This document shows positions 1 through 64,000 of a DNA stretch of 64,000 bases, piece after piece. Position numbers and translations under genes: made by a program. Location of the stretch: positions 960,001 through 1,024,000 of the forward strand of contig CBDCVR010000015.1 in NCBI GenBank assembly GCA_965223155.1, in the 5' to 3' direction. Below the pieces are notes generated by a model. The model was not told the DNA's origin. It saw nothing but the letters and a program-made list of their open reading frames with translations, and did not search any database. The DNA comes from Candidatus Multivoradales bacterium. GTDB taxonomy: Bacteria > Acidobacteriota > Thermoanaerobaculia > Multivoradales > JAHEKO01. Positions within the stretch are counted from its first letter, which is position 1. Each line of letters begins with the position of its first letter.

Positions 1-2302
1 CAACCTCGAATCCCTCTGGGACGCCAACCACTCCTCGGCCTCCGATCCCCCGACCCAGAGCTACACCTACGACCGCCTGGACCGGTTGACCGCCATCGAC
101 CAGCCCTGGGCAACTGGGCAACCAGGAGAGATGGCAACCACCACCTACGCCTACGACGTCCAGGACCACCTCGTTGCCGTCACCGACGCCGAGGGCAACA
201 CCACCGCCTACGTCTACTCCGACCGGGATCTTCTGACCCGCCAGGACTCCCCCGTCTCCGGGGCCTCGACCTTTGCCTACAACGACCACGGCGAGCTCGT
301 CTCCGAAACCGACGGCCGCGGGGTCACCACCACCCGAACCGTCGATGCCCTAGACCGGGTGACCTTCGTCGATTCCGAAGAGAACGCCCTCGATACCGCC
401 TACACGTACGACGACCCCTCGGTGCCCTTCTCGGCGGGCAGGCTCACGGCCATCACCCGCGCTGGACAATCGATTGACTACGCCTACGACCGCTTCGGAC
501 GCACCATCCAGGACGGCACCCTCGCCTACGCCTACGACACGAACGGCAACCGCACCGACGTCACCTACCCAGGCGGCGTCGCCGCCACGACCACCCACGA
601 CTACGCCGACCGGGAGGAGACCCTGGCCGTCACGGATGGCGCAACCTCGACCAACCTCGTCACCGCCGCCGCCTATCTCCCCTCGGGCCCCCTCACCTCC
701 CTCGCCCTCGGCAACGGCTTGGCCGAGACCCGATCCTTCGATGCCCGGTACTTCCCGGCCGGCATCGCCGTCCCCGGACGACTCGACTGGACCTACTCGA
801 CCGACACGATCGGCAACATCCTAGAGATCGCTGACACCGGAGGCGGCGGCGGCCGCACCTACACCTACCAGGACATCCACTACTTCCTCACCTCGGGCAC
901 CGGCCCCTGGGGCAGCCTGGCCTTCACCTACGACAAGATCGGCAACCGGTTGTCTGAGACCCGGGACGCCGGCGGCTCTCCCCAGAACCGGCCCTACGCC
1001 TACCCGGCTTCGCCTTCCGGAGGCAACCTCCCCAAGCTCGCTTCGATCACGGACCCCGCGGGAGACCGTCTCGAGCGCTTCTTCTTCGACGACGCCGGCA
1101 ACCAGACCTACCGCTCGACTCAGACCGCCAAGCACCGGCTGAGCTACGATGCTCTGGGACGGATGAGCCAGATCAAGACCGACTCGGACGAGACCGCCGG
1201 GGCCCTCGTCACCCTCGCCTACGACGGCAGGAGTTTCTTGAGGGAGGCCACTCGAAGCCCCTTCCCCGGCCAGCCCGCCACCGTCACCACTAACCCCACC
1301 TACAGCTCCGACGGGCGCCTGATGCACAAGGCGACGAGCGAGGTGCTGGGACCGGACGACCCGAGAGGCGAGGGGAGTGCCACCAGCGACGCCTACGTCC
1401 TCTACTTCGCCGGCAGGCCGGCCGGCATCCTCGACAATGAGACCGTAATTCCACTCGGTGGACCGCCGACCAGCACCTCGACCCTCACCTACTTGACCAC
1501 CGACCACCTCGGCACCCCCGTCCTCGCCACCGACGCCAGTGGAGCCAGTACCTGGAGTGGAGGCTTTGAGCCCTTCGGGGACGACTGGCAGGCGCAGGCC
1601 GGTACCGGGGCGAGTGAGGCGGGGGTCTTTCTGAGGTTTCCCGGGCAATGGGACGATGCGGCCTGGGGCGGGGCGGGAGCGGGGGCGGGGGCCGCTAGTG
1701 CCTCAGACCCGGGCCTCTACTACAACGTCCACAGGTGGTACGAGCCGGGGACGGGGAGGTATGGGAGGGTCGATCCGCTGGGGTTGGTTGCTGATATCCA
1801 TCTCTATCGCTACGCGAAGCAGGACCCCTTGACTTGGATCGATCCTCTCGGGTTGCAGCTTGTGAAACCTCCTGACATTCCCTACTTTGAGCCACCTGGT
1901 GACAACCTACCCCCCAACTGTTCGGCTGGACCCTGGGTCTTCGATGACTTCGGCGTTCGGAGTGAACCCCAAGAAATGCAATGGGTGCTCCGGCGCGCTC
2001 AGCGAAAATGGGTGCGGATCCCACCTGCTTTTGGCATAGCACTACCAATCCCGACCGGCAGTTGTGACTGCTTCTATGTTCCGAGAGGCCTCATTCAGCC
2101 CCATCAGCGAGTAGAGCGGTGGAAGCGTCGTCTGGAATGCGACGGCTGCCCCGCCGGAGAAGAAACGCGGCTACGGGATGCAGCAGAACCGGAAAGTCAG
2201 TGGGAAGACAGAGTTCCTGTCCTACCTGCGAATGGTGTTCGGAAGACGACTGCTCCGGGCTGTCTTTGCCAACCAATTCTGACTGAAGCCCCGCCGTCAT
2301 GA
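1..2302 (+). CDS. Rhs/YD-repeat protein copy A (5' end outside window) with variable tip CT1
   Basis: YD repeats; core motifs DHLGTP, LRFPGQW, LYYNVHRWYEPGTGRYGRVDPLG and DPLGL. GC drops after ~1790. The frame continues past the window start. Confidence 0.9.
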   Translation, partial: NLESLWDANHSSASDPPTQSYTYDRLDRLTAIDQPWATGQPGEMATTTYAYDVQDHLVAVTDAEGNTTAYVYSDRDLLTRQDSPVSGASTFAYNDHGELVSETDGRGVTTTRTVDALDRVTFVDSEENALDTAYTYDDPSVPFSAGRLTAITRAGQSIDYAYDRFGRTIQDGTLAYAYDTNGNRTDVTYPGGVAATTTHDYADREETLAVTDGATSTNLVTAAAYLPSGPLTSLALGNGLAETRSFDARYFPAGIAVPGRLDWTYSTDTIGNILEIADTGGGGGRTYTYQDIHYFLTSGTGPWGSLAFTYDKIGNRLSETRDAGGSPQNRPYAYPASPSGGNLPKLASITDPAGDRLERFFFDDAGNQTYRSTQTAKHRLSYDALGRMSQIKTDSDETAGALVTLAYDGRSFLREATRSPFPGQPATVTTNPTYSSDGRLMHKATSEVLGPDDPRGEGSATSDAYVLYFAGRPAGILDNETVIPLGGPPTSTSTLTYLTTDHLGTPVLATDASGASTWSGGFEPFGDDWQAQAGTGASEAGVFLRFPGQWDDAAWGGAGAGAGAASASDPGLYYNVHRWYEPGTGRYGRVDPLGLVADIHLYRYAKQDPLTWIDPLGLQLVKPPDIPYFEPPGDNLPPNCSAGPWVFDDFGVRSEPQEMQWVLRRAQRKWVRIPPAFGIALPIPTGSCDCFYVPRGLIQPHQRVERWKRRLECDGCPAGEETRLRDAAEPESQWEDRVPVLPANGVRKTTAPGCLCQPILTEAPPS

Positions 2303-3078
2303 AGCGAATCTGTCTCAGCATAGCTCTTCTCGCTACCTTGTTGACCTGGGGTTGTGAGCGCCCAGGGCCATCGCAAGCAACCTCCGCGCCCTCCTACAAG
2401 CTCGGCGACAAGGCCCCTCTCGAACTGAGTTCCTTCCCGTCCGGCGTCTGGCCTCGTGCAGCAAGTCTCTTTGAGAGCTTTTGGAATGGAGATCGCGCAG
2501 CGGGGAGGTCGCTCACCCAACTTTACGAGGAGAAGGGATTCGTCACGTCCGCCGCGGTCATCGCGTTTGCGCTCGACCAAGAGCTTCCCGGTCAACTAAG
2601 TCCTCGTTTCATGTGGTCTGAGAAGTCCTTCACCCCTGAAGTCGAGTCGATCCAGCGCCAGGGGGCTCGGAGAATCTCAAGAGCTGTGTGGAATTCTGAG
2701 TTCGATGATGCCGTTGCTCTCGGCGAAGAGCTACTGAGACCCGGGGAGACCATTCTCCAGATTCCTGTCGAGTGGGCAACTGCAGCCTTTGCTCAGGCAG
2801 CCGCAACCCACGGCCTGAACTCGGTCAACTTCTCTCGGCTGGAAGCAGCCTTCCGAACGTACACTACTCTGGTGGGTGAAACGGCTACGATACCGATCAG
2901 TCTTCGAGGGAATAAAGACATCTGGGCTTGGATTTCCTTGTCCACTGCGTTGGCAGATCTCTCTCAGCCCAAGATGGCTGCTGCCGTTCTTGCCGTTGGC
3001 GTGTCGTTGAACGAAGATTCTGATCGCTCTCTCAAGAAGAGGGTGCAGAAACGAATTCGGCAACTCCTAGAGACTTGA
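2299..3078 (+). CDS. Putative lipoprotein immunity protein for CT1
   Basis: ATGA overlap with the Rhs stop; signal peptide with lipobox-like LTWGC; lower GC; paralog of 15995-16849. Confidence 0.65.
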   Translation: MKRICLSIALLATLLTWGCERPGPSQATSAPSYKLGDKAPLELSSFPSGVWPRAASLFESFWNGDRAAGRSLTQLYEEKGFVTSAAVIAFALDQELPGQLSPRFMWSEKSFTPEVESIQRQGARRISRAVWNSEFDDAVALGEELLRPGETILQIPVEWATAAFAQAAATHGLNSVNFSRLEAAFRTYTTLVGETATIPISLRGNKDIWAWISLSTALADLSQPKMAAAVLAVGVSLNEDSDRSLKKRVQKRIRQLLET

Positions 3079-3130
3079 CGACGAGCGATCGTCGAGGTCT
3101 GCTCGCAAAGCCTTGTGCACCCCAAGGAGC

Positions 3131-3430
3131 GGAACCCCCCAGGAGGCCATCACCGAGTACCGCTACGACTGCAACGGCAACCTCGAGTCCCTCTGGGACG
3201 CCAACCACGACTCCGCCTCCGACCCCCCGACCCAGAGCTACACCTACGATCGGCTCGACCGCCTGACCGCCATCGCCCAGCCCTGGGCAACTGGGCAACC
3301 AGGAGAGATGGCCACCACCACCTACGCTTTATGGAACACGTTCCAGGACTGCAATCAGAAATGTGGCAAGCTATGCGGCCCGGATGAGCCTTGCTCAGAT
3401 CAATTTCAGTCAGTAGCTGCAGGCAACTGA
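3131..3430 (+). pseudogene. Rhs core fragment fused to the Cys-rich tail of a lost toxin tip
   Basis: GTPQEAITEYRYDCNGNLESLW...TTTYA matches the Rhs core, then jumps to LWNTFQDCNQKCGKLCGPDEPC...stop. No credible start. Confidence 0.7.
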
Positions 3431-3433
3431 CAA

Positions 3434-3697
3434 ATGCGTGCTCGACCTGCTTCTTGGCTGTCTCCACGAAGTGCTGTTGTTGTGCTTGTCCTTGTATTCC
3501 TCGCCGGCTGTTGGTGGCGTATGGGACTGCTAGAGAAGGCTCTCGTCCTTCGCGATGTGGTCGGCATTGAAGTGGAGAAGCTGGACACAGCGCTGGATCG
3601 CGTGTGGTTTGTGGTTGGCTCGCCTTTGGCGTTCCTGGCTATTGGCCTGGCACTCTTGGGACTAGCGCACATCCTGCTTCGTGTTCTGTCTAGATAA
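3434..3697 (+). CDS. Small two-TM membrane protein, putative orphan immunity gene
   Basis: 87 aa with two hydrophobic stretches; starts 3 nt after the tip remnant; identical copy at 17238-17501. Confidence 0.55.
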   Translation: MRARPASWLSPRSAVVVLVLVFLAGCWWRMGLLEKALVLRDVVGIEVEKLDTALDRVWFVVGSPLAFLAIGLALLGLAHILLRVLSR

Positions 3698-3728
3698 GCG
3701 TCGCTGCTCGTGGAGTGATGCTCTTTAG

Positions 3729-6700
3729 GTGAGGCCCGACATGCTGAGATGTCTAGGCCTTCGAGTTGCATCGATCTCGAAAAGGCTGCTCAACCATCGA
3801 CCGACCATCCCATCCGCCACCTCAATCGTCGAATTGCGTTTCCGCGAACGCGCCGGCCGGCGCCGCCAGGCGGCCCGGCTGTTGCTCCTCGCGGCGAGCG
3901 GGATCGCCTTCCTCTGGGCCACCCCGGCGGCGGCCCAGAACAACTGCTTCGGGGACGTCACCTGGGGCGGCGACGTCGACTCGACGATCGCAAAGCCCGA
4001 GAACTGCACCGCGGACACCCGCTGCTATCCACCCGAGCTTGCCGGCTCGGGAGTTTCGTTCGCTCCGGGCTGCGACCCATCGGCCGGGCCCTGCGACGTC
4101 ACCGTCACGGCCCAGCTCCGCTTCCCCGGCAACCGGGACAACGAAGACTTCGTCGATGCCTCGGGCCTCGCCTACAGCTTCGCGACCTTTGCCGTCTTCG
4201 ACAACACCGGCTCCGGCGTCGGCGGCTGCGGTGTTGCCGGCGCGGTCATCCAATGGGACACCGGCACCGCGACCATCCGCGGCCAGGCCAAGAAGGGCGA
4301 CATCTTCACCATCGTCGCCCGCGCCTGCCCGTGCTCGCCCGAAGGCCTCTGCCCCCTGTGCGAGAAGACCGAGTCCTTCGTCATCCCGATCGGCAGCCCG
4401 CCGCCCCAGGACGACTGCGACGACTGCAAGGCCTGCCCGCTGCCGGGCGCTTCGGCCGGCGGCGGCGGGCCCAAAGGGACCACCGAAACCAACTCCGGCC
4501 CCGAGACGCTCGTCTACTACACCGCCGGCGGCACGGGCGCGCCCGGCACCCCCGGCGCCGACGAGCACGCGGCCACTCTCGGCCACGGCTTTGCCCACAA
4601 CTTCTCCGAGCGGCTCGTCGCCGTCCCCGACGACCCGTACGACAGCGACCGCATCTGGATGCTGACCCGCAAGGGCACCTTCCGCCAGTTCTGGAACCTC
4701 CAGGGCGGCGAGTACCTGGGCACCGCGCCCTCGGACGAGTACCGCACGCTCTTTGCCACGGCCGCGGGCTACGAGCTTCGCGGCCTCGACGGCACGGTCC
4801 AGAGCTTCGATGCCGCCGGCGTCTGGACCGGCACGGCCGACGCCTCGGGCAACGCCACGACCCCTGCCTACGACGCCTCCGGTCTTCTCACCGCAGTCGC
4901 TCTCCCCGACGGCAGACAAGAGACCTTCACCTATCATCCGGCCGGCTCCGGCCAGGACGGCAAGCTCGCCACGATCACCGAGGTCGGCATCGACGGCACC
5001 TCGACCTTGACCTGGACCTACACCTGGTCCGGAGACACCCTCGTCCGGATCGACGCCCCGGACGGCACCGCTCTCGCCTACGGCTACGACGACCCGCGCC
5101 ACCCGGGCTTTCGAACTCTGACCGAACGGATCGGCACCGACGCGAGCCGCCGCGTCGAGCGCGGCTACGCCTACGACGACGAGGGCAACGTCGTCCAGAC
5201 CTGGAGAGGCGATACCGTCCCCGCCGTTGCCGGAGTGAGCGCTTCGCTGCCCGGATCGAACGCCGTCGATCACGAGACCTTCGCCTTCGACGACCCGGTC
5301 AACCCGACCGTCACCACCAGGACCGACGCTCTCGGCAAGATCGCGACCTACGCCATCGGCCGCGACCCTTCGAGCGGCAAGGCCCGCGTGACCTCGATTG
5401 CGGGCGACTGCCCGGCCTGCGGCCTCGGTCCCAACAGCCAGCTCCTCTACGACGACCCGGACCATCCGCTGCTTCCCACTCGCTCGATCGACGGCCGCGG
5501 CACGGTCACCGCCATGACCTACGACGGCAACGGCAGGATGACCTCGCGCACGGAGGCCCTCGGCACCCCCGAGGAGCGCACCACGACCTGGAGCTACGAC
5601 GATCCCGCCTTCCCGGCCGTCGCGACCACCATCGAGGAGCCCTCCACAACTGCTGGAGCCAGCCGCACCACCACCCTCGTTCTCGGCGCCGACGGCCACC
5701 CCACCACCCGCACCGTCTCAGGGGTCGAGGCCGCTAGCGCCTTCTCGCTGACCACCACCACCACCTACACCCCCGAGGGCCAGGTCGCAACGATCGATCC
5801 CCCCGGCTTCGGCTCCGACGACGTCACCGGCTTGACCTACGACCCCGCCCGCGGAGGCCAGATCCCGCTTTCCCGCACCGACCCGATCGTCGGAAGCCTT
5901 CCCAACGGCGGCGCCACCACCTTCGGCTATGACCCCTTCAACCGCAGAACCTCGGTCACCGACCCCAACGGGCTCGAGACCGTCACCGCCTACGATGCCG
6001 CCGACCGCGTGACCTCCGTCACCCAGAAGGGCGCGACCGCCGCCGAGGATCTCGTCACCGTCCATCAGTACACCCCCTTCGGCGACTTGGAGCGCACCAT
6101 CCTCCCCGAAGGCAACGCCATCGAGTACGCCTACGACTCCGCCGGACGCCTGACCTCGATCGGGCGCGGCCCCGCCCCCGGGGCCCTCCTCGAAAGGACC
6201 CTCTACGAGCTCGACGCCGCCGGCAACCGCACCCGCGAGACGCTCCAGGGCTTCGACGGCTCGGCCTGGACCACCGCCTCCGAGACCGCCTACCTCTACG
6301 ACTCCCGATGCCAGCTCGACAAGATCGTCCGCGCCCCCGGAACCCCCCAAGAAGCCGTCACCGAGTACCGCTACGACTGCAACGGCAACCTCGAATCCCT
6401 CTGGGACGCCAACCACTCCTCGGCCTCCGATCCCCCGACCCAGAGCTACACCTACGACCGCCTGGACCGGTTGACCGCCATCGACCAGCCCTGGGCAACT
6501 GGGCAACCAGGAGAGATGGCAACCACCACCTACGCCTACGACGTCCAGGACCACCTCGTTGCCGTCACCGACGCCGAGGGCAACACCACCGCCTACGTCT
6601 ACTCCGACCGGGATCTTCTGACCCGCCAGGACTCCCCCGTCTCCGGGGCCTCGACCTTTGCCTACAACGACCACGGCGAGCTCGTCTCCGAAACCGACGG

Positions 6701-8636
6701 CCGCGGGGTCACCACCACCCGAACCGTCGATGCCCTAGACCGGGTGACCTTCGTCGATTCCGAAGAGAACGCCCTCGATACCGCCTACACGTACGACGAC
6801 CCCGCCGTTGCCTTCTCGGCGGGCAGGCTCACGGCCATCACCCGAGACACCCAGTCGATTGACTACGCCTACGACCGCTTCGGACGCACCATCCAGGACG
6901 GCACCCTCGCCTACGCCTACGACACGAACGGCAACCGCACCGACGTCACCTACCCAGGCGGCGTCGCCGCCACGACCACCCACGACTACGCCGACCGGGA
7001 GGAGACCCTGGCCGTCACGGATGGCGCAACCTCGACCAACCTCGTCACCGCCGCCGCCTATCTCCCCTCGGGCCCCCTCACCTCCCTCGCCCTCGGCAAC
7101 GGCTTGGCCGAGACCCGATCCTTCGACTCGAGGTACTTCCCGTCATCCATCACCGTCCCCGGACGCCTCGACTGGACCTACTCGACCGACACGATCGGCA
7201 ACATCCTAGAGATCGCAGACTCAGGAGGAGGAGGCGACCGAACCTACACCTACCAGGACGTCCACTACTTCTTGACTTCAGGCACCGGCCCCTGGGGCGC
7301 TCTCGCCTTCACCTACGACAAGATCGGCAACCGGTTGTCTGAGACCCGGGACGCCGGCGGCTCTCCCCAGAACCGGCCCTACGCCTACCCGGCTTCGCCT
7401 TCCGGAGGCAACCTCCCCAAGCTCGCTTCGATCACGGACCCCGCGGGAGACCGTCTCGAGCGCTTCTTCTTCGACGACGCCGGCAACCAGACCTACCGCT
7501 CGACTCAGACCGCCAAGCACCGGCTGAGCTACGATGCTCTGGGACGGATGAGCCAGATCAAGACCGACTCGGACGAGACCGCCGGGGCCCTCGTCACCCT
7601 CGCCTACGACGGCAGGAGTTTCTTGAGGGAGGCCACTCGAAGCCCCTTCCCCGGCCAGCCCGCCACCGTCACCACCAGCCCCACCTACAGCTCCGACGGG
7701 CGCCTCATGCACAAGGCGACGAGCGAGGTGCTGGGACCGGAAAATCCCCGAGGCGAGGGGAGTGCCACGGCCGACGCCTACGTCCTCTACTTCGCCGGCA
7801 GGCCGGCCGGCATCCTCGAAAACGAGACCGTGACCCCGCTCGGTGGAACGCCCGCGAGCACCTCCACCCTCACCTATCTCACCACCGACCACCTCGGCAC
7901 CCCGGTCCTTGCCACCGACGACTCCGGCACCACCACCTGGGCCGGAGGCTTCGCACCCTTCGGGGACGACTGGCAGGCGCAGGCCGGTACCGGGGCGAGT
8001 GAGGCGGGAGTCTTCCTGCGCTTCCCGGGCCAGTGGGACGACCCGGCCTGGAGTGTCGAATCAACGGGAGGAACCGCAGACCTCTACTACAACGTCCACC
8101 GCTGGTACGAGCCGGGGACGGGCAGGTACGGGAGGGTGGATCCGGCGGGACAAGATTCATACGCACGGTACAAGTTCTCCGGGCTTCCACCCAACCTTAC
8201 ATATGCGTATGCTGACCTGAACCCACTTCAGCATCTGGATCGTCTGGGCCTGAAGGTGGAGAAATGCGGCCGGCCAGCTGACCTTCCAGTAATTGGCGTT
8301 CTTGGTCTGAAGCACAACTGGTTGAAGACTGATACCCGTCAGGGCGGCATGGGACGAGCAGGGGGCGAGATCCCTGGACACGGACGTTGCGATTGTCCAT
8401 ATGCTCAGACCGAAGTCGTCGATCACAGCAACGAAACAGGCCCGGAGGTCACTTGCTTCGAGATTAGAGACATCGACGAAGATTGCGTAAACCAAGCCAT
8501 CGGAGCGGGGCAAAAGACTGGGCCTTGGATACCGGGCGCCAACGATTGCTGGACATTCGTCGACCAGGTAATCAACAAATGTCGCACCGACAACTTCAAT
8601 CGTGGCCGGCCCGGCTGGCGCGAAAGCCCACTCTAA
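3729..8636 (+). CDS. Full-length Rhs protein copy B: signal peptide, Cys-rich N-domain, YD core, tip CT2 (permuted papain-like candidate)
   Basis: RRRQAARLLLLAASGIAFLWATPAAA/Q signal-like segment; LGHGFAHNF (DUF6531-like); YD repeats; RYGRVDP...DRLGL. True start may be downstream of 3729. Confidence 0.9.
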   Translation: MRPDMLRCLGLRVASISKRLLNHRPTIPSATSIVELRFRERAGRRRQAARLLLLAASGIAFLWATPAAAQNNCFGDVTWGGDVDSTIAKPENCTADTRCYPPELAGSGVSFAPGCDPSAGPCDVTVTAQLRFPGNRDNEDFVDASGLAYSFATFAVFDNTGSGVGGCGVAGAVIQWDTGTATIRGQAKKGDIFTIVARACPCSPEGLCPLCEKTESFVIPIGSPPPQDDCDDCKACPLPGASAGGGGPKGTTETNSGPETLVYYTAGGTGAPGTPGADEHAATLGHGFAHNFSERLVAVPDDPYDSDRIWMLTRKGTFRQFWNLQGGEYLGTAPSDEYRTLFATAAGYELRGLDGTVQSFDAAGVWTGTADASGNATTPAYDASGLLTAVALPDGRQETFTYHPAGSGQDGKLATITEVGIDGTSTLTWTYTWSGDTLVRIDAPDGTALAYGYDDPRHPGFRTLTERIGTDASRRVERGYAYDDEGNVVQTWRGDTVPAVAGVSASLPGSNAVDHETFAFDDPVNPTVTTRTDALGKIATYAIGRDPSSGKARVTSIAGDCPACGLGPNSQLLYDDPDHPLLPTRSIDGRGTVTAMTYDGNGRMTSRTEALGTPEERTTTWSYDDPAFPAVATTIEEPSTTAGASRTTTLVLGADGHPTTRTVSGVEAASAFSLTTTTTYTPEGQVATIDPPGFGSDDVTGLTYDPARGGQIPLSRTDPIVGSLPNGGATTFGYDPFNRRTSVTDPNGLETVTAYDAADRVTSVTQKGATAAEDLVTVHQYTPFGDLERTILPEGNAIEYAYDSAGRLTSIGRGPAPGALLERTLYELDAAGNRTRETLQGFDGSAWTTASETAYLYDSRCQLDKIVRAPGTPQEAVTEYRYDCNGNLESLWDANHSSASDPPTQSYTYDRLDRLTAIDQPWATGQPGEMATTTYAYDVQDHLVAVTDAEGNTTAYVYSDRDLLTRQDSPVSGASTFAYNDHGELVSETDGRGVTTTRTVDALDRVTFVDSEENALDTAYTYDDPAVAFSAGRLTAITRDTQSIDYAYDRFGRTIQDGTLAYAYDTNGNRTDVTYPGGVAATTTHDYADREETLAVTDGATSTNLVTAAAYLPSGPLTSLALGNGLAETRSFDSRYFPSSITVPGRLDWTYSTDTIGNILEIADSGGGGDRTYTYQDVHYFLTSGTGPWGALAFTYDKIGNRLSETRDAGGSPQNRPYAYPASPSGGNLPKLASITDPAGDRLERFFFDDAGNQTYRSTQTAKHRLSYDALGRMSQIKTDSDETAGALVTLAYDGRSFLREATRSPFPGQPATVTTSPTYSSDGRLMHKATSEVLGPENPRGEGSATADAYVLYFAGRPAGILENETVTPLGGTPASTSTLTYLTTDHLGTPVLATDDSGTTTWAGGFAPFGDDWQAQAGTGASEAGVFLRFPGQWDDPAWSVESTGGTADLYYNVHRWYEPGTGRYGRVDPAGQDSYARYKFSGLPPNLTYAYADLNPLQHLDRLGLKVEKCGRPADLPVIGVLGLKHNWLKTDTRQGGMGRAGGEIPGHGRCDCPYAQTEVVDHSNETGPEVTCFEIRDIDEDCVNQAIGAGQKTGPWIPGANDCWTFVDQVINKCRTDNFNRGRPGWRESPL

Positions 8637-8661
8637 GCGGGCAGCCAGATCGAACGCGGTA

Positions 8662-8895
8662 GTGACTGGGCGAATTGCACTCTGGATCCTCGGGCTTGTG
8701 GGAACGTCGGGCTTTTTTTATAGCCTCTCCGGGGCGCTGCAGGCCGCATGGCTCAGTGCCACACCTGGCTATCCGATCGAAAGAGCTCGGTACAACTTCG
8801 CCGCGTGGAGTCTGGCTTGCTTGGTGTTTCTGGGCCTCATCCTATTCGTCGTCTTTCGCCTCTACAGGACTCGGAACCGAGAAAACAACACATAG
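8662..8895 (+). CDS. Small two-TM membrane protein, putative immunity for CT2
   Basis: Directly after the copy B stop; two hydrophobic helices; GTG start inferred within ORF 8602-8895. Confidence 0.55.
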   Translation: MTGRIALWILGLVGTSGFFYSLSGALQAAWLSATPGYPIERARYNFAAWSLACLVFLGLILFVVFRLYRTRNRENNT

Positions 8896-8907
8896 TCTCG
8901 CCATCGA

Positions 8908-10234
8908 GCCCTACGCCTACCCGGCCTCGCCTTCCGGAGGCAACGTTCCGAAACTCGCCTCGATCGCCGATCCGTCAGGAAACGCCTCCGAGCGCTTCTT
9001 CTTCGACGACGCCGGCAACGAAACCTACCGCGCCACCCAGACCGCCAAGCACCGCCTGAGCTACGATGCCCTGGGACGGATGAGCCAGATCAAGACCGAC
9101 TCCGACGAGACCGCGGGGGCCCTCGTCACCCTCGCCTACGACGGCAGGAGCTTCTTGCGCCAAGCCGCCCGGAGCCCCTTTCCCGGCCAGCCCGCCACCG
9201 TCACCACCCGCCCCACCTACACCTCCGACGGGCTCTTGATGCACAAGGAGACCTCCGAGGTCTTGGGACCCGAGGATCCCCGAGGCGAGGGATCGGCAAC
9301 CAGCGACGCCTACGTCCTCTACTTCGCCGGCAGGCCGGTAGGCATCCTCGAGAACGAGACCGTGACGCCCCTGGGCGGCGGCACAACCTCGAGCTCCACG
9401 TTGACGTACTTGACCACCGACCACCTCGGCACCCCGGTGCTGGCCACCGACGACTCCGGCGCCACCATCTGGGCCGGAGGCTTCGAGCCGTTTGGAGCAG
9501 ACTGGCAGGCACAGGCCGGTACCGGGGCGAGTGAGGCGGGCGTCTTTCTGAGGTTTCCCGGGCAATGGGACGATGCGGCCTGGAGCGGGGCGGGAGCGGG
9601 GGCGGGGGCCGCTAGCGCCTCAGACCCGGGTCTCTACTACAACGTCCACAGGTGGTACGAGTACGGGACGGGGAGGTATGGGAGGGTCGATCCGCTGGGG
9701 CTTGAGGGAGGTGGCCTCAATCTCTTTCTTTACGCTACCGCCAACACTCCCCGAGTGACAGATGCGCTCGGCCTGGAGGCTAGGGTCGATCCCGCTCTCC
9801 AACCGTATGTAGACTGCGCGAAGCAGGCTCCCTTCTTTGACATGGCATGGAAGTGGCTCGAACAGTCACCCGGAATCTGGGACATCAGACCGATCGACCA
9901 AGGCCCGAACTTGCATAAGGGTCGGACTCTTCCCAGGGACAAGAACCATGGCACGCCAGATTGCAAAGCTGGTGGTCGGATCTTTCCCGACGACCGACGA
10001 CGGGAGTACTTCAGCCCTGAGGCGGCTTGCAGGCCAGTCGTTGAGTCGATCGCTCACGAAGTCATAGAGGTGTTCGCCTTCTGCTATCTGAACATGGACG
10101 ACAACGCCGCTCACACGTTTGTGGAACGCGGTGACTTTGACGACTCGGAGGATCAGTACAACCGAGGTGTCGATGATTCGACGGCTGAAATCGGCTGCAG
10201 GTCGTGCAAGTGCAAGCGTGCCCTCGGACGCTAG
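8908..10234 (+). pseudogene. Orphan Rhs module (3' core plus tip CT3 with HEVIE...H motif)
   Basis: Core homology starts abruptly at PYAYPASPSGGN (~8908) with no start codon or RBS; DALGL is followed by a unique tip. Confidence 0.75.
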
Positions 10235-10257
10235 GTGATACCGGAAGGTCGATCTGC

Positions 10258-11007
10258 ATGAGTAGCTCGCTGCATCGACTTACCCTTGCCTTTGTGCTGT
10301 TTCTTGCCTCTAGTTGGGCCCTGTACTATTTGGCTCCTCGATGGCCCTTCGTCGTCGCGTACTCCGACTTCCATTCTCTTGGCGTCCCTGATCCGATGTG
10401 GCGGTTGTCGAGGGAACCTACGGGGTGGCCGTTGACTCTGTCTCGTGGTCTGCTCTCAGGTTGTGTGGGCGGTCTCTTGAGTAGTGTGAGCCTGTTCAGG
10501 CGAGACTTGACTAAGGCTGCTGCGCTTTCGATTTCAGTCTTGCTGGTAGCGGCCGTTATGCTCCTCACATATCCACTTGCCCGCTCGCTCTGTCTGGCCG
10601 GACGCCACGACGGAGAGGCCTCGATCTTCGTAGAGTTTGGCGGCTCCCCCATTCAGCTTGAGTTGCGGAACCAGCGTTCCTCTTATGAGCTTACTGGACC
10701 GCAGCCAAACTCCTGGTTCGTTGGAGCGAAGCTATGTCAAATAGAGTTCAAGACAGGCCACGAGTCTCTGAACGTAGCCCGAGAGACCGGTCTGTTGTCA
10801 TTGCCGCCCGTCCTTGAGCTGGAGTCGACGTTTCCTCATGACTTGGTCCGAATAACGATCGTGTCTGAAGAGTACTCGAATACGGTCCTAGGGGTACGGG
10901 GTGGGGGTCGCCACAGTAGGAGAGTCAACCGCATCCTTGATCGCATGTCACGCTACACAGGGCTCGCCGACTTGAACGTGGACGACAGGTGCTCGACAGG
11001 TACCTAG
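10258..11007 (+). CDS. Membrane protein with soluble C-domain, putative immunity for CT3
   Basis: GGAAGG RBS-like sequence before ATG 10258; 2-3 N-terminal TM segments; low GC; follows CT3. Confidence 0.55.
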   Translation: MSSSLHRLTLAFVLFLASSWALYYLAPRWPFVVAYSDFHSLGVPDPMWRLSREPTGWPLTLSRGLLSGCVGGLLSSVSLFRRDLTKAAALSISVLLVAAVMLLTYPLARSLCLAGRHDGEASIFVEFGGSPIQLELRNQRSSYELTGPQPNSWFVGAKLCQIEFKTGHESLNVARETGLLSLPPVLELESTFPHDLVRITIVSEEYSNTVLGVRGGGRHSRRVNRILDRMSRYTGLADLNVDDRCSTGT

Positions 11008-11404
11008 CTCCCCATCTGCATCCCAGTGTCAAGAGCTGCCTCGAGACGTAGGTTCCACTCATTAGGCGGCGGTCTGTCAAGGGCACGGCTGTTCCTCCCG
11101 GCCTGGTCGGTCGGTTCGCGTTATGGGCAAGGTAGGTTCGGTAGCGCTTGGTTTCGGGTCTCTCGAGGTGGAGTCGATGACGCTCCATCCACTCATCAGG
11201 ATCTAGGCCGAGAGAGATTGGTGCCAGGCCTGCAAGATGCAAGCTGAGTGTACCCACCTGGGAAATCCGGTGACAGGATACCTATTTCAAGGGAAGAATC
11301 CGGCCGCAAAGGGACACTCGAAATATGTATCCTTCTATGAGTCGGTCGGTTGGCGTCAAGAGTTTCGTTTCTTCTTTTTGTAGTTTTCCTTAGGTTTGGA
11401 TCGA

Positions 11405-11589
11405 GGCTTGGGACGAGCTTCTATTCGCACTCTGTAGGGTTCTTCTTTGAACCGGTGCATGGTGAGTTTTGCGTCCGTTTAGGAATCGATGCTCCCATCT
11501 GTCACACGGTGTCGGGGCCACCAAGGATACTTTCGGAGTCATCGAACCTCTCAATCCGTCCTTGCTTGTTGGTCGTCTAGTTATCTCTT
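11405..11589 (-). ncRNA. Predicted bridge/seek RNA in the 3' non-coding end of the IS
   Basis: Two internal-loop hairpins. 11481-11549 carries GUAUCCU and GUGACAG (target matches). 11411-11476 carries AUAGAAG (donor match) and CUCACCA (5/7 donor match). Transcript ends are unknown. Confidence 0.8.
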
Positions 11590-12603
11590 CTACGCTGCCT
11601 TGGGAAAGGCTCGGAAGCTCTCACCTGTCACCCACAGCCTGTGGAGCAACACCGCGATCTTCCTAGCTAGCGCGACCACGGCCTTGCCCTTACCCAGCCT
11701 CTCGACCAGGCCCTCAGCCCATCTCTTGAGTGACGACTCTTTGCGACAGTTCAACGCCGCATGAGCTGCCTGCACCAAGAGTCTGCGCATCTCCGAGTCG
11801 CCCTCGCGAGTGATCCGGCCCCTGACCTCATGCCCTCCTGAGCTGCGAAGCGACGGTCTCAAGCCCAGACACGCTCCGACGTCGCGGCTTTTCTCGAACC
11901 GATCCGGACGATCCATCCAGCCGACGAACGCAAGGCTCACCAGAGGCCCCACACCAGGAACCGTCTGCAGCCGACGGACCAGCTCGTTTGATCTCGACTC
12001 GGAGATGAGGTCGTCTTCGAGATGGTGGATCCGATCGGTCAGCTCGCCGATTGTCGTTACCAGAGGTTCGAGCGCTCCCAACAGGCCGGCTTCGACCGAC
12101 ATCGACGCGTACCGAGCCACGAAGCTCTTCGCCGGACATGAGGGCACTCGGTAGCCCTGTGCCCGCAGCGTTCCGCGTACGGAGTTGATCAGCGAGGTCC
12201 TGGTCTTCACCAGACTCGTTCGGACCCGAAGACGCGTCCGAAGCTCTTGGGCCTCACCTGTGCGCTGGTAGACTGGTCGAAGCAAACCCAGATCCAACCG
12301 GCTCAAACGAGCCAGGATCTCGGCGTCGATTCCGTCCGTCTTCAGGGTCGATTCCGCGATCAGACGTACCCGGCGTGGATTGACCACCATCACCTCATGG
12401 CCGAGCTCAGACAGCAGTCGATAGACCCAGGGTGTGACCGGACCGCTCTCGAGCGTCACCTGCGAGCGTTCCCGATTGGCGAAGAACCTTCGCAGGCCCG
12501 TCTCGGTCGTCGGAACCCGCCGGCGAACCGTCACCTCACCGTCTTCTGATACGCCACACACCTCGCTGTACTTCGAGTGAACATCGATGCCAAGATACTC
12601 CAT
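11590..12603 (-). CDS. IS110-family DEDD recombinase/transposase (337 aa)
   Basis: YLGIDVH, TLESG and KTDGIDA (DEDD RuvC-like); C-terminal LRSSGG serine motif; AAGGAG RBS before ATG 12603. Confidence 0.95.
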   Translation of the reverse strand: MEYLGIDVHSKYSEVCGVSEDGEVTVRRRVPTTETGLRRFFANRERSQVTLESGPVTPWVYRLLSELGHEVMVVNPRRVRLIAESTLKTDGIDAEILARLSRLDLGLLRPVYQRTGEAQELRTRLRVRTSLVKTRTSLINSVRGTLRAQGYRVPSCPAKSFVARYASMSVEAGLLGALEPLVTTIGELTDRIHHLEDDLISESRSNELVRRLQTVPGVGPLVSLAFVGWMDRPDRFEKSRDVGACLGLRPSLRSSGGHEVRGRITREGDSEMRRLLVQAAHAALNCRKESSLKRWAEGLVERLGKGKAVVALARKIAVLLHRLWVTGESFRAFPKAA

Positions 12604-12681
12604 GGTCGGTCTCCTTTCTCGGCTCTGATGCCGATTCTTGGTTATCTCCAACTGGCACAGTGTCCCAGCTGGAGACCGACC
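12604..12681 (-). promoter_or_regulatory. Internal inverted repeat able to sequester the transposase RBS
   Basis: GGTCGGTCTCC (12604-12614) and GGAGACCGACC (12671-12681) are perfect 11-bp complements covering the GGAG SD. Confidence 0.6.
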
Positions 12682-12709
12682 GACTCATCTCATCTGTCAC
12701 CGAATTCGC

Positions 12710-15700
12710 CCTCGATTGCGGGCGACTGCCCGGCCTGCGGCCTCGGACCCAACAGCCAGATCTTCTACGACGACCCGGACCATCCGCTGCTCCCTACCCG
12801 CTCGATCGACGGCCGCGGCACGGTCACCGCCATGACCTACGACGGCAACGGCAGGATGACCTCGCGCACGGAGGCGCTCGGCACCCCCGAGGAGCGCACC
12901 ACGACCTGGAGCTACGACGATCCCGCCTTCCCGGCCGTCGCGACCACCATCGAGGAGCCCTCCACAACTGCTGGAGCCAGCCGCACCACCACCCTCGTTC
13001 TCGGCGCCGACGGCCACCCCACCACCCGCACCGTCTCAGGGGTCGAGGCCGCTAGCGCCTTCTCGCTGACCACCGCCACCACCTACACCCCCGAGGGCCA
13101 GGTCGCAACGATCGATCCCCCCGGCTTCGGCTCCGACGACGTCACCGGCTTGACCTATGACCCCGCCCGCGGAGGCCAGATCCCGCTTTCCCGCACCGAC
13201 CCGATCGTCGGAAGCCTTCCCAACGGCGGCGCCACCACCTTCGGCTACGACCCCTTCAACCGCAGGACCTCGGTCACCGACCCCAACGGGCTCGAGACCG
13301 TCACCGCCTACGATGCCGCCGACCGCGTGACCTCCGTCATCCAGAAGGGCGCGACCGCCGCCGAGGATCTCGTCACCGTCCATGAGTACACCCCCTTCGG
13401 CGACTTGGAGCGCACCATTCTCCCCGAAGGCAACGCCATCGAGTACGCCTACGACTCCGCCGGACGCCTGACCTCGATCGGGCGCGGCCCCGCCCCCGGG
13501 GCCCTCCTCGAAAGGACCCTCTACGAGCTCGACGCCGCCGGCAACCGCACCCGCGAGACGCTCCAGGGCTTCGACGGCTCGGCCTGGACCACCGCCTCCG
13601 AGACCGCCTACCTCTACGACTCCCGATGCCAGCTCGACAAGATCGTCCGCGCCCCCGGAACCCCCCAAGAAGCCGTCACCGAGTACCGCTACGACTGCAA
13701 CGGCAACCTCGAATCCCTCTGGGACGCCAACCACTCCTCGGCCTCCGATCCCCCGACCCAGAGCTACACCTACGACCGCCTGGACCGGTTGACCGCCATC
13801 GACCAGCCCTGGGCAACTGGGCAACCAGGAGAGATGGCAACCACCACCTACGCCTACGACGTCCAGGACCACCTCGTTGCCGTCACCGACGCCGAGGGCA
13901 ACACCACCGCCTACGTTTACTCCGACCGGGATCTTCTGACCCGCCAGGACTCCCCAGTCTCCGGGGCCTCGACCTTTGCCTACAACGACCACGGCGAGCT
14001 CGTCTCCGAAACCGACGGCCGCGGGGTCACCACCACCCGGACCATCGACGCCGCCCGCAGGGTGACCTTCGTCGATTCCGAAGAGAACGCCCTCGATACC
14101 GCCTACACGTACGACGACCCCGCCGTTGCCTTCTCGGCCGGACGCTTGACCGCTATCTCCCGCAACGGCCACTCCATCGACTACGCTTACGACCGCTTCG
14201 GACGCACCATCCAGGACGGCACCCTCGCCTACGCCTACGACACGAACGGCAACCGCACCGCAGTCACCTACCCAGGCGGCGTCACCGCCACGACCACCCA
14301 CGACTACGCCGACCGGGAGGAGACCCTGGCCGTCACGGATGGCGGCAGCGGAGGAGGCACCACCAACCTCGTGACCGCCGCCGCCTATCTCCCCTCGGGC
14401 CCCCTCACCTCCCTCGCCCTCGGCAACGGCTTGGCCGAGACCCGATCCTTCGACTCGAGGTACTTCCCGGCCGGCATCACCGTCCCCGGACGACTCGACT
14501 GGACCTACTCGACCGACACGATCGGCAACATCCTAGAGATCGCTGACACCGGAGGAGGAGGCGACCGAACCTACACCTACCAGGACGTCCACTACTTCCT
14601 CACCTCGGGCACCGGACCCTGGGGCAGCCTGGCCTTCACCTACGACAAGATCGGCAACCGGTTGTCTGAGACCCGGGACGCCGGCGGTTCTCCCCAGAAC
14701 CGGCCCTACGCCTACCCGGCTTCGCCTTCAGGAGGCAACCTCCCCAAGCTCGCCTCGATCACGGACCCCGCGGGAGACCGTCTCGAGCGCTTCTTCTTCG
14801 ACGACGCCGGCAACCAGACCTACCGCGCCACTCAGACCGCCAAGCACCGGCTGAGCTACGATGCCCTGGGACGGATGAGCCAGATCAAGACCGACTCGGA
14901 CGAGACCGCCGGGGCCCTCGTCACCCTCGCCTACGACGGCAGAAGCTTCCTCCGGGAGGCCACTCGAAGCCCCTTCCCCGGCCAGCCCGCCACCGTCACC
15001 ACCAACCCCACCTACAGCTCCGACGGGCGCCTCATGCACAAGGCGACGAGCGAGGTGCTGGGACCGGACGACCCGAGAGGCGAGGGGAGTGCCACCAGCG
15101 ACGCCTACGTCCTCTACTTCGCCGGCAGGCCGGCCGGCATCCTCGACAATGAGACCGTAATTCCACTCGGTGGACCGCCGACCAGCACCTCGACCCTCAC
15201 CTACTTGACCACCGACCACCTCGGCACCCCCGTCCTCGCCACCGACGCCAGTGGAGCCAGTACCTGGAGTGGAGGCTTTGAGCCCTTCGGGGACGACTGG
15301 CAGGCGCAGGCCGGTACCGGGGCGAGTGAGGCGGGGGTCTTTCTGAGGTTTCCCGGGCAATGGGACGATGCGGCCTGGGGCGGGGCGGGAGCGGGGGCGG
15401 GGGCCGCTAGTGCCTCAGACCCGGGCCTCTACTACAACGTCCACAGGTGGTACGAGCCGGGGACGGGGAGGTATGGGAGGGTCGATCCGCTGGGGTTGGT
15501 TGCTGATATCCATCTCTATCGCTACGCGAAGCAGGACCCCTTGACTTGGATCGATCCTCTCGGGTTGCAGCTTGTGAAACCTCCTGACATTCCGTACTTT
15601 GAGTCACCTGGCGACAGCCTACCCCCCAACTGTTCGGCTGGACCCTGGGTCTTCGATGGCTTCGGCGTTCGGAGTGGGCCTCAAAAAATCCGCTGGGTGC

Positions 15701-16014
15701 TCAGGCGCGCTCAACGAAAATGGGTGCGGATCCCACCTGCTTTTGGCATAGCACTACCAATCCCGACCGGCAGTTGTGACTGCTTCTATGTACCAGAGGG
15801 AGCGATCCGACCGAACCAAAGGCTTGAACGTTGGAAGCGTCGTCTTGAGTGCGATGGCTGCCCACTAGATGAGGAAGTGCGAGAGCGACCCGGGACCGGC
15901 CCTGAAAATGAGTGGGAGGATCGTTCTCCAGTTCTTCCGACCTCAGGCGTCCGAAAGATTTCCGCCCCTGGGTGCATTTGCCCACCAGTGCTCGATGAAA
16001 AGCTACCCTCCTAG
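12710..16014 (+). pseudogene. 5'-truncated Rhs copy C with tip CT1' (allelic variant of CT1)
   Basis: Homology to copy B starts at SIAGDCPACG, ~2 bp after the palindrome arm. The ORF-track start (12577) lies inside the IS. Frame is intact to the stop. Confidence 0.8.
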
Positions 16015-16849
16015 GATTCCTGGGCGACCTCGCCCGCACCCCATCCGAGCCCTCTACTGTCTCGCTGCGCTCTTGGCGTGGAATTGTGGGAACAACGAAA
16101 CAAGCCCCGACTTCCCTTCGGCGTTTTCGGCCCTCTATTTCAAATCCGAGCACTATGAGGTGGGAGATACCTTCGACCAGGAACTTCGTCTCCTTGCTCC
16201 GATCCGCTGGCCTGAAGCTGCGAAACTCTTTCATGAAGCATGGCGCGGCGACCCACGAGCCGGACTTGCCCTTCAACGTCTCTATGAACACAAAGGCTTT
16301 CCTACCGCAGCAGCTCTCTTCGCGCTCGCCTCACGCAACGCCATCAACGTGCCAGACCTACTGCCTGCTTGGTCACAGCTCGGGGGTGCGTCTGAGTTGT
16401 ACTCCGATCTTGAGGGTGAGGTGGCCCGAGCGGCCTTCCGTGGAGACTGTGCCAGAGCGGTCGGCCTCGCCCAACCGGTCGTACTCGACTCGGAAGTAGG
16501 CCCCAGCCTGCAACTACTCGTGGAATGGGCTCACGCAGTGGTCTGTTCGTCGAGTCGAGCTTCCAGGGACCTTCATTTCGCTAATCTGGAAGCCGCTGTT
16601 CGCATCTATTCGTCACTAGTCGCAGAAGCTAGGGTGATCCCGACCATGTACGCAAACGATCAGCTGTCAGCGTGGACGCAGCTTTCAGGGGCCCTTTCGG
16701 AGCTAGAGCAACCCGCCCTCGCAAGCGCGGCTCTTTCTCTTGGACTTCAACTGTCTCCAAAGGCAGAACCGAGTCGAACAAGACAGATAGAACGGCGCGC
16801 TCGCTACTTGAGGAAGAAAGCTGACAGGGCGCGCGACACACCCGGCTGA
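15995..16849 (+). CDS. Putative lipoprotein immunity protein for CT1'
   Basis: ATG 15995 overlaps the Rhs end; lipobox-like LAWNC; shares motifs with 2299-3078 (WP.AA.LF...W.GD..AG..L..LYE.KGF.T.AA; VEWA; LEAA.R.Y..LV). Confidence 0.65.
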   Translation: MKSYPPRIPGRPRPHPIRALYCLAALLAWNCGNNETSPDFPSAFSALYFKSEHYEVGDTFDQELRLLAPIRWPEAAKLFHEAWRGDPRAGLALQRLYEHKGFPTAAALFALASRNAINVPDLLPAWSQLGGASELYSDLEGEVARAAFRGDCARAVGLAQPVVLDSEVGPSLQLLVEWAHAVVCSSSRASRDLHFANLEAAVRIYSSLVAEARVIPTMYANDQLSAWTQLSGALSELEQPALASAALSLGLQLSPKAEPSRTRQIERRARYLRKKADRARDTPG

Positions 16850-16853
16850 GCGC

Positions 16854-17234
16854 GGCACGTCCTGGACCACCACCTCCGAGACCGCCTACCTCTACGACTC
16901 CCGATGCCGGCTCGACCGGATCGTCCGCGCCCCCGGAACCCCCCAGGAGGCCATCACCGAGTACCGCTACGACTGCAACGGCAACCTCGAGTCCCTCTGG
17001 GACGCCAACCACGACTCCGCCTCCGACCCCCCGACCCAGAGCTACACCTACGATCGGCTCGACCGCCTGACCGCCATCGCCCAGCCCTGGGCAACTGGGC
17101 AACCAGGAGAGATGGCCACCACCACCTACGCTTTATGGAACACGTTCCAGGACTGCAATCAGAAATGTGGCAAGCTATGCGGCCCGGATGAGCCTTGCTC
17201 AGATCAATTTCAGTCAGTAGCTGCAGGCAACTGA
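16854..17234 (+). pseudogene. Second copy of the Rhs fragment plus Cys-rich tip remnant
   Basis: Matches 3131-3430 at offset 13804, with ~80 bp more core sequence at the 5' side. Confidence 0.7.
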
Positions 17235-17237
17235 CAA

Positions 17238-17501
17238 ATGCGTGCTCGACCTGCTTCTTGGCTGTCTCCACGAAGTGCTGTTGTTGTGCTTGTCCTTGTA
17301 TTCCTCGCCGGCTGTTGGTGGCGTATGGGACTGCTAGAGAAGGCTCTCGTCCTTCGCGATGTGGTCGGCATTGAAGTGGAGAAGCTGGACACAGCGCTGG
17401 ATCGCGTGTGGTTTGTGGTTGGCTCGCCTTTGGCGTTCCTGGCTATTGGCCTGGCACTCTTGGGACTAGCGCACATCCTGCTTCGTGTTCTGTCTAGATA
17501 A
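17238..17501 (+). CDS. Small two-TM membrane protein (duplicate of 3434-3697)
   Basis: Identical translation. Confidence 0.55.
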   Translation: MRARPASWLSPRSAVVVLVLVFLAGCWWRMGLLEKALVLRDVVGIEVEKLDTALDRVWFVVGSPLAFLAIGLALLGLAHILLRVLSR

Positions 17502-17532
17502 GCGTCGCTGCTCGTGGAGTGATGCTCTTTAG

Positions 17533-20500
17533 GTGAGGCCCGACATGCTGAGATGTCTAGGCCTTCGAGTTGCATCGATCTCGAAAAGGCTGCTCAACCA
17601 TCGACCGACCATCCCATCCGCCACCTCAATCGTCGAATTGCGTTTCCGCGAACGCGCCGGCCGGCCCCGCCAGGCGGCCCGGCTGTCGCTCCTCGCGGCA
17701 GCCGGCACGGCTTTCCTCTGGGCCACCCCGGCGGCGGCCCAGAACAACTGCTTCGGGGACGTCACCTGGGGCGGCGACGTCGACTCGACGATCGCAAAGC
17801 CCGAGAACTGCACCGCGGACACCCGCTGCTATCCACCCGAGCTTGCCGGCTCGGGAGTTTCGTTCGCTCCGGGCTGCGACCCGTCGGCCGGGCCCTGCGA
17901 CGTCACCGTCACGGCCCAGCTCCGCTTCCCCGGCAACCGGGACAACGAAGACTTCGTCGATGCCTCGGGCCTCGCCTACAGCTTCGCGACCTTTGCCGTC
18001 TTCGACAACACCGGCTCCGGCGTCGGCGGCTGCGGTGTTGCCGGCGCGGTCATCCAATGGGACACCGGCACCGCGACCATCCGCGGCCAGGCCAAGAAGG
18101 GCGACCTCTTCACCATCGTCGCCCGCGCCTGCCCGTGCTCGCCCGAAGGCCTCTGCCCCCTGTGCGAGAAGACCGAGTCCTTCGTCATCCCGATCGGCAG
18201 CCCGCCGCCCCAGGACGACTGCGACGACTGCAAGGCCTGCCCGCTGCCAGGCGCTTCGGCCGGCGGCGGCGGGCCCAAAGGGACCACCGAAACCAACTCC
18301 GGCCCCGAGACGCTCGTCTACTACACCGCCGGCGGCACGGGCGCGCCCGGCACCCCCGGCGCCGACGAGCACGCGGCCACTCTCGGCCACGGCTTTGCCC
18401 ACAACTTCTCCGAGCGGCTCGTCGCCGTCCCCGACGACCCGTACGACAGCGACCGCATCTGGATGCTGACCCGCAAGGGCACCTTCCGCCAGTTCTGGAA
18501 CCTCCAGGGCGGCGAGTACCTGGGCACCGCGCCCTCGGACGAGTACCGCACGCTCTTTGCCACGGCCGCGGGCTACGAGCTTCGCGGCCTCGACGGCACG
18601 GTCCAGAGCTTCGATGCGGCCGGCGTCTGGACCGGCACGGCCGACGCCTCGGGCAACGCCACGACCCCTGCCTACGACGCCTCCGGTCTTCTCACCGCGG
18701 TCGCTCTCCCCGACGGCAGACAAGAGACCTTCACCTACCACCCGGCCGGCTCCGGCCAGGACGGCAAGCTCGCCACGATCACCGAGGTCGGCATCGACGG
18801 CACCTCGACCTTGACCTGGACCTACACCTGGTCCGGAGACGAGCTCGTCCGGATCGACGCCCCGGACGGCACCGCTCTCGCCTACGCCTACGACGACCCG
18901 CGCCACCCGGGCTTCCGGACTCTCACCGAGCGGATCGGCACCGACACCAGCCGCCGCGTCGAGCGCGGCTACGCCTACGACGACGAGGGCAACGTCGTTC
19001 AGACCTGGAGAGGCGACACCGTTCCCGCCGTCGCTGGAGTGAGCGCTTCGCTGCCCGGGCCCGCCGCCGTCGATCACGAGACCTTCGCCTTCGACGACCC
19101 GGTCAACCCGGCGGTGACCACCCGGACCGACGCTCTCGGCAAGATCGCGACCTACGCCATCGGCCGCGACCCTTCGAGCGGCAAGGCCCGCGTGACCTCG
19201 ATTGCGGGCGACTGCCCGGCCTGCGGCCTCGGACCCAACAGCCAGCTCGTCTACGACGACCCGGACCATCCGCTGCTCCCTACCCGCTCGATCGACGGCC
19301 GCGGCACGGTCACGGCCATGGCCTACGACGCCAACGGCCGCATGACCTCGAGGACCGAAGCCCTCGGCACCCCTGAGGAGCGCACCACGACTTGGAGCTA
19401 CGACGATCCGGCCTTCCCGGCCGTCGCCACCACAATCGAAGAGCCCTCGACAACTGCCGGAGCCAGTGGAGCCAGCGGAGCCAGCCGCACCACGACCCTC
19501 GTTCTCGGCGCCGACGGCCATCCCACCACCCGCACCGTCTCGGGAGTCGAGGCCGCAAGCGCCTTCTCGCTTACCACCACCACTACCTACACCGCCGAGG
19601 GCCAGATCGAGACGATCGATCCGCCCGGCTTCGGCACCGACGACGTCACCGCCTTTACCTACGACCCCGCCCGGGGCGGCCAGATCCCACTCTCCCGCAC
19701 CGACCCGATCGTCGGAAGCCTCCCGAACGGCGGCGCCACCACCTACGCCTACGACCCCTTCAACCGCCGAACCTCGGTCACCGACCCCAACGGCGTCGAG
19801 ACCGTCACCGCCTACGACGCCGCCGACCGCGTGACCTTCGTCACCCACAAGGGCACGACCGCCGCCGAGGACCTCGTCACCGAGAACCGCTACAACGCCT
19901 TCGGGGACCTCGCCCTCACCATCCTGCCTCAAGGCAACGCCATCGAGTACGCCTACGACGACACCGGACGCTTGACCTCGATCGGACGCGGTCCCGCCCC
20001 CGGGACCCTCCTCGAGAGGACCCTCTACGAGCTCGACGCCGCCGGCAACCGCACCCGCGAGACGCTTCAATCCTTCGACGGCACGTCCTGGGTCACGACC
20101 TCCGAGACCGCCTACCTCTACGACTCCCGATGCCGGCTCGACCGGATCGTCCGCGCCCCCGGAACCCCCCAGGAATCCGTCACCGAGTACCGCTACGACT
20201 GCAACGGCAACCTCGAGTCCCTCTGGGACGCCAACCACGACTCGGCCTCGGATCCTCCGACCCAGAGCTACACCTACGACCGGCTCGACCGCCTGACCGC
20301 CATCGCCCAGCCCTGGGCCGGAGCGGGGGCCGGCTCTGCCACCACCACCTACGCCTACGACGTCCAGGACCACCTCGTCGCCGTCACCGACGCCGAGGGC
20401 AACACCACCGCCTACGTCTACTCCGACCGGGATCTCCTGACCCGTCAGGACTCTCCCGTCTCAGGGGTTGCCACCTTCGCCTACAACGACCACGGCGAGC

Positions 20501-22284
20501 TCGTCTCCGAGACCGACGGCCGAGGCGTCACCACCACCCGGACCGTTGACGCTCTCGACCGCGTCACCTTCCTCGACTCCGACGAGAACGCTCTTGACAC
20601 CACCTACACCTACGACGACCCCGCCGTTGCCTTCTCGGCCGGACGCCTGACCGCCATCTCCCGCAACGGCCATTCCATCGACTACCGATACGACCGCTTC
20701 GGACGCACCACCCAGGACGGCACCCTCGCCTACGCCTACGACGCGAACGGCAACCGCACCGGCGTCACCTACCCGGGCGGAGTCTCCGTCACGACCACCC
20801 ACGACTACGCCGACCGGGAGGAGACCCTGGCCGTCACGGATGGTGGCGCCGGGGGAGGGACCACCAGCCTCGTCTCCGCCGCCACCTACCTCCCCTCGGG
20901 CCCGCTCACCTCCCTCGTCCTCGGCAACGGTCTTACCGAGACCCGAGCCTTCGACCCCCGGTACTTCCCGGCCGGGATCTCCGTTCCCGGACGCCTCGAC
21001 TGGGCCTACGCGACCGACTCGCTCGGCAACATCCTCCAGATCGCAGATGCCGGTCCAGGCCCGGACCGCACCTACACCTACCAGGACGTCCACTACTTCC
21101 TGACCTCGGGCACCGGGCCCTGGGGCTCTCGTGCCTTCACCTACGACAAGATCGGCAACCGGCTCTCTGAGACCCGGGACGGCACTGCTGACTCCTACGC
21201 CTACCCGGCCTCCCCCTCCGGAGGCAACCTCCCCAAGCTCGCGACGATCGCTACGGGAAACACCGCCTCCGAGCGCTTCTTCTTCGACGACGCCGGCAAC
21301 GAAACCTACCGCGCCACCCACACCGCCAAGCACCGGCTGAGCTACGATGCCCTGGGACGGATGAGCCAGATCAAGACTGACTCGGGCGAGACCGCGGGGG
21401 CCCTCGTCACCCTCGCCTACGACGGCAGGAGCTTCTTGCGCCAAGCCGCCCGAAGCCCCTTCCCCGGCCAGCCCGCCACCGTCACCACCAACCCCACCTA
21501 CTCCTCCGACGGGCTTCTCATGCACAAGGAGACGACCGCGGTCTTGGGACCCGAAGATCCCCGAGGCGAGGGCAGCGCCATCAGCGACGCCTACGTCCTC
21601 TACTTCGCCGGCAGGCCCGTCGGCATCCTCGAGAACGAGACCGTGACCCCGCTCGGCGGATCGCCCGCGAGCACCTCCACCCTCACCTATCTCACCACCG
21701 ACCACCTCGGCACCCCGGTCCTTGCCACCGACGACTCCGGCACCACCACCTGGGCCGGAGGCTTCGCACCCTTCGGGGACGACTGGCAGGCGCAGGCCGG
21801 TACCGGGGCGAGTGAGGCGGGAGTCTTCCTGCGCTTCCCGGGCCAGTGGGACGACCCGGCCTGGGGCGGGGCGGGAGCGGGGTCCGCTAGCGCCTCAGAC
21901 CCTGGCCTCTACTACAACGTCCACAGGTGGTACGAGCCGGGGACGGGGAGGTATGGGAGGGTCGATCCGTTGGGGTTCCGACAGGGAACCGAACCGTTCC
22001 TGTACTCCCGCAACAATCCCGTCGTCTGGGCTGACCCGCTAGGCCTCGCGCCTTGCGAGTGCACGGATGCGTGCCCTAGCGGGGAGTGGACCTATGTCGG
22101 TGCGTCAGGCGGATTTGGATTTGGCGGAGGCCTAGCAGGCCAATGGGGCACCTTTCATTGCAACGGCAAACCTGAGGTCGACGTCCCTGTGAAGGCCGTG
22201 TGTGGCGTGCTCGGCTTCGCAGAAGACGGAAGATCAGCTGCTGCGTTCGATCAATTGGCGAGACAACAGTATGCGGCTCTTTGA
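17533..22284 (+). CDS. Rhs protein copy D with signal peptide; tip CT4 apparently truncated at ~22218
   Basis: N-terminus nearly identical to copy B; diverged core. After DPLGL, ~58 aa of Cys/Gly-rich tip run into glycosyltransferase-derived DNA. Confidence 0.85.
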   Translation: MRPDMLRCLGLRVASISKRLLNHRPTIPSATSIVELRFRERAGRPRQAARLSLLAAAGTAFLWATPAAAQNNCFGDVTWGGDVDSTIAKPENCTADTRCYPPELAGSGVSFAPGCDPSAGPCDVTVTAQLRFPGNRDNEDFVDASGLAYSFATFAVFDNTGSGVGGCGVAGAVIQWDTGTATIRGQAKKGDLFTIVARACPCSPEGLCPLCEKTESFVIPIGSPPPQDDCDDCKACPLPGASAGGGGPKGTTETNSGPETLVYYTAGGTGAPGTPGADEHAATLGHGFAHNFSERLVAVPDDPYDSDRIWMLTRKGTFRQFWNLQGGEYLGTAPSDEYRTLFATAAGYELRGLDGTVQSFDAAGVWTGTADASGNATTPAYDASGLLTAVALPDGRQETFTYHPAGSGQDGKLATITEVGIDGTSTLTWTYTWSGDELVRIDAPDGTALAYAYDDPRHPGFRTLTERIGTDTSRRVERGYAYDDEGNVVQTWRGDTVPAVAGVSASLPGPAAVDHETFAFDDPVNPAVTTRTDALGKIATYAIGRDPSSGKARVTSIAGDCPACGLGPNSQLVYDDPDHPLLPTRSIDGRGTVTAMAYDANGRMTSRTEALGTPEERTTTWSYDDPAFPAVATTIEEPSTTAGASGASGASRTTTLVLGADGHPTTRTVSGVEAASAFSLTTTTTYTAEGQIETIDPPGFGTDDVTAFTYDPARGGQIPLSRTDPIVGSLPNGGATTYAYDPFNRRTSVTDPNGVETVTAYDAADRVTFVTHKGTTAAEDLVTENRYNAFGDLALTILPQGNAIEYAYDDTGRLTSIGRGPAPGTLLERTLYELDAAGNRTRETLQSFDGTSWVTTSETAYLYDSRCRLDRIVRAPGTPQESVTEYRYDCNGNLESLWDANHDSASDPPTQSYTYDRLDRLTAIAQPWAGAGAGSATTTYAYDVQDHLVAVTDAEGNTTAYVYSDRDLLTRQDSPVSGVATFAYNDHGELVSETDGRGVTTTRTVDALDRVTFLDSDENALDTTYTYDDPAVAFSAGRLTAISRNGHSIDYRYDRFGRTTQDGTLAYAYDANGNRTGVTYPGGVSVTTTHDYADREETLAVTDGGAGGGTTSLVSAATYLPSGPLTSLVLGNGLTETRAFDPRYFPAGISVPGRLDWAYATDSLGNILQIADAGPGPDRTYTYQDVHYFLTSGTGPWGSRAFTYDKIGNRLSETRDGTADSYAYPASPSGGNLPKLATIATGNTASERFFFDDAGNETYRATHTAKHRLSYDALGRMSQIKTDSGETAGALVTLAYDGRSFLRQAARSPFPGQPATVTTNPTYSSDGLLMHKETTAVLGPEDPRGEGSAISDAYVLYFAGRPVGILENETVTPLGGSPASTSTLTYLTTDHLGTPVLATDDSGTTTWAGGFAPFGDDWQAQAGTGASEAGVFLRFPGQWDDPAWGGAGAGSASASDPGLYYNVHRWYEPGTGRYGRVDPLGFRQGTEPFLYSRNNPVVWADPLGLAPCECTDACPSGEWTYVGASGGFGFGGGLAGQWGTFHCNGKPEVDVPVKAVCGVLGFAEDGRSAAAFDQLARQQYAAL

Positions 22285-22690
22285 CATCTCGACCCCCGCT
22301 GCTTCGGTCGAGGGCGGGTGGTTCGGCACGCTGACCGAAAGCAACTGCATCGCCCTTCACAAGCGACAGTACACGGCAATGGGCGGCTACGATCCGCGGT
22401 TTGATGCGCCCGGGGGAGGCCTGGCGAACCTTGATTTCTTTGCCCGGATTTGCGAACGATTCCGTGACGAGCTGGTCGTCCTGCTCGGTGAGGGAACTTT
22501 CCACCAAGTCCACGGCGGTGCGGCGACCAGCGACGCCAGCTACCCTTCGCGCTGGATGGGCCAGTACGAGCGCATCCGGGGCGCTCCCTACAAGCCGCCG
22601 CGGATCGACCCCTACTATTTCGGCCGCCTTCCGGCGCAAGCAAGGCGTTTCCTGGATCCGGGCTCTGTCCCGGGCACGAAAGGAACGTGA
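22219..22690 (+). pseudogene. C-terminal remnant of a GT2-like glycosyltransferase
   Basis: ESNCIAL...MGGYDPRF...GGGLANLDFF...LLGEGTFHQVHGG resembles the GGfDxxF region of GT2 enzymes; the N-terminal half is missing. Confidence 0.6.
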
Positions 22691-22845
22691 CGGATGGCCA
22701 TCGCTGCCGGGCAGTCACGCTTGATCACCTTGGCCGTTGGTCCCACATCGACCGGATGTGCGAGCTCGAAGCCTAGGTTCCGATCGCGGACGAGCTCGAG
22801 AGCCAGGAAAACCGAAGTTTCTGCGGCGGCGCCGCGCCGCGGAGA

Positions 22846-23076
22846 CTAGCCCTTGGAGCGCCGCGGATCGTTGCCGTAGGTGTACTCGGTCTGGATCTTG
22901 CCGTCCTGCTTGTGGACGATGAGTTGGCCGAGGCCCGTCCGCTTGGCCAGCTGGCGGCCACGCTCGACGGCGTCAGCCTTTGTGTCGTGACGGCTCGAGG
23001 CGCGCTTGGCTCCGCGCTTCTTGACCTGCCAGGTGTCGCCGTCTTTGGTTACGTGGAAAACTTCTCGTTTGGCCAT
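22846..23076 (-). CDS. DUF2188 family protein
   Basis: 76 aa, FHVTKDGDTWQVKKRGAKRASS...TKADAVERGR...LIVHKQDGKIQ...YGNDP; AAGGAG RBS. Confidence 0.85.
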   Translation of the reverse strand: MAKREVFHVTKDGDTWQVKKRGAKRASSRHDTKADAVERGRQLAKRTGLGQLIVHKQDGKIQTEYTYGNDPRRSKG

Positions 23077-23282
23077 AATCCCTCTCCTTGATGGCTGTTG
23101 CTGACGCCGTGGCGCGGCACGCCCCGACGGCTGTAGCAGTATAGTCCGCGGCCGCCCCTTCTCGAAGTCGTGTTGGGTTGCGCACCCGTGCCGGGCGCCG
23201 CGGCCCGCGTCGAAGCCGGGCACCGTCGCTCGCAGACAGGCCGGAGCCCGACCGCAGCCAAGCTCGGGTCGGGCCGCGGCCG

Positions 23283-23311
23283 TTGACACCAACCCGGTCG
23301 GACACTACGCT
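23283..23311 (+). promoter_or_regulatory. sigma70-type promoter for the TonB-dependent receptor
   Basis: TTGACA-N17-TACGCT about 60 bp upstream of the start. Confidence 0.65.
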
Positions 23312-23370
23312 CTGCTTACTTTCTTGATTACAGGCCCCACCCAGAGTGCCGGGCCGGAAAGGCAGGAATC

Positions 23371-26361
23371 ATGATGCGATTTTCGAGAACACCACGTGGT
23401 ATCGGCAGCGGCGAGCTCGTTCGCTACGGCTTCGTCGCGTTCCTCGCTCTGCTTCTGGCCCTGGCTGCTCCGGTCGCGGTCTGGGCGCAGGAGGGCGAGG
23501 AGGCCGAGGAGGCGGCGAGCGAGGCGGGCGCCGACGAGGGTGGCGATGCCGAAACGGTATCGGACACCATCGTGGTCACCGGCTCCCGAATCCCGACCAA
23601 CCCTCTCTATCAACGCGCGCCGATCGTCGAGGTTGACGAGATCGAGATCAAGCGCTCGGGTCTGACCAACCTGGGAGCCAGCCTCCAGCAGATCCCGAGC
23701 ATGGGTACCGCCATCAACGCGCGCTTCAACGTGCCCGGCAACTCGGGCTTTCCCCAGGACGGCAACGGTATCGGGGCCGGTGCGGTGCAGCTCTCGCTGC
23801 GCAACGTCGGCGCCAAGCGGACTCTGGTTCTGGTCGACGGCCAGCGCTGGATCCCCGGAGCTTCGGCTTCGGGCGTCGCCAACGCGGTCGATCTCAACAC
23901 ACTGCCTTCCAACATGATCGAGCGGGTCGAGGTGCTGCAGGACGGCGCCTCGGCGATCTACGGCTCGGACGCGATCGGGGGCGTGGTCAACGTCATCACC
24001 CGCAGCGACTTTGAAGGCTTGCGGTTCTCGGTCCAGAAGGGCAGCTTCGTGAGCGAGGGCGACGGCGAGGGCACCGAGGTCTCGAGCCTCTGGGGCGGCG
24101 GCAGCGACCGGACGAACGTGGTCTTTAGCGCCGCCTTTTTCGAGGAGGGCGCGGTCACGACCACCGATCGGGCGCAGTCGGCGTTTCCCAATCCCTTCGC
24201 GACGACCTGCGACATTCCGGGCACTTTCTGTTCCTCGTTTACCCCGCAGGGCCGCTTTATCCTGGGTCCGAACTTCGACTTCTGGGACGGCACGCTCAAC
24301 ACCGGCGTTCTGAACGACGGTGGCTCGAACGTTCCGATCTTCGACCCCAATAGCCCGAACGGCGGAGACTTCCACGCCTTTACCGCGGCCGACCGGTTCA
24401 ACTACAACGGCCAGGACTTTAACTATCTCCAAACGCCGAACCGGCGAGCCAATCTCTTTACTTCGATCACCCACGCCTTGACCGATTCGACGGACTTGAA
24501 CTTCAAGGCGTCGTACACCAACCGGAAGTCCAACACCCGAGCCGCTCCCGAGCCGCTGTGCCTGGGCGCCGGCTGTGGCAACCGGATCGCGGAGAACATC
24601 CTGATCCACCGCGACAATCCCTTCAATCCCTTCGGCGTCGATCTGTCGGTGGCGAACGGCAATCTGGAGTTCTTCGGCCGCCGGCCGCTCGAGTCGGGTC
24701 CCCGGCTCTTCAACCAGGACGTCGATACCTACTTCACCAGCGTCGGCTTCGACGGTACCTTCGGCACCGATTCGCGCAACTTTGCCTGGGACGTGACGGC
24801 GGCCTACGGCGAGAATCGAGGCTTCCAGCAGAAGCGCAACTCGCACAACATCGCGAAGATTGCGGTCGCGCTGGGCGATCCGGACGTTTGCGCCCAGGTG
24901 CCGAACTGCGTTCCGTTCAACTTCTTCGGCGGCCAGGGACCCAACGGCGCCGGCTCGATCACTCAGGAGATGCTGGACTTCGTCACCTACACTCAGCGTG
25001 ACTTCAGCGAGCAGACGCTCCTCAATCTGAGTGCCAACATCAGCGGCGATCTCTTCCAGCTCCCCAACCAGGCCAACGTCGGCTTTGCCGCCGGCATCGA
25101 GCACCGGGAGCAGGACGGCTCCTTCCAGCCCGATCCGATCGCGGCCAGCGGCGAGACCGCCGGCATTCCGTCGGCGCCCACCGCGGGCGGCTTCGACGTC
25201 TCCGAGGCGTATCTCGAGCTCAACTTCCCGCTCATGATCGACCGGCCCGGAGCCGAGTATCTCGAGCTCAACGTGGCCGGCCGGTACTCGGACTACAGCA
25301 CGTCGGGCGGCGAGGACACCTACAAGCTCGGCTTCCTGTACCGACCGATCGAAACACTGTCGCTTCGCGGCTCGGTCGCGACCGGCCTCCGGGCTCCCGG
25401 CATCGGCGAGCTCTTCGGCGGCGCCGCGCGCGAGGACTTCACGTTCCTGGATCCGTGCGCTGACGTTCTCGGCGTGATCGGCTCGGCCAACGGCGGCCGG
25501 GACACGCCGCAGCCACAGAACATCATCGACAACTGTGCCGCCCTGGGCGTGCCGGTCGGCTTCTCCCAGCGCAATCCGCAGCTTTCAGCGATCTCGGCCG
25601 GCAACGCGGGCCTCATCGCCGAGACTTCGGACAGCTACTCGCTGGGGTTCGTCTACAGCCCTGGACGGGGTCCGAGCGGGCGCGGCTGGACGGTCTCGGC
25701 CGACTTCTACGACCTTCAGATCGACGATGCCATTCAGGGCCGTAGCCCCGGTGAGGTCATCACCGCCTGCGTCCAGACCCTGGATCCGTTCTTCTGCAAC
25801 GGCGTCGAGCGCGCCGCCAGCGGTCTCATCAATCTGGTCGACAACCAGTTGCAGAACATCGGCGGCATCGAGGCTTCCGGCGCCGACTTCACCTTCGACT
25901 GGTTCGGCGGCGGCGCTTGGGCTTTCGGCTTCAACGCCACCTACCTGAGCGACTACACCGAGCTGACCCGCAACCCGGACGGCTCGCTGTCGAGCGTCGA
26001 TCGGACCGGCACCCTGACCGACGAGACCTTCCAGCGCGGCTTCGCCGAGTGGCGGGCGGTCACCAAGGTGGACTGGCGCCGGGAGCGCTGGGACACGGGT
26101 GTGACCTTGCGCTGGACCGACGAGATGCTGCTCGACTCCGGCAGCACGCTCGATTCGATCCTGTACGCGGATCTCCTGGTCCGGTACCTGCTGCCGTATG
26201 GCGACGACTCGACCAGCGTCAGCTTCGGCATCAATAACCTCTTCGACGAGGATCCGAGCGTCTGCGACGCCTGCGGTGTCGTCAGCATGAGCCCCTTCCA
26301 TGACCTGCCGGGCATGGTCGGCTACGTCCGGCTCGACGTCGGTCTCGGCGACGGCTCGTAA
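23371..26361 (+). CDS. TonB-dependent receptor
   Basis: Signal peptide; TonB box DTIVVTGSR; plug motif RTLVLVDG...IERVEVLQDGASAIYGSDAIGGVVNVIT; C-terminal FGINNLFDEDP. Confidence 0.95.
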   Translation: MMRFSRTPRGIGSGELVRYGFVAFLALLLALAAPVAVWAQEGEEAEEAASEAGADEGGDAETVSDTIVVTGSRIPTNPLYQRAPIVEVDEIEIKRSGLTNLGASLQQIPSMGTAINARFNVPGNSGFPQDGNGIGAGAVQLSLRNVGAKRTLVLVDGQRWIPGASASGVANAVDLNTLPSNMIERVEVLQDGASAIYGSDAIGGVVNVITRSDFEGLRFSVQKGSFVSEGDGEGTEVSSLWGGGSDRTNVVFSAAFFEEGAVTTTDRAQSAFPNPFATTCDIPGTFCSSFTPQGRFILGPNFDFWDGTLNTGVLNDGGSNVPIFDPNSPNGGDFHAFTAADRFNYNGQDFNYLQTPNRRANLFTSITHALTDSTDLNFKASYTNRKSNTRAAPEPLCLGAGCGNRIAENILIHRDNPFNPFGVDLSVANGNLEFFGRRPLESGPRLFNQDVDTYFTSVGFDGTFGTDSRNFAWDVTAAYGENRGFQQKRNSHNIAKIAVALGDPDVCAQVPNCVPFNFFGGQGPNGAGSITQEMLDFVTYTQRDFSEQTLLNLSANISGDLFQLPNQANVGFAAGIEHREQDGSFQPDPIAASGETAGIPSAPTAGGFDVSEAYLELNFPLMIDRPGAEYLELNVAGRYSDYSTSGGEDTYKLGFLYRPIETLSLRGSVATGLRAPGIGELFGGAAREDFTFLDPCADVLGVIGSANGGRDTPQPQNIIDNCAALGVPVGFSQRNPQLSAISAGNAGLIAETSDSYSLGFVYSPGRGPSGRGWTVSADFYDLQIDDAIQGRSPGEVITACVQTLDPFFCNGVERAASGLINLVDNQLQNIGGIEASGADFTFDWFGGGAWAFGFNATYLSDYTELTRNPDGSLSSVDRTGTLTDETFQRGFAEWRAVTKVDWRRERWDTGVTLRWTDEMLLDSGSTLDSILYADLLVRYLLPYGDDSTSVSFGINNLFDEDPSVCDACGVVSMSPFHDLPGMVGYVRLDVGLGDGS

Positions 26362-26384
26362 GGGTCGCCTTCATCCACCAACCT

Positions 26385-26422
26385 CGGGGCGGCTTCCGCA
26401 AGGGAGCCGCCCCGTTTCTTTC
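26385..26422 (+). terminator. Intrinsic terminator
   Basis: CGGGGCGGCTTCC-GCAA-GGGAGCCGCCCCG followed by TTTCTTTC, between convergent genes. Confidence 0.8.
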
Positions 26423-26472
26423 TGGAGCTCGCGCGACCGTTCCGCGGCGCGCCGTGCCGTGTCGTGCCGCGG

Positions 26473-29400
26473 CTAGTCTTTGTTCTTGAAGAGCTTGAGG
26501 AAGAAAATGTTGGCGGTAAATCCGTCGTCGGGACCGGCGACGGCAACGCCCAGGTCCACGTTGACGACCGTGCTCCAGGGGCCGACGAAGGTTCCGGCAA
26601 CGCCGGCGCCGGCCAGAAGCTCGCGATCCAGGCCCGAGACCTCGTCCGTCGCCCAGGCGGCGTCGGCCAGAAGCTCGGCGCGGAAGACGTTGCCCAGGTT
26701 CCAGCCATAGCTCAGGTGAGCGGCCAGGGCCTCCTCGGCCCGCACCTTGCCGGTCTGATATCCCCGCACCCGGACGTCCGAGAAGGAGCCGAAGTCGAAC
26801 TTCGAGAAGCGGTCGAGGTTCGAGCCGTCCAGAAACTCGAGCTCGGCGCCGAACTTCAGGAACTTGGGCAGGTGCCAGACCTTGCCGACTCCCACCGACC
26901 AGGTGGTGTAGGCGTCGTCGTCGGGCTCGTATTCGAGGTTGCCCGGCAGCCCCCAGAGCTCCCACTCGCCCCGCAGGTGGTAGTTTCCCCGCGCCCGGAA
27001 GCGGTACCCCTTGCGGTTGTAGCGGGTGGTGAGCGAAAGGGTGTGATTCGCGTGATTCGACGGCAGCACGAACTCCTCGGCGGTGGCATCGACCCGGCCG
27101 AAGCTGCGATAGCCGAGTTGATACTGGAACTCCACCTTGCCGAAGTTGCCGAGCGGCCGGCCGAGCTTCAAGTCCAGATTGGGATTCGAGGTCTCGACCT
27201 CTTCCTCCACCGCCTCGATCCCGTCGCGAAACAGGTTGTCGGTACCGCGAAGGGCCAGAGCGAAGGCGTCGACGCCCAGGTCCCACTTCGAGCCCAGAAA
27301 ATCCGGGTCGGTAATCGCCACGTTGACGAGCGGCCCGGCGAAGAAGACGTTGGCCTGGGTGCCGGTGCCGCGCCAGTCGAACCAGAACCAGTTGATCCCG
27401 CCGAGCGGGATCGGAAAGTCCTGATTCTCGTCGTAGAAGACCCCGCCCACCAGGAACCGGCGTTTCGTGTCGAGCTCGGCCTTGACCACGCGCTCGCCGG
27501 TCTCCTCGTCAATCACCAGGTACTTGAGCCCGTCGTCGGTGTCGCGCACGATGGTGGCTTCAGAGTCGAGAGCCGCCTGGCGGCTGGCGTCGAAGTCTTC
27601 GGGGTTGAGCGCGACGTCGGACAGCAGGATCTCGCGCTCGACCACGGTCGTGCCGCTCAGAATCGACCAGATCTGCTGGCCCACCAGACGGAGCGGCAAG
27701 AAGTAGCTCTCCGGAGACCAGGGGCCGGGCAAACCGTCGGCGCCTAGGGGAGAGAAGAACTGTGTCTCCTCGCTTGAGACCACCTCGCCTTCGAGGCCGA
27801 GCTGAACCGTGCGGGTCCGCACCCGAGCGTAGATCTCGCGATCGACCCAGACGGTACCCTGATAGAGGCTCTTGCCCTCGGTGACGGCGACGACCGGAGC
27901 GAAGTCGACCACCCAGCAGTCGCGGCCGTCGACCGTCTCGGTGCCGCGCAGCTCGTACCGGTACTCCTTGGTGAAGGTGATCTCGACGGGCAGGGCCGCC
28001 GCTTTTTCGGGCTGGATCAATGGAATCTCGGGAATGGTCTTCCGGCGCCAGCGCACTCCGTTGACCAGAAACTCCTGCCAGACCCAGTCGAAGCCGCCGC
28101 CCTCGTCGACGAAGTACGGGCCCCGAAAGGTGGCTTCGACCGACTGGTTCGCCGTGCCGCCCTGGAAACGCAGGTGGCTGGTGTTGACGGCACGGTAGGT
28201 CCCGAGCTTGCGCCTCTGGGCGTCCTCGAAGGCCTGCAGCCGGCGCACGATCTCCTCGACCGGCATCTGGCGTTTGTCGGCGACGGTGACCTCTTCCACG
28301 AGACCCAGGATGCCCTCGAGCTCGGCGGCGCTCATCCGCTCGAGTGCCAAGACCTCGACCGCTCCCGGGTCGGCGAGTCTCAAGGTGAAGCTGTCCCGAT
28401 CCCGATCGGTGCCCCACTGGGTGACCGTTTCGCCGGTGGCGAGGTCGATCCGGGCCGGCTCACGCAAGCGCGGATCGGAAAAGCGAAGCTCCAACTCGTC
28501 GCCGGCACCCGCCCGCGTCTCGATGACGACCCGCAGGCTGAGGTCCTCTCCGCGCACGAACGCGAAGGCGCTCGCCCCACCGGAAGGCTCGGAGCCGGGC
28601 GCGGGCGAAACATCTCCCGCGAACTCTCGCGCCAGCGTTCTGAGGCCGGCGAGCGCCGCCGACCGGATCGGCGGGGCCGCGGCCGACCCGCCATCGAAGA
28701 CCACGAGGCTGACACCGGCGTGAGCGTAGCGGGCGGCCTCCACCAGGAGCTTCTCGGGCGGCATGGGCAGGGCCAGGGCGTCGAGCACGATCTCGGCCCC
28801 TGGATCGTGAGCCAAGATCTCGGTGACCGCCGCGGTCAGCTTCTCTGGTGATGTCGCAGTCAGCGGAGCCAGCGGAGCCGGGGGAGCCAGGGCAACCGCA
28901 TCCAGATAGGCAGCGAGCTCGCCGACGATCTCGGCCCCGGCTCCGGCGGCGCCGGCCCCGGAAGACCCGCCTGGGGCAAACAGCCGCTGGATCGCGCCGG
29001 GCTCGGCCGGGATCGTCTTCGAGACCAGCCGCGCCGCCGGCTGAGCTCCCAGAACCGCCGCCGACGCCTGCTTGACCAAGAAGGCGTAGTCCGCGCCCGC
29101 GCCACCTCCAGGATCGTCGGTCGAGTCGCCCCCCTCCGAGCCGGCCGGCCAGGAGATCTGGACCCGAGTGCCCTCGGGACTCTGCCGGGCCAAAGCCGCC
29201 AGCGCGTCGAGCTCCCGCCCCAGGGCCTCGAGGTTGTCGAGAAGCGGCGGCGGCGTTTCGAACTCGGCCACCAGCCAGGGTGTGGCCCCAGCAGCAACGG
29301 CAGCGGCGAGCCCGGACGGCTCGCCCGCGGCCAACCGAACCCGGGTGCCGACGAAGAGCGGTGCTCCGGCGGCAAGCTCGGGGCCGGCGGCAAGCTCGCC

Positions 29401-29541
29401 GGCAAGCGAAGCGAGGTCGGACACCACGAGGGCCGCGCAGGGCGTGCATCGGTCCGGCGGCTCGGCAAGCGCCGGCGCCAGGCCGCCTGCTACGACGCCG
29501 GCCAGAGCCGCCGCCACGAACGTCAAGTGAAAGTTCTTCAT
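26473..29541 (-). CDS. Large exported multidomain protein (GH-like N-domain, LolA/MucB-like middle, OM beta-barrel C-terminus)
   Basis: Signal peptide MKNFHLTF...; YRYELRGTETVDGRDCWVVDF...YQGTVWVDRE; amphipathic aromatic-rich strands ending ANIFFLKLF. Domain calls are inferred. Confidence 0.55.
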   Translation of the reverse strand: MKNFHLTFVAAALAGVVAGGLAPALAEPPDRCTPCAALVVSDLASLAGELAAGPELAAGAPLFVGTRVRLAAGEPSGLAAAVAAGATPWLVAEFETPPPLLDNLEALGRELDALAALARQSPEGTRVQISWPAGSEGGDSTDDPGGGAGADYAFLVKQASAAVLGAQPAARLVSKTIPAEPGAIQRLFAPGGSSGAGAAGAGAEIVGELAAYLDAVALAPPAPLAPLTATSPEKLTAAVTEILAHDPGAEIVLDALALPMPPEKLLVEAARYAHAGVSLVVFDGGSAAAPPIRSAALAGLRTLAREFAGDVSPAPGSEPSGGASAFAFVRGEDLSLRVVIETRAGAGDELELRFSDPRLREPARIDLATGETVTQWGTDRDRDSFTLRLADPGAVEVLALERMSAAELEGILGLVEEVTVADKRQMPVEEIVRRLQAFEDAQRRKLGTYRAVNTSHLRFQGGTANQSVEATFRGPYFVDEGGGFDWVWQEFLVNGVRWRRKTIPEIPLIQPEKAAALPVEITFTKEYRYELRGTETVDGRDCWVVDFAPVVAVTEGKSLYQGTVWVDREIYARVRTRTVQLGLEGEVVSSEETQFFSPLGADGLPGPWSPESYFLPLRLVGQQIWSILSGTTVVEREILLSDVALNPEDFDASRQAALDSEATIVRDTDDGLKYLVIDEETGERVVKAELDTKRRFLVGGVFYDENQDFPIPLGGINWFWFDWRGTGTQANVFFAGPLVNVAITDPDFLGSKWDLGVDAFALALRGTDNLFRDGIEAVEEEVETSNPNLDLKLGRPLGNFGKVEFQYQLGYRSFGRVDATAEEFVLPSNHANHTLSLTTRYNRKGYRFRARGNYHLRGEWELWGLPGNLEYEPDDDAYTTWSVGVGKVWHLPKFLKFGAELEFLDGSNLDRFSKFDFGSFSDVRVRGYQTGKVRAEEALAAHLSYGWNLGNVFRAELLADAAWATDEVSGLDRELLAGAGVAGTFVGPWSTVVNVDLGVAVAGPDDGFTANIFFLKLFKNKD

Positions 29542-29717
29542 TCCGCTCCCCACATGCAAGTTCTCTGCGAGCCTCGTCCCGGACCCGATCCGATCAGGCC
29601 GGAGCCAATCGGATCCTGTCGGATCGCCGGACTCTACTATTGGGTTGGTCGAGGCGGGTTGGGCTGGGCAGTTTCGGCAAAGGCAGCCTACGACAGTGAC
29701 CCCTCGGTGCGCGGCCG

Positions 29718-31880
29718 CTACGAGCCTGGGGGCCGGCCCACCACCCTTACTGGGCTCGATTGGATTCTATTTCCATCCGGTGTCGTCGCCGCCAGCCGCA
29801 GCGCGTAGGTTCCGGCGGCCAGGTCCTGTGCTTCGAGCTCGACCAGGTAGCGTTCGATCCGGAGGCCCGTGGACGCAGCGGACGTCTCGGGCTCGCGCCG
29901 CACGGTCAGAAGCGGCAGCTCGGAAGCCACCTGTCCGCTCCCATCGAGAAGCTCGGCGCGCACCGTCCCCAGAATCCCGGACAGGTTGTAGCCGGCCAGG
30001 GCCAGGGAAAGACGCCCCGCGACCACCGACGGGCCGGCCGCGGGCACGAAGGCCGCGCCGCCGGTGACGAAGGGATAGGGGACCTCGGGGCGTTCACCGG
30101 TTTCCTGCCCGATCAACCACTTGCCGGCGGGCTCAGGGACAAGCGGCGGCAGCAGGTACGGCGCGGTCGAGTCCGAAGCCGGTACCGAAAGCGGCACCAC
30201 CCGCAGAGCGGTCGATCCGGTCTGGGCGTTCCGCACCAGGGTCCGGATGGCGTAGTCGCCGGGCGCCAGCTCCAGATGGCCCCAGAACTTGAAGCCACTG
30301 GCTCGGAGCACCGGGCCCACCTTTGCGACGTCGAGCGTCAGCCGCTGGGTGGCGAAGTCGGCGATGGTGCCGTCGTCCCGTATGGCGTAGGCGTAGATCT
30401 CGAGAGGCAAGATTCCGGAGTCATCGTCGGCCAAGAGCGCCCGCCCGTCGATCTCGACAAGCATCGGCACGTAGGCCCGCTCTTTCGGGCCCGGAAACGG
30501 AGCCGCCAGAACCGCGGTTTCCAGGCGGCCGCCCTCGGCGCCGCCGATGACGAGACCGGCGGCGTTGATCTTGCGCTCGGCACCGCTCTGCTCACCGAAG
30601 GGCCGCGGCGCGTAGAAGCCCGGCCGGTGCACCAGCCGCACGCCGCGCCGTCGATCCCGTAACCGCACCTTGAGGCGATGAAACGAGCCGTCAAGCTCCA
30701 GGTCCTCCGGCTGCAAGGTCAGGACGTAGGTAACGCTGGTCCGCTCCAGGAGCTCGCCCATGGCCTCGCCCAGGTTGTTGTAGTTACGGAAGAGCTCGCC
30801 GCCGGTCTCATCCGCCAGGATGAAAAGCCCGTCCTGCCCCGAGGCCCGCGGCTTGATCTCGGCGCCGGCGCGGGCGCCGCCGATATCCACCGCCTGGATC
30901 GTGCAGTCACCGCGCCGGAACTCCTCCAGCGTCTGCCGCAGGCTGCGTTGCGCCACCGAGCTGCCGTAGCGTTCCTCGGAATCGATCCGCCAGTGCTCGC
31001 CGACCGACGCGTCGTTGGCCATCTCGGTGATGCGGGCAAGATCCTCGGTACCGACGACGATCGAGCTGTCAAATCCCTCGGAGAGCAGCACGATGTGCTT
31101 GCGGCCGGAAACGCTCTGCATCAGCTTGGCCAGCTCTTCGAGCGAGCTCGACAGGGCCAGCACCTGCTGCTCTTGCTTCTCTCGCTGCTCGCGCCGGGCA
31201 AAGGGCTGAAGGTCCCGAGCGTTCTGAAGCATCATGGCCGCGCGCTCGGACTTCATCGAGCCGGCGCCGCGGGGTCCGGGGGCACCGGCCGGGCCGGACG
31301 GGAGTCCGGCGTCCAGGATCGAATCCACGACCAGGCCCAGGGGATCCTGAAAATGCCGGCCGGGCTCGGGCGAGCGCAGATCGCGGATCGCCGCCTCGAG
31401 CTGCCGATGGTCCCGGGTAAAGCTCAAGACCAGCTCGACGCCGGTCGATTCGGTGTAGGTAGCCACGGCCACCAGATCGGTTGGATGCAGGGCCTCGAGC
31501 GCCAGCGTCCGCGCCGCCGCCTGGGCCTTGCCGATCGAGCCCGGGGTCGAAAACGACAGATCGAAAAGCAGCAGGAAGTGGCGACTGGCCGCGAGCTGAG
31601 GCCGCTCGCTTGCCGGCCCGGAGGCGAGATCCACGACGTCAAAGGCTACGATGGGCTCCGCGGCTCCGTCGCGACGGACCTCGAAATCCTCGGCGGTGAG
31701 GCCCCGAACCGGACCGGCGGGGCCGAACACCTGAACCGGGACTTCGACCACCGTGACCGTCGCGACTTCTTCGAACCGATCGTCGCGCGCGGCGAGCGCG
31801 GCCGAGACAAGAACTGCCAGGCCCACGCCGAGGAGCACGGTCCGGCTCGTCAGGACACCACGGGAACTTCTAGGGCGCAT
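29718..31880 (-). CDS. VWA-domain protein (acidobacterial VWFA-related type)
   Basis: VVEVPVQV...PVRGLTAEDFEV; MIDAS-like FDLSFS; GRKHIVLLSEGF; LADETGG; HRPGFYAP. Start uncertain. Confidence 0.85.
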   Translation of the reverse strand: MRPRSSRGVLTSRTVLLGVGLAVLVSAALAARDDRFEEVATVTVVEVPVQVFGPAGPVRGLTAEDFEVRRDGAAEPIVAFDVVDLASGPASERPQLAASRHFLLLFDLSFSTPGSIGKAQAAARTLALEALHPTDLVAVATYTESTGVELVLSFTRDHRQLEAAIRDLRSPEPGRHFQDPLGLVVDSILDAGLPSGPAGAPGPRGAGSMKSERAAMMLQNARDLQPFARREQREKQEQQVLALSSSLEELAKLMQSVSGRKHIVLLSEGFDSSIVVGTEDLARITEMANDASVGEHWRIDSEERYGSSVAQRSLRQTLEEFRRGDCTIQAVDIGGARAGAEIKPRASGQDGLFILADETGGELFRNYNNLGEAMGELLERTSVTYVLTLQPEDLELDGSFHRLKVRLRDRRRGVRLVHRPGFYAPRPFGEQSGAERKINAAGLVIGGAEGGRLETAVLAAPFPGPKERAYVPMLVEIDGRALLADDDSGILPLEIYAYAIRDDGTIADFATQRLTLDVAKVGPVLRASGFKFWGHLELAPGDYAIRTLVRNAQTGSTALRVVPLSVPASDSTAPYLLPPLVPEPAGKWLIGQETGERPEVPYPFVTGGAAFVPAAGPSVVAGRLSLALAGYNLSGILGTVRAELLDGSGQVASELPLLTVRREPETSAASTGLRIERYLVELEAQDLAAGTYALRLAATTPDGNRIQSSPVRVVGRPPGS

Positions 31881-31956
31881 CCTGCTAACTACGAACCCGG
31901 GACACCGAGGTTGCCGGAGCGCGCCAACGTAGCGAGTATAGCCAGGCGTAGCCAGC

Positions 31957-32907
31957 CTAGCCGCCGTCCGCCAATCGCGCCACGTCGCTGGCACAGCCCC
32001 AGGACAGGGTCACGCCGGCGCCACCGTGGCCGTAGTTGTGGATCACGGTCGCTCCCGAGCCCACGACCTCGCGCTCGATCCGGACGCGGGCTCGCACCGG
32101 CCGGAGCCCCACGGCCCAGCCGGTCTCGCCGGCGCCGGCAAGACCGGGTTCGAGCTCGCGGCAACGCTGCCGGATCCCTGCCTGGATCTCGGGGTCGGGA
32201 TCCAGACTCTCGACGCCTTCCTGGTAGCAGCCACCGAGAACGCAGTCATCGATCCGTGGAATCACGTAGGTCAACCCGCCTGGAGCGTGTTCGTCCACCA
32301 GGATGTGCTCGAGTCCCGGGTTCGCGGTGCGCACGATCTCACCGCGCACCGCCACCAGTTCCTCGTCACCCGTCAATCGCCTCGCGCCCAGACCCGTGCA
32401 GTTGACGATCAGGTCGAACTCCCGGCCGGCAGCTTCCAGGTCGTGAATCGTCATCGGCACGATCCGCCCCCCGGCCGTTTCGACGCGGTCCAAGAGATGG
32501 GGCAGAAACCTGCCGGTGTCGATGACCGGCGCCTCGAACGAGAAGCTGTCCCGGTACCCCTGGGCGATCCGGTCCGGCGGCGGCTCGCCGTGCCGGAACC
32601 CGGTAACGATCTCACTCCACCAGGGATCCGGCTCGGGCTCGCGGAAAAGCTGCCACACGGGCCGCATCACCACCCCGCCGACGGCTTCGTCGGCCATCGT
32701 CCGGAACACCGAAAAACTCTCGGTGCACCATTCGGCAACCGGATCGTCCTGAGAGGCCCGATAGGGATGCCAGAAGGCGGCGGCGACATTCGAGGTGGTC
32801 TCGGGTGGCAGCTCGCGCGCCCGAATCTCGACCTCATGCCCGGCCTCGAGGAGCCGCACCGCCGAGGTGAGTCCCGAGACACCGCAGCCGGCCACCACGA
32901 CACGCAT
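31957..32907 (-). CDS. FAD-dependent D-amino-acid oxidase family protein
   Basis: VVVAGCGVSG, TTSNVAAAFW, IVNCTGLGA, VRGE, VGLRP, HNYGHGGAGVTLSWG. Confidence 0.9.
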   Translation of the reverse strand: MRVVVAGCGVSGLTSAVRLLEAGHEVEIRARELPPETTSNVAAAFWHPYRASQDDPVAEWCTESFSVFRTMADEAVGGVVMRPVWQLFREPEPDPWWSEIVTGFRHGEPPPDRIAQGYRDSFSFEAPVIDTGRFLPHLLDRVETAGGRIVPMTIHDLEAAGREFDLIVNCTGLGARRLTGDEELVAVRGEIVRTANPGLEHILVDEHAPGGLTYVIPRIDDCVLGGCYQEGVESLDPDPEIQAGIRQRCRELEPGLAGAGETGWAVGLRPVRARVRIEREVVGSGATVIHNYGHGGAGVTLSWGCASDVARLADGG

Positions 32908-33034
32908 GACGATACGCTATCAAGGCCGCTACGCTTCAGGACCGGGACGACGGCGACCGAGGCCGCGGATTCTTCGGTCGGGAGGACCGCCGTGTCCATC
33001 CGATGCTCCTCCGGCCCGGGTGACCCGTCCCCCC

Positions 33035-33068
33035 AAGAAAAGGCCGGCCGCCCGAAGGCGGCCGGCCT
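33035..33068 (-). terminator. Intrinsic terminator
   Basis: 12-bp stem AGGCCGGCCGCC/GGCGGCCGGCCT with UUCG loop and a U-rich tail on the minus strand. Confidence 0.75.
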
Positions 33069-33106
33069 GCCCTTGCTCGGTCTTCGAAAACGATGGCTAG
33101 CGACGT

Positions 33107-33688
33107 CTAGTGACCCCACTGCCAGCGAAAGCGTAGCCTTGGCCTCTCGTACCGGTTGTCGTACCAGCCGTTAAGCCGGCTGCGCGTCCGGTTCCGGTAG
33201 TGCGCATCGCGGGACGGACCGAACAGCTCGTCCGCGTAGATCTCGAGGTCGATCATGGCGTCGGTCAGACGCCTGAACTCCCGGTTGATCTTGCCGAAGG
33301 CATGGGCGCCATGCGTCGCGTGCGACGCGTTGGCAAACGCCCGCTGAAGCTCCAGGAAGTCGCCGCGAGTGTGGCGAAAGTCCTGGCGGTACCGCTCTAC
33401 CTGACGATGAAAGTGCCTGGCCCGGCTCTCGAGCTCGCGGAACGCGAGGAGCGCCCGCTCTTCCCGGTGGGTACCGTGGTGGGCGTAGCGCTCGGCCGAG
33501 CGGTGAACGTATCGCGCTCGGTCCTCGACTTCGTGGGCCAGCCTCTGGACCTTGTCGAGCTGGTAGGCGTTAATGCCGTACCTTGGCTCGTAGCGACGTC
33601 CGTAGCGGTCGGAGTCGTCGTCGGCCCGGAGCCCCGCTGCCGATACCAGCAGCGCGGCGAAGACGGTGAGGATTGTTCGTGTCTTCAT
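33107..33688 (-). CDS. Secreted helical hypothetical protein
   Basis: AAGGAGGT RBS; signal peptide MKTRTILTVFAALLVSAAGLRA; own terminator. Confidence 0.7.
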   Translation of the reverse strand: MKTRTILTVFAALLVSAAGLRADDDSDRYGRRYEPRYGINAYQLDKVQRLAHEVEDRARYVHRSAERYAHHGTHREERALLAFRELESRARHFHRQVERYRQDFRHTRGDFLELQRAFANASHATHGAHAFGKINREFRRLTDAMIDLEIYADELFGPSRDAHYRNRTRSRLNGWYDNRYERPRLRFRWQWGH

Positions 33689-33720
33689 ACTGACCTCCTT
33701 TCTCACCGCCAACCAGGAAG

Positions 33721-33736
33721 CTCAAATGCCGTGCCA
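33721..33736 (-). promoter_or_regulatory. Possible sigma54 promoter
   Basis: TGGCAC-GGCAT-TTGA versus consensus TGGCAC-N5-TTGC, ~35 bp before the ATG. Confidence 0.35.
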
Positions 33737-33994
33737 CCGCGAGAACGCCTTATCCCAATTAACTCTCTTGGTTCAGACCCGGGCGGGAACTGGAAAAGTG
33801 TCCCCTGGGGAGGACGTTTTTGGCTGGGTTCGCCCCAGGCTCCGGACCGGAGTCGCCTGCTCTCGGCGAAAGCGCCAATGCGACCGACCCCAACCCGGCT
33901 TGGGTCTCGCGGGCGAACGAAATGAGCCTTGGCTGTCGCCGGAAGCGCGCCCCGGTCTGGGGCCGGCATCCTCTAGGCGGCGGAAGAGCGACCG

Positions 33995-34678
33995 CTAGGG
34001 CAACGCGCGCCGGAAGGACCGCGCTTCGGGCGGCAAGGCGATCTCGGCGTGCTCCAGCAGCACCGCCCGGGGATCGATCCGCTCGCCGTAGTAGCGCCGG
34101 TTCGACTTGTCGTGCGGAGCCAGCCGCGCGCCTTCGAGCGCGACGCCAGCAAACAGGCCGCGGGACTTGGCGTAGGAATAGATTTCCGCCCGCAACCGGG
34201 CATCGGTCGCGAGCTCGGCCGAGCGGCCCAGGGGGCCGGCCGCCACCGAGATGTCGCCACCCACGGTGAACTTGCTCTTGAGCAGTGATTTGACGCTCGC
34301 CTCGCTCATCAGGAAGAGCACCAGATCGGTCGCCTGGGCACCCACCTGAAAGCCGAAGCTCCCTCCCGAAAGACGCACGAAAACGGGCGCGCTCCAGGCG
34401 CCGCCGGAATTCCGGCAGGCGAGGACTCCGCGTCCGTGCCGGCCGCCCCACCCCAAGGCGCCCTTGATGACACCCGGAATGACGGCCACGCACCGTGCCT
34501 TCTCCAGCAATTCTTCGGGCACTCTCTTGTCCGGCGTTTCCAAGAGCTCTTCGTACACCACCTCGGCGGTCTGCATCTTCTGGGCGAGCCGGGCGCTCGC
34601 TTCGGCCGGGGCTCCGACCGCGATCGCAAGCCCGCAGCCCAGAGCCGTGATTCCCAAGATTCTTCGGCAGTCCAGCAT
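33995..34678 (-). CDS. Lipid-binding SYLF/Ysc84 domain protein
   Basis: WSAPVF...GGSFGFQVGAQATDLV, AAGPLGR, YSYAKSRGLFAGVALEG. Confidence 0.92.
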   Translation of the reverse strand: MLDCRRILGITALGCGLAIAVGAPAEASARLAQKMQTAEVVYEELLETPDKRVPEELLEKARCVAVIPGVIKGALGWGGRHGRGVLACRNSGGAWSAPVFVRLSGGSFGFQVGAQATDLVLFLMSEASVKSLLKSKFTVGGDISVAAGPLGRSAELATDARLRAEIYSYAKSRGLFAGVALEGARLAPHDKSNRRYYGERIDPRAVLLEHAEIALPPEARSFRRALP

Positions 34679-34987
34679 CTGTCGTCTCCCTGGTCGTTAG
34701 GCGTCGGTCGAGCCAGCGGTGGTTGCAAGCGCCCTCCGGCCCTCTTCCATCAGATGCACGAAGCGTTCCTCGGCCAGATTCGATCGCCTCAAACGGCGAG
34801 CCTAGCGCCTTCTCGAAGCGCCGGCGAGTCTGCGGGCCGTACGAGTTCTGTGCCTGGATCTCGAAGTAGAGCCTGGCGGTTTCCGCACCACCTGGCGGCG
34901 CCACAAGACTACATCACAGAGTCCGAGCTCGAGCTCTGGGTAGTGGTACGTTGTGGTCCGTCGCCGATCTCGTGGGCGACTGCTAGT

Positions 34988-36244
34988 TTGAAAACGTACC
35001 ACTACAATCTCGAGAGTTTCAGGGTCCTCGCCGAAGCACTGGCCATCGGTCTCCTGGTGGGCGTCGAGCGGTACCGGGCGCGCAAGCCCGAGGTCAAACG
35101 GTTCGGCAGCGTCAGGACTTTCGCGGCGATCGCTCTGATCGGCGGCATCTGCGGTCTTCTCGGAAACTCCCTGTTTGCCGCGGCGTCGTTTCTGGTCGTG
35201 GGCGCGCTCGTGACCGCTGGCTACCTGCGAGAGGCCGACCGCTTCGACGTGGGGCTCACCACCGAGGTCGCGGCGCTGGCGGTCTTCTGGCTCGGCTTTC
35301 TCGTAACCTCGCTCGAGGCGCTCGCGCTGGGGATGACGATCGCGCTCGCGATCCTGCTCAACGCCAAGCGCGCGCTTCACGACTTCGTCCGCCACGGCGT
35401 CTCGGAGCGCGAGTTCTTCGACACGCTCAAGTTTCTTGCGATGGTGTTGATCGTCTACCCGCTCCTGCCCGACCGGCAGATCGGCCCGTGGGGGTTCTTC
35501 AATCCCTCGAAGCTGTGGTTCTTCGTGGTTCTGGTCTCGGCGGTGAGCTTCGCCGGCTACGTGCTGGTGCGCTGGCTGGGACCCAAACGCGGTACCCTCT
35601 GGAGCGCGATGGCGGGCGGGCTTGTTTCGACCACGGCGACCACGCTGACGCTCGCCGGTCGTGCCCGCCGGAGTCCCGATGCGTCGGGTTTCCTGGGCAA
35701 GGCCGGCGGCCTGGCCAACGCGGTTCAGTTGCCCAAGATCCTGGTGCTCGCCTGGATCGCGAGCCCGGAGCTGGGCCGTCAACTCCTCGGCCCCCTGGCG
35801 GTAGCCACGGCAACGGCAGCGACCGTGGCCTGGATCGGCGGCCGTGCCGGCAAGCGAACTGGCGAAGCCGAGAGCCTTCTCTACGAGAATCCGTTTTCTC
35901 TCAGGCCCGCTCTCCGATTCGCCGCGATTCTGGCTGGGGTCCTGCTGGCGGTACGGGCCGCGACCGCCTGGTTCGGCGACCACGGACTGCTGCTGGCCTC
36001 GGCGCTGGCCGGAGCCGCCAGCGCCTCTGCCGTGCTCCTGTCGAGCGCCGACCTCCTCGAAGAAGGAGCGCTGCCGGCGGGCCGCGCGGCGGTCCTGGCT
36101 CTCGCCGCACTCTCGACCAATGCCCTGGTCAAGGCGGTGCTCGCGGCGGTTCAGGGGACTCGTCCGTTCGCGCTGCGCTTGGCGGCCGCGGCCGCCTCTG
36201 CCCTTGCCGCCGCCTGGCTGTTCTGGACCCTGACCGGACCATAA
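34988..36244 (+). CDS. MgtC/SapB-DUF4010 membrane protein
   Basis: ALAIGLLVGVER, VRTF, GLTTEVAA, PLLPD...FNP, GGLVSTTATT. Start inferred within ORF 34436. Confidence 0.85.
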   Translation: MKTYHYNLESFRVLAEALAIGLLVGVERYRARKPEVKRFGSVRTFAAIALIGGICGLLGNSLFAAASFLVVGALVTAGYLREADRFDVGLTTEVAALAVFWLGFLVTSLEALALGMTIALAILLNAKRALHDFVRHGVSEREFFDTLKFLAMVLIVYPLLPDRQIGPWGFFNPSKLWFFVVLVSAVSFAGYVLVRWLGPKRGTLWSAMAGGLVSTTATTLTLAGRARRSPDASGFLGKAGGLANAVQLPKILVLAWIASPELGRQLLGPLAVATATAATVAWIGGRAGKRTGEAESLLYENPFSLRPALRFAAILAGVLLAVRAATAWFGDHGLLLASALAGAASASAVLLSSADLLEEGALPAGRAAVLALAALSTNALVKAVLAAVQGTRPFALRLAAAAASALAAAWLFWTLTGP

Positions 36245-36328
36245 GGCGAAACCCACACCCGGAGGTCTCACGTAACTATCCTTGATCGAACTCCGAACCT
36301 TTGCTTCCAAACCAGAAAGGACCTAAAG

Positions 36329-36850
36329 ATGAACTGGACGGAACTGCTCGAAAGCGAGCTCGACAACGCATACAAGGCCGCCGAGGGGCTGATCTCGATG
36401 GTCGACGACGACAGCCTCGACTGGAAACCGGCAAGCGGTGACAATTGGATGACCACGGGCCAGCTCTTAAACCACATCGCGACCGCCTGTGGCGGCCCGA
36501 CGAAGGGGTTCGTCACCGGCGACTGGGGCATGCCCGCGGGAGCCGACGCAGGCGAGATGGCTCCGGAAGAGATGCTGCCGCCGGCCGAGAGCCTGCCGGG
36601 TGCCGAAAGCGTCGCGGCCACGCTCGAAGCGCTTGCCGCCGACAAGGCGCTCGCCCGGGAGATGATCGCCCAAGCCGAGGGTCGGATGGACGAGCCGGTC
36701 GCGGCACCGTGGGATCCGAGACCGCGACCGCTGGGTCAGCAAGTGCTGGGCATGATCGAGCATCTCAATAACCACAAGGCCCAGCTCTTCTACTATCTGA
36801 AGCTCCAGGGCGCTCCGGTCAACACCTGGCACTTCTACGGCATGGCGTAG
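36329..36850 (+). CDS. DinB family protein
   Basis: LDWKP...MTTGQLLNHI and HLNNHKAQLFYYLK His triad. Confidence 0.85.
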   Translation: MNWTELLESELDNAYKAAEGLISMVDDDSLDWKPASGDNWMTTGQLLNHIATACGGPTKGFVTGDWGMPAGADAGEMAPEEMLPPAESLPGAESVAATLEALAADKALAREMIAQAEGRMDEPVAAPWDPRPRPLGQQVLGMIEHLNNHKAQLFYYLKLQGAPVNTWHFYGMA

Positions 36851-36866
36851 CGCGGCGCGCTCGCTC

Positions 36867-37652
36867 TCAGCCAAGGCCGGCCGCGCTCGCAACCGAGAAG
36901 ACCCGACGGTCTTCGAGCCGGACGGCGGTCAGACGCCCGCCGTAGACGCAGCCCGTATCGAGACCCAGGAAGGTTTCGTCCAGCCTCAGCCCCAGGGCCG
37001 CCCAGTGGCCGGCCACGATCGTTACTCCGACGGCGCTGCGATTGGGCACGTCGAACCAGGGGGTGGTTCCCGGCGGCGCCTGCTCAGGCGGTCCGGCGAA
37101 CGTCGAGCGTCCCCCGGGCGCGGTCACGACCCGCATCGCGGTGAGACCGTAGATCGTCTCCTCCACCCGAGCCGGCTCGCCGCTGGTGAAGTACCGCAGC
37201 CGGGCGGCTGGATCTCGCAGCACCTCTTCGGCCTCGCGGGCTCGCTCCTCGGCCTCCTTCACCTTCCATGCCGGCGGGATCCCGGCATGAACCAGCACCG
37301 CCGCGCCGTCCCAGTGAAGAAGGGGCCGGCCGGCCAGCCAGGCTTCGATCTGATCCCGATCCTTAGCCTCCCGAACCGGCCCCAGCAACGCCTCATGGTG
37401 CTCTCGGCCATGGCCGGCAAGCAGGGCCAGGAGGTGGAGGTCGTGGTTGCCCAGGACGGTCACGAAGCGCTCGCCCAGGTCGCGGCTCGCCGCTTGCGCC
37501 CAGCGCAGCACCGCCAGCGAGTCCGGTCCCCGGTTGACCAGGTCGCCGGTCAGCCACAAGCGGTCGCGGCCGCGCTCGAAGGGCAGCTCGACGAGTAGGC
37601 GCTCGAGCGCCCCGAGGCAGCCGTGAACGTCCCCGACCACGTAGGTCGCCAT
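36867..37652 (-). CDS. apaH: Symmetrical bis(5'-nucleosyl)-tetraphosphatase
   Basis: VGDVHG, GDLVNRGPDSL, LGNHDLHLL, GHWAALG, LDTGCVYGG. Confidence 0.92.
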   Translation of the reverse strand: MATYVVGDVHGCLGALERLLVELPFERGRDRLWLTGDLVNRGPDSLAVLRWAQAASRDLGERFVTVLGNHDLHLLALLAGHGREHHEALLGPVREAKDRDQIEAWLAGRPLLHWDGAAVLVHAGIPPAWKVKEAEERAREAEEVLRDPAARLRYFTSGEPARVEETIYGLTAMRVVTAPGGRSTFAGPPEQAPPGTTPWFDVPNRSAVGVTIVAGHWAALGLRLDETFLGLDTGCVYGGRLTAVRLEDRRVFSVASAAGLG

Positions 37653-37683
37653 CTCGGTTCTCTTGCCCGGCGCTCGCTCGAAA

Positions 37684-38451
37684 TCAGCGCGGCGCCATGC
37701 GAATGGCGCCGTCCAGACGGATGGTCTCGCCGTTCAGCATGCGGTTCTGAAAGACGTGAAGCGCCAGATCCGCATACTCTTCCGGGCGCCCCAAGCGCGA
37801 CGGAAACGGCACCTGCTCGCCCAGCGAGATCCTAGCCTTCTCTGGCAGTCCCGCCATCAGCGGCGTGTCGAAAAGGCCCGGCGCGAGGGTCACCACCCGG
37901 ATGCCATGGCGAGCCAGCTCGCGCGCGCACGGCAGCGTCAGCCCCACGACGCCGCCCTTGGAGGCCGAGTAGGCCACCTGGCCGATCTGGCCCTCGAAGG
38001 CCGCCACCGAGGCGGTGTTGATGATCACTCCGCGCTCGCCCTCTTCGTCGGCTTCAGTCTCGGCGATCGCCTCGGCCGCCAGCCGAAGCACGTTGAAGGT
38101 GCCGATCAGGTTGATCCGAATCACCCGCTCGAAGAGCGAGATCGAGTGGGGCCCTTCCTTGCCCAGAACCTTGGCCGGGTCGCCGACGCCGGCGCAACTT
38201 ACCGCCCCGGACAACGGACCGAAGGCCTCGATTGCGGTCTGGATGGCGGCTCGGACCGAATCTTCCTGGCTTACGTCCGTGGGGCTGAAGCGGGCATCCG
38301 GACCGAGCTCCTCGACCAGATCCTCACCCCGCTCCTGGTTGATGTCGGCGACGACCACGTGGGCGCCCTCGGCCACCAGCCGGCGCACGGTGGCCTCGCC
38401 CAGCCCCGAAGCTCCTCCACTAACGAGAAACGTCTTGCCCTGAATTTCCAT
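37684..38451 (-). CDS. 3-hydroxyacyl-CoA dehydrogenase type 2-like SDR
   Basis: [51 protein letters not shown]. Confidence 0.92.
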
Positions 38452-38524
38452 GAACGGCCTCCTTATCGAGGCCAGAAAGATACCATTGCCCCCGGAGGAG
38501 GAACCAGGAGATGGAGAGGCTGCG

Positions 38525-38914
38525 ATGAGCGACGAACGCGCCGGCAAGCTCGGCACCGTGGGCTGGATCGACCTGACCGTTCCGGACGCCGAGAGCCTTC
38601 GGGACTTCTACCGAGAGGTCGTGGGCTGGGAGACCCAGGAAGTGGACATGGGCGGTTACGCCGACTTCAGCATGCTCGCGGCCAACGGCGCCGCCAGCGC
38701 CGGAGTCTGCCACGCCCGCGGCGTCAACCAGGGCATCCCGCCGGTGTGGATGATCTACATCAACGTGGACGACTTGCAAGCCAGCCTCGAGGCCTGCCGC
38801 GGCAGCGGCGGCGAAGTGCTGAGCGAGATTCGCTCGATGGGCGGCCACGGCCGCTACGCCTTCGTGCGCGACCCGGCGGGCGCGCCGTTCGCGCTCTTTG
38901 AGCCGCCCCGCTAG
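38525..38914 (+). CDS. VOC/glyoxalase family protein
   Basis: [35 protein letters not shown]. Confidence 0.88.
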
Positions 38915-39004
38915 AACCAGGTCCCGGCGGCGTCAACCCCTGGTCGCGACGTTCGAGATTCCACGCGCTCGGCCTCGACGATCGAGCCTGCTAGGCTCCG
39001 CGGC

Positions 39005-39490
39005 GTGGCCCGCCTCGTCAGGATCTTGCTCGTCGCCATCGGCATCTTGGCCGCTCTTTTCATCGGACGTCTTACCGTATTGAGCCTTCGATCCCAGCCG
39101 CCGGAGCGCATCGCCGCCACTGCGGCCGCGACCGCCGCGCCACAAAGCCTCGAGTCCTGCGCCGGCCTCCGCAACTGCGTTTCCAGCCAGGCCCCGGACG
39201 CCGGTCACCGGGTCGAGCCGCTGGCCGTCGCCGGGACTCCCGACCGGGCGCTCCAAGAAGTCGTCGAAGCCCTCGAAAGGCTGCCCCGGGTCGCCGTTGT
39301 CACCGTCCACGACGGCTACGTTCACGCCGAGTTCCGCAGCCGCCTTTTCCGGTTCGTGGACGATCTCGAGCTGCTCTACGACTCCGAGCTTCCCGGCTTC
39401 CAGGTGCGCTCGGCTTCCCGAGTTGGCGTCTCGGACTTGGGCGCCAATCGTGGCCACGTCGAGGCGCTGCGCGCGGCGCTGTCGCGCTAG
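39005..39490 (+). CDS. DUF1499 domain protein
   Basis: C...RNCVSSQ, YVHAEFRSRLFRFVDDLE, VRSASRVGVSDLGANR. Confidence 0.9.
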   Translation: MARLVRILLVAIGILAALFIGRLTVLSLRSQPPERIAATAAATAAPQSLESCAGLRNCVSSQAPDAGHRVEPLAVAGTPDRALQEVVEALERLPRVAVVTVHDGYVHAEFRSRLFRFVDDLELLYDSELPGFQVRSASRVGVSDLGANRGHVEALRAALSR

Positions 39491-42400
39491 CTGGCCGCCG
39501 TCGGCGTCGGCGTCGACGAGACGGTCGGAACGTAGCGCCGCCGCAGGCGTAGGACGCCGCCTTCACGCGTGCCGTCGAAGACCTCCAGGAACGGCTCCGC
39601 ATAGGGGCTCGTGGCGGCCGGCTCGCCGTTTACGGTTTCGACTTCAAGACGCGGCTCGGGCGCGACCGGACGGGTGAGGAGATGCCCCAAGACACCCAGG
39701 TAGTCCCGAAGGCGGGGGTGATCCGCCTCCGGCTCGATCGAGAGCCGCCGGCCGTTGCGCTCGGACAAGAGCACCCGCTCGGCGCCGTGGAAGACCAGGT
39801 GGGTCGAGGCCAGGCGCTTTGGAGCCAGGTGGCGCAGGCCTTCGAGGCCCAGGCCCGTGGCCGCCGCCGGATCCGCCGCCGAAAGCCAGTAGATCGCGTC
39901 CCGGCGAAGGCCCGCGCGCAACGTCCGCACGGCTTCGTGGGAGGCGAACTGGAGGCCGGCAATGCCCTCGAAGAACTGGCCCGCCACGATCTCGCCCGAG
40001 AGCTCCATGAGACGGAGCGTGCGAAAGAGCCGGCCCCACCGGAGCGGTACGAGCTCCCGCGCCAAGAGCTCTCGAAACAGCACTCCGTAGCGATCCAGGA
40101 GCAAGCGCACGCGGTCCTTGTTGGCTTCCTCCCGGTCCAGAGCGTCGCCCTCGACTCCCGTTGGCGGGTCGAGCGCGTACCACTCGCCCGCATAGATCGC
40201 CTGCGAGCGCCAGCGGTCCGGACGTTGCCGAAGCGTCGGCCGTCTCCGCCTGCTCTTCTGGTTCCGCTGGCTCTGCTGGCTCTGCTGACCCTGAAGCGTC
40301 TGAGGCCGGCGGCCGGCACCGGCCCGGGTTGCCTGCCGAGACCCGGAAGCAGAATCGCCGGGCAATCGAAAGCGCTGGGCGATTCCCTGGCGCAGCGCGG
40401 CAAAGGTGGTGTTCGACACCCGGCCGCTCCAGGCTTCGCGCCAGAGCGCCGCGGCAACCTCGGAGGACGGCTCGTCGCGCCGGGCCACGATCTCCTCGAA
40501 GCGAAAGCGCCCGGCGGCCGAAGGCAGGACCGTGGCCTCGGAAGCTGGACGGACATCCGTCTCCGAACCGGCAGCGCTACCGGCGGCGGCGGCGGCATCG
40601 GCGGCATCGGCGGCATCAACGGCGGCGGCCGCGCCGACTTCATCGACTTCAGCCGGCTCGGCCGGCTCGACCAGAAGACCGACCTCTTCGGGAAAGGCGA
40701 AGGTCACGGTCTCGGCTCCGCAACCGAGCCACACCAGGTCCGAGTCCTGAAACAGGCTATCGAGCCACGATGGATAGAAGGTGTCGAGCCGCGCCGGCAG
40801 GATTTCAGTCTCCCAGAGGCGGGCCGCCGCCGGATACCCCAGGAGCCGACCCAGCGCGGTTTGTAGCTCGCGGGAACTGGCGCCACGGGCGGTCAGTCCC
40901 TGGCGCGTCGCCAGAAAGAGCGGCAGGTCGACAAGCGGCCGGGCCTCCAAGCTCGGCCGCCGCCGGGCGCGGTCGATCCGCAGCAGTCGTTCCAAATTCT
41001 CCGCGTCGGCGATCTCGAGCGTGTCCGTCTCGCGCCGGAACCGGTCGATGACCACGTGACCGTCCTCGACCAGGGTCTCGAGCAGCGCGTCGAGGCGTTC
41101 GGTTTCGAGCCCGAAGCTCGCCCGCAACCGCTCGGCCGGCACCGGACCATAGAAGCGGAGCCATTCGGCCACGATCTCGCCGGCGCCGAGCCCGCCGTCC
41201 GCGGGCGCCGCCGCGACCCTTGCGGCCTCGACCCGTGCGGCCTCCACCCGTGCGGCCTCGTCGCCCGCCAGGGACTCGAGAGCCTCCGGCGGTCCAAAGG
41301 CCGCGACCAGAGCGGGCAAGCGCTCGCGCGCGCACACGACGGGCTCGGACCAACGCGCCCGCACTAGCCGGGTTGCGGCCGGGCCGACCCGATCGTCGCC
41401 TTCCTCCTCGTCCGCTTCAGAGCCGGGGGCGTCGAGGTTCCGGTCGCGCTCGACCGCCGCCGTCAGCGCCAGCCACTCGGACTCGGGCAGCACCCACCGC
41501 TCCTTGACCCACTCCACCAACTCGACATCGTCGCGGGGCGCATAGCCGGGTTGCGTGCGCTGGAGCTTGCTCTCGAACTCGACCAGCAGGGCCTCCGGAA
41601 ACTTCGGTCGCAGCTCGGCCGAGAGCACCAGCTCGCGCAGCCACCCCTTATCGAGCGCGGTGCCCCGGTCCCGCTCGGCCGAGTCGTCCAGATACATGAG
41701 CCGATTGGTCCGCTTCCAGAGGAGATCCCCTGCGAACGGCGACGGCGCCTCGGTCGCCACCTCGACGACGTCGAGGGTTCCCTGCTCGATCTCGGCCAAG
41801 AATCTCTTGAGCGCCTCGAGCTCGAATTCTTCTTCCAGGCAGGTGCGCCAGGTCTCGACGACGATCGGAAAGTCTCCGAACTTGGCCACCGTGCCCAGAA
41901 GCTGCTTGCCGCGCTCCCGCTGGAGCCAGAGCGGGACCCGGCGCTTCAAGTCCGAGCGCGGCAGCAGCAAGGCCCGGCCGGCGTTCTCGCGGAAGCGGGC
42001 ACCGAAGAATCCCGTCGGTTCGAGCGTGGTGCGTAGCATCATCTCGAGGGGCTGCGTCGCCAGGTACTCGAACACCGCCGCTGGTTCGAAGCCATCGGGC
42101 GCCAGCACCAGAAGGCTGTCGTTGTTGGCATCGGCCTCAAGGCTCTGGCCGGACAGAGCGCGGTAGGCAGGAGGCAAGACCAGCGCCAGCGGTCGGTTGA
42201 CCCGGCCGCCCCAGCCGGTGTGAAGCACCCAGGCCCGGCGTCCCTCGTCGGTCTCGCGCTCGGCCAGCTTCTCGGCCACCAATCGATGGCGGTGGGGCAG
42301 GCCGTCGGTGGCCAGGCGCTGCTCCTCCAGAAAGCCGACCAGAGCTTCGGCCGCGGCTGCCTCGAAGGCGTGCTCGCCGACCAGGCGTTGGGCCAGGTTC

Positions 42401-44253
42401 CGCCTTCCGTCACGACCGCGAAGCTCGGTATCGGCGCGCTCCAGAAACCGGCCGATGCGCTCGGAAAGATGAACGCTCCGGTTGCGCTCTTCGGCGCGCC
42501 AGAAGGGCGCGAAGGCGGCGCCCTTGGCGACCGGAGACACCAGCACATCGCTGTGGGTGATCTTACGGATGCGCCAGGCCTGGGCGCCGAGGGTGAACGT
42601 GTCGCCCAGCGAGCGCTCCCATACGAACTCCTCGTCCAGCTCGCCCAGTCTGGCCATCGATTCGTGATGTCGGAGCCGGAAGTAGCCACGGTCCGGAATC
42701 GTGCCGCCAGCGACATAGAGAAGCCGTTCCGAGCCCCGGCGGGCCAGCACCGTACCCTCGAGGCGGTCGAACGCCAGGCGCGGCTCGAGCTCGCGGATCC
42801 GGCTCTCGGAGTAGCGGCCCGCGAGCATCTCGAGCACCAAATCGAACTGTTTGCGCGGAAGATCCCGATAGGGGTAGCTGGTTCGGATCCGGTCGTAGAG
42901 CTCGTCGACGTTTCGGCTCGTCCCCGCGGTCATCGACAGGATGACCTGGGCCAGGACGTCGAGCGCTCCGCGGACCGGCTCCACCTCTTCGATGTCGTGG
43001 TCCAGGACCGCGCGCGCCACCACTGCCGCATGGATCAGATCCCGACCGAACAAGGGATAGAGCCGGGCGCGGCTGACCTCGCCCACCCGGTGGCCGGCGC
43101 GTCCGACGCGCTGGATGGCCGCCGCGACCGACGGTGGCGTCGCCACCAGCAGGACCTCGTCCAGAGCGCCGATGTCGATTCCCAGCTCGAGCGAGTTGGT
43201 CGCCACGATCGCCTTGAGCCGGCCTTGCTTCAGCCTCTCTTCGACCACGGCCCGGAGCTCACGCGAGAGCGAGCCGTGATGGGAGTAGGCGAGCTCGGCC
43301 GATCCGCCCTCATTCAAGAAGCGGGTAATCTTCTCGGTCGCCCGCCGGCTGTTGGCGAAGAGCAGCGTCGAGCGGTTGGAGCGGATGCGATGCTTGAAGG
43401 CCTCGGTCAGCGACTCCCAGAGGTTTTCGGGAGGTGTCGCGCCCGACCCTTCGTCCCGACCCGGGACGACGTCGACCAGGCCCGCCGGGCGGGACACCTC
43501 GAGGTCGTACACCTTGCGGGCTTCCGAGCGCACCAGGCGAACGTCGCGGCGGGCGTAGACGGCGTGGCCGGCGGTTCGCTCCAGACGCCAGCCGCCGACA
43601 AAGCGCGCGAGCTCGGCGAGCGGCCGCGCGGTCGCCGACAGCGCCAGGCGCTGGAACTCCCCGGAGAGCTCCACCAGCCGGTCCACCGCGGTGATGAGAT
43701 GGGTGCCGCGCTTGCCGCCGGCAATCGCGTGGATCTCGTCCAGGATGACGGTTTCGAGCCCTCCGAAGAGAAGCCGTCCGCGCGGCGAGGTCAGGAGGAT
43801 GTTCAAGCTCTCCGGCGTCGTGATGAGAATTTCGGGCGGCCGGCGCAGCATCTTGCGGCGCTCGCTCTGCGGCGTATCGCCGCTGCGGACCCCGATCCCG
43901 ACCGGCCGCGGCTCGAGGCCGGCCTCGGCGAAGCTCGCTTCGAGCTCGGCGAGCGGCTGGCGCAGGTTGCGCTGGATGTCGTTGTTGAGCGCCTTGAGCG
44001 GTGACAGGTAGAGCACCCGGACGTGGCCGTCCTCGGCCGCCGCCGGCCAGGCTCCGGTCAAGAGCCGATCCAATGCCCAGAGAAAGGCGGTCAGGGTCTT
44101 GCCGCTGCCGGTGGGCGCGGACACCAGAACGTGCTCGCCGGCCGCGATCGGCGGCCAGGCCGCCCGCTGAGCATCGGTGGGCTCGCCGAACCGGGCGGCG
44201 AACCAATCGCTGACGACCGGGTTGAAACCGATCGATTCGAGACTAGCCCCCAT
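39487..44253 (-). CDS. lhr: Lhr-family DEAH helicase (long form)
   Basis: APTGSGKT, LSPLKALNND, ITTPESL, DEIH, HHGSLS, SLELGIDIG, QRVGRAGH; C-terminal LLDRYGV...GQFFEG...QFA. Confidence 0.92.
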   Translation of the reverse strand: MGASLESIGFNPVVSDWFAARFGEPTDAQRAAWPPIAAGEHVLVSAPTGSGKTLTAFLWALDRLLTGAWPAAAEDGHVRVLYLSPLKALNNDIQRNLRQPLAELEASFAEAGLEPRPVGIGVRSGDTPQSERRKMLRRPPEILITTPESLNILLTSPRGRLLFGGLETVILDEIHAIAGGKRGTHLITAVDRLVELSGEFQRLALSATARPLAELARFVGGWRLERTAGHAVYARRDVRLVRSEARKVYDLEVSRPAGLVDVVPGRDEGSGATPPENLWESLTEAFKHRIRSNRSTLLFANSRRATEKITRFLNEGGSAELAYSHHGSLSRELRAVVEERLKQGRLKAIVATNSLELGIDIGALDEVLLVATPPSVAAAIQRVGRAGHRVGEVSRARLYPLFGRDLIHAAVVARAVLDHDIEEVEPVRGALDVLAQVILSMTAGTSRNVDELYDRIRTSYPYRDLPRKQFDLVLEMLAGRYSESRIRELEPRLAFDRLEGTVLARRGSERLLYVAGGTIPDRGYFRLRHHESMARLGELDEEFVWERSLGDTFTLGAQAWRIRKITHSDVLVSPVAKGAAFAPFWRAEERNRSVHLSERIGRFLERADTELRGRDGRRNLAQRLVGEHAFEAAAAEALVGFLEEQRLATDGLPHRHRLVAEKLAERETDEGRRAWVLHTGWGGRVNRPLALVLPPAYRALSGQSLEADANNDSLLVLAPDGFEPAAVFEYLATQPLEMMLRTTLEPTGFFGARFRENAGRALLLPRSDLKRRVPLWLQRERGKQLLGTVAKFGDFPIVVETWRTCLEEEFELEALKRFLAEIEQGTLDVVEVATEAPSPFAGDLLWKRTNRLMYLDDSAERDRGTALDKGWLRELVLSAELRPKFPEALLVEFESKLQRTQPGYAPRDDVELVEWVKERWVLPESEWLALTAAVERDRNLDAPGSEADEEEGDDRVGPAATRLVRARWSEPVVCARERLPALVAAFGPPEALESLAGDEAARVEAARVEAARVAAAPADGGLGAGEIVAEWLRFYGPVPAERLRASFGLETERLDALLETLVEDGHVVIDRFRRETDTLEIADAENLERLLRIDRARRRPSLEARPLVDLPLFLATRQGLTARGASSRELQTALGRLLGYPAAARLWETEILPARLDTFYPSWLDSLFQDSDLVWLGCGAETVTFAFPEEVGLLVEPAEPAEVDEVGAAAAVDAADAADAAAAAGSAAGSETDVRPASEATVLPSAAGRFRFEEIVARRDEPSSEVAAALWREAWSGRVSNTTFAALRQGIAQRFRLPGDSASGSRQATRAGAGRRPQTLQGQQSQQSQRNQKSRRRRPTLRQRPDRWRSQAIYAGEWYALDPPTGVEGDALDREEANKDRVRLLLDRYGVLFRELLARELVPLRWGRLFRTLRLMELSGEIVAGQFFEGIAGLQFASHEAVRTLRAGLRRDAIYWLSAADPAAATGLGLEGLRHLAPKRLASTHLVFHGAERVLLSERNGRRLSIEPEADHPRLRDYLGVLGHLLTRPVAPEPRLEVETVNGEPAATSPYAEPFLEVFDGTREGGVLRLRRRYVPTVSSTPTPTAAS

Positions 44254-44309
44254 ACACCGCCAACTTTCGGCCGGAAGCCTCTCGAGGCATGCTCTCGTAG
44301 GAAGTGCTG

Positions 44310-46571
44310 CTAGACGCCATCGTCAGGCGACGAATCTACCGCGGCCCGGCGGGCGAGAAGGTAGACCGGGGCCGGGCCCAGCTCCAGCTCGCCGCCTTCG
44401 GGCAGCGGCAACTCGGCGCCGTCCCGGCCGACGATGCGCTCGAGGCGGGAGCGGTCCACCGGTAGCCGGACCCGCGGTTTGCCACTCGTGGCCCACGCCA
44501 CGAAGATCGAGGAGCGGTCGCGCTCGAACTCATAGAGCCGGGTTGACGGCGCCGGCTCGGTCCTCTCGAGGAAGGTCGCGCCGGCCAGCATCGCCTGGAG
44601 GTTCGCCAGGGCGAGAAAGGCGGGGCGCTCGACCAGCCCGCCGCCGTCGGCTTCCGCGCGCCGCATCAGACCGTAACCGCGGGCGACGAGCTGCCACCAG
44701 TAGACCCGCTCGACAAGACCCGAGGTCAGAGTCGCAAGGTAGTAGCGCACCAGGTAGTCGGCCTGGGTCTCCTCATCGACCGCCACCGTGCGCCCGGCGG
44801 GCGAGTGGGGCCCTTCCCAGAGCGGCCAGTTGACCTCGGTGATCCAGCAGCGACCCGAGGACCGTTTGCCGGTGGCGGCAATGGCTTTGAGGAGCGCGGC
44901 CTTGCCCACCGTGTCGAAGCCGAGCTGCTTGGCCTCGGGCGCGCCGCGCCGATCCACGTAGAGAAGGGCTGTCACGACGTCGAAGTTCACCCCGGCGCCG
45001 GCGGGCGAGGCCATGTTGAGCACCGCGGCCGTCGCCTGGAACTCGAAATCGATCACCGCGGGACCCAGGACCTGGACGTCCGGATGGCGCGTCAGCTCCT
45101 CCCGGGCGATCGCGGCCAACGCGAGGTACTCGTCGTAGTTCCAGATGCCCCACTTGGAACGGTTGATCGCTTGGCCCACCTGGAAGCTCCGGCCGTAGGG
45201 AACGAAGCGCTCGGCCAGCAAGCGCACCGCGTCGCGCCAACGCTTCGGATCCCGCACCAGCTCGCGATCTTGCGGCAGAGCGAAGGCCAGATCCAACCCG
45301 GCTTCAGCGAGGGTCCGGGCCAGCCTCTCTTCCACGTCGTGGCTCTCTTGCCAGGGATGAAGACGCAGCAGAACCTGGCCGACGCCCAGACGGCGAAGCG
45401 CCGCCAGCAGCAGCTCGGAACCATTGGCGACCCCTTCGAGCGGGCGTAGCGCAACACCGGCGCCCGGCCAGGGTCGCGGGCCCACCTGCGCCTGGCCGGC
45501 GAGAGCCCGGTAGCTCGCCACCACCCGCGGTGCCGCCGCCAGAACCGCCGCTGCCGCCCGCGCGTGGGCACCGGCGTCGGCCAGGCGGATGAGGAGCTGC
45601 TCTCGCCGCCCGGCGTGTTGGTGCGGCTGGTCCGACAACTCGTCCCATACCGATTTGTCGCGGGCGCCGGCGTCGGCGGGCGGGGCCGGAATGTGAGCGT
45701 AGGCCTCGCGCTGGACAAGCCGAGCCTTGAGCCAGCGACCCGGCTTGCGCAGGCGCGGCTTCCACCGGTTCTTGGCCAGAAATCCCCACTGAAGCACCCG
45801 GTAGACGAGGCCGCTGGGCGAGTCGAGGGAGATGTCGCCGCCCCAGTAGGCCCGCCAGAAGCGCTGGCGATCGCCCCCGGCCAAGATCGGCAATCGGCAC
45901 AAGTCGCGTAACCGGCGCAGGCGCGAAACCGGGCCTAGCCGGCCGCGGTCGAGATCGATCAGGGCCAGGCGCTCCGGCGGCAAGGCTCCTCCCTCGATCA
46001 GAACGTTGCCGATCGAAAGGTCCCTGTGCCACAGGCCCGCCTGGTGAACTTTGGCGAAGAGGCCGCCCACGGCCGAAAAAAACGCCGCCCGGTCGATCTC
46101 GGGAAATTGCTCCCGCTCCTCGCCCGCGGCGATCGCCCGAAAGTAGTAGCGGCTCTCGACGAAATCGGTCAGTAGCTCGCTGACGTAGAGCGAGGGGCCA
46201 CCGATCGTCGTCGCTTCGATCCAAGCCAGCGGCCGCGGAGTCCGGATGCCGGCGGCTTCGAGCGTCCGGGCCGCGCGCCAGCTCCTGGCCGCCTTGCTGT
46301 CGTCACGGCCTTGCCGCCGGCGGGCGCGGCGGCTCTGGTTCCGGAACAGCTTGACCGCGACCGTCTGTGGCCCGTCCGGGCCCGAGACCCGCGCCGTGTA
46401 CAGATAGTCACGTCCCCAGTGCAGGGTCTCGAGAGCCTGGCCCGGGTCGGTCAGGACGTCGAGTGCCCCGCCAAGCCGGTCCGGGGAAAGCGCCCGCCGG
46501 TCGAGCTCGCCGCGCCAGTCCTCGAACCGGAACGGCTGCACCGCCGGGCTCTGCGCGCTACCAATCTCCAT
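44310..46571 (-). CDS. Kdo/WaaP-like kinase fused to a glycoside-hydrolase-like TIM barrel
   Basis: VAVKLF, HRDLSIGNVL and LIDLDR in the N-half; QVGQAINRSKWG, CWITEVNWP, EETQADYLVRYY and ERVYWWQL in the C-half. Confidence 0.7.
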   Translation of the reverse strand: MEIGSAQSPAVQPFRFEDWRGELDRRALSPDRLGGALDVLTDPGQALETLHWGRDYLYTARVSGPDGPQTVAVKLFRNQSRRARRRQGRDDSKAARSWRAARTLEAAGIRTPRPLAWIEATTIGGPSLYVSELLTDFVESRYYFRAIAAGEEREQFPEIDRAAFFSAVGGLFAKVHQAGLWHRDLSIGNVLIEGGALPPERLALIDLDRGRLGPVSRLRRLRDLCRLPILAGGDRQRFWRAYWGGDISLDSPSGLVYRVLQWGFLAKNRWKPRLRKPGRWLKARLVQREAYAHIPAPPADAGARDKSVWDELSDQPHQHAGRREQLLIRLADAGAHARAAAAVLAAAPRVVASYRALAGQAQVGPRPWPGAGVALRPLEGVANGSELLLAALRRLGVGQVLLRLHPWQESHDVEERLARTLAEAGLDLAFALPQDRELVRDPKRWRDAVRLLAERFVPYGRSFQVGQAINRSKWGIWNYDEYLALAAIAREELTRHPDVQVLGPAVIDFEFQATAAVLNMASPAGAGVNFDVVTALLYVDRRGAPEAKQLGFDTVGKAALLKAIAATGKRSSGRCWITEVNWPLWEGPHSPAGRTVAVDEETQADYLVRYYLATLTSGLVERVYWWQLVARGYGLMRRAEADGGGLVERPAFLALANLQAMLAGATFLERTEPAPSTRLYEFERDRSSIFVAWATSGKPRVRLPVDRSRLERIVGRDGAELPLPEGGELELGPAPVYLLARRAAVDSSPDDGV

Positions 46572-46674
46572 TAATGCCTCATCCAGGCCCGGCTCGCCGG
46601 CGCCGCCGCGATGCCCGCCTGGTCCGATCTTCTCACCGGAATCGTGGTTCGCGGATTCCGATGGAAGGCTCCGG

Positions 46675-48192
46675 CTACGCCTCGCTGATTTGGTATTCCT
46701 CGTAGTGCAGGGTCGCCTCGCCTTCGATCACCAGCTGATCGCCGAGCGCCTCGAGGAGCTCGTTCAGCACCTCGCTGTGCTCACCGGCGAGCGAAGCCTC
46801 GACCTCGGGGTGCACCCGCACCAGCAGCCGCCGATCCTCCAGGTGGCCGGCGCGGGTGAGGATCTCGGAACGGAGCTTGAGAGCGATCGTCGCGACCGAC
46901 TTGATCCGCCCGCTGCCCTGGCAAGTGGGACAGGGCCGGGTGAGAAGACGGCTCAGATTCTCGCGGCTGCGCTTGCGGGTGATCTCCACCAGACCGAACT
47001 CGGACAGGTTCAGGACTTGGTGCTTGGCCCGGTCCTTCTTGAGCTCCATGCGTAGAGCCTCGAAGACCCGCTCTCGATTTTCGGGCTCGGACATGTCGAT
47101 CAGGTCGACCACGATGATGCCGCTCAAGTCGCGCAGCCGGATCTGGCGCACGATCTCGACCACCGCCTCCAGATTCGTCTGAAGCACGGTCGATTCGAGA
47201 TCCTTGCGTCCCACGAAGCGGCCGGTGTTGACGTCGATCGCGACCAGGGCCTCGGTGGGATGGATGACGATGTAGCCGCCCGAGCGGAGCCAGACCTTGC
47301 TGCGCAGCGCCGCCTCGATCTCACGCTCGATGCCCAGCGCCTCGAAGAGCGAGGTGTCCTCCCGCCAGAGGCGCACTCGATCCACAAGATGCGGCGCCCG
47401 CACCGACAGGAAGGAAACGATGGCTTCATAGCTTCCGGCGCCGTCGACCAGGAGCTCCTCGATCGTGCGGGTGAAGCGGTCGCGCACGATACGCAAGGCT
47501 AAGTCTTCCTCGCCGTGGAGCAGAGCCGGAGCGGCGCTCTTGCTGGCGTCCGCGCCAATGCGGCGCCAGCGCTGGACCAGCCCCTCGAGGTCCCGCTCGA
47601 AGTCCTCCCGCCCCTTGCCGCTGCCGGCGGTGCGGACGATCAAGCCGCCCGCGGCGCCGTCCAGGGTCTCAAGAATCTCGCGCAGCCGCTCGCGCTCGCC
47701 GTCCTCTTGGATCCGACGCGAGATGCCGTGGCTCGAGACCGTCGGGGCATAAACCAGGTAGCGACCGGGCAAGGTCACCTCGGTGGTAATGCGGGCTCCC
47801 TTGTTGGGCAGTGGCGCCTTGACCACCTGCACCACCAGCTCTTCTCCGACCGACACCAACTCCTGAATGGGCGGTACGACCACCGGCGGAAATTCTTGGG
47901 TCTGGGGGTCGGCATCGGCGAGCTCGTCGCGCACGTCTAGGGCCTCGCGAATGTCTCCGGCATAAAGAAACGCGTCGCGCGCGAGGCCGATATCCACGAA
48001 CGCTGCCTGCATGCCGGGCAGGATCCTCGAGACCCGGCCCTTGTAGACGTTGCCCACGACGCTCCGGCTCCGCCGCCGCTCCAGGTGGATCTCGGTCAGG
48101 CGCCCTTCTTCGAGTACCGCCACGCGGATCTGGTGGGGATCGCTTTCGACCAGAAGCTGCTGGCCGGGTGCCGCGCGGTTAGCGGTTGACAT
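46675..48192 (-). CDS. rng: Ribonuclease G (Rne/Rng family)
   Basis: GNVYKGRVSRILPGMQAAFVDIG, IDVNTG, IRLRDLSGIIVVDLIDM, CPTCQGSG; ATG 48192 overlaps the rodA end. Confidence 0.9.
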   Translation of the reverse strand: MSTANRAAPGQQLLVESDPHQIRVAVLEEGRLTEIHLERRRSRSVVGNVYKGRVSRILPGMQAAFVDIGLARDAFLYAGDIREALDVRDELADADPQTQEFPPVVVPPIQELVSVGEELVVQVVKAPLPNKGARITTEVTLPGRYLVYAPTVSSHGISRRIQEDGERERLREILETLDGAAGGLIVRTAGSGKGREDFERDLEGLVQRWRRIGADASKSAAPALLHGEEDLALRIVRDRFTRTIEELLVDGAGSYEAIVSFLSVRAPHLVDRVRLWREDTSLFEALGIEREIEAALRSKVWLRSGGYIVIHPTEALVAIDVNTGRFVGRKDLESTVLQTNLEAVVEIVRQIRLRDLSGIIVVDLIDMSEPENRERVFEALRMELKKDRAKHQVLNLSEFGLVEITRKRSRENLSRLLTRPCPTCQGSGRIKSVATIALKLRSEILTRAGHLEDRRLLVRVHPEVEASLAGEHSEVLNELLEALGDQLVIEGEATLHYEEYQISEA

Positions 48193-49321
48193 GGCGGCGA
48201 AAGTCGATGCCCAAGAGCATTCCCACGGCGATGAAGTTGGCCACGATGAACGAGCCGCCGTAGGACAGAAAGGGCAGCGGGATGCCGGTGATCGGCAGCA
48301 GCCCGACCACCATAGCGGTGTTGTAGACAACGTGGAACGAGAACAACGACAGCAATCCCACCACCAGCAGAATGGCGGTTCGGTCCCGGGCACGAGCCGC
48401 CACCGACAAGCCGCTGGTCACGTAGATCGCGAACAGAACGAAAGCCGCAATGACCCCCATGAAGCCCCACTCCTCGGCCAGCACAGCAAAGACGAAGTCG
48501 GTATGCCGCGCGGGAAGGAAGCGCAGCTGGCTCTGGGTGCCCTGCATGTAGCCGCGGCCGGTGAGCATGCCCGAGCCGACTGCGATCTTGCTCTGCTGCA
48601 ACTGATAGCCCGCCGCCAGCGGATCGCTTCCTGGCGAGAGAAAGGTCTTGACCCGCGCTCGCTGGTAGTCGAGCATCGCGAAGTTCCAGAGCAAGGCCGC
48701 CACTAGCGCCAGGACCACCGTCGCCGCCGCCAGAACGCGCCAGCGCACGCCACCGACCAGGAGCATTCCGGCCAAGATCGGCGCGAACATGGCGGCACCG
48801 CCCAGATCGCGCTCGAGCGCCACCAGGACCATCGGCACGCCGGCGATGGCCATGGCCAAGCCGATCTGGCGCACGCCCAGGAATCGCCGGTTGATGCCGG
48901 CCAGATAGCGGGCGAGAAGCAACGCGGTCGCCAGCTTGGCGAAATCCGAGGGTTGGAGTTGAGCGGTGCCGATCCTGAGCCAGCTTCGCGCGCCGCCGGC
49001 CTCGCTGCCGACCACGAGCACCACCACCAGAAGCCCGAGAGCCGCACCATAGATCGGCACCGAGAACTTAGTCAGCACCTGATAGTCGATGCTGAAGACG
49101 ATAACGAACGCCACCAGCCCAAGACCGATGCGCAGGGCTTGGCGCGGCAGGTAGTCGACGCCCATCTCCGAGCTGGCGCTATGGATAGTCGCAAGCCCAA
49201 TGCCCGACAAGAGGAGCGCCGCCACCAGGAGCCCCCAGCGCAACCCAACCAGGTGTCTGAGCGACAGTTGCTCGTCAGGAAAGGTCGAGATGTTAGCCAG
49301 CCGTGCCGAAGTGTTTCTCAT
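48179..49321 (-). CDS. rodA: Rod shape-determining SEDS protein RodA
   Basis: GARSWL, QPSDFAK, GYQLQQSKIAVGSG, FLPARHTDF, GIPLPFLSYGGS. Start approximate. Confidence 0.93.
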   Translation of the reverse strand: MRNTSARLANISTFPDEQLSLRHLVGLRWGLLVAALLLSGIGLATIHSASSEMGVDYLPRQALRIGLGLVAFVIVFSIDYQVLTKFSVPIYGAALGLLVVVLVVGSEAGGARSWLRIGTAQLQPSDFAKLATALLLARYLAGINRRFLGVRQIGLAMAIAGVPMVLVALERDLGGAAMFAPILAGMLLVGGVRWRVLAAATVVLALVAALLWNFAMLDYQRARVKTFLSPGSDPLAAGYQLQQSKIAVGSGMLTGRGYMQGTQSQLRFLPARHTDFVFAVLAEEWGFMGVIAAFVLFAIYVTSGLSVAARARDRTAILLVVGLLSLFSFHVVYNTAMVVGLLPITGIPLPFLSYGGSFIVANFIAVGMLLGIDFRRHVNR

Positions 49322-51059
49322 AGAGAATCCGCGCCAGCGGCGCCGCCTGTTCCGAGCCCTTGCCGCCATGCTCGACGAAGACCACGACCACGAGCTCGGG
49401 GTCGTCCGAGGGCGCGTAGGACGCGAACCAGGCGTGATCGCGTTTCTCGAACGGCAGCGTGGCGCTATCGGTCCAGGTCTTTTGCTCGACGACCTGCACG
49501 GTTCCGGTCTTGCCCGAGACCTCGACCACCGGCGTCGATGCTTGGGCGCCGGTGCCCCGGTCGTTGACCACCGCCCACAGAGCCCGGCGCACGACCTCGA
49601 GCGCCACCCGATCGACCTCGACAGGCGCGGCGGGCTGGGCCGAGCCGCGCACCAGGTGAGGCGTCACCCGCTCGCCGCCGTTGGCAACAACGGCCATGAC
49701 CGAAGCCAATTGCAGCGGCGTCACCAAGAGCGGCCCCTGGCCGATGGCGACCGAGATGGTCTCGCCCGGGTACCACTTGGTCTTGCGCGCCCGCAGGCTC
49801 CAGTCCGGATCCGGCACCAGGCCGGTGCGCTCGCCCAGGAGATCCACGCCGGTCGCGGTACCCAACCCGAAGAGCCGCGCATAGCGGGCGATGGTCTCGA
49901 TGCCGAGCTTCTGACCCAGGTGGTAGAAGTAGACGTCGCACGAGAACTTGATGGCGTCGTGAAGATCGACCCAGCCGTGCCCGGCGGGCTTCCAGCACCG
50001 AAACCGTCGGTTGTAGATGCGGGTCGAGCCGGGGCAATAGTAGCGGTCGCTGGTGGTCACCGTGCCCTCGGTCAGGCCGGCGGCGGCAACGATGATCTTG
50101 AAGGTGGAACCAGGCGAGAAGAGATTCTGGACCACCCGGTTCTGGAGCGGATCGTTGGCGGCGTCGACGATGGTGCGCCACTGGCTGCGATCCAGCCGCC
50201 GGGCGAAGAGGTTGGGATCGTACGAGGGCGCCGAGACGTAGGCCAGGATCTCGCCCGAACGCGGATCCAGAGCCACGGCCGCGCCGACGCGGTCGGCAAA
50301 GTACCGCGCCGCTTCCTGCTGGAGGTCGAGATCCAAGGTGAGAGTGAGATCACGGCCGGGAGCCGCGCGGCGGCTGCCATGCTCGTCGCGTAGCCGTCCG
50401 CGACTGTCCACCACCACGACGCGCTCCCCGTCCTGACCGCGCAGCGCCTCGTCGTTGCTCTTTTCCAGACCGCGCCGGCCCACCAGGTCGCCGGCGTCGA
50501 GGGTCTCGTCTTCTGCGAGCTCGGTCTCGGTCACCTCGCCCAGGTAGCCCAGAACGTGAGCGGTCAGCGGACCGTGCCGGTAAAGCCGCACATGTCCCAC
50601 CTCGATCTCGAATTCCGGATGCTCGAAGGCTTCGACCGAAAACCGCGCTACCTGGGAAAGAGACAGATCCTCGGCCAGCAGCAGCGCCCGGAAGGGCGAC
50701 CCGCTGCGCGACCGCTCGACGACTTGGCGCAGCTCCTCGACCGGCCGGTCGAGTGCCGTGGCGGCAAAGGCCAGGCTGCCGTCGAGATCGCGCACCCGGC
50801 TCCGGTCCAGGTGCAGATCGTAACGGGGCACGTTGTCCGCCAGCAGCCGTCCCTCACGATCGAAAATCAGGCCCCGGGCGGCACGCACCGACGCCTTGCG
50901 CAGCCGGTTGTTCTCCGCCCGCTCGCGATAGTGCGAACCGTGAACCACCTGCACGAACCAGTAGAACGAGGCAATCCCGCAAACAACGACCAGGAAGGCC
51001 ACGCGCAGGCCGGGCAGGCGCCGTACCAGATCCTCCCGGTGTTCGCGTACCTCCATCAT
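49293..51059 (-). CDS. mrdA: Penicillin-binding protein 2
   Basis: RGLIFDREG, PGSTFK (SxxK), SCD, KTGT; mre operon context. Confidence 0.93.
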   Translation of the reverse strand: MMEVREHREDLVRRLPGLRVAFLVVVCGIASFYWFVQVVHGSHYRERAENNRLRKASVRAARGLIFDREGRLLADNVPRYDLHLDRSRVRDLDGSLAFAATALDRPVEELRQVVERSRSGSPFRALLLAEDLSLSQVARFSVEAFEHPEFEIEVGHVRLYRHGPLTAHVLGYLGEVTETELAEDETLDAGDLVGRRGLEKSNDEALRGQDGERVVVVDSRGRLRDEHGSRRAAPGRDLTLTLDLDLQQEAARYFADRVGAAVALDPRSGEILAYVSAPSYDPNLFARRLDRSQWRTIVDAANDPLQNRVVQNLFSPGSTFKIIVAAAGLTEGTVTTSDRYYCPGSTRIYNRRFRCWKPAGHGWVDLHDAIKFSCDVYFYHLGQKLGIETIARYARLFGLGTATGVDLLGERTGLVPDPDWSLRARKTKWYPGETISVAIGQGPLLVTPLQLASVMAVVANGGERVTPHLVRGSAQPAAPVEVDRVALEVVRRALWAVVNDRGTGAQASTPVVEVSGKTGTVQVVEQKTWTDSATLPFEKRDHAWFASYAPSDDPELVVVVFVEHGGKGSEQAAPLARILYEKHFGTAG

Positions 51060-51063
51060 CGAT

Positions 51064-51573
51064 TCAGCGCAGCTTCGCGGTCCGGTTCCGCCGCCAGGTG
51101 CCGAGCCAGAGCTTCATCCGGCCCGCCAGGAGGAAGCCGATCGCGCCCACCGCTCCGGTCAGCAATAGTTTCACGCCCGGCGCCAACGGCCCTGGCACAA
51201 AGCCCCCGGGCAGGAGCAGAAGGGACAAGGCCACCAAGACCAGCTGCTGGAGCGCCGCTCCACCGGCGAACAGCAAGAAGACGCCGCTGGAACGCTGGAT
51301 CACCAGCTTCTGGGAAGCCACCGCCGTGGCATAGCCGAGCAGCGTGTCGGCAAACCCGTGAAGCCCGAAAAGACCACCGGTCGCCGCATCCGCAGCCCAG
51401 CCGGCAACCAAACCACCGGCAAGCCCTGAGGCTGGGCGGCCGGTCAAGCCAACGAACAGGACCACCAAGAGAAAGGGATCGAGGTAGGAGGAAAGGCCCG
51501 CCACGAGGCGCTCACCCGCGAAGTGGACTCCAGTCGCCACCAGCAGCCCGACCAAGAATTCCAGGATCCTCAC
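51064..51573 (-). CDS. mreD: Rod shape-determining protein MreD
   Basis: Hydrophobic 169 aa between mreC and mrdA. Confidence 0.8.
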   Translation of the reverse strand: MRILEFLVGLLVATGVHFAGERLVAGLSSYLDPFLLVVLFVGLTGRPASGLAGGLVAGWAADAATGGLFGLHGFADTLLGYATAVASQKLVIQRSSGVFLLFAGGAALQQLVLVALSLLLLPGGFVPGPLAPGVKLLLTGAVGAIGFLLAGRMKLWLGTWRRNRTAKLR

Positions 51574-52415
51574 GACTCCTCCTCGTCGTCTTCGAGCATG
51601 AGCTCGTCCGGAAGCTCGGTCTTCTCCAGCAGGTAGACCTGATCCAGCCGTCCCAGCTCGACCGCCGGCACCAGGCGGATGCGGTGGAAGAGCTCGTCGC
51701 CGGGCTCGACCGACACCACCGTGCCGATCGGGACCCCGCGCGGGTACACGCTGTCGATGCCGGCGGTAACAATCCGGTCGCCGACGCGCACCTCTTCCTG
51801 CAGGGGCACGAAGTCGAGATCCAAGAAGCCGTCCTCGGCGCCGCGCACGATGCCCTGCCGGCGGGAGCGCTCGATCATGGCGCCGACGCTCGCGGCCCGA
51901 TCGGTGACCAGCTGGACCTTGGCGTAGCTGCCCGCCGGCACCACCACCCGGCCGACCAGGCCCGACGCCGTGACCACCGGCTGCTGACGCTCGGCGCCCT
52001 CAGGGCCCGCGTACAGCACCAAGGTCTGCTGCCACGAGCGGTAGTCGAGATGGACCACGTCGGCCACCCGCGGACGCGAGCCGCGCAGGCGCTCGTAGCG
52101 CAAGGCGCTCGAGAGCCGGCCCAGCTCGTCTTCGATGCCGAAGCTCCGCACGCGCTCGCGCCTGAGCTCGTCCACCTCGGTTCGTAGCTGCCGGTTCTCC
52201 TCCCGCAACCGGCGGCGCGACTTGAGATACTCCCGCGAATTCGACAGGCCGCCTACCGACGCCTTGACCGTGCGCGCCACCGGCGAGACCATGCGCACCA
52301 GCGCCGACTCCAGAACGCTCCGATCGGGCTCGGCCGAGCGCACCTGCGCGCTCAGCAGAAAGAGCTGAATCACGAGAGCGACCGCCAGCAGCCAGCGGGT
52401 GGTTTTCTCGTCCAC
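51570..52415 (-). CDS. mreC: Rod shape-determining protein MreC
   Basis: TM, coiled coil, GLVGRV, GDRIVTAG...YPRGVPIG. Confidence 0.92.
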   Translation of the reverse strand: MDEKTTRWLLAVALVIQLFLLSAQVRSAEPDRSVLESALVRMVSPVARTVKASVGGLSNSREYLKSRRRLREENRQLRTEVDELRRERVRSFGIEDELGRLSSALRYERLRGSRPRVADVVHLDYRSWQQTLVLYAGPEGAERQQPVVTASGLVGRVVVPAGSYAKVQLVTDRAASVGAMIERSRRQGIVRGAEDGFLDLDFVPLQEEVRVGDRIVTAGIDSVYPRGVPIGTVVSVEPGDELFHRIRLVPAVELGRLDQVYLLEKTELPDELMLEDDEEES

Positions 52416-52519
52416 GCCTCCGCCCTCGCCGGCTTAGCGCGGTCCGTGCTCTCGCCGTACGTCTCCGGGCCGCGATCCTTCGCCGGAGTACCCCGGCGAG
52501 TGGTTCGCCGCCTCGGCCG

Positions 52520-53545
<1,026 letters not shown>

Positions 53546-54763
53546 CTATCTCCCCTGTTCCTGGCCGTCCGTGCCGGACGACGTCGCGGCTTGCCGAGAA
53601 GCCAGGACCCGGAAGCGTCTAGGCGAGCTCCACGGTCCCTGCTCGCCAGCCCGATCGAACGCGGCGACCCTCCAGACGAACGCGCCCTCTCCCCGGAGCC
53701 CGACTGTGGCCAGGGTCTTGCGGCGGTTGGTGTCCTCGATCACGTTATCCACGAAAAGGCGATTGGCCGAGACCTGGAGCGCGTAGCGCTCGGCGTCTCG
53801 AACCGGACGCCAGGTCAGCTCCACTTCGCGAGCCCCGTCGAGATAGAGCTCGAGGTCGTCGGACGGACCCAGAAGCTCCGGGGCATCCGGCACCTTGCGC
53901 GGCGCCGATAGCCCCGCGCGCCGCTGAACGACCTGCTCGAGCGCGCCGACTTGACGCTCCGCCCCTCCGTCCAAGGCGGCTACCTTGAGCGCCCCGTAGA
54001 AGGCGGTGAACTTGCCCTCGCCCTTTTCCTGGTCGTACGAGACGACGGCCTCGGAGCGCTCCTGGATCTCGGCTTGGGCCTTGGGTGTGGTGACCGTGCT
54101 GGCGGCATCGGCGGTACTCAGGTTGACCCATCCCGACTCCAGCGCGATCGTCCGGCTGGACCGGCCGCTCGAAGTTCGCCGGGCTCGGCTCACAAGGACT
54201 ACAGTACCCGGCCGAACGGTAAAGAGCGTGCCGTCCACCATCATGACTTCGGCCGAGCCGCCACTCGAGGTCTTGATGTAGTCGCCAGCGTGCAGGACGG
54301 TTCGCGCCCGCGCCGGCGACCACTCGCCGCGCTCACCGCGCCGGACCTCGACGCCGCCTCGAGTCGAAATGAACTGGGCCTCGCCCGAGGGGCTCCGATT
54401 GCGCAGGGCGTCGGACACCGAACCCAGGAGCGATCGGCTGCGTTCGGCCTTGCCCAGAGCCTCGGCAAGCTCGTCCTTGTCGTAGTGCTCCCGGGCGCGG
54501 TCGAGCTCCTCCTGGGCGGTCACGAACTTCTCACGGTGGGAGGCGACACCGCGCTCACGGCGCAGGCGCTTGGCGAGAGCGTCGGCTTCCTGGATGGCAA
54601 GCGACGCTTCCCGCTCCAGCAGATGCTCGGCCAGCAGTCGGTAGCCGACGAAGCCGCCGACCACGATCGTCGCCAGGAGCAGGAACGTCGTCCAGCCACG
54701 CAGGGCATCGACCGAGATCTTGTAGTAGTACTTGGAGCTGGGCTTCCTATCCTGCGGGGGCAC
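53546..54763 (-). CDS. Membrane-anchored FecR-like domain protein with C-terminal FN3-like domain
   Basis: GGAGGT RBS before GTG 54763; TM, coiled coil, LHAGDYIKT...AEVMMVDGT, WRVAAFD...GPWS. Confidence 0.7.
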   Translation of the reverse strand: MPPQDRKPSSKYYYKISVDALRGWTTFLLLATIVVGGFVGYRLLAEHLLEREASLAIQEADALAKRLRRERGVASHREKFVTAQEELDRAREHYDKDELAEALGKAERSRSLLGSVSDALRNRSPSGEAQFISTRGGVEVRRGERGEWSPARARTVLHAGDYIKTSSGGSAEVMMVDGTLFTVRPGTVVLVSRARRTSSGRSSRTIALESGWVNLSTADAASTVTTPKAQAEIQERSEAVVSYDQEKGEGKFTAFYGALKVAALDGGAERQVGALEQVVQRRAGLSAPRKVPDAPELLGPSDDLELYLDGAREVELTWRPVRDAERYALQVSANRLFVDNVIEDTNRRKTLATVGLRGEGAFVWRVAAFDRAGEQGPWSSPRRFRVLASRQAATSSGTDGQEQGR

Positions 54764-54966
54764 CGGACCTCCGGATCTTGCGACGCTGTCAGGGAGCTGG
54801 GACCGGGTCCGTCGAGCCGGCCTCCAGGACGCGGCAATATAGCACAAAGCCAATGTTCACCGGGGTTTATGCGTCTTGCCGGTGCTCCTACCGCCTGCTA
54901 GAGTCGGCGCCTGTCTTCGGCGCCCGTCCGGGCGCGTCCGGATGGTTCCGGACGGAGGTTCCTAGC

Positions 54967-56892
54967 ATGCTGAAAGGGTTTCGCGACAATCTCAAGCGGC
55001 TCCATTGGGTCCTGTGGCTGGTCATCGCCGCCTTCATTCTGATCGAGTTCGGTATCTTCGCCGGCTCCGACCAGAGCGGCGGCGCCTCGGACACCGCGGT
55101 CTACGTTGGCGACGAGACCATCTCGTACCCGGAGTTCGAACAGGCCTACCGACGCATGGAAGGTCTCTATCGCCAGGCCTACGGCGATCGCTTCAACGCG
55201 GACTTTGCCCGCCAGATGGGACTGCCGATGCAGGTACTGGATTCGCTGGTCGCCGACCGCATCCTCCTGATGGAGGCCGAACGGCTCGAGCTGGGCGTTA
55301 CCGATACGGAACTGCGCGAGCAGATCTTGTCGCTGGAGGTCTTCCAGGAAGATGACGGCGCCTTCATCGGCCAGACCGAATACCAGCGCATCCTCAGAGC
55401 CAACGGTCTCGACGCCGATTCCTTCGAGGCAAGCGTGCGCCGCGATCTCGTCCTGGACAAGGTTCGGGGCTTGCTGGCTCGCGACTTCTACGTCTCGGAC
55501 GGCGACATCGAGACCGAGTACCGGCGTCAGGTCGAGCGCGCCTCGCTACGCTTCGTCAAGCTACCCTACGACCGGGTCGACGGAGTCGAGCTCGACGAGG
55601 CCACCCTTATCGAATATTTCGACGCCAACAAGGAAGACTTCCGCACGCCCGAGCGGCGAACCGCCGACTACCTGGTGGTCGACGTCAACCAACTCCGCAC
55701 TTCGATCGTTCTCGACGACTCCGAACTGCGCTCGTACTACGAGGCCAACAAGGCCGACTACAACCTCCCCGAACAGGTGCGGGCGCGTCACATCCTGCTC
55801 CAGGTCAACGACGAGCGCAACGCCGAGACCGCGCGCGCCCAGCTCGAAGCGGCGCGCGCCCGGATTCTGGCCGGCGAGGACTTCGGCGCTCTCGCCGAGA
55901 GCCTTTCCGAGGACCCGGGCAGCAAGACCCGGGGCGGCGACTTGGGATTCTTCGGACGCGGTGCCATGGTCCCCGCTTTCGAGGAAGCCTCCTTCGCCGC
56001 TCAACCCGGCGAGCTGGTGGGACCGGTGGCGACCGATTTCGGCCTCCATCTGATCGAGGTGCTCGAAAAGAACGTCGGAGGCCAGCAGGGCTTCGAGGAC
56101 GTCTCTGGGGCGATCCGCCAGCAGCTTCTGGCCGACAAGGCCCGGAGCGCGGCCGAAGAGAAGGCCCAGGTGCTTGCCGCCAAGGCAGCCGAGACCGGAG
56201 AGCTTTCGGCTCTAGCCGAGGAAGAGGCCGGCGTTTCGTACCAGACCGCCGAATCCTTCGGCCGCGACGACAACGTTGCCGGCATCGGCCGGGCAACTCC
56301 GTTCGCGGCCGAGGCCTTCGGGCTCGCAGCCGGTGAGGTTTCCGCGCCGGTACGGATCGCCCGCGGCTGGGCCATCCTGCGGGTGGCGGCGGTCGAGGAG
56401 CCGCGCCTGCCCGAGCTCGACGAGGTCCGGGCCGAGGTCGAAGCCGCCGCTCGCAACGCCCGGCTCCGCCAGCTCGCTGCCGAGCGGCTTGCCGCCTGGA
56501 GCGATCGAGACGAAGACGGGACCCTCGATGCTTTGGCCGAATCCCTGAATCTCGAGATCGAGGAGACCGAACCGTTCAACCGCGATGGCGCGGTCGGATC
56601 GCTGGGCCGGATCGCCGAGCTCTCGAGTGCGGCCTTCGCCGGCGAGGCAGGGGACTGGGTCGGACCGGTCGAAACCGAGACCGGCGCCGTACTCGGACGG
56701 ATCAGCGAGCGCACCCGCATGGATCCGGCGGAGTTCGAGACTGAAAAGGACGCCACGCGCCAGGCTCTGGCCTCGCGGCGGGCGACACAGCTCATCGCCT
56801 CCCTGGTCACGCAGCGGCGCGAGGAACTCGAGGTTCGCTTCGACCCGCAACTGCTCGAGAACTTCGAGATCGCCGCACCCGGCGGCGCCTGA
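54967..56892 (+). CDS. ppiD: PpiD/SurA-type periplasmic chaperone with parvulin domain
   Basis: N-terminal TM, SurA-like region, VRARHILL...SEDPGSKTRGGDLGFF...FGLHLI. Confidence 0.85.
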   Translation: MLKGFRDNLKRLHWVLWLVIAAFILIEFGIFAGSDQSGGASDTAVYVGDETISYPEFEQAYRRMEGLYRQAYGDRFNADFARQMGLPMQVLDSLVADRILLMEAERLELGVTDTELREQILSLEVFQEDDGAFIGQTEYQRILRANGLDADSFEASVRRDLVLDKVRGLLARDFYVSDGDIETEYRRQVERASLRFVKLPYDRVDGVELDEATLIEYFDANKEDFRTPERRTADYLVVDVNQLRTSIVLDDSELRSYYEANKADYNLPEQVRARHILLQVNDERNAETARAQLEAARARILAGEDFGALAESLSEDPGSKTRGGDLGFFGRGAMVPAFEEASFAAQPGELVGPVATDFGLHLIEVLEKNVGGQQGFEDVSGAIRQQLLADKARSAAEEKAQVLAAKAAETGELSALAEEEAGVSYQTAESFGRDDNVAGIGRATPFAAEAFGLAAGEVSAPVRIARGWAILRVAAVEEPRLPELDEVRAEVEAAARNARLRQLAAERLAAWSDRDEDGTLDALAESLNLEIEETEPFNRDGAVGSLGRIAELSSAAFAGEAGDWVGPVETETGAVLGRISERTRMDPAEFETEKDATRQALASRRATQLIASLVTQRREELEVRFDPQLLENFEIAAPGGA

Positions 56893-56947
56893 TCGCCGTG
56901 ACCGCCCGTGACGGAACAACCGGCCAGGGCCGTGCCAGGTTCGGGTT

Positions 56948-57541
56948 TTGATCGGCTACCTTCGCGGCAAGATCCTCGAGTCCTCACCCGAGCGCGTCCT
57001 GCTGGATGTGGGCGGCGTGGGCTACGAGCTGGCGATTCCGCTCTCGACCTACTCGGAGCTCGACCGCTCGGACAGGGCTGACGCGGTCGGGCTCTACGTC
57101 CACACTCATGTCCGGGCCGAAGCACTCGAGCTCTTCGGCTTCTGGACCCGGCGCGAACGGCACTTGTTCGAGACCCTGATCAAAATCTCCGGCGTCGGCC
57201 CCAAGCTGGCTCGCGTCATTCTTTCTGGAATGAGTACCGAGGACCTGGTGCGAGCGATCGCCGGTGAGGACGCCGCCCGGCTCGCGACCATCCCGGGCAT
57301 CGGCAAGAAGACCGCCGAGCGCATGGTCGTCGAGCTCAAGGACACGATGAGCGAGCTCGCGGCCGAGCTCCCCGGCGGCCCGCCCAGCTCGGCCGAGGAC
57401 GACCTGCTGGCGGCTTTGCTGAACCTCGGCTACCGGGCGTCCGAAGCCGAGAAGGCCCTCGTCCAAGCCCGCGCCGAGCATCCCGAGGGCACCTTTGAAG
57501 AGCTCCTCCGTGCCAGCCTGCGACCCCTGGCCGGAGGCTAG
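56948..57541 (+). CDS. ruvA: Holliday junction DNA-binding subunit
   Basis: MIGYLRG, GVGYEL, ISGVGPKLA, IPGIGKKTAER, ALLNLGY. Confidence 0.96.
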   Translation: MIGYLRGKILESSPERVLLDVGGVGYELAIPLSTYSELDRSDRADAVGLYVHTHVRAEALELFGFWTRRERHLFETLIKISGVGPKLARVILSGMSTEDLVRAIAGEDAARLATIPGIGKKTAERMVVELKDTMSELAAELPGGPPSSAEDDLLAALLNLGYRASEAEKALVQARAEHPEGTFEELLRASLRPLAGG

Positions 57542-57566
57542 CGGCCCCGCCGTACAATAGCTTTCG

Positions 57567-58592
57567 ATGGTCGACGACAGAGCGCTCCTTTCGGGCAACC
57601 CCGACTCCGAGGATCTCGGCGTCGAGGTCTCGCTCCGGCCCCGCTCGCTCGAGGACTACGTCGGCCAGGAACGAGTCGTGCGCAAGATGCGCGTCTTCCT
57701 CGAGGCCGCCCGCGGCCGCGGCGAGGCGCTCGACCACGTCCTGCTCTTCGGCCCGCCCGGACTCGGCAAGACCACCCTGGCCCACATCGTCGCCGCCGAG
57801 ATGGGGACCTCGATCCGCACCACCTCGGGACCGGTACTGGAACGAGCCGCCGATCTCGCCGCCATCCTCACCAACCTGGAGCGGGGCGAGGTTCTCTTCA
57901 TCGACGAGATCCACCGCCTGGGGCCGACCGTCGAAGAGATCCTCTACCCCGCGCTCGAGGACTACGCCCTGGATCTGGTCATCGGGCAGGGGCCGGCCGC
58001 GCGCACCATGCGTCTCGAGCTGCCGCCCTTCACCCTGGTCGGCGCCACCACCCGTGCCGGCCTGATCACGGCGCCGCTCCGCGCTCGCTTCGGCATCGTT
58101 CACCGCCTGGACTTCTACGCACCAGCCGAGCTGGGCCGGATCGTGCGCCGCTCCGGGCGGCTTCTCGACATCGAGGTCGACCAGGAAGGCTCGGAGGAGA
58201 TCGCCCGCCGGAGCCGGGGCACCCCCAGAATCGCCAACCGGCTGTTGCGCCGGGTGCGCGACTACGCCCAGGTGCACGGCTCGGGACACATCGACCGGGA
58301 CGCCGCCGAGAAGGCGCTCGAGCTCCTGGAGGTCGACGAGTACGGCTTCGATGAGGTGGACCGGAAGATCCTGGCGTCGCTTATCGAGCAGTACCAAGGC
58401 GGACCGGCCGGTATCCAGGCCCTGGCCGCCTCGATCGGCGAGGACCGCGGCACTCTCGAGGATCTGTACGAGCCGTACTTGATCCAAGAAGGCTTCCTGC
58501 AGCGAACACCGCGAGGCCGCGTAGCCACTCGCAGGGCCTACGAGCATCTGGGTATCGATCCGCCCGCGGGCTCGGTCGGCTCGCTGTTCTGA
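57567..58592 (+). CDS. ruvB: Holliday junction branch-migration ATPase
   Basis: LRP...[34 protein letters not shown]. Confidence 0.97.
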
Positions 58593-58600
58593 GCGCGGCG

Positions 58601-59596
58601 GTGTCCGGCAAGGCGGTCTTGGTTTTCAACCCGTTCGCGGGCCGGCACCGCACCGGCGAGTTGTCCCGAACGGTCGCGGCCGAGCTCGACGGGCAAGGCT
58701 TCTCGGTCACCAGCGTACCCACGCGCGGACCCGGCGATGCCACCACGCGCGCTCGGGTCGCGGCCTCGAGCGGCGCCAGCGCGGTTTTCGCTCTGGGCGG
58801 AGACGGAACGCTGCGCGAATGCGCGGCTGGCCTTGCCGGCTCCGAAACCGCGCTCGGATTCCTTCCCGCCGGAACGGTCAACGTCATGGCCTTCGAGCTG
58901 GGCTTGCCGGGGCGGCCACTCGCCGCCGCCCGCGCCCACCGGAGCTCCCGCGCCCGGGCCTTCGACGTCGGCTACGCCGGGGATGAGACCTTTCTCATGC
59001 AGTGCTCGGCGGGGTTCGACGCCCGGCTCATCGCCGAGCTCCGTTCCGAGGAGAAGCGGCGGCTGGGCCGGCTGGCGGTGCTGCCGGCGACATTGCGAAG
59101 CCTCGCTCGTTACCGGTTTCCGTCGTTCGGGGTCGAGACCGCCTCGGGCCGGAGCTCGGCCACTCTGGCGGTGGTTTCGAACATTCGGCGCTACGGCGGT
59201 CCCTGGAAGATCGCTCCGGCCGCCTCGACCGAAGATGGCGAGCTCGACCTCGTTCTCCACTCGGGATCGGGCCGCCGGGCGATCCTGGCTTTCGCGCTAC
59301 GTCTTCTCTTCGGCCGGCACCTCGCGGGACGGCACTGCCGGCTGGAGCGGGTGCGCGAAGCGACGCTTCTTCCCGCGCCGGGCGCGCCGCGGCAGCTGGA
59401 CGGCGAGCGCGGCCCGGCCGCGGAACCCCTTCGCGTCACGGTCGCCCGCCGGGCTCTCCGCATGCTGATCCCGGACCGTGCCTCAGCACGCTCGGCTGCC
59501 TCCGCTGGCTCCGCTGGCTCCGATCGCTCCGATCACTCCGCGAACTCAGTAGATTCCGAGACCGGCCCCGGCTCTGTTGGACGAGACTTCACCTAG
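58601..59596 (+). CDS. Diacylglycerol/lipid kinase family protein
   Basis: FNPFAG, GGDGT, LPAGTVN, AGFDA, QLDGE. Confidence 0.88.
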   Translation: MSGKAVLVFNPFAGRHRTGELSRTVAAELDGQGFSVTSVPTRGPGDATTRARVAASSGASAVFALGGDGTLRECAAGLAGSETALGFLPAGTVNVMAFELGLPGRPLAAARAHRSSRARAFDVGYAGDETFLMQCSAGFDARLIAELRSEEKRRLGRLAVLPATLRSLARYRFPSFGVETASGRSSATLAVVSNIRRYGGPWKIAPAASTEDGELDLVLHSGSGRRAILAFALRLLFGRHLAGRHCRLERVREATLLPAPGAPRQLDGERGPAAEPLRVTVARRALRMLIPDRASARSAASAGSAGSDRSDHSANSVDSETGPGSVGRDFT

Positions 59597-59623
59597 GGAG
59601 GCTTCTCGGCCCCTTTCTTCACG

Positions 59624-60529
59624 ATGCCCGAGCTTCCCGATCTCGAGACCTACCTGTCCGCGCTCCGCGCGCGCCTTGCCGGTCAGCGGCTGGAGGGCGT
59701 TCGGCTGGCCAGCCCCTTTCTCCTGCGCTCGGTCGAGCCGCCGCTCTCTGATACCGCCGGGCGGATGATTCTGGGATTCCACCGTCTGGGCAAACGCATC
59801 GTCTTCGAGCTCGAAGACGAGCTCTACCTGGTCCTTCACCTCATGCTCGCCGGTCGGCTCCAGTGGCGGGCGCCGCGGGCGGCAATCCCCAAGCGCCGTG
59901 GGCTTGCCGCTTTCGACGCCGCTTCCGGCACTCTTGTCTTGACCGAGGCGGGCACAACGAAGCGCGCCTCGCTCGTCTGCGTGGCTGGACGCGAGGCTCT
60001 CGCGGACCACGATCCGGGCGGCATCGAGCCGCTCGAGGTCTCGTCCGACCGCTTCGCCGAAGCGCTGACGCGGGAGAATCGGACCGTCAAGCGCGCGCTC
60101 ACCGACCCGCGCATTCTGGCCGGGATCGGCAACGCCTATTCGGACGAGATTCTGCACGCCGCGAAGCTTTCGCCCTTCAAGCGTACCCGCGAGCTCTCGG
60201 CCGCCGAACACGCGACCCTCTACAAGGCCACGAGAACCGTCCTGGCAGATTGGACCGAGCGGCTGCTGGTCGAGAGCGAGGACTCCTTCCCGAACCGGGT
60301 GATCGCCTTCCGGCCCGAGATGGCGGTCCACGGGCGCTATCGCGAGCCCTGCCCGGACTGCTCGGAGCCGATCCAGCGGATCCTCTACGCTCGGTCCGAG
60401 GCCAACTACTGCCCGACCTGCCAGACCGGCGGCAAGCTCCTTGCCGACCGGGTGCTGTCGAAGCTTCTGAAGGACGACTGGCCCAAGACCCTCGCGGAGC
60501 TGGAGGAGCGCAAGCGCCCGCCACGCTAG
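59624..60529 (+). CDS. Fpg/Nei family DNA glycosylase
   Basis: MPELP, HLMLAG, AGIGNAYSDEIL, CPDC...CPTCQ zinc finger. Confidence 0.92.
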   Translation: MPELPDLETYLSALRARLAGQRLEGVRLASPFLLRSVEPPLSDTAGRMILGFHRLGKRIVFELEDELYLVLHLMLAGRLQWRAPRAAIPKRRGLAAFDAASGTLVLTEAGTTKRASLVCVAGREALADHDPGGIEPLEVSSDRFAEALTRENRTVKRALTDPRILAGIGNAYSDEILHAAKLSPFKRTRELSAAEHATLYKATRTVLADWTERLLVESEDSFPNRVIAFRPEMAVHGRYREPCPDCSEPIQRILYARSEANYCPTCQTGGKLLADRVLSKLLKDDWPKTLAELEERKRPPR

Positions 60530-60547
60530 ACTCGGGAGCCGAGGTCG

Positions 60548-60814
60548 ATGTCGATGCCTTCTTCCAGCGATCAAGCCAGCCGCGCGCTCCTGGGGCGCTT
60601 TCTTGCCAAGCTCCGGTTCCCCCAGCTCTTCACCTTGGCCGCGGCGCTTTTCGTCGTCGACCTGGTGGTGCCGGATCTCATCCCGTTCGTGGACGAGGTG
60701 CTCTTGGCGGCCGCGACCTATCTGCTGGCGAACCTGCGCAAGCCCGAAGGGGTCTCGGCCCCGCCGGATGGTCCCAAGCCGCCGATGAAGGACATCACCC
60801 CGCCCGAGGACTAG
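60548..60814 (+). CDS. Small membrane protein (DUF6116-like)
   Basis: LRFPQLF...LFVVDLVVPDLIPFVDEVLL. Confidence 0.65.
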   Translation: MSMPSSSDQASRALLGRFLAKLRFPQLFTLAAALFVVDLVVPDLIPFVDEVLLAAATYLLANLRKPEGVSAPPDGPKPPMKDITPPED

Positions 60815-62402
60815 CCGGCGCGGCGACGGGCACAGAGCCTTCCTTGAGGAAGTGCCAGCGCAGGCGCGTTCCCGCCTCCGGCCGCTCGAAGACCTCGCGC
60901 GCGATCCGAGCCTCGAACTCGCGCAGCAGGGCCGCGACCGGAACCCCGGCGGCGGCCCGCTCCAGGACATCGGCGGCGTCCGAGCCGGCCTTGGTGATGT
61001 AAGCCTGCCAGATCGCCTGGCGCACCGGCATGGTCGAGAGCGACACGTTGGGAATCGCCCGGGCACCCTGGCGCAGCAGGGCGAGCCGGCGCTTCAAGAC
61101 GGCGGGGTCCTCGACCGTCGAGCGCTGATAGCCCGTGTACGGCTTGGGGATCAGAATGTTGACCCCGAGATGGATCGCACCCAGACGCCCGGTGGGAGCC
61201 AGCTCTTCGACCATGATCGCCTGGCACTCGCGCGCCAGCTCCAGGATCGCTTCGACATCGGCGTCGGTCTCCCCGGGGAGGCCAACGATGAAGTAGAGCT
61301 TGAGCTGGCGCATGCGGTGGCGGAAGACCAACCGTACCTTGTCGAGCAAGAGGGCGTTCGGGATCGGCTTGTTGAGCTTGACCCGGAGCGAGTCGCTGCC
61401 GGTCTCGGGCGCCAGCGTCAGCGTGCGCTCGCCCGAGGCCCTGAGCGCCGCCAGTAAACCATCGCTCACCGCCGGAATCCGGACCGAGGACAGCGAGGTG
61501 CGAAAGCCGAGCTCGTTGCCGGTTTCGAGGATTCGCTCGAGCTCCGGATGGTCGCCCACGGCGGTGGCGACGAAGCCCAGCCGGTCGGTTACGCCACGCG
61601 CCCGATCAAGGGCCCCCAGGATGAACCCGGTCGGGTGCCAGCGAAACCGCCCCATGCCGAACGTCGCCCAGCAGTAGCGGCACTTTTCCGGACAGCCGCG
61701 GGACATCTCGATCAGAAACTTGTCCGCGAACTCGGTGCGCGGGGTGACGATGGCGCTGGTGGGCAGATGTCCGGGCAGAGCCATCTGTTCGGCGGTGAGC
61801 TCGAGCTTGGCCAGTTTGGCGAAGTGTTCTCCGGCTCGAGCCTGGTCTTCGGGCCGGTGGTGCTCGGGCACGAAGAACCCGGCGGTCGCCGCCAGACGCT
61901 CGAGGACCGCCGGCCGCGAGCCTTCTTCGGCAAGCGCCGGCAAAAGCGCCGGCAAGAGGTTCTCGGCGGCACCCAGCGGAAAGACGTCGACGAACTCGGC
62001 CAGCGGCAGGGGGTTGATGGCCGCCGACGCGCCACCCACCAGAACCAGCGGATGGCTGGCGTCGCGCTCGCGCCGGCGCAGCGGGATGCGCGCCCGGGCC
62101 AGCATGTCGAGCATCCGAACGTAGTCCTCTTCGAACGAGATCGAGAAGGCCACGGCGCCCAACTCGGACAGCGGCCGGTCGCTCTCGACCGACCTCGGCT
62201 CCCCGGTGCCGTCGTCGAAGTAGCGCTCGCAGCACCAATCCTCGTACCCATGGACCAGCTCGTAGACGCGGTGAAGCGCCAGCGAGGACATGCCCACGTG
62301 GTAGCTGTTGGCATAGGCCAGGCCCAGCCGCAAGCGGCCGTGCGGCGAAACGCGCGCCACCGGACGCTCGTCCGCCCGGTGCTCTTCCCAGAACGAGCGC
62401 AT
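60795..62402 (-). CDS. Radical SAM protein (B12-binding-like N-domain)
   Basis: YHVGMSSL, EMSRGCPEKCRYC (CxxxCxxC), TLAPETGS, KLYFIVGLPGET. Confidence 0.9.
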   Translation of the reverse strand: MRSFWEEHRADERPVARVSPHGRLRLGLAYANSYHVGMSSLALHRVYELVHGYEDWCCERYFDDGTGEPRSVESDRPLSELGAVAFSISFEEDYVRMLDMLARARIPLRRRERDASHPLVLVGGASAAINPLPLAEFVDVFPLGAAENLLPALLPALAEEGSRPAVLERLAATAGFFVPEHHRPEDQARAGEHFAKLAKLELTAEQMALPGHLPTSAIVTPRTEFADKFLIEMSRGCPEKCRYCWATFGMGRFRWHPTGFILGALDRARGVTDRLGFVATAVGDHPELERILETGNELGFRTSLSSVRIPAVSDGLLAALRASGERTLTLAPETGSDSLRVKLNKPIPNALLLDKVRLVFRHRMRQLKLYFIVGLPGETDADVEAILELARECQAIMVEELAPTGRLGAIHLGVNILIPKPYTGYQRSTVEDPAVLKRRLALLRQGARAIPNVSLSTMPVRQAIWQAYITKAGSDAADVLERAAAGVPVAALLREFEARIAREVFERPEAGTRLRWHFLKEGSVPVAAPASPRAG

Positions 62403-62516
62403 TGTGGCCGCATTATTCCAGAGCCTCGGACCCGAAGCGGCGGCGCAAACCATCTTCGTTGAGGCACCGTATAGCCTTCTGTAGACTGGCTCCGCTTGTT
62501 CCGAATCACCTGTCCG

Positions 62517-63269
62517 ATGTCCGGCACGCTACTCATCATGACCCGGGGCGCGGCCGCCGAGGTCCGGCGGCGGCGGCTCCTGCCGCGAGCGGCCGGCAAC
62601 GAGCGCGTGCTCCACGCGCTGGGATTCGAGAGCGCCATGGCGGCCGGAGTCCAGGCGGGTTGCCGGATCGTCATCTCCTCTCCGGAGCCCCTGGATCCAG
62701 CGCTGACCGGCGGCGCCGTCACCCTCCGGCAGCGCGGCCGTACGTTCGGAGAGCGCTTCGCCGACGCCTTGGCCCGCGTCTTCGCCCGCTTCTCCGGGCC
62801 CGTGGTCGTGGTCGGCACCGACACGCCCGATCTCGACGCCGCCCACATCCGGCGCGCCTTCGCCGCGCTCGGATCCGGTCCCGGACGGAGCCGGGTCGTC
62901 TTAGGGCCATCCCGCGATGGCGGCTTCTACCTTCTCGGCGCCAGCCGGCCACTCGAAGACGTGGCCTGGGAGAGCGTGTCCTGGTGCTCTCGGGCCACCC
63001 GCCAGACGCTTCGCTCGGCGCTCGAACAAGCTGGCCGCGGCGTCGTCTTTCTCCGGCCCCTGGCCGACCTCGACCGGCCGGCCGATCTCGAACGCTGGCT
63101 GGCGGAGCCGTGCCGGTCGGCCGGAGACACACTCTACGCCCTGCGGCGCCGCCTCCGCGGCGAGCTCGCCCGGCCGCAGCCGAACCGGCCGCAGCCGGGC
63201 GCGGCGATCCCGGCGCACCTGGCGGAATCTCTGGCCGCGGCTCCCGACCGCGCGCCGCCTTCCGTCTGA
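62517..63269 (+). CDS. DUF2064/TIGR04282-like glycosyltransferase
   Basis: QRGRTFGER, VVVGTDTPDL, VLGPSRDGGFYLLG, LADLDRPADL. Confidence 0.85.
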   Translation: MSGTLLIMTRGAAAEVRRRRLLPRAAGNERVLHALGFESAMAAGVQAGCRIVISSPEPLDPALTGGAVTLRQRGRTFGERFADALARVFARFSGPVVVVGTDTPDLDAAHIRRAFAALGSGPGRSRVVLGPSRDGGFYLLGASRPLEDVAWESVSWCSRATRQTLRSALEQAGRGVVFLRPLADLDRPADLERWLAEPCRSAGDTLYALRRRLRGELARPQPNRPQPGAAIPAHLAESLAAAPDRAPPSV

Positions 63270-63356
63270 GCCGATCTTCGCTCCCCGTACGCGCGGCCCG
63301 GAGGCCGGCGGACGGCACGACTTGACCAGGGCAACCAGAGGAAGGAGGCGAGGCCT

Positions 63357-64000
63357 ATGACGCTCGCAGATGTGGAGAAAGCAGTCCAAGAACGATATAG
63401 CCAGGGCGCTCAGGCGCCGGTGGCCGAGCTTTGCTGTCCCGTCGACTACGACCCGAAGTACCTGGAGATCATTCCCGACGAGGTCATCGAGCGCGACTAC
63501 GGCTGCGGCGACCCCAGCCGCTACCTGCGCCCCGGCGAGACGGTCTTGGATCTGGGCAGCGGTACCGGCAAGATCTGTTTCATCGCCGCCCAGGTGGTCG
63601 GGGCCACGGGCCGGGTCATCGGCGTCGACATGACCCCCGACATGCTCGAGGTCGCCCGCCGCAACGCTCCGGTCGTCGCCGAGCGGTTGGGTTACGCCAA
63701 CGTCGAGTTCCGCCGCGGCCGGATCCAGGACCTGGCCCTGGATTGGGACTTGATGGATGAGGCGCTGGCGCTGCGGCCAGCCGCCTCCACCGAAGCGCTG
63801 CTCGAAGCCCAGGTCGCGGCTGAGAACCTGCGCCGCGAGCGGCCGCTGGTGGCCGACGGCTCGGTCGACGTGGTGGTGTCGAACTGCGTTCTCAACCTGG
63901 TCTCGAACGGGGACAAGGCCCGCCTCTTCGCCGAGATCTACCGAGTGCTGGCCGACGGTGGACGGGCGGTCATCTCGGACATCGTCGGCGACGAGCCCGT
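63357..64000 (+). CDS. ArsM-like arsenite methyltransferase (3' end outside window; absent from ORF track)
   Basis: Manual translation MTLADVEKAVQERY...ELCCPVDYDP...DYGCGDP...VLDLGSGTG...GVDMT...DVVVSNCVLNL; GAAGGAGG RBS. Confidence 0.85.
   Translation, partial: MTLADVEKAVQERYSQGAQAPVAELCCPVDYDPKYLEIIPDEVIERDYGCGDPSRYLRPGETVLDLGSGTGKICFIAAQVVGATGRVIGVDMTPDMLEVARRNAPVVAERLGYANVEFRRGRIQDLALDWDLMDEALALRPAASTEALLEAQVAAENLRRERPLVADGSVDVVVSNCVLNLVSNGDKARLFAEIYRVLADGGRAVISDIVGDEP

Follow-up and report, generated by a model that had tools for sequence, protein, structure and literature searches.

Results

Organization of the locus

The window, that is, the whole stretch of 64,000 nucleotides that was analysed, belongs to a genome of 4.0 Mb in 15 contigs with 66.5% G+C, and carries at 11334-12695 an insertion sequence of 1362 bp, named here IS-A, which includes one copy of a CT core (12694-12695). 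A transposase gene on the reverse strand is flanked by 256 nt of non-coding sequence downstream (11334-11589) versus 92 nt upstream (12604-12695), and inverted repeats of 13 bp lie close to both ends (Table 1). A frame that may belong to the neighboring RHS-repeat gene is open across the insertion site, but a search for its start gave no convincing candidate.

Table 1. Features of IS-A and its surroundings, in positions of the window.
Feature	Position	Strand	Remarks
Whole element IS-A	11334..12695	-	14 full copies, about 100% identical, and one split copy; two empty alleles
Element insertion site, GTATCCTGTCAC
Left target half and core, GTATC + CT	11327..11333	+	Adjoins the element; G(T/C)ATCCT in 14/14 full copies
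Right target half GTCAC (12696-12700) and the C conserved in the host repeat	12696..12701	+
Uninterrupted inverted target hairpin, GAAATAG-GTATCCTGTCACC-GGATTTC	11262..11290	-	Doublet with the occupied site
Subterminal inverted repeat ATGAGTCGGTCGG, element 3' end	11337..11349	.	3 bases from the end; reverse complement of 12676-12688
Subterminal inverted repeat CCGACCGACTCAT, element 5' end	12676..12688	.	7 bases from the end
Transposase gene, 337 aa	11590..12603	-	ATG at 12603, stop at 11590-11592
5' untranslated leader fold	12590..12695	-	GUCGGUC (repeat segment) pairs with GACCGAC just before AUG
TTGACG, likely -35 box	11354..11359	-	Of a promoter that would form on circularisation
Predicted bridge/long seek RNA, about 156 nt	11401..11556	-	Fold; both hairpins within the closing stem
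Closing stem GGAUUGAG with CUCGAUCC	11556-11549 with 11408-11401	-	Fold of 11334-11589
Hairpin 1, predicted target-binding loop	11486..11545	-
Left target guide GUAUCCU	11530-11524	-	7/7 to left target and core
Right target guide GUGACAG	11505-11499	-	7/7 to core and right target, reverse complement
Handshake AUG	11498-11496	-	Adjoins right target guide; complementary to donor CAT, 3/3
Hairpin 2, predicted donor-binding loop	11411..11476	-
Right donor guide AUAGAAG	11424-11418	-	7/7, complement of CT-TCTAT
Left donor guide CUCACCA	11466-11460	-	5/7 to donor CTCATCT, positions 1-4 and 6

The predicted protein carries the Pfam domains DEDD_Tnp_IS110 (PF01548, 8.5e-25) and Transposase_20 (PF02371, 4.5e-21), and reaches 241 bits against the NCBIfam model NF033542, "IS110 family RNA-guided transposase", for which the cut-off is 140. 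Across 16 homologues with 58-100% identity, the candidate catalytic acidic residues E52, D90 and D93 never change, nor does S255, the candidate serine of the SG motif, and D7 and G256 are almost as constant; among the matches listed, most homologues are 337 aa long. The motif GLRPSLRSSG fits the published GL-P----SG (PMC11187229). Elements of the IS1111 type are described as having a transposase of 330-350 aa with the non-coding region downstream of its gene (PMC11187229), and the subterminal inverted repeats of the group are reported to measure 7-17 bp and to be followed by terminal extensions (PMC11208160). The repeats, the downstream non-coding region, the protein length, the GLRPSLRSSG motif and the order of the loop arms discussed below therefore point to the IS1111 type. 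The leader of the gene is itself predicted to be strongly folded, since the energy of 12590-12695 (-48.2 kcal/mol, z -6.08) was equalled by none of 200 shuffles.

Copies, empty alleles and insertion sites

In the genome, IS-A is present in 14 full copies of about 100% identity, and one further copy is interrupted by another element; a transposase frame open over its full length was found 14 times, with 100% protein identity. Two exact empty alleles were also found. The one at C14:574419 corresponds to the insertion on the small contig C11, with flanks that match over 45 nt on both sides, and the one at C14:366086 corresponds to the site of the split copy on C7, likewise a small contig, with flanks that match over 30 nt on both sides. 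Comparison of empty and occupied alleles revealed that an occupied site is longer by exactly 1362 bp, one CT among them, with no target duplication beyond the shared core, and the ends of the element are thus fixed. This agrees with the sequence-only reading of the window, in which deletion of 11334-12695 was proposed to leave GTATC-CT-GTCAC. The same reading took the element to be complete, in agreement with the present analysis. Since empty and occupied alleles coexist in one assembly, recent movement is indicated. Judged from these sequences, IS-A is intact and was active recently, and its layout places it in the IS1111 branch of the IS110 family. In contigs assembled from four sequencing runs, the interval 11000-13000 showed neither a joint across the element nor a circle joint, rare forms being invisible to contigs; in the same runs and interval, depth within IS-A exceeded that of its flanks several-fold, with loose contig ends that correspond to other insertion sites.

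All 15 insertions (14 full copies and the split copy) are located at G(T/C)ATCCT|GTCACC. The left part reads GTATCCT in 13 of the 14 full copies and in the split copy, and GCATCCT in the other full copy, where a guide U would face a bottom-strand G as a wobble, so that pairing would be kept. On the right side, GTCACC is found in 15/15 insertions and in 17/17 empty sites, and its sixth base, the C of the host repeat, is left unpaired by the guide. The uninterrupted word GTATCCTGTCACC is present at 17 empty sites, two of them the empty alleles described above, versus 0.24 expected for its first 12 letters, and roughly one in two perfect sites carries an insertion. Another nine 13-mers depart from the word at a single letter, and some of these belong to similar hairpins. 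Such variants have received none of the 15 insertions, because all carry the perfect or a wobble-compatible word. Copies at sites unrelated to the guides had been named in the sequence-only reading as one observation that would speak against it, and in the genome examined all 15 copies lie at the guide-matched site.

The target repeat

Short hairpins with unlike but compensating stems (for example GAAATAG ... CTATTTC and GAAGACAGG ... CCTGTCTCC) carry the 13-base target word in their loop, and they are often arranged as inverted doublets with a distance of 45-105 bp. The word, with T or G at the fourth position, was found in 4/4 other genomes of the genus that were searched, with 3-18 copies each, and in two other genera of the family, with 13 copies and 1 copy; it was absent from the remaining six genomes searched, and a reversed-pattern control gave 0-1. 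Two genomes that contain the word yielded no close transposase at E up to 1e-30, one of these genomes being 74% complete. Therefore, the repeat appears to belong to the host lineage and to be exploited by the element. The idea that the target is a REP of the RAYT type was not supported: no copy of the motif is present up to about 1 kb from the sole Y1_Tnp gene (C14:32014-32367), next to which different hairpins are found.

Predicted structure of the non-coding RNA

The minimum-free-energy fold of 11334-11589, on the transposase strand, includes two hairpins. The outer stem of hairpin 1 is formed by UCGAUG (11545-11540), a bulged A (11539) and CUCC (11538-11535), paired with GGAG (11495-11492) and CAUCGA (11491-11486), and its inner stem by GGUG (11522-11519) and CACC (11511-11508). 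Hairpin 2 is formed by GGACG (11476-11472) with CGUCC (11415-11411) and by GCAC (11458-11455) with GUGC (11430-11427). Stems and loop words of both hairpins had been put forward in the sequence-only reading, and all of them were recovered at the coordinates it gave. The energy of the whole stretch 11334-11589 is unremarkable (z -0.72), 47 of 200 shuffles folding as well.

The reverse complement of GTATCCT is found within the element only at 11524 and CTTCTAT only at 11418, while CTGTCAC is found at 11499 and once more at 11625. As regards the left donor guide, the 5/7 match expected from the earlier reading was found again, with the same two mismatches in close relatives. Handshake-like pairing had likewise been proposed, on the basis of CATCTGTCAC, which is present at 11496-11505 and 12691-12700. 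This proposal, made for the right target guide, holds there, with AUG against donor CAT. Beside the right donor guide no handshake is seen, CUC being found where GAU would be needed (0/3).

A search of 10800-13200 against Rfam 15, with E up to 1, gave no family covering the RNA, and a snoRNA-like match within the transposase gene was regarded as chance (E 0.83). In every relative whose end was read, a TTGAC is placed about as far from the 3' end; in the linear form, the TTGACG box of IS-A was not called by the promoter scan. A scan of 11100-12900 returned a promoter-like site on the forward strand (11270-11299, within the host repeat) and a weak terminator-like site, neither of which explains the RNA.

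Natural reprogramming in a sibling and in relatives

A sibling element, IS-B, occurs in the same genome in two copies (C15:372320-373624 and C13:297857-299161) with 82% DNA identity to IS-A. Its terminal sequences and hairpin-2 loop words are the same as those of IS-A, and its hairpin-1 loops read AAAGGGU and GUGCCAG. The flanks of the two copies are AAAGG-GT ... CT-GGAACC and AAAGG-CT ... CT-GGCACC. The inner stem of hairpin 1 also differs, GGUGG/CACC in IS-A being GGAGG/CUCC in IS-B, a compensatory change. In two other genomes of the genus (G002 and G004), the elements also lie at sites that match their own hairpin-1 loops. One of these elements combines AGUGGGU and GUGCCAG with the flanks AGTGG-GT ... 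CT-GGCACC, and another combines GUAACCU and GUGACAG with GTAGC-CT ... CT-GTCACC, matches of 6/7 and 7/7. From this natural reprogramming we infer that the system is probably programmable.

The core itself was also compared. In several relatives, IS-B among them, the left target guide ends in GU, and the right target and right donor guides read a CT core. The target-side junction is GT in six of eight distinct insertions of these relatives, and the donor-side junction is CT in every such insertion for which the 5' flank was found. Of four empty look-alike sites in the genome, three have GT.

Covariation across the family

On the basis of an alignment of 16 transposases, 79 loci were fetched from genome records and 80 from metagenome contigs. 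Conserved RNA and end anchors gave 81 hits with 60 unique loop/flank combinations, of which one row per distinct loop was kept. The anchors select only relatives that retain the conserved stems; the matches come nearly all from loci with at least about 47% protein identity, and most of the loci L059-L128 gave none. The 5' target loop (13 nt after ACUCCG) agreed with the reverse complement of its own 3' flank at 7.30 of 9 positions over 27 rows, against 4.39 (sd 0.24) in the shuffled control. The 3' target loop (14 nt before GGGAGC) agreed with its own 5' flank at 6.67 of 9 positions over 12 rows, against 5.31 when shuffled. In each case 0/10,000 shuffles were as high, counts that are not probabilities since the relatives are not independent. 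In most relatives the right guide is GUGCCAG and the half-site is GGCAC, so the test of the right guide rests on few independent changes, its signal being carried only by the variants GUGACAG, GUUCCAG, GAACCAG and GUACCUG.

The donor loop varies together with the element ends. In 4 loci the right arm is AUAAAAG and the element end is CATAAAAG, and the left arm follows the 5' extension, CUCA occurring with ATGAG, CCCA with ATGGG and CCAA with ATTG(G/C/T). Positions 5 and 7 of the left donor arm are mismatched in IS-A and in close relatives with the same donor end, whereas the four matching positions covary with the element end. As the same two mismatches are kept in close relatives, the 5/7 match is a trait of the family and not the result of decay.

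For the stems, 34 distinct RNAs were aligned and RNAalifold called four helices, with 23 pairs and 782 cells. Standard pairs fill 94.6% of the 782 cells, versus 30-53% when the 3' partners were slid by 1-3 columns, and changes on both sides of a pair were counted in 85 cells, in 9 of the 23 pairs, versus 6-20 cells when slid. The covariation score was reached by 0/500 shuffles. Compensatory changes are present in the outer stem of hairpin 2, and its inner stem is invariant (34/34). The closing stem was left uncalled by RNAalifold because MAFFT misaligns the flanks; read by eye from the alignment, and uncounted, it takes the forms GGAUCG/CGAUCC and GGAUGA/UCAUCC in relatives. G-U pairs account for 53 cells, including one invariant U-G pair, and since these would be C-A mismatches on the other strand, they support an RNA in the sense of the transposase. 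The two checks suggested along with the sequence-only reading, covariation of guide and target across homologous copies and conservation of the structure among IS copies, thus both gave positive results, the former at both arms of the target loop and at the donor arms too.

Discussion

A probable guide RNA in the 3' non-coding end of IS-A

The main finding of this work is that the 3' non-coding end of IS-A very probably encodes a bridge/seek RNA that measures about 156 nt and runs in the direction of the transposase gene, with one loop for the target and one for the donor. The sequence-only reading, which had proposed an RNA with guides for the element's own target and donor, is supported by the site specificity of the copies, by the covariation of guides with flanks and by the covariation of the stems.

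On this structure, a working model can be outlined. GUAUCCU has the sequence of the left half-site and core on the CT strand, so it would pair with the opposite strand, and GUGACAG would pair with core and right half-site on the CT strand; together, both arms of hairpin 1 would specify the 12-bp site GTATC-CT-GTCAC. In hairpin 2, AUAGAAG would pair with the core and right donor end CT-TCTAT, and CUCACCA would read positions 1-4 and 6 of CTCATCT, the left donor end. The likely cycle, modelled on ISEc11 and IS621, would begin when the element excises as a circle. The joined ends would place the TTGAC box beside the 5' end and could give rise to a single transcript, at once message for the transposase and source of the RNA. 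Bearing this RNA, a tetramer of the transposase would then align the circle junction with a free target site, the strands would be exchanged at the CT core with zero target duplication, and after the exchange the AUG beside the right target guide would pair with donor CAT. Transcription, processing, protein binding and catalysis are steps that we infer from the known systems.

Alternative explanations

The main rival to a two-loop RNA is a short seekRNA in which only hairpin 1 guides, while the donor ends are read by the transposase through the subterminal repeats and hairpin 2 has a different role, in processing, in stability or in binding the protein. In ISEc11, the short 82-nt form is reported to suffice alone, with 42% transposition, more than the long form (PMC11187229), and IS1111-type elements may therefore do without hairpin 2. 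The 5/7 match of the left donor guide is in line with this alternative, and the invariant inner stem of hairpin 2 (34/34) would also fit a protein-binding site. Nevertheless, both arms of hairpin 2 change with the element ends, as seen with AUAAAAG and CATAAAAG in 4 loci and with CUCA, CCCA and CCAA, and the right donor guide matches at 7/7; moreover, bridge RNAs with donor loops have been reported for IS1111 elements (PMC11208160). We therefore consider a short seekRNA on its own to be unlikely, and a long RNA with both loops the better account of hairpin 2.

The agreement between loops and flanks might instead be a by-product, if the target were recognized by protein only and part of it had been carried into the element, or if the ends had been misdrawn. 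The ends of IS110-family elements are indeed described as hard to define, and some database entries are said to include target bases (PMC11187229). Here the ends are fixed by the two exact empty alleles, and the matching words are set 160-200 bases deep in the element, within the internal loops of a structure that covaries, and change with the flanks across 27 distinct loop variants; besides, there is one arm per strand, which a carried-over copy would not yield. Such an origin of the matches is very improbable. Still harder to sustain is the view of IS-A as a dead relic whose RNA no longer acts: zero circle junctions in the assembled contigs would agree with it, though rare forms are invisible there, and against it stand the 14 full copies with about 100% identity, the 14 open transposase frames with 100% protein identity and two insertions that are polymorphic with empty alleles within one assembly. 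The reading that we favor thus remains that of an active element with a two-loop guide RNA.

Possible unlike cores and significance of the element

It is possible, though we consider it doubtful, that several relatives, including IS-B, naturally recombine a target with a GT core and a donor with a CT core. If this were true, the right target guide would gain a base pair only once the donor strand arrives, which would amount to an in-built bias toward insertion; the enzymes would tolerate unlike cores, and a design rule of bridge recombinases could be loosened.

The mechanism was already described in 2024, and IS-A is a new example of it that leaves knowledge of the mechanism unchanged. Its value lies elsewhere. 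With 15 insertions, 17 free sites, two pairs of alleles and a sibling that has another target loop and the same donor loop, IS-A and IS-B constitute a natural reprogramming experiment, and they extend the RNA-guided recombinase system to Acidobacteriota MAGs. The alignment of 34 RNAs could seed a covariance model, and for engineering the element offers a further IS1111-type orthologue with a compact 5+2+5 target. The sequence-only reading had called the element probably uncharacterised; indeed, no paper on it was found, but its kind is well described. IS110 elements in Thermoanaerobaculia were unreported in the literature searched, and the supplementary orthologue tables of PMC11208160 and PMC11187229 may list the element or its relatives.

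Comparison with known systems

The only solved structures that were found are those of IS621 and ISCro4, proteins of the IS110 type, to which the IS-A transposase is only distantly related (E about 1e-10). As reported for IS621/ISCro4 (Durrant et al., 2024, PMC11208160; Hiraizumi et al., 2024, PMC11208158), the predicted RNA of IS-A has two internal loops, and the CT core falls within both the target-guide and the right-donor-guide pairings. Viewed from the CT strand, the left guide is of CT-strand sense and the right guide complementary in both IS621 (PMC11208160) and IS-A. In both, a handshake segment lies 3' of the right target guide and pairs, or in IS-A would pair, with the donor; AUG in IS-A is complementary to donor CAT and not to target ATC. 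Handshake pairing to the donor is reported to favor insertion in IS621 (PMC11208158; PMC13626964). In IS621 the RNA occupies the opposite end of the element. IS-A further differs in having its transposase gene turned around with respect to the CT strand, long inverted repeats, a left target guide of 5+2 bases and a donor loop in which no handshake is seen; handshakes in both loops are a feature of IS621 and do not define bridge RNAs.

IS-A can also be compared with elements that target REP sequences. Like IS-A, the elements IS621, ISPpu9, ISPpu10 and ISPa11 are described as inserting into short palindromic repeats of the host, with a fixed orientation and position. In contrast to the targets of such IS110 elements, the conserved 13 bases of the IS-A target are in the loop and the stems vary, and the only Y1 transposase gene of this genome is flanked by a different hairpin family.

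IS-A also resembles the seekRNA elements of the IS1111 type. ISEc11, ISPa11, ISKpn4 and ISPst6 (Siddiquee et al., 2024, PMC11187229) are reported to have, as IS-A does, the non-coding region downstream and a DEDD transposase of 330-350 aa. According to the same report, such elements also share with IS-A subterminal repeats with short terminal extensions, zero target duplication, one loop arm per target strand and, among relatives, natural reprogramming. In IS1111 seekRNAs, the arm complementary to the top strand is placed 5' of the bottom-strand arm, and in the IS110 type this order is reversed (PMC11187229); IS-A has the IS1111 order. For IS-A, the statement in the sequence-only reading that IS110/IS1111 elements use such RNAs can be narrowed to the IS1111 type. 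The length of about 156 nt falls within the 145-170 nt published for the long form, and hairpin 1 alone fits the short form (PMC11187229). The second hairpin of IS-A shows donor covariation. For 93% of IS1111 elements, a bridge RNA has been predicted in the right end (PMC11208160). What distinguishes IS-A from the published IS1111 seekRNA elements is its host, a member of the Acidobacteriota (Thermoanaerobaculia), and its target, both of which are new.

Target recognition and retargeting

In most relatives of IS-A, the IS1111-type element under study, the right half-site GGCAC and its guide GUGCCAG are common property, and this holds to a protein identity of about 50%; the left half-site is free to vary. 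The left guide seems to be the main point of natural retargeting. As to the core, the left target guide of the sibling elements (IS-B of the same genome, with 82% DNA identity to IS-A, and several further relatives) ends in the bases GU. GT was observed at the target-side junction in six of their eight distinct insertions, and also in three of the four empty look-alike sites of G000, the genome of the window, whereas the donor-side junction held CT in every case for which the flank was found. Therefore, the target and donor cores of the sibling elements differ. Next to sibling copy L017 and in the opposite orientation, 42 nt remain of the 5' end of an element of the sibling type; this remnant is flanked by GGAACC, and an intact look-alike target, AAAGG-GT-GGTGCC, comes before it.

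The target of IS-A is a host hairpin repeat with a conserved 13-base loop word, GTATCCTGTCACC, and variable, compensating stems; these hairpins are frequently arranged as inverted doublets, with matching arms of 20 bp. The repeat is present genus-wide, and two further genera of the family also carry it; some of the genomes that have it are ones in which no close transposase was found. In the window, IS-A and the hairpin doublet sit between two RHS-repeat genes, where a reading frame without a clear start has its 5' edge. The several G+C-rich CCCCTCAAGGGG-type hairpins on the flanks of the sole Y1 transposase gene of G000 constitute a second repeat family, unrelated to the target repeat. A second CTGTCACC (core plus right half-site), located within the 3' part of the IS-A transposase gene, is probably a chance occurrence.

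Coordinates of the features discussed
Feature	Position	Remarks
RHS-repeat gene array	window 3729-22284	genes 3729-8636, 8675-10234, 12697-16014, 17533-22284
Target hairpin repeat	window 11262-11290; 11320-11333 with 12696-12712	further sites in G000
TTGAC box	window 11354-11359	minus strand; ~20 nt from 3' end of IS-A
Second CTGTCACC	window 11625-11632	
Transposase leader	window 12590-12695	minus strand
Sibling elements with GU-ending left target guide	G000:C15:372320-373624 (L016); G000:C13:297857-299161 (L017)	also L021, L129, L132, L140, L157
Sibling-type remnant (L019)	G000:C13:299287-299328	
Y1 transposase gene (L209)	G000:C14:32014-32367	
Split IS-A copy (L210)	G000:C7:10300-13300	insertion at about 1115-2483

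Copies, alleles and putative expression signals of the element

One IS-A copy of G000 is split by a 1.37-kb insertion encoding a 435-aa transposase of the Mutator family (Transposase_mut). The small contigs C7 and C11 carry the occupied alleles of two loci whose empty alleles lie on the large contig (C14:366086 and C14:574419, respectively). The sampled population is mixed for both insertions.

The transposase leader of IS-A has a very strong predicted fold (-48.2 kcal/mol, z -6.08), with base pairing between the inverted-repeat segment and the stretch directly upstream of the AUG; both paired segments were also found in the relatives read. This fold would block translation of read-through transcripts. 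At the other end of the element, the TTGAC box recurs at about the same distance from the 3' end in every relative whose end was read. The box probably supplies the -35 half of a promoter that is completed on joining of the element ends.
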